NCBI RefSeq assembly: GCF_006345805.1
Contig: NW_021828026.1
Location: forward strand, 1-9,051
Source: Octopus sinensis
Taxonomy: Eukaryota
Length of the DNA: 9,051 nucleotides
Reading direction: 5' to 3'
In this document: in pieces, positions 1-9,051 of the stretch
Layout of the letters: each line of letters starts with the position of its first letter
Numbering within the stretch: the stretch's first letter is position 1
Program-made: the position numbers and the translations under genes
Notes under the pieces: model-generated
Databases searched by the model: none
Told to the model about the DNA's origin: nothing
Seen by the model: only the letters and a program-made list of their open reading frames with translations

Positions 1-4
1 CACA

Positions 5-208
5 CACGCCGGGCGAAATGCGTAGCCGTATTTCGTCTGCCGTTACGTTTTCTGAGTTCAAATTCCGCCGAGGTCGACTTTGCCTTTCATCCTTTCGGGG
101 TCGATTAAATAAGTACCAGTTACGCACTGGGTCGATATAATCGACTTAATCCGTTTGTCTGTTCTTGTTTATCCCCTCTATGTTTAGCCCCTAGTGGGTA
201 GTAAAGAA

Positions 209-210
<2 letters not shown>
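5..210 (+). mobile_element. tRNA-derived SINE, family A, tail type 1; first ~25 nt of the head missing
   Basis: B-box-like GAGTTCAAATTCC at 54-66; central block GCCTTTCATCCTTTCGGGGTCGAT..AAGTACCAG; tail ending GTGGGTAGTAAAGAAAT. Colinear with the reverse complement of 2121-2354, 3106-3519 and 8169-8397. The central block resembles the Meta/MESC-type SINE domain (from memory, unverified). Confidence 0.92.
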
Positions 211-211
<1 letters not shown>

Positions 212-290
<79 letters not shown>

Positions 291-311
291 ATAAATACAT
301 ATATGATATAT
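212..311. repeat. (TA)n microsatellite
   Basis: Pure TA run 212-275, degenerate to ~311, directly after the SINE tail. Confidence 0.99.
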
Positions 312-337
312 GTAAAACCACACAGACATATATAGTC

Positions 338-370
338 AGAGAGGGAAAGACAGAAAGAGAGAAAGAGAGG

Positions 371-403
<33 letters not shown>
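338..403. repeat. (GA)n microsatellite
   Basis: Imperfect AG/GA run. Confidence 0.97.
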
Positions 404-631
404 TCGTAAACTTCTTTTAACTCCTCTTAAAATTTTTCAAAACGATAATTGTATTTTTGTGTATAATTAGTTAACCGCATTGTATAATTCAGAAATATTG
501 CCGCTTCTACGTTTCTAGGACTTCATATATTGCTTCTCCAGTCTATACAACCGCAGTATTTTTTCCATTAGTGACATTTCGTACGTTCTTTTCTAAATGA
601 GATATTATACATGTGTGTGCGAGATATAGAG

Positions 632-775
632 AATACCAAACGAGATCCCTATGGATACCGTATTTATTACAACGAGTGGCTGGTAAACGTATCTAACTCG
701 CTTTCGCTCGTCAGATACGTTTACAAGCCACGAGTTGTAATAAATACGGTATCCATAGGGAATGAGTTTGGTATT
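632..775. repeat. Long imperfect inverted repeat: 66-bp arms, 12-nt centre
   Basis: 632-697 is the reverse complement of 710-775 at 58/66 positions. The centre TCGCTTTCGCTC (698-709) can fold further: g700-c707, c701-g706. Confidence 0.98.
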
Positions 776-872
776 TTATTTATTACACACGAATAAACGA
801 CCTTATTTTATTAACCCAATAACTAAATTCTTCACATTTAGTTGTAACTTATGAATGACAAAAGTAGTGCCA

Positions 873-1027
873 TCACCGTGACCTCGGGTCATCACCATGA
901 ATTGACCAATCAGAAGCAGCGCTGTCACCGTGACCTCGGGTCATCACCATGGATTGACCAATCAGAAGCAGCGCTGTCACCGTGACCTCGGGTCATCACC
1001 ATGGATTGACCAATCAGAAGCAGCGCT
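873..1027. repeat. 52-bp minisatellite, 3 copies
   Basis: Unit TCACCGTGACCTCGGGTCATCACCATGGATTGACCAATCAGAAGCAGCGCTG starts at 873, 925 and 977. One substitution (a900 vs g952); the last copy is 1 nt short. Confidence 0.99.
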
Positions 1028-1142
1028 CGCAGTATCTGACATATGTTAGATACCAAAAATATCTCAAAGTGTTCTCAGTCACATGTGTGTAATAATGTCT
1101 TAAGTTATTCGTATACCTCATCCAGGGCACTATTATTTTCAT

Positions 1143-1199
1143 GGCAGTGCCCCAGCATGGCCACAGTCTAATGACTGAAATAAATAAAAGATAAAAGAA
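1143..1199 (+). mobile_element. Isolated CR1-type 3' tail of a SINE or LINE
   Basis: GTGCCCCAGCATGGCC (1147-1162) is identical to the LINE 3' UTR at 5362-5377 and is followed by an A-rich (AAAAGAT)-like tail. Confidence 0.78.
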
Positions 1200-1241
1200 T
1201 ATAATTTTACGCTCTCGCTAGGAAAATTTCCATTTGCCGCT

Positions 1242-1312
1242 ACGGTTAGGGTTATGGTTAAGTTTTATGTTTAGTGTTTACGGTTTGCGGTTATGGCTTA
1301 CGGTTTACGATT
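1242..1312. repeat. Degenerate 6-mer array resembling (TTAGGG)n
   Basis: Units ACGGTT, AGGGTT, ATGGTT, AAGTTT etc.; only one perfect TTAGGG (1246-1251). Confidence 0.6.
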
Positions 1313-1698
1313 CTGAAGCACTCCGTCGATTACGACGACGAGGGTTCTGGTTGATCCGAATCAACGGAACAGCCTGCTCGTGAAATTAACGTGTAAGTGG
1401 CTGAGCACTCCACAGACACGTGTACCCTTAACGTAGTTCTCGGGGATATTCAGCGTGACACAGAGAGTGACAAGGCCGGCCCTTTGAAATACAGGTACAA
1501 CAGAAACAGGAAGTAAGAGTGAGAGAAAGTTGTGGTGAAAGAGTACAGCAGGGATCACCACCATCCCCTGCCTGAGCCTCGTGGAGCTTTAGGTGTTTTC
1601 GCTCAATAAACACTCACAACGCTCGGTCTGGGAATCGAAACCGCGATCTTATGACCGCGAGTCCGCTGCCCTAACCACTGGGCCATTGCGCCTCCACA
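1313..1698 (-). mobile_element. Full-length tRNA-derived SINE, family C (386 bp), with 13-bp TSD
   Basis: A-box TGGCCCAGTGG (1685-1675); B-box GTTTCGATTCC (1641-1631); exact direct repeats ACGGTTTACGATT at 1300-1312 and 1699-1711. The head looks tRNA-Arg-like, as in the octopus OR-type SINEs (recollection). Confidence 0.92.
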
Positions 1699-1854
1699 AC
1701 GGTTTACGATTATAGCTATTCGGAAAGGAGAAATACTCGTTAAATTTCATCATATGAACTTTTTAAGTTTCTTTCATACGGTCGTAATTGCCAATACCTA
1801 ACTGAAATTTCTAAATGACGCGTTAAGTGATAAGGTATATTGTGCAATGCATAT

Positions 1855-2020
1855 ATTTTCATCATTTAATTGTTTCAGTCATTGGAAAGTTTTGTCGATC
1901 AAATAGACTTAACAGGTACTAAGGTCGATCCGTCCGACTTAAATTCATCACAGCGGTAATCCAGCATGGCCGCTATCTAACAAGTGAAAGAATTAAAAGA
2001 TTAAAGCTAAAAGATGAAAG
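1855..2020. mobile_element. Two degenerate CR1-tailed SINE 3' ends in divergent (fold-back) orientation
   Basis: Minus arm TTTCAGTCATT (1873-1883) is the reverse complement of AATGACTGAAA (1170-1180). The plus arm has CAGCGGT (1951-1957) and CCAGCATGGCCGC (1961-1973), both also in the LINE 3' UTR. Confidence 0.58.
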
Positions 2021-2120
2021 CTATGCCACAGAATCTTGCAAAACTAGACACCAATCGGGACAGCAATATCTAAGCGTTATCTATGCTTAAGGTTATCTAT
2101 GAAGAAAAATAGCCAATATC

Positions 2121-2354
2121 TATTTCTTTACTACCCACAAGGGGCTAAACACAGAGAGGACAAACAAGGACAGACAAACGGATTAAGCCGATTTTATCGA
2201 CCCCAGTGCGTAACTGGTACTTATTTAATCGACCCCGAAAGGATGAAAGCCAAAGTCGACCTCGGCGGAATTTGAACTCAGAACATAGCGGCAGACGAAA
2301 TACCTCTAAGCATTTCGCCCGGCGGGCTAACGATTCTGCCAAGCTCGCCGCCCT
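2121..2354 (-). mobile_element. Full-length family A SINE, tail type 1, with 16-bp TSD
   Basis: Reverse complement starts GGCGGCGAGC. Flanks AAAAATAGCCAATATC (2105-2120) and AAAAACAACCAATATC (2355-2370) are 14/16 identical. Confidence 0.95.
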
Positions 2355-2628
2355 AAAAACAACCAATATCAATGTATGTGTTCTCTAAAAACCATGAATC
2401 CACATATACTTTTCACTTTACTTGACTGAAGGACAAATCAGAATAGCGACACTAAGATATGAAATTTACAAACAAGCACAACAAATGTGTATTCCCATCA
2501 TCGGCTGCCAAACGGATAACATTGTGCTTTTGACACCTCTTCTGTCCCATCCCATCCAGCAATGTGAACAGTGTTGAAAACATAAACGCTGCCTGAGAAT
2601 CAATAGTAATCAGTAAGGCTGAAACATT

Positions 2629-2672
2629 ACACACAGACACACACACACACACATACACACGTACACATACAT
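2629..2672. repeat. (CA)n microsatellite
   Basis: Imperfect CA run. Confidence 0.95.
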
Positions 2673-2700
2673 GCATATTTATAGATATTTATAGACATAT

Positions 2701-2907
2701 ATCCCTTCATTTATAGGCACCAGTCTTGAAATTTTAGGTTCTGGTACTAGTTAAAGACAGTAACCCCAGTGCTTGAGTGGTTCTATATTTTATTCGACCT
2801 GAAAGGATGACAGACAGAGATAACCTCAGCAGAATTTGAACTAAAAGCCAAAAGAAAGAATGTTGCTAAGCATTTTGTCTGGTGTGCAACGATTGTACCA
2901 GCTCACC
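2701..2907 (-). mobile_element. Old, degenerate family A SINE, tail type 2
   Basis: Recognisable blocks ACCCCAGTGC, GAAAGGATGA, AGAATTTGAACT, GCTAAGCATTT, CCAGCTCACC. The reverse complement of the tail contains GTGCCTATA, as at 8662-8670. Confidence 0.68.
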
Positions 2908-3105
2908 TATATATATATTTCAGGTCACTCCTTACTGCTGCTCGTTGCATATAACGCAGTATAACCTGTCACATGGTCGGGTTGTCAACAACTAAACGGA
3001 AAAACGTACGAATAAAAAAGCAAGACCCGTTAAAGAGCAGAGGAAAGACTGTGTGTCAACGGCCATCCGAATGAAGTGTGCTGTTCATCAGTCTCGTGAC
3101 ATACC

Positions 3106-3519
3106 TATTTCTTTATTACCCACAAGGGGCTAAACACAGAGGGAACAAACAAGGACAGACATAGGTATTAAGTCGATTACATCGACCCCAGTTCGTAACT
3201 GGTACTTAATTTATCGACCCCGAAAGGATGAAAGGCAAAGTCGACCTCGGCGGAATTTGAACTCACAACGTAACGCAGACGAAATACCTATTTCTTTATT
3301 ACCCACAAGGGGCTAAACATAGAGGGGACAAACAAGGACAGACATAGGTATTGAGTCGATTACATCGACCTCAGTGCGTAACTGGTACTTAATTTATCGA
3401 CCCCGAAAGGATGAAAGGCAAAGTCGACCTCGGCGGAATTTGAACTCACAACGTAATGATAGACGAAGTACGGCTACGCATTTCGCCCGGCGTGCTAACG
3501 TTTCTGCCAGCTCGCCGCC
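3106..3519 (-). mobile_element. Family A SINE dimer (one full plus one 5'-truncated copy) inside a single 14-bp TSD
   Basis: Partial unit 3106-3288 and full unit 3289-3519; exact direct repeats CTCGTGACATACCT at 3093-3106 and 3519-3532. Confidence 0.95.
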
Positions 3520-3734
3520 TCGTGACATACCTGCATCGACTATTGTTATCAACAGTGACAAAGTGTGAAAGGACACATACAAATCATTATATTTCTACAG
3601 AAATAAATGTGTGGGCTGTCCAAGAAATTTGCTTACTCCGATTTTTATCAAGCTCATCTTGAAAAGGAAAATAAAAGGGGAGAAAAAGTAAAGTTCTTTG
3701 ACCCTCGTCGAATAGATGAGGGTCCATCAAAAAT

Positions 3735-4056
3735 ACATAATACATACATGCATACAGATAGGTCGATAGATAGATAGATAGATAAATAGATTGATAGCTA
3801 GATAGATAAAGGGGTAGATAGACAAATAGAAAGATATGTATACATATATACACACATACATACATACATATAAGTATGTACTTTATATATATATATATAC
3901 ATATATAGATAGATAAATGCATACATACATACACACACATACATACATACATACATACATACATACATACATACATACATACGTACGTACATACATACAT
4001 ACATACATACATACATACGTACATACATACATACATACATACATACATACATGCAC
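3735..4056. repeat. Compound (TAGA)n/(TA)n/(TACA)n microsatellite
   Basis: TAGA-rich ~3753-3830; near-pure TACA ~3921-4051. Confidence 0.98.
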
Positions 4057-4165
4057 ATATGGGTTTGTGTATATATAACGATATCTGTTTATGGGCATTT
4101 GTACGCTTGTGTTTGTATCAAGGGGAGAAAAAGAACAAGCTTAGGTTCTTCGCGAATCGGTTTGC

Positions 4166-4264
4166 CACAAGGCTTTGGTCTGCCCGAGGCTATAGTAGAA
4201 GACACATGCCCAAGGTGCCACACAGTGCGACTGAACCCGGAACCATGTGGTTGGTAAGCAAGCT
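4166..4264 (-). mobile_element. CORE-type SINE fragment (partial tRNA head plus CORE-like block)
   Basis: B-box-like GGGTTCAGTCGC (4238-4227), then GCACCTTGGGCATGTGTCTTCTACTATAGCC (4218-4188), which shares ACCTTGGGCA with the MIR CORE domain. A-box and tail are absent. Confidence 0.72.
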
Positions 4265-4267
4265 AGT

Positions 4268-4296
4268 TGTGTATAGACACACACATATATATACAT

Positions 4297-4338
<42 letters not shown>

Positions 4339-4350
4339 GTTGTGTGTGTA

Positions 4351-4382
<32 letters not shown>

Positions 4383-4409
4383 TATGCACGCATATAAATA
4401 TGTGCTTAC

Positions 4410-4500
<91 letters not shown>

Positions 4501-4534
4501 TGCACGCATATAAATATGTGCTTATATATATATA
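4268..4534. repeat. Compound (TA)n(TG)n microsatellite with a duplicated ~116-bp higher-order unit
   Basis: The unique 28-mer TGTATGCACGCATATAAATATGTGCTTA occurs at 4381-4408 and 4497-4524. Confidence 0.97.
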
Positions 4535-4743
4535 ACGGGAAGCTTAATGAAAATAAACAAAAGACGAAGGCAGGTGGAGTAAAAACAAACAATTGTATTA
4601 GTATGGCGCTCAGGAATATAAATAAAACAAGTCTTTTACGTTTCGAGCCTACGCTCTTCAACAGAAAGATGCACAGAAAAGAAACACGGAGAGAAACAAG
4701 GAGAGAAAAAAAATGCGTGCAGAAGCTAGCGATTCAACATGGC
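4535..4743 (-). mobile_element. Penelope-like element fragment (pseudo-LTR-like), flanked by (TA)n
   Basis: Non-microsatellite block bounded by TA runs on both sides, carrying a minimal hammerhead motif of the kind found in Penelope-like pLTRs. No RT or GIY-YIG sequence is present, so the class call rests on the motif. Confidence 0.55.
4632..4669 (-). ncRNA. Minimal type-I hammerhead ribozyme motif with variant core
   Basis: Minus strand: UCUUU-CUGUUGA-A-GAGC(GUAG)GCUC-GAAAC-GUA-AAAGA. Stem I 5 bp, stem II 4 bp closed by G-C, palindromic ACGU stem III, GUA cleavage triplet. Position 6 is U instead of A. Confidence 0.65.
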
Positions 4744-4762
4744 ATATATATATATATATATA

Positions 4763-5342
4763 AGAGAGAAGGAGACACTGATGGTCCTATGGAAAACATT
4801 TGTCCTCAGCCGCTTGGTCTACTGCTCCCAACTTTGGTCACCACACAATATAAAACAAACAGCAGAACTCGAAGCAACTCAGAGAAGCTACACAAAGAAA
4901 ATCGTCTCAATGCAAAATGTCAGCTACTGGGAAAGACTGAAGGTATTAAACCTCTTCTCCCTGGAGCGGAGGCGGGAGAGATATGCAGTGATATACATCT
5001 GGAAATCCTGGAGGTCTTGTCCCAACTTTGACATTCAAAGTTACTCCAACCGCAGAAGGGGCGCCGCTGCGTGGTGCCAAGGATTCCAACATCACCATCA
5101 AAATACAGGTCCAGATACTGCAACAGCTGGGTTTCAGAGGACCACAGCTCTTTAACATCCTCCCTAAATGCCTGAGAGGCTTACATGGTGTGGATGTGGG
5201 TTTCTTTAAAACTAAACTGGATCTCTTCTTGTTGGGAGTCCCAGATGAACCTACCTCACGACAGGAGACTCGGATGCGGGCAGCAGCATCGAACTCCCTT
5301 GTTGATCAAGTGCCACGTATCAGAGGTGGATTCACAAACTAG
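4763..5342 (+). pseudogene. Frameshifted C-terminal part of LINE ORF2 (post-RT region), CR1 clade
   Basis: REKETLMVLWKTFVLSRLVYCSQLWSP..SYWERLKVLNLFSLERRRERYAVIYIWK, then after frame repair ILEGLVPNF..RRCVVPRIP..YCNSLGFRGPQLFNILPKCLR..FKTKLDLFL..RAAASNSLVDQ..TAG (5340-5342). The YCSQLWSP, RLKxLxLFSLERRR and FKxxLDxFL motifs are typical of CR1-group ORF2 ends. Confidence 0.9.
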
Positions 5343-5418
5343 TGTAGCTCATTCAGCGGTGGTGCCCCAGCATGGCCGCGGCCTTCGGGCTAAAACATTT
5401 TTAAGGATTTAAGGATTT
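4763..5418 (+). mobile_element. 5'-truncated CR1-clade LINE (ORF2 C-terminus, 3' UTR and short-repeat tail)
   Basis: ORF2 remnant, a ~55-nt 3' UTR, and tail TTTAAGGATTTAAGGATTT (5400-5418); (TA)n on both sides. Confidence 0.9.
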
Positions 5419-5490
5419 ATATATATATATACATATATTTATTTGTGCGTGTGTATGTGTATGTATATATATATATATGCATGTGTATAT
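5419..5490. repeat. (TA)n/(TG)n microsatellite
   Basis: Seen directly. Confidence 0.93.
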
Positions 5491-5829
5491 CACTATTTTA
5501 TCACCAACACACAATCATAAGAGTGCGTCTGTGTGTGCGAGTCGTTTTTACGCATGACTATACGCAAATGATTCGCTGGATCTATAATTACAAAAGGGTT
5601 ACGTAAAGTGAGTATGATGACGGTGGTTTAGAATCTCGTATACGATTTTAGCGGGAAATATAGCTACGACAGCGATAAGATGCATCATTGAATTATGACG
5701 TCAGCACGGAATATCTACGACAATCTCCAGTAACGCGACGACGACACGAAGAGTAAGCAGCTGCAATGACTGCAGCAAAGCAGGAACAACGCAAAATTTT
5801 ACGCTTTGTTTCTCTCTCACTTTCTCTGT

Positions 5830-6290
5830 CTCTCTCTCTCCCCTCTCTTTCTCCCTCCCTCTATCAACCTAGCTACTTTGTTTTCGCTCTCTCTCTCTCT
5901 CTCTCTCTCTCTCCCCTCTCTTTCTCCCTCCCTCTATCAACCTAGCTACTTTGTTTTCGCTCTCTCTCTCTCTCTCTCCCCTCTCTTTCTCCCTCCCTCT
6001 ATCAACCTAGCTACTTTGTTTTCGCTCTCTCTCTCTCTCTCCCCTCTCTTTCTCCCTCCCTCTATCAACCTAGCTACTTTGTTTTCCTCTCTCTCTCTCT
6101 CTCTCTCCTCCCCTCTCTTTCTCCTCCCTCTATCACACATAGCTACTTTGTTTTCGCTCTCTCTCTCTCTCTCTCTCCCTCTCTCTCTCCCTCCCTCTAT
6201 CAACCTAGCTACTTTGTTTTCACTCTCTCTCTCTCTCTCTCTCTTTCTCTTTCTCTGCCTGTCTCTGTCTCTCTCTCTGTCTCTTTCTCT
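5830..6290. repeat. 63-73-bp minisatellite with embedded variable (CT)n, 6 copies
   Basis: Anchor CTATCAACCTAGCTACTTTGTTTTC starts at 5861, 5934, 5999, 6062, 6130 (variant) and 6197. Confidence 0.97.
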
Positions 6291-6629
6291 CTTTCTATGT
6301 ATATATAGATGTGTGTGTGTATGTGTGTACACACAGACACACACATGCACACACTTGCACACACTTGCATAAAACGTGTAAATACACGAAACAAGCAGGG
6401 AAGAGTGAACGAGGGAGACTGCAACATGACCACTTGACCTTCTAGAAATAGCAACCGAATCACCCTCGATTTCACATCGTTCAGTTTTCTATAACGAATA
6501 GACTTATCAGACGTTGCCGTCCTACAGACTTTTAGAAGGTGGAAGTGGCCATGGATGGAACGCCTTTGCTGATAGTTCTGTTTCATCAAGAATGACCGGG
6601 AGATAGAAGGAACCAAAGAACTCTGCATT

Positions 6630-6860
6630 TTATTATTATTATTATTATTATTTCTTCTTCTTCTTCTTCTTCTTCTTCTTCTTCTTCTTCTTCTTCTTCT
6701 TCTTCTTCTTCTTCTTCTTCTTTTTCTTCTTTTTCTTCTTTTTCTTTTTCTTCTTTTTCTTCTTATTCTTCTTCTTTTTCCTTCTTATTCTGTTTTCTTT
6801 CGCTTATTATTTATTATTTATATATTATTATTATTATCATTATTATTTATTATTATTATT

Positions 6861-6892
<32 letters not shown>

Positions 6893-6893
6893 T
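6630..6893. repeat. Compound (TTA)n/(TTC)n/(TCA)n trinucleotide microsatellite
   Basis: Includes a pure (TTC)23 at 6652-6720. Confidence 0.98.
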
Positions 6894-6896
6894 ATG

Positions 6897-6971
6897 CAGG
6901 TCACTACCTGGATCCAACTGGGAATCCTGGGGTTAGTGGCCCGCGCTCTTAACCACTACGCCATATGCCCG
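6897..6971 (-). mobile_element. tRNA-derived SINE head, family D, running into a trinucleotide tract
   Basis: A-box TGGCGTAGTGG; degenerate B-box AGTTGGATCC; no acceptor-stem pairing; near-identical to 7413-7488. Confidence 0.8.
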
Positions 6972-7022
6972 TATCATAATCATGCGTTGTCGTTGTCATC
7001 ATTATCATCTCATTATCATCAT

Positions 7023-7224
7023 TGGCACAACTGTTTCCGCGTCGGACTAGATGTCTTGAGGCGATTGTTCCATCATTACATTCTGAATTCAAATTTCGCC
7101 GAGGTCGACTCTGCATTTCATCCTTTCGGGTTTCAATGAAAACCGTACTAGCTGAGCACTGGGGTCGATGTAATAGACTTACTCACCTCCCCACAAATTG
7201 CTGGCCTCGTACCAAAATTTGAAA
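7023..7224 (+). mobile_element. Degenerate family A SINE, tail type 2
   Basis: GAATTCAAATTTCGCCGAGGTCGACTCTGCATTTCATCCTTTCGGG..GCACTGGGGTCGATGTAATAGAC aligns to family A; after the core the tail differs from type 1. Confidence 0.8.
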
Positions 7225-7311
7225 GACGGCATGCACAGCTCTCTCACTCAATAATACAAATAATCCTAATTATTATTAGTATTCTTGAGTGAGAGAGCAG
7301 TGCATGCCGTC
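7225..7311. repeat. Inverted repeat, 33-bp arms, 21-nt spacer
   Basis: 7225-7257 vs 7279-7311: 31/33 complementary (mismatches 7237/7299 and 7252/7284). Confidence 0.97.
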
Positions 7312-7327
7312 AAAGTGACACTGGGGG

Positions 7328-7337
7328 ATTATTATTA

Positions 7338-7412
<75 letters not shown>
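7328..7412. repeat. (TTA)n microsatellite
   Basis: Near-pure TTA run at the 3' side of the family D head. Confidence 0.99.
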
Positions 7413-7416
<4 letters not shown>

Positions 7417-7488
7417 TCACTGCCTGGAATCGAACTGGGAATCTTGAGGTTAGTAGCCCGCGCTCTTAACCACTACGCCATATGCCCG
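7413..7488 (-). mobile_element. tRNA-derived SINE head, family D, with (AAT)n tract
   Basis: CGGGCATATGGCGTAGTGGTTAAGAGCGCGGGCTACTAACCTCAAGATTCCCAGTTCGATTCCAGGCAGTGACCTG: clear A-box and B-box GTTCGATTCC. Confidence 0.85.
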
Positions 7489-7891
7489 TATCATAATCAT
7501 CGTTGATTATGGTACGAAGCCCAATATACCCATCATGACCACTCGCTGATGAGGGTACACCAGGCACATGCAACATAACATTATATGCGCGATATGGTGA
7601 TTTTTGATCAAGATAAACAGCGCATGACATTGCAGGTGGGGCCCCGTTAAAATTGTCTTCAGGTCGAGTAGCTAACCCTGCTGAAAAGGTTCTTGAAGAA
7701 GAGTTGTTAAAGGATGACGAATGAAACACCCATGTTTCCCAGAAGTGAATTATCCAAACCCCCCAAAATACCCCTCAACACATGGCCATCATGTTCCCTC
7801 ACTGGTGATCAGAGATGCACATATCGTCAGCCACCAAGGGAGATGCTCAACTGGTGAGAGTCAAACAACTGACAAGATAATCTGTGGTATT

Positions 7892-8140
7892 TGAACTCGC
7901 GATCGTGAGGACGTGGTTTCAATTCCTAGACCGGATGGTGCATTGTGTTCTTGAGCAAGACACTTCATCTCACGTTACTCTGCGATCACTGCGACACCTG
8001 ACGCGTGGCACACCGTGCACCTGTTCAGGCAACGTCGATTATTTGATGGAGGAGTATGCTAATGTACGACACACATATTCGATCTCTTTAAACAAACCAT
8101 TTGTGCAGGTCGTTCAACAAAAACCGAATACTCATATTCT
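7892..8140 (+). mobile_element. 5'-truncated CORE-like SINE whose head is related to family C; 3' boundary uncertain
   Basis: GAACTCGCGATCGTGAGGACGTGGTTTCAATTCCTAGACCG aligns with the family C head GGACTCGCGGTCATAAGATCGCGGTTTCGATTCCCAGACCG; CORE-like TGTGTTCTTGAGCAAGACACTT at 7944-7965. Confidence 0.62.
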
Positions 8141-8168
8141 AGGCGCAATCCTACTGTCAGTCATGACC

Positions 8169-8397
8169 TATTTCTTTATTACCCACAAGGGGCTAAACAT
8201 AGAGGAGACAAACAAGGACAGACATAGGTATTAAGTCGATTACATCGACCCCAGTGCGTAACTGGTACTTAATTTATCGACCCCGAAAGGATGAAAGGCA
8301 AAGTCGACCTCAGCGGAATTTGAACTCACAACGTTGCGCCAGACGAAATACCGCTAAGCAATCCGCCCGGCGTGCTCACGTTTTTGCCAGCTCGCCG
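8169..8397 (-). mobile_element. Near full-length family A SINE, tail type 1
   Basis: High identity to 3289-3519; shares the CATAGGTATT and CACAACG subfamily variants. Confidence 0.95.
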
Positions 8398-8463
8398 AAG
8401 GGAGTCTCATGTTGTTGTTGTTATTGTTCTCATCGTCGTTGTTGTTGTTGCTATTGTTATTAA

Positions 8464-8688
8464 GGCGGCGAGCTGGCAGAATCACTAGCGCGTCTGAAGA
8501 AATGCTTAGGGGGTGTTTCGTCTGTCGCTACGTTCTGAGTTCAAATGCCGCTGAGGTCAACTTTACATTTCATCTTTCGGGCTCGACAAATTATTAAGTA
8601 CCAGTTGCGTACTGGAGTCGATGAGGTCGATTGTTCCTCTCCCCAGAAACATCCACACCATGTGCCTATAGTAGAAATGATTATCATT
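8464..8688 (+). mobile_element. Full-length family A SINE, tail type 2
   Basis: Starts GGCGGCGAGCTGGCAGAATC; B-box GAGTTCAAATGCC (8537-8549); ends GTGCCTATAGTAGAAATGATTATCATT. Confidence 0.88.
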
Positions 8689-8699
8689 AGTATTTTTGT

Positions 8700-8884
8700 T
8701 GTGGTGCGGGCAAGTGGATTATAGCAGTTATTATCATTATAATCATCATCAGTATCCTCCTCTTCCTCCTCCTCGTCATCATCCTTATCATTAGCAATTG
8801 CAGCAGCAGCAGCAGCAGTAATAGTAGTAGTAGTAACAGCAGTAGTAGCAATAGTAGTAGTAGCTGTAGCAACAGCAGCAGCAA

Positions 8885-8959
<75 letters not shown>

Positions 8960-9051
8960 CATTGATTATATTAATATTATGTTGATTATTAGAGTTGTAG
9001 TGATGATGGTACTGATAATGATGATGAGGACGAAGTTGTTGTTGATGATGA
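8700..9051. repeat. Compound trinucleotide microsatellite (ATC, CCT, GCA, GTA, GAT, GTT)
   Basis: Seen directly; GCA/GTA block ~8799-8957. Confidence 0.97.

Follow-up and report, generated by a model that had tools for sequence, protein, structure and literature searches.

A long terminal hairpin with conserved tandem G·A blocks in a dispersed, putatively Helitron-like element of Octopus sinensis

Results

A long imperfect hairpin with clustered mismatches

We analyzed 9,051 nucleotides from Octopus sinensis (NCBI RefSeq assembly GCF_006345805.1, contig NW_021828026.1, positions 1 to 9,051 of the forward strand); we refer to this whole stretch as the window. Near its beginning lies a hairpin with a left arm (632-701), a right arm (706-775), and a four-base loop (702-705). 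The sequence of the loop is TTTC on the + strand and GAAA on the - strand; in the latter, closure by GC/GC yields GCGAAAGC. The arms were identified from their pairing about a symmetry axis at i+j=1407, from folding, and from the family alignment and covariation described below. Of the 70 positions in each arm, 60 form Watson-Crick pairs. A previous reading of this DNA from its letters alone (the sequence-only reading) had described a 66-bp hairpin; the hairpin is indeed there, and that length was approximate. Folding with DNA parameters, which that reading had proposed for both strands, gave one long hairpin for each, with energies of -57.2 kcal/mol for the + strand and -57.8 kcal/mol for the - strand (z = -16.3 and -17.0, respectively). 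None of 200 shuffled sequences matched these energies. A spurious 61-amino-acid open reading frame (ORF; 611-796) spans the whole hairpin. The surroundings in the window are repeat-rich and eukaryotic, with SINEs and a LINE fragment.

The stem is interrupted by 10 mismatches, which we give as they appear on the + strand. At site 1, CGAG (641-644) faces TGAG (763-766), which is a CGAG after a C>T change. The tandem G·A/A·G mismatch at this site (642 G·A 765 and 643 A·G 764) belongs to a run of four nucleotides that also includes 644 G·T 763 and 645 A·A 762. At site 2, CGAG (673-676) faces a second CGAG (731-734, also recognized by family comparison), and this makes a full CGAG/CGAG block with mismatches 674 G·A 733 and 675 A·G 732. 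Two mismatches are isolated (682 G·A 725 and 695 A·C 712), and the last two lie next to each other at the apex (698 T·C 709 and 699 C·T 708). The apex block (697-710, assigned to the - strand) is CTCGCTTTCGCTCG on the + strand and CGAGCGAAAGCGAG when reverse complemented. The sequence-only reading had listed the tandem G·A steps of the + strand correctly, leaving out 644/763 and 645/762 from the site 1 run, and it had read the apex of the - strand, CTGAC-GA-GC-GAAA-GC-GA-GTTAG, as we find it.

That reading also held that the departures from symmetry are non-random, and the statistics bear it out. The mismatches form five adjacent steps (P = 0.002 if mismatches are placed at random), and 7 of the 10 belong to the G·A/C·T class, for which point mutation gives an expectation of 17-33% (P = 0.02 to 0.0003). 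Furthermore, all six of the hairpin's CGAG/CTCG-type tetramers are found at tandem mismatch sites. The G·A features of the window copy are split between the strands: the + strand has the outer two G·A steps, the - strand has the third step together with the GAAA cap, and neither strand alone carries all three steps plus the cap.

The apex of the - strand also has a hammerhead-like appearance (CUGANGA...GA). We rejected this candidate: a third helix is missing, GAGU stands where GAAA is required, and Rfam gave no match.

A dispersed family of related hairpins

A BLAST search of the 9,051-nt window against itself found no second full copy of the hairpin. Exact-pattern searches of metagenome, bacterial-genome, and viral collections returned zero matches, and so did a control search with the window's own multi-copy SINE; the zero counts from these collections are therefore uninformative, as the collections lack the host.

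Relatives were found through the spurious ORF. An exact look-up and a first word-indexed protein search with this ORF returned no matches. (A word-indexed search can miss short proteins: one of the relatives, P0012, shares a 12-residue stretch with the query.) An exhaustive search of representative proteins with the 61-residue sequence identified P0012 and P0013, which are translations of related hairpins, and a profile search with the three sequences then retrieved 40 ORFs. All of these are in a single ENA assembly of another genome (ERZ25071447), on contigs of up to 1.8 Mb. Each ORF has a differing N-terminal part followed by a shared core, (D)IENTTRVPVGDDLSYNEWFLKRI, and the N-terminal parts of about 39 of the ORFs all differ up to the residues IENTT. 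Given the differing N-termini and the shared core, each ORF must begin in flanking DNA that is unique to it and then enter the left arm of a repeat that is dispersed.

For the DNA of these relatives, we used 13 loci (about 250 kb) from ERZ25071447. BLAST and pattern extraction yielded 16 hairpin copies, with one locus (L008) holding four of them and three others (L011, L012, and L013) duplicating a single locus. The resulting alignment (A4) comprises 14 hairpins, namely 13 independent copies and the one in the window. With about 40 ORF-tagged relatives and DNA for 13 independent copies, the hairpin is not a single-copy sequence. The window and the 13 loci have nothing else in common except one microsatellite stretch, and do not even share SINEs, which implies that the two genomes are not close relatives.

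The hairpin forms one end of a short non-coding element

Comparison of the copies reveals where the repeat begins and ends. The left flanks of the 13 copies are unrelated up to ATAGAG. In the window, homology with all copies begins at (T)ATAGAG (625-631), the terminus of the element, which also contributes the outermost, imperfect part of the stem. The copies have sharp ends on both sides (flank|ATAGAGAATAC and GGTGTGTAAGAAA|flank) that are 460-730 nt apart and are followed by unrelated flanks. Every complete copy has a 12-nt inverted repeat (TTTCTTACACAC/GTGTGTAAGAAA). In the window, the terminal inverted repeat at the hairpin side is TTATTACACAC (780-790, + strand), corresponding to TTTCTTACACAC in the other genome, and its counterpart at the other end is GTGTGTAATAA (1085-1095, + strand); the homology of the relatives stops directly after GTGTGTAAGAAA. 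In 13 copies, the hairpin lies between the inverted repeat and the sharp end of homology.

The body of the element in the window includes three tandem copies of a 52-bp unit (859-1027), an internal segment that has been amplified here and is single-copy in L001 and L002. Near the other end there is a second palindrome (1032-1053, + strand), GTATCTGAC ATAT GTTAGATAC, which aligns with a palindrome in the same position in L001 and L002. The arms of this second palindrome match the tip stem of the big hairpin exactly, with the asymmetric pair in the opposite orientation. Because the 52-bp array is homologous to a segment that L001 and L002 have in single copy, it belongs to the same element as the hairpin. 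Going by these sequence comparisons, the stretch from about 625 to 1095 represents a single copy of a mobile element that is short, non-coding, and dispersed.

No target-site duplication was found in the flanks of 10 complete copies, and no duplication of at least 4 nt flanks the hairpin in the window, where the scan gave only internal ACGAGT direct repeats. The element starts with TTT, and the base adjoining the repeat end is A or T. In the flank at the hairpin end, the second base is T in 12 of 13 copies and the first base is variable, as judged from occupied sites alone. Homopolymer tracts of variable length adjoin the repeat. Among the called genes of the 13 loci, we found no Helitron domains.

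The G·A blocks are conserved and the stem covaries

In three copies (L007, L009, and L008b), all six tetramers are CGAG and the loop is CGAAAG, in the + orientation of the window. The consensus of the family likewise has three CGAG/CGAG blocks (each with the pairs C-G, G·A, A·G, and G-C) and the GCGAAAGC cap, all on one strand, to which we refer as the purine strand. The other imperfections of the consensus purine strand are only G·T, T·G, and a bulged A; in its complement, these and the G·A pairs turn into pyrimidine mismatches (C·T and A·C). Read in this way, CGAG appears to face CGAG at three sites beneath a GCGAAAGC cap both in the consensus and in the window with its apex inverted (see below).

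The window copy has diverged considerably from the consensus and has kept the blocks. Outside the CGAG and loop columns, it is 72% identical to the consensus (82/114). Within these columns, 29 of 30 bases are identical once the inversion of the apex is allowed for (binomial P about 7e-4). The mismatches that are specific to the window copy or to its lineage are A·A 645/762, G·T 644/763 (from the C>T change at 763), G·A 682/725, and A·C 695/712. The single G·A at 682/725, which the sequence-only reading had listed beside the tandem steps, is thus present without being a feature of the family.

The stems are conserved by pairing as well. The alignment has 63 stem pairs that are 97.4% paired overall, and 15 pairs have changed on both sides with pairing kept, as compared to 2.2 +/- 1.3 in column shuffles and 0-1 in slid controls; 13 of these 15 compensated pairs come from a single split, that between the window and the rest. 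(The copies other than the window are about 93% alike, and the blocks are common to them by descent.) RNAalifold found the same fold independently and placed the internal loops exactly at the GA dinucleotides. Overall, the comparison indicates that the G·A steps are consensus features of the family and not private mutations of one copy: the majority copies carry CGAG in each of the six tetramers and have a CGAAAG loop. The conserved blocks and the covarying stems also support the earlier proposal that it is the folded single strand that has been maintained.

We also compared the folding of the two strands. In most copies, folding of the purine strand was more favorable than folding of the complement by 2-5 kcal/mol, in a model that has no G·A bonus. 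With nearest-neighbor DNA energies, GA/GA ranks 36-62 of 144 double mismatches and is not singled out. Standard parameters fail for mini-hairpin motifs, though (PMC13037366), so the argument that the G·A blocks are stable rests on the literature and not on computed energies. DNA hairpins built from CGAG blocks, in which G:C pairs are combined with sheared G:A pairs, are thermally stable (PMC10085684). The GCGAAAGC hairpin melts at a Tm of 76.5 C, versus 33 C for GCTTTTGC; it is also nuclease-resistant and is found at priming and transcription start sites in single-stranded phage DNA (PMC13037366).

Inversions of the apex and of the whole hairpin

The window's apex, CTCGCTTTCGCTCG, is the exact reverse complement of the consensus CGAGCGAAAGCGAG at 14 of 14 positions. 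The inversion spans at least 695-712; the asymmetric pair there has the opposite orientation in the palindrome at 1032-1053. This inversion explains why the G·A features of the window copy are split between the strands: if it is undone, all three G·A steps, the cap, and the G·T wobble are on the window's + strand. The three steps and the cap noted in the sequence-only reading therefore hold for the family, with all of them on one strand, and the two-strand picture reflects an inverted apex.

Other copies have been inverted too. An inversion of the apex alone can be read from the protein P0035 (...LTRFRSLD... instead of ...LTSESELD...). In L002, nearly the whole hairpin is inverted: the L001 hairpin is 93% identical to the reverse complement of the L002 hairpin and 77% identical to it directly. 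One orientation accounts for about 85% of the copies.

Changes within the blocks in individual copies

We examined each block in the 13 other copies. Site 1 has CGAG on both sides in 7 copies and CGAG facing CAAG in 2 more. In the remaining 4, one arm has been converted to CTCG or CTTG; this one-arm change from GA to TC makes the site perfectly paired and affects the left arm in L001, L005, and L008c and the right arm in L002. Site 2 has kept GA/GA in 11 of the 13 copies, and the exceptions are L002, which has TC/TC (inverted), and L005, in which the site is Watson-Crick paired. The apex step is never paired among the copies. The ORFs that enter from the terminus give a similar picture for the left arm. 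At site 1, 33 of 39 have an arginine codon (CGA) and 4 of 39 have a leucine codon (CTN); at site 2, 35 of 39 have glutamate, and only P0012 has serine (TCG).

Recurrent doublet changes that create perfect complementarity are expected if one arm templates the other, and they suggest that the arms of the hairpin pair in vivo. Purely mechanical homogenization would erase the blocks, so their retention in both lineages argues for selection, and we infer that the G·A blocks are under selection in active elements.

Slippage at CGAG repeats is seen as well, with an apex deletion in L011-13 and a 27-bp array in L004. We also considered a nested insertion with duplication of CGAG and dropped it: the blocks of the consensus are fixed and evenly conserved.

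Discussion

A probable Helitron-like terminus

We think that the hairpin is probably the terminal stem-loop of a non-autonomous group-2 Helitron-like element (Helentron/Helitron2, HINE), in which one strand folds and marks the end of the element. This assignment is by analogy of architecture. Helitron-like elements transpose by a rolling-circle mechanism via single-stranded DNA, and their enzyme is a fusion of a helicase with an HUH nuclease. HLE2 elements carry inverted repeats of about 11-18 nt in or close to both termini and insert between T and T; their autonomous partners have the same termini and encode a Rep-helicase, with or without an endonuclease. The features of HINEs are subterminal inverted repeats, a palindrome at the 3' end, central tandem repeats, and the lack of a target-site duplication (PMC4067079, PMC7492417). 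Like the HLE2/HINE elements (for example, DINE-1 of Drosophila and Cg_HINE of the Pacific oyster), the family described here has inverted repeats at both ends, which are 11-16 nt long in that group; a stem-loop that follows one of the repeats at the terminus; and a small palindrome beside the other repeat. It also resembles them in its A/T-rich junction without target-site duplication, in the amplification of a central segment into tandem repeats, and in its non-coding dispersed copies. Unlike the described elements, whose Helentron palindromes have stems of 5-10 bp (PMC4067079), this stem-loop is about 145 nt long, roughly 10 times longer, and reaches the last bases of the element. The three conserved tandem G·A blocks, the mini-hairpin cap, and the inverted forms also set it apart. 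If the stem-loop is taken as the 3' end, then the strand with the G·A steps is the bottom strand, and the model needs either folding of the non-transferred strand or the "HLE2-reverse" arrangement, in which the stem-loop is at the 5' end and which has also been described.

Canonical Helitrons (HLE1) begin with 5' TC, end with CTRR at the 3' end, have a 16-20 nt palindrome about 11 bp from that end, and insert between A and T (PMC4067079). They too are rolling-circle transposons with a terminal hairpin, which is thought to signal the end of the element. We rejected membership in this group, as the ends here are TTTCTTACAC... and ...CTCTAT, inverted repeats are present, and the hairpin is far longer.

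The individual features have parallels in other systems. In integron attC sites, the folded single strand is the substrate, and structure is conserved more than sequence. The bottom strand of attC resembles our hairpin in being an imperfect palindrome whose unpaired features mark the strand that folds. This is an analogy and not membership: attC sites are bacterial, are used by a tyrosine recombinase, and have extrahelical bases and R/L boxes, and there is no integron context here. The suggestion in the sequence-only reading that the hairpin is a substrate for a recombinase or nuclease fits with the context found here, a terminal stem-loop of an element with a Helitron-like architecture. HUH nucleases read imperfect DNA hairpins at the ends of elements, which are terminal in parvoviruses and subterminal in IS200/IS605 and IS91-type elements. 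Parvoviral ends also retain bubbles of mismatched bases, and two inverted forms of them exist. In contrast to these, the family has a hairpin at one end only, has no genes, and is dominated by one orientation, and we do not assign it to any of them. The same building blocks are known from the CGAG-block hairpins of the AUTS2 promoter and from the GCGAAAGC/GCGAAGC mini-hairpins of phage origins. Those motifs are 8-60 nt long, whereas the blocks here are spaced along a 145-nt stem at the end of a eukaryotic transposon.

Short palindromes are thus the known form of Helitron-like terminal hairpins, and what appears to be new is the size, the G·A blocks, the cap, and the inverted forms. In the literature, searched in full text, we found no description of a 145-nt Helitron-like terminal hairpin or of inverted forms of one, nor of a Helitron-like hairpin with a mini-hairpin cap or with tandem G·A blocks that are conserved.

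Other explanations

We considered whether the G·A pairs could be a by-product, with arm-to-arm copying maintaining the palindrome and the CGAG tetramers serving as protein sites in duplex DNA that have the same orientation in both arms. The one-arm conversions from GA to TC do show that the arms template each other, the data can also be put in terms of ACGAGT direct repeats that lie at mirror positions, and the slippage points in L011-13 (the apex deletion) and in L004 (the 27-bp array) are at CGAG. Nevertheless, this seems unlikely to us. The motif occurs in the context of known stable sheared G·A blocks, beneath the most stable DNA mini-hairpin known. A duplex site does not predict the strand bias by which every other imperfection is a G·T or a bulge, and the inverted copies of the apex mean that a fixed duplex orientation is not strictly kept. 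We see next to no chance that the mismatches are private mutations in a single-copy inverted duplication that arose locally. The window has no other copy, and the three public DNA collections gave no matches, but the same collections also lack the window's multi-copy SINE, and related copies with the same sites were found.

An action at the RNA level, whether as a hairpin-RNA or microRNA-like precursor, as an editing substrate, or as a structured motif, is suggested by the presence of CGAG tandem G·A steps with a cGAAAg loop. A GNRA loop with a neighboring tandem G·A is a classic RNA motif, and the combination of CGAG tandem G·A and cGAAAg is stable in RNA. There were also weak matches to models of long microRNA precursors. 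Rfam gave no matches at the gathering score, however, and the best permissive matches, which are generic to long hairpins, stayed far under threshold, with 28 bits against 200 and 26.8 bits against 84. Animal microRNA precursors have a far shorter stem and a far longer loop. The hairpin also lies right at the end of a mobile element that has inverted repeats and lacks poly-A, which points toward a role in DNA. We therefore rate an RNA function as very improbable. It is extremely doubtful that this is a cut-and-paste miniature inverted-repeat or foldback element whose long terminal inverted repeats make up the hairpin. The element is short, non-coding, and dispersed, one end of it is almost wholly palindromic, and the TA at 634-635 and 772-773 might pass for a target duplication. 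Yet the element continues past the hairpin in a single direction, for about 320-550 nt; the 12-nt inverted repeats enclose the body but not the hairpin; and target-site duplications are missing from 10 copies, with none of at least 4 nt around the hairpin of the window. The inverted forms, finally, recall the hairpin telomere of a parvovirus-like rolling-hairpin replicon, which exists naturally in two inverted forms. The 93% match of the L001 hairpin to the reverse complement of L002 (77% directly), the apex-only inversions in the window and in P0035, and the retention of mismatched sites all agree with this. Here, though, the hairpin is at a single end of a gene-free element of 470-690 nt, and about 85% of the copies have one orientation, where about 50% would be expected; rare flips are explained by inversion between the arms of any palindrome. 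We give this reading very little credence.

How the hairpin may work

If the element is Helitron-like, as we favor, then the purine strand would fold when the element is unwound by the HUH nuclease-helicase. The very stable cap would nucleate the folding, and the folded hairpin would mark the end of the element for the transposase, as a recognition or termination signal. In the single-stranded hairpin, the G·A blocks would cost little and would keep the folded strand stable. In the duplex, they would break up the palindrome every ~30 bp into perfect runs of no more than 28 bp. The blocks may also be recognition features themselves. A bolder proposal is that the Helitron-like Rep-helicase reads the G·A blocks and GCGAAAGC as a one-strand code and that the inversions come from a transposition step that resembles hairpin transfer, and not from passive recombination. 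We would bet heavily against this proposal in its full form; if it were true, it would provide a mechanistic link between rolling-circle transposons and hairpin-telomere replicons.

Significance

Copies of this family document several by-products: inversion of a transposon's hairpin, the templated "correction" of its mismatches in copies that are dead, and new minisatellites that arose from the arms of the hairpin and from the body of the element. How Helitron-like transposases recognize the ends of their elements is poorly understood, and the hairpin is usually described as just "a short palindrome." The family described here offers specific candidates for recognition features, namely the CGAG blocks and the mini-hairpin cap. 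The conserved non-Watson-Crick pairs, together with the covarying stems, would show which strand is built to fold. They may thus be a direct signature, within the sequence of a eukaryotic genome, of selection on the structure of single-stranded DNA.

Rearranged copies of the hairpin

The hairpin at window positions 632-775, which forms one end of a short non-coding mobile element, occurs in rearranged forms among the 13 related loci from another genome (L001-L013). In one copy (L004, 10270-10945), a 27-nt unit of the right arm (CGAGTTAGATACGTTTTAGAAACCG), which extends between successive CGAG tetramers, is repeated about 25 times; this array is a minisatellite that was born from the hairpin arm. 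In three other loci, the apex has collapsed (L011, 10115-10249, and likewise L012 and L013): a single CGAG is left in place of CGAG-CGAAAG-CGAG, which is a deletion between direct repeats. All three derive from a single insertion that was duplicated together with its flanks, and they are almost identical in sequence. Another locus (L008, 5037-12273) contains four copies of the element within about 7 kb, and two of these lie tail-to-tail with only TATA between their repeat ends (the termini opposite the hairpin).

Short open reading frames (ORFs) in hairpin copies suggest another kind of loss. In P0038 and P0049, the left arm (…DDLSY) is joined directly to the poly-C/poly-A tract that comes after the hairpin, which suggests that a deletion between the TCTTACA repeats removed most of the hairpin from these copies. 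For such very short ORFs, negative results from the word-indexed protein search are not reliable: it missed another translated copy, P0012, despite 12 consecutive residues that are identical to the query, while a profile query of the same protein database did recover it.

Other repeats in the window

The window has many copies of a SINE that is about 230 nt long (…TCGGCGGAATTTGAACTC…). They are located at 50-216 (minus strand), 2116-2349, 3103-3334, 3286-3517, and 8166-8397, with partial copies at 2763-2859, 7022-7130, and 8512-8577. These copies are 78-99% alike; neither the metagenome nor the prokaryotic-genome collection contained a match to the SINE, and it is absent from the 13 related loci. 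At 1560-1700, the minus strand resembles a tRNA (…GGTCTGGGAATCGAAACCGCGATC…), and this stretch is probably the head of another SINE. The C-terminal part of a LINE reverse transcriptase (…LVYCSQLWSPH…LSLERRR…) is present as a frameshifted fragment at 4739-5342. Its best relatives are short contigs from ENA or Logan, with 44-70% identity, together with one crab protein. There is also a CT-rich tandem repeat (5821-6240, about six units of 63-73 bp, …CCCTCTATCAACCTAGCTACTTTGTTTTCGCT…), and long microsatellites of (TA)n (212-311), (AG)n (338-403), (ATAC)n (3920-4060), (CTT)n/(ATT)n (6630-6900 and 7328-7410), and (CAG/TAG)n (8790-8960).

Internal array and second palindrome of the element

Within the element itself, three tandem copies of a 52-bp unit (859-1027) are an amplified internal segment; L001 and L002 each have one copy of the matching segment. 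The array contains a CCAAT-like sequence (GACCAATCAG) and a small palindrome (TGACC-TCG-GGTCA). Another palindrome, of 22 nt, is found at 1032-1053 (GTATCTGAC ATAT GTTAGATAC). Its arms are identical to the stem at the tip of the big hairpin, and the asymmetric pair of that tip is also present, in the opposite orientation. Judging from these shared arms, the element may present the same small hairpin at both of its ends.

Follow-up and report, generated by a model that had tools for sequence, protein, structure and literature searches.

Motifs shared by a large hairpin and a neighbouring tandem-repeat unit in Octopus sinensis: a possible non-autonomous Helentron-type element

Architecture of the region

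The window, that is, the whole stretch of 9,051 nucleotides of Octopus sinensis DNA analysed here (contig NW_021828026.1, positions 1 to 9,051), is repeat-dense animal DNA with SINE copies, a LINE tail and many microsatellites. Near its left end, positions 632-1095 contain a large hairpin (module 1) and a neighbouring unit that is bounded by 11-bp inverted repeats and has a tandem array inside it (module 2). The features are listed below in order of position.

632-775 (144 nt), no strand assigned: large hairpin with arms at 632-697 and 710-775, 66 nt each, of which 58 of 66 positions are paired; loop at 698-709 (12 nt)
661-671, plus strand: first copy of the TATTTATTACA motif, inside the left arm of the hairpin
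689-718, plus strand: site 1, the apex of the big hairpin, made up of GTATCTAAC (689-697), the 12-nt spacer TCGCTTTCGCTC (698-709) and GTCAGATAC (710-718)
736-746, minus strand: second copy of the TATTTATTACA motif, inside the right arm of the hairpin
777-787, plus strand: third copy of the TATTTATTACA motif, starting one base past the last paired position of the hairpin and overlapping the 780-790 repeat
779-797, plus strand: small stem-loop TTTATT-ACACACG-AATAAA with a weak, all-A/T stem of 6 bp whose 5' side lies within the left repeat (from a fold of 776-860)
780-790, plus strand: left inverted repeat TTATTACACAC, 11 bp, starting 4 nt after the hairpin
821-843, plus strand: stem-loop AACTAAAT-TCTTCAC-ATTTAGTT with an 8-bp stem, 30 nt inside the left repeat
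859-1027, plus strand: tandem array of a 52-bp unit, 3.0-3.2 copies, with 99% identity over 873-1027 and a degenerate stretch in the first 14 nt
1032-1053, plus strand: site 2, a 22-bp palindrome made up of GTATCTGAC (1032-1040), ATAT (1041-1044) and GTTAGATAC (1045-1053)
1050-1057, plus strand: third copy of ATACCAAA, overlapping the right arm of site 2
1085-1095, minus strand: right inverted repeat GTGTGTAATAA, complementary to 780-790 at 11 of 11 positions and lying 31 nt beyond site 2

The hairpin folds with -57 kcal/mol on either strand, and weaker pairing around it reaches 617-790 (81-nt arms, 83%). For the wider stretch 600-1110, the fold lies at z = -10 relative to shuffled sequences. 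Each arm has the same layout, with TATTTATTACA followed by 17 nt and then by a 9-mer. Inside module 2, the stem-loop at 821-843 mirrors the position of site 2, since one lies 30 nt inside the left repeat and the other 31 nt inside the right. The architecture of 632-1095 is real, non-random and fairly elaborate.

The mismatches of the hairpin are clustered, with a 4-nt block at 642-645/762-765 (GAGA versus ATGA) and a 2-nt block at 674-675/732-733; in the latter, ACGAGT is found in both arms on one and the same strand. This clustering might go back to small inversions at these places or to an ancient nested insertion. The piggyBac-like CCCTA...TAGGG ends found inside the hairpin were rejected, as they have no TTAA flank.

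Every 52-bp unit of the array contains a GTCAC-C-GTGAC palindrome, an everted TGACC-TCG-GGTCA pair and a CCAATCAG box. Together, they make up three clusters of transcription-factor-like sites at a regular spacing of 52 bp (some five turns of the helix), which we take to resemble NF-Y and nuclear-receptor half-sites.

Such features raise the question of whether the region is not mobile at present and instead persists, or has a function, where it stands, as a local structure that may descend from an old transposon. Small RNAs could then derive from the hairpin, the CCAAT box and TGACC/GGTCA palindromes of the 52-bp repeats could together serve transcription factors as a cluster of sites, and the 9-mers could bind a host protein. 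The CCAATCAG box and nested palindromes of the repeat unit are in keeping with this, and so are the microRNA-like Rfam matches of the hairpin, which are weak and sub-threshold (664-743 scores 26.8 bits against a gathering score of 84 bits). The explanation would also accommodate the single copy seen and the lack of a duplication or of defined termini, and the conservation of motifs only, described below, fits any sequence-specific binder. Against it, no Rfam family reaches its gathering score, no gene or exon lies near the region within the window, and the surroundings, dense in SINE and LINE fragments and microsatellites, are typical of neutral repeat-rich DNA. On balance, a purely local structure of this kind seems improbable.

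The coding content of the window is in line with the claim of the earlier note that the enzyme acting on the region is not encoded here, as none of its ORFs has a transposase, recombinase or Rep domain. A collection of 5.8 billion proteins yielded no relative of a 61-aa ORF across the hairpin or of a 47-aa open frame spanning the array, and an exact look-up of two ORFs of the window returned no records. No part of 404-1210 has a second copy within the 9-kb window. The tandem unit, the stem of the hairpin and the 22-bp palindrome, used as exact patterns, had 0 matches in metagenomes, prokaryote genomes and viral contigs, and searches of the literature (full text and supplements) for the motifs, the SINE strings and cephalopod Helentrons returned nothing relevant.

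Motifs shared between the two modules

Short motifs recur within the region in both orientations. The first, TTATTACA, is found at 664-671 and 780-787, and its inverse, TGTAATAA, at 736-743 and 1088-1095. All four copies in the window fall within 664-1095, compared with 0.66 expected per window, and a count of four was reached in one of 200 shuffles. The second, ATACCAAA, is found at 633-640 and 1050-1057 and inverted at 767-774; all three copies in the window lie in the region (0.42 expected), and two of them, 633-640 and 767-774, make up the hairpin's base. The outer inverted pairs that had been reported around the two sites are thus all present. However, 664-671/736-743 and 633-640/767-774 are parts of the 66-nt hairpin arms and hence are not independent of the hairpin, and for 780-787/1088-1095 the extent had been under-reported, since the pair is perfect over 11 bp (780-790/1085-1095). 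The independent recurrences are those at 777-787, 1085-1095 and 1050-1057, together with the palindrome of 9+9 positions.

This palindrome is the most distinctive of the shared elements. Read on the minus strand, the arms of the hairpin apex at 689-718 are GTATCTGAC...GTTAGATAC, that is, both 9-mers of 1032-1053. A single G/A difference makes each site an imperfect palindrome, and this difference is common to site 1 and site 2; at site 1, the resulting mismatch is A.C on the plus strand and G.T on the minus strand. Judged by the G/A asymmetry, the two sites have opposite orientations. In the 9-kb window, the pattern GTATCTRAC-N(2-14)-GTYAGATAC matches at sites 1 and 2 only, and it was found in 0 of 200 dinucleotide shuffles. 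When all near-palindromes with 9-bp arms outside (TA)n/(TG)n tracts were considered, the window held two pairs with both arms in common, one being site 1/site 2 and the other sitting in two copies of one SINE, compared with 0 pairs in 100 shuffles. The reuse of the same two 9-mers, G/A asymmetry included, at 1032-1053 and at the hairpin apex was the central observation of the earlier note. It is seen here as described and lies far above chance in shuffles; on recheck, each coordinate and string that had been given proved exact.

With T, A and G standing for the motifs and arrowheads for their direction, the order within 661-746 is T> A> <G <T, and that within 780-1095 is T>, the array, G>, <A and <T, an inverted and expanded version of the former. 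About 35 motif positions are identical between the modules, whereas the spacers measure 17/12/17 nt in one and 244/4/34 nt in the other and differ in sequence. Outside the motifs, alignment of the two modules is no better than that of shuffled sequence. Because the motifs are identical while the spacers differ, the relationship is not that expected from the decay of a neutral duplicate. As judged from the sequence, conservation of motifs only points to cis sites under constraint, or to two members of one family that may need only those sites.

The possibility that module 2 is a diverged full copy of a hairpin arm was considered and rejected as unproven, since local alignments stop at the motifs. 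The local alignment at 777-792 aligns 15 of 16 positions; the remaining comparisons between the modules have p = 0.04-0.4.

The earlier note interpreted the near-palindromes as paired core sites of one tyrosine recombinase, and the region as a non-autonomous Crypton-like element that would be excised as a circle. The region resembles loxP/FRT-type core sites and Cryptons in that identical inverted arms surround a spacer at two sites and in that no target-site duplication is found. The lack of a locally encoded enzyme also agrees with this model, and Cryptons are known in molluscs, for example, in Lottia (PMC3212892). The differences concern arm length, spacer length, spacer identity, relative orientation and terminal repeats. 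Tyrosine recombinases utilise inverted arms of 11-13 bp around a spacer of 6-8 bp (Kojima and Jurka, PMC3212892), whereas the arms are 9 bp here and the spacers 4 and 12 nt. Animal Cryptons, non-autonomous ones included, have no terminal repeats, direct or inverted (PMC3212892); in contrast, this region is built of inverted repeats, including the perfect 11-bp pair.

Both sites are internal rather than terminal, lying 31-57 nt away from any candidate end, and the flanks of site 2 show no complementarity beyond the 9-bp arms. In well-studied systems such as Cre/loxP and FLP/FRT, strand exchange requires matching crossover regions in the partner sites. The spacers here, ATAT (4 nt, site 2) and TCGCTTTCGCTC (12 nt, site 1), have no sequence in common, so that a common crossover region is missing. 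In the same systems, excision requires that the partner sites are in direct orientation, and inverted sites give inversion. Since sites 1 and 2 are mutually inverted, inversion of the intervening DNA would be predicted, and not excision. Every testable feature of the proposed recombinase sites (arm, spacer length, spacer identity, orientation and terminal repeats) thus failed, and we give the tyrosine-recombinase model hardly any credence. The broader part of the claim, a non-autonomous element with cis sites for a trans-acting enzyme, fares better, as the region is non-coding and structured and its motifs are conserved relative to the spacers; it is the assignment to tyrosine recombinases and Cryptons that lacks support.

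Candidate transposon types

Rather than a pair of recombinase sites, the region most probably represents what is left of a non-autonomous DNA transposon of a known kind. The limits 617/632-1095 used below are putative termini, and the mobility of this stretch and the class of its enzyme are likewise presumed. No target-site duplication was detected at nine candidate boundaries with +-3 nt of slack; direct repeats flanking them reach 2-4 nt at best, which is the chance level. Decay offers no obvious excuse for this lack at 632-1095, because a neighbouring SINE (1313-1698) retains a perfect 13-bp duplication, ACGGTTTACGATT, at 1300-1312/1699-1711. A 10-bp direct repeat, ACATGTGTGT (609-618/1081-1090), was tried as a target-site duplication and rejected, as it is of low complexity, is at about the chance level for 1 kb and abuts no inverted repeat. 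The left junction falls between T and T at a T-rich boundary, with TATTTTAT on its outer side and TTATTAC on its inner side.

We tentatively interpret 617/632-1095 as a non-coding, transposon-derived composite whose layout is closest to that of a non-autonomous Helentron (HLE2; HINE/DINE-1-like), at a probability of roughly 35%. It would work most like a HINE, which is not the same as being a proven member of that group. According to this reading, a Rep/helicase (HUH endonuclease) encoded elsewhere would move the region by rolling-circle transposition. On the minus strand, the putative element would begin with a 5' short terminal repeat, TTATTACACAC (1095-1085), and continue with the palindrome with the 9-bp stem (1053-1032), the central satellite-like array of 3.2 x 52 bp, a second small stem-loop and, on the 3' side, the terminal repeat again in inverted form (790-780), directly followed by the stem-loop (775-632). 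The TATTTATTACA-type motifs and the GTATCTRAC palindromes may serve the trans-acting enzyme as cis sites or hairpins for recognition at both ends. Such a role under the Helentron model would explain why the motifs are perfectly conserved and the intervening DNA is not. The big hairpin would be either the element's own 3' stem-loop or an adjacent second, short member of the same family.

Several properties of HLE2 elements have counterparts, or possible counterparts, here. Firstly, HLE2 elements have short inverted repeats of 11-18 nt, and HINEs have subterminal inverted repeats (subTIRs) that are 11-15 bp long; the perfect 11-bp inverted pair at 780-790/1085-1095 falls in both ranges. Secondly, the hallmark of HLE2 is a stem-loop just beyond one repeat, located on the 3' side of the right repeat or, in the case of 'HLE2-reverse', on the 5' side of the left repeat; here the hairpin at 632-775 ends 4 nt outside one repeat, which fits in position and not in size, and no stem-loop lies beyond the other repeat. 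Thirdly, HLE2 elements insert between T and T without duplication, with which the T-rich left junction between T and T and the lack of a target-site duplication would agree if the putative termini are the true ones; the lack of coding capacity is likewise shared with HINEs. Fourthly, oyster HINEs carry short tandem arrays between their end modules, mite HINEs and Drosophila DINE-1 carry central repeats, and a central short tandem array (859-1027) is found here too; in HINEs, such central tandem repeats are frequent and not obligatory. The genomic setting is also of the mollusc type, in which non-autonomous Helentrons (HINE/DINE-1-like) are common. The annotation of Octopus vulgaris reports Helitron-like elements as abundant and recently active, and it lists no Crypton.

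A further, partial likeness concerns the ends. DINE-1 and Cg_HINE have an inverted repeat complementary to the subTIR near the 5' end, within 1-22 bp of it, and this region has extra inverted copies of the repeat motif near one end (661-671, 736-746 and 777-787). The inverted repeat close to the left repeat is only the 6-bp A/T stem TTTATT/AATAAA (779-797), and the longer complementary copies of the motif are 30-64 nt away.

In other respects, the region departs from the known elements. The arms of its stem-loop are 66 nt long, whereas the 3' palindromes of HINEs have 5-10 bp, and a terminal-repeat motif inside the stem-loop is undescribed for HINEs. The 22-bp palindrome lies inside the neighbouring repeat and not after it, so that the canonical order is violated at one end whichever strand is read. 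A second palindrome with the arms of the hairpin apex inside the other end is likewise undescribed for HINEs. The microsatellite module is missing, and the repeat unit is 52 bp compared with about 160 bp in oysters. Finally, the terminal repeat resembles no published Helentron subTIR. The elements used for the HINE comparison were DINE-1 of Drosophila, Cg_HINE and the 'pearl'-type elements of bivalves, and the region itself is known from one copy.

Two related readings were tried and rejected. A Helentron read on the plus strand, with the stem GGGCACT/AGTGCCC at 1124-1151, fails because the right half of this stem is part of the 3' tail fragment of a LINE/SINE; in addition, 1085-1140 does not fold better than shuffled sequences do. 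Canonical Helitrons (HLE1) have 5' TC, a 3' hairpin about 11 nt before CTRR and insertion between A and T. On the plus strand, the 15 nt or so that follow each palindrome hold no CTRR, and neither do those that follow the big hairpin on the minus strand. The one CTGA, 14 nt past site 2 on the minus strand, is part of every 52-bp unit and hence marks no terminus.

A serious rival to the Helentron-type reading, although we consider it somewhat unlikely, is that the region consists of two adjacent or nested cut-and-paste MITEs of one family, namely, a palindromic 144-bp hairpin (632-775) and a 316-bp unit with tandem repeats (780-1095). The transposase would be a DDE enzyme encoded elsewhere, and TATTTATTACA and GTATCTRAC would be its terminal or subterminal binding sites. 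Both parts are non-coding and have MITE-like sizes. As in palindromic DDE MITEs, the roughly 144-bp hairpin is nearly all inverted repeat, and the second unit (about 316 bp) is bounded by perfect 11-bp terminal inverted repeats. The two ends mirror each other in their motifs, as with transposase-binding sites. Sixty-five MITE families and many TIR families have been reported in Octopus vulgaris, and palindromic hairpins are common here, as an unrelated one of 87 bp lies at 7225-7311 in the window. What distinguishes the region from such MITEs is that no target-site duplication is present at the tested boundaries despite the perfect repeats and internal repeats that are 99% identical, and that an internal satellite-like array is atypical for them. 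To our knowledge, a T-rich start such as TTATTAC is unusual among DDE superfamilies. Placing the ends at CACAC/GTGTG, flanked by a TA duplication, would shorten the repeats to just 5 bp. Moreover, MITE-like elements with tandem repeats in molluscs have been reassigned to Helentrons.

It is tempting to speculate about a third type of mobility. In the IS200/IS605-type HUH transposons, such as IS608, subterminal imperfect hairpins are present at the left and right ends. In the region itself, the imperfect palindrome with its G.T/A.C asymmetry may mark both ends of a unit moved by a structure-specific enzyme (a HUH nuclease or another reader of hairpins or cruciforms), in a manner undescribed for eukaryotic elements. 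The arms would be read whatever the loop length (4 versus 12 nt), and the 144-nt hairpin would be the extruded cruciform version of the 22-bp site. As in IS608, the same imperfect hairpin with a conserved mismatch is found at both ends, where one HUH enzyme would read it; unlike here, both IS608 hairpins have the same strand and orientation, and IS608 elements are bacterial. We regard such a new mode of movement as very unlikely.

The recurring motif (661-671, 736-746, 777-787 and 1085-1095) contains TATTAC, the conserved core of the NANTATTAC nonanucleotide that is nicked by the HUH Rep proteins of circular ssDNA viruses. Here, TATTAC lies in stems and not in loops, and position 2 is mismatched to the nonanucleotide; the resemblance is a lead for the HUH idea only.

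The feature worth following is the reuse of one imperfect palindrome at the hairpin apex and near the opposite end. If the Helentron-type reading is true, the region would add a cephalopod case to the rolling-circle passengers with tandem repeats that are known from bivalves and flies. Such passengers seed satellite-like arrays and spread clusters of transcription-factor-like sites, which here comprise the CCAAT box and the TGACC/GGTCA palindromes. Given many copies, the very long stem-loop and the reuse of the palindrome could then show what Rep reads. Should the region turn out to be no more than a pair of MITEs or a relic present once, it would be a matter of routine repeat annotation.

Other repeats in the window

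The SINE at 1313-1698 is on the minus strand, has a tRNA-like head at about 1620-1698 and lies inside a degenerate GGTTTAC-type tandem tract; ARAGORN did not call the tRNA-like part of this SINE. One SINE family (CCTATTTCTTTATTACCCACAAGGGGCTAAAC...) is represented by at least six full or partial copies in both orientations:

1-205, 2128-2350, 3101-3530 (two tandem copies, period 183), 8160-8400 and 8460-8650: copies of the CCTATTTCTTTATTACCCACAAGGGGCTAAAC... SINE family

The 5' end of this SINE contains TTATTACCCAC, one mismatch from TTATTACACAC, a likeness that is taken to be a coincidence.

A frame-shifted 3' portion of a LINE is located at about 4770-5400. The best protein matches of its C-terminal fragment from the reverse-transcriptase region (4772-5152) are only about 50% identical and come from ENA contigs and a crab. 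Two short fragments, 1141-1202 and 1935-2020, have the 3' tail of this LINE in common with it (...CCAGCATGGCC... followed by AAAAG-type repeats), which suggests, from sequence, a LINE/SINE pair using one tail.

The palindromic hairpin at 7225-7311 has 40-nt arms that are 93% complementary and a 7-nt loop, and it has no motif in common with 632-1095. It also gives microRNA-like Rfam matches below threshold, and it looks like a small palindromic MITE. Lastly, 5804-6243 is a minisatellite that has a (CT)n tract as its core, a CT-rich tandem array of a 64/128-bp unit (CTCTATCAACCTAGCTACTTTGTTTTCGCTCTCTC...) in which the 128-bp period is repeated 3.2 times at 88% identity.
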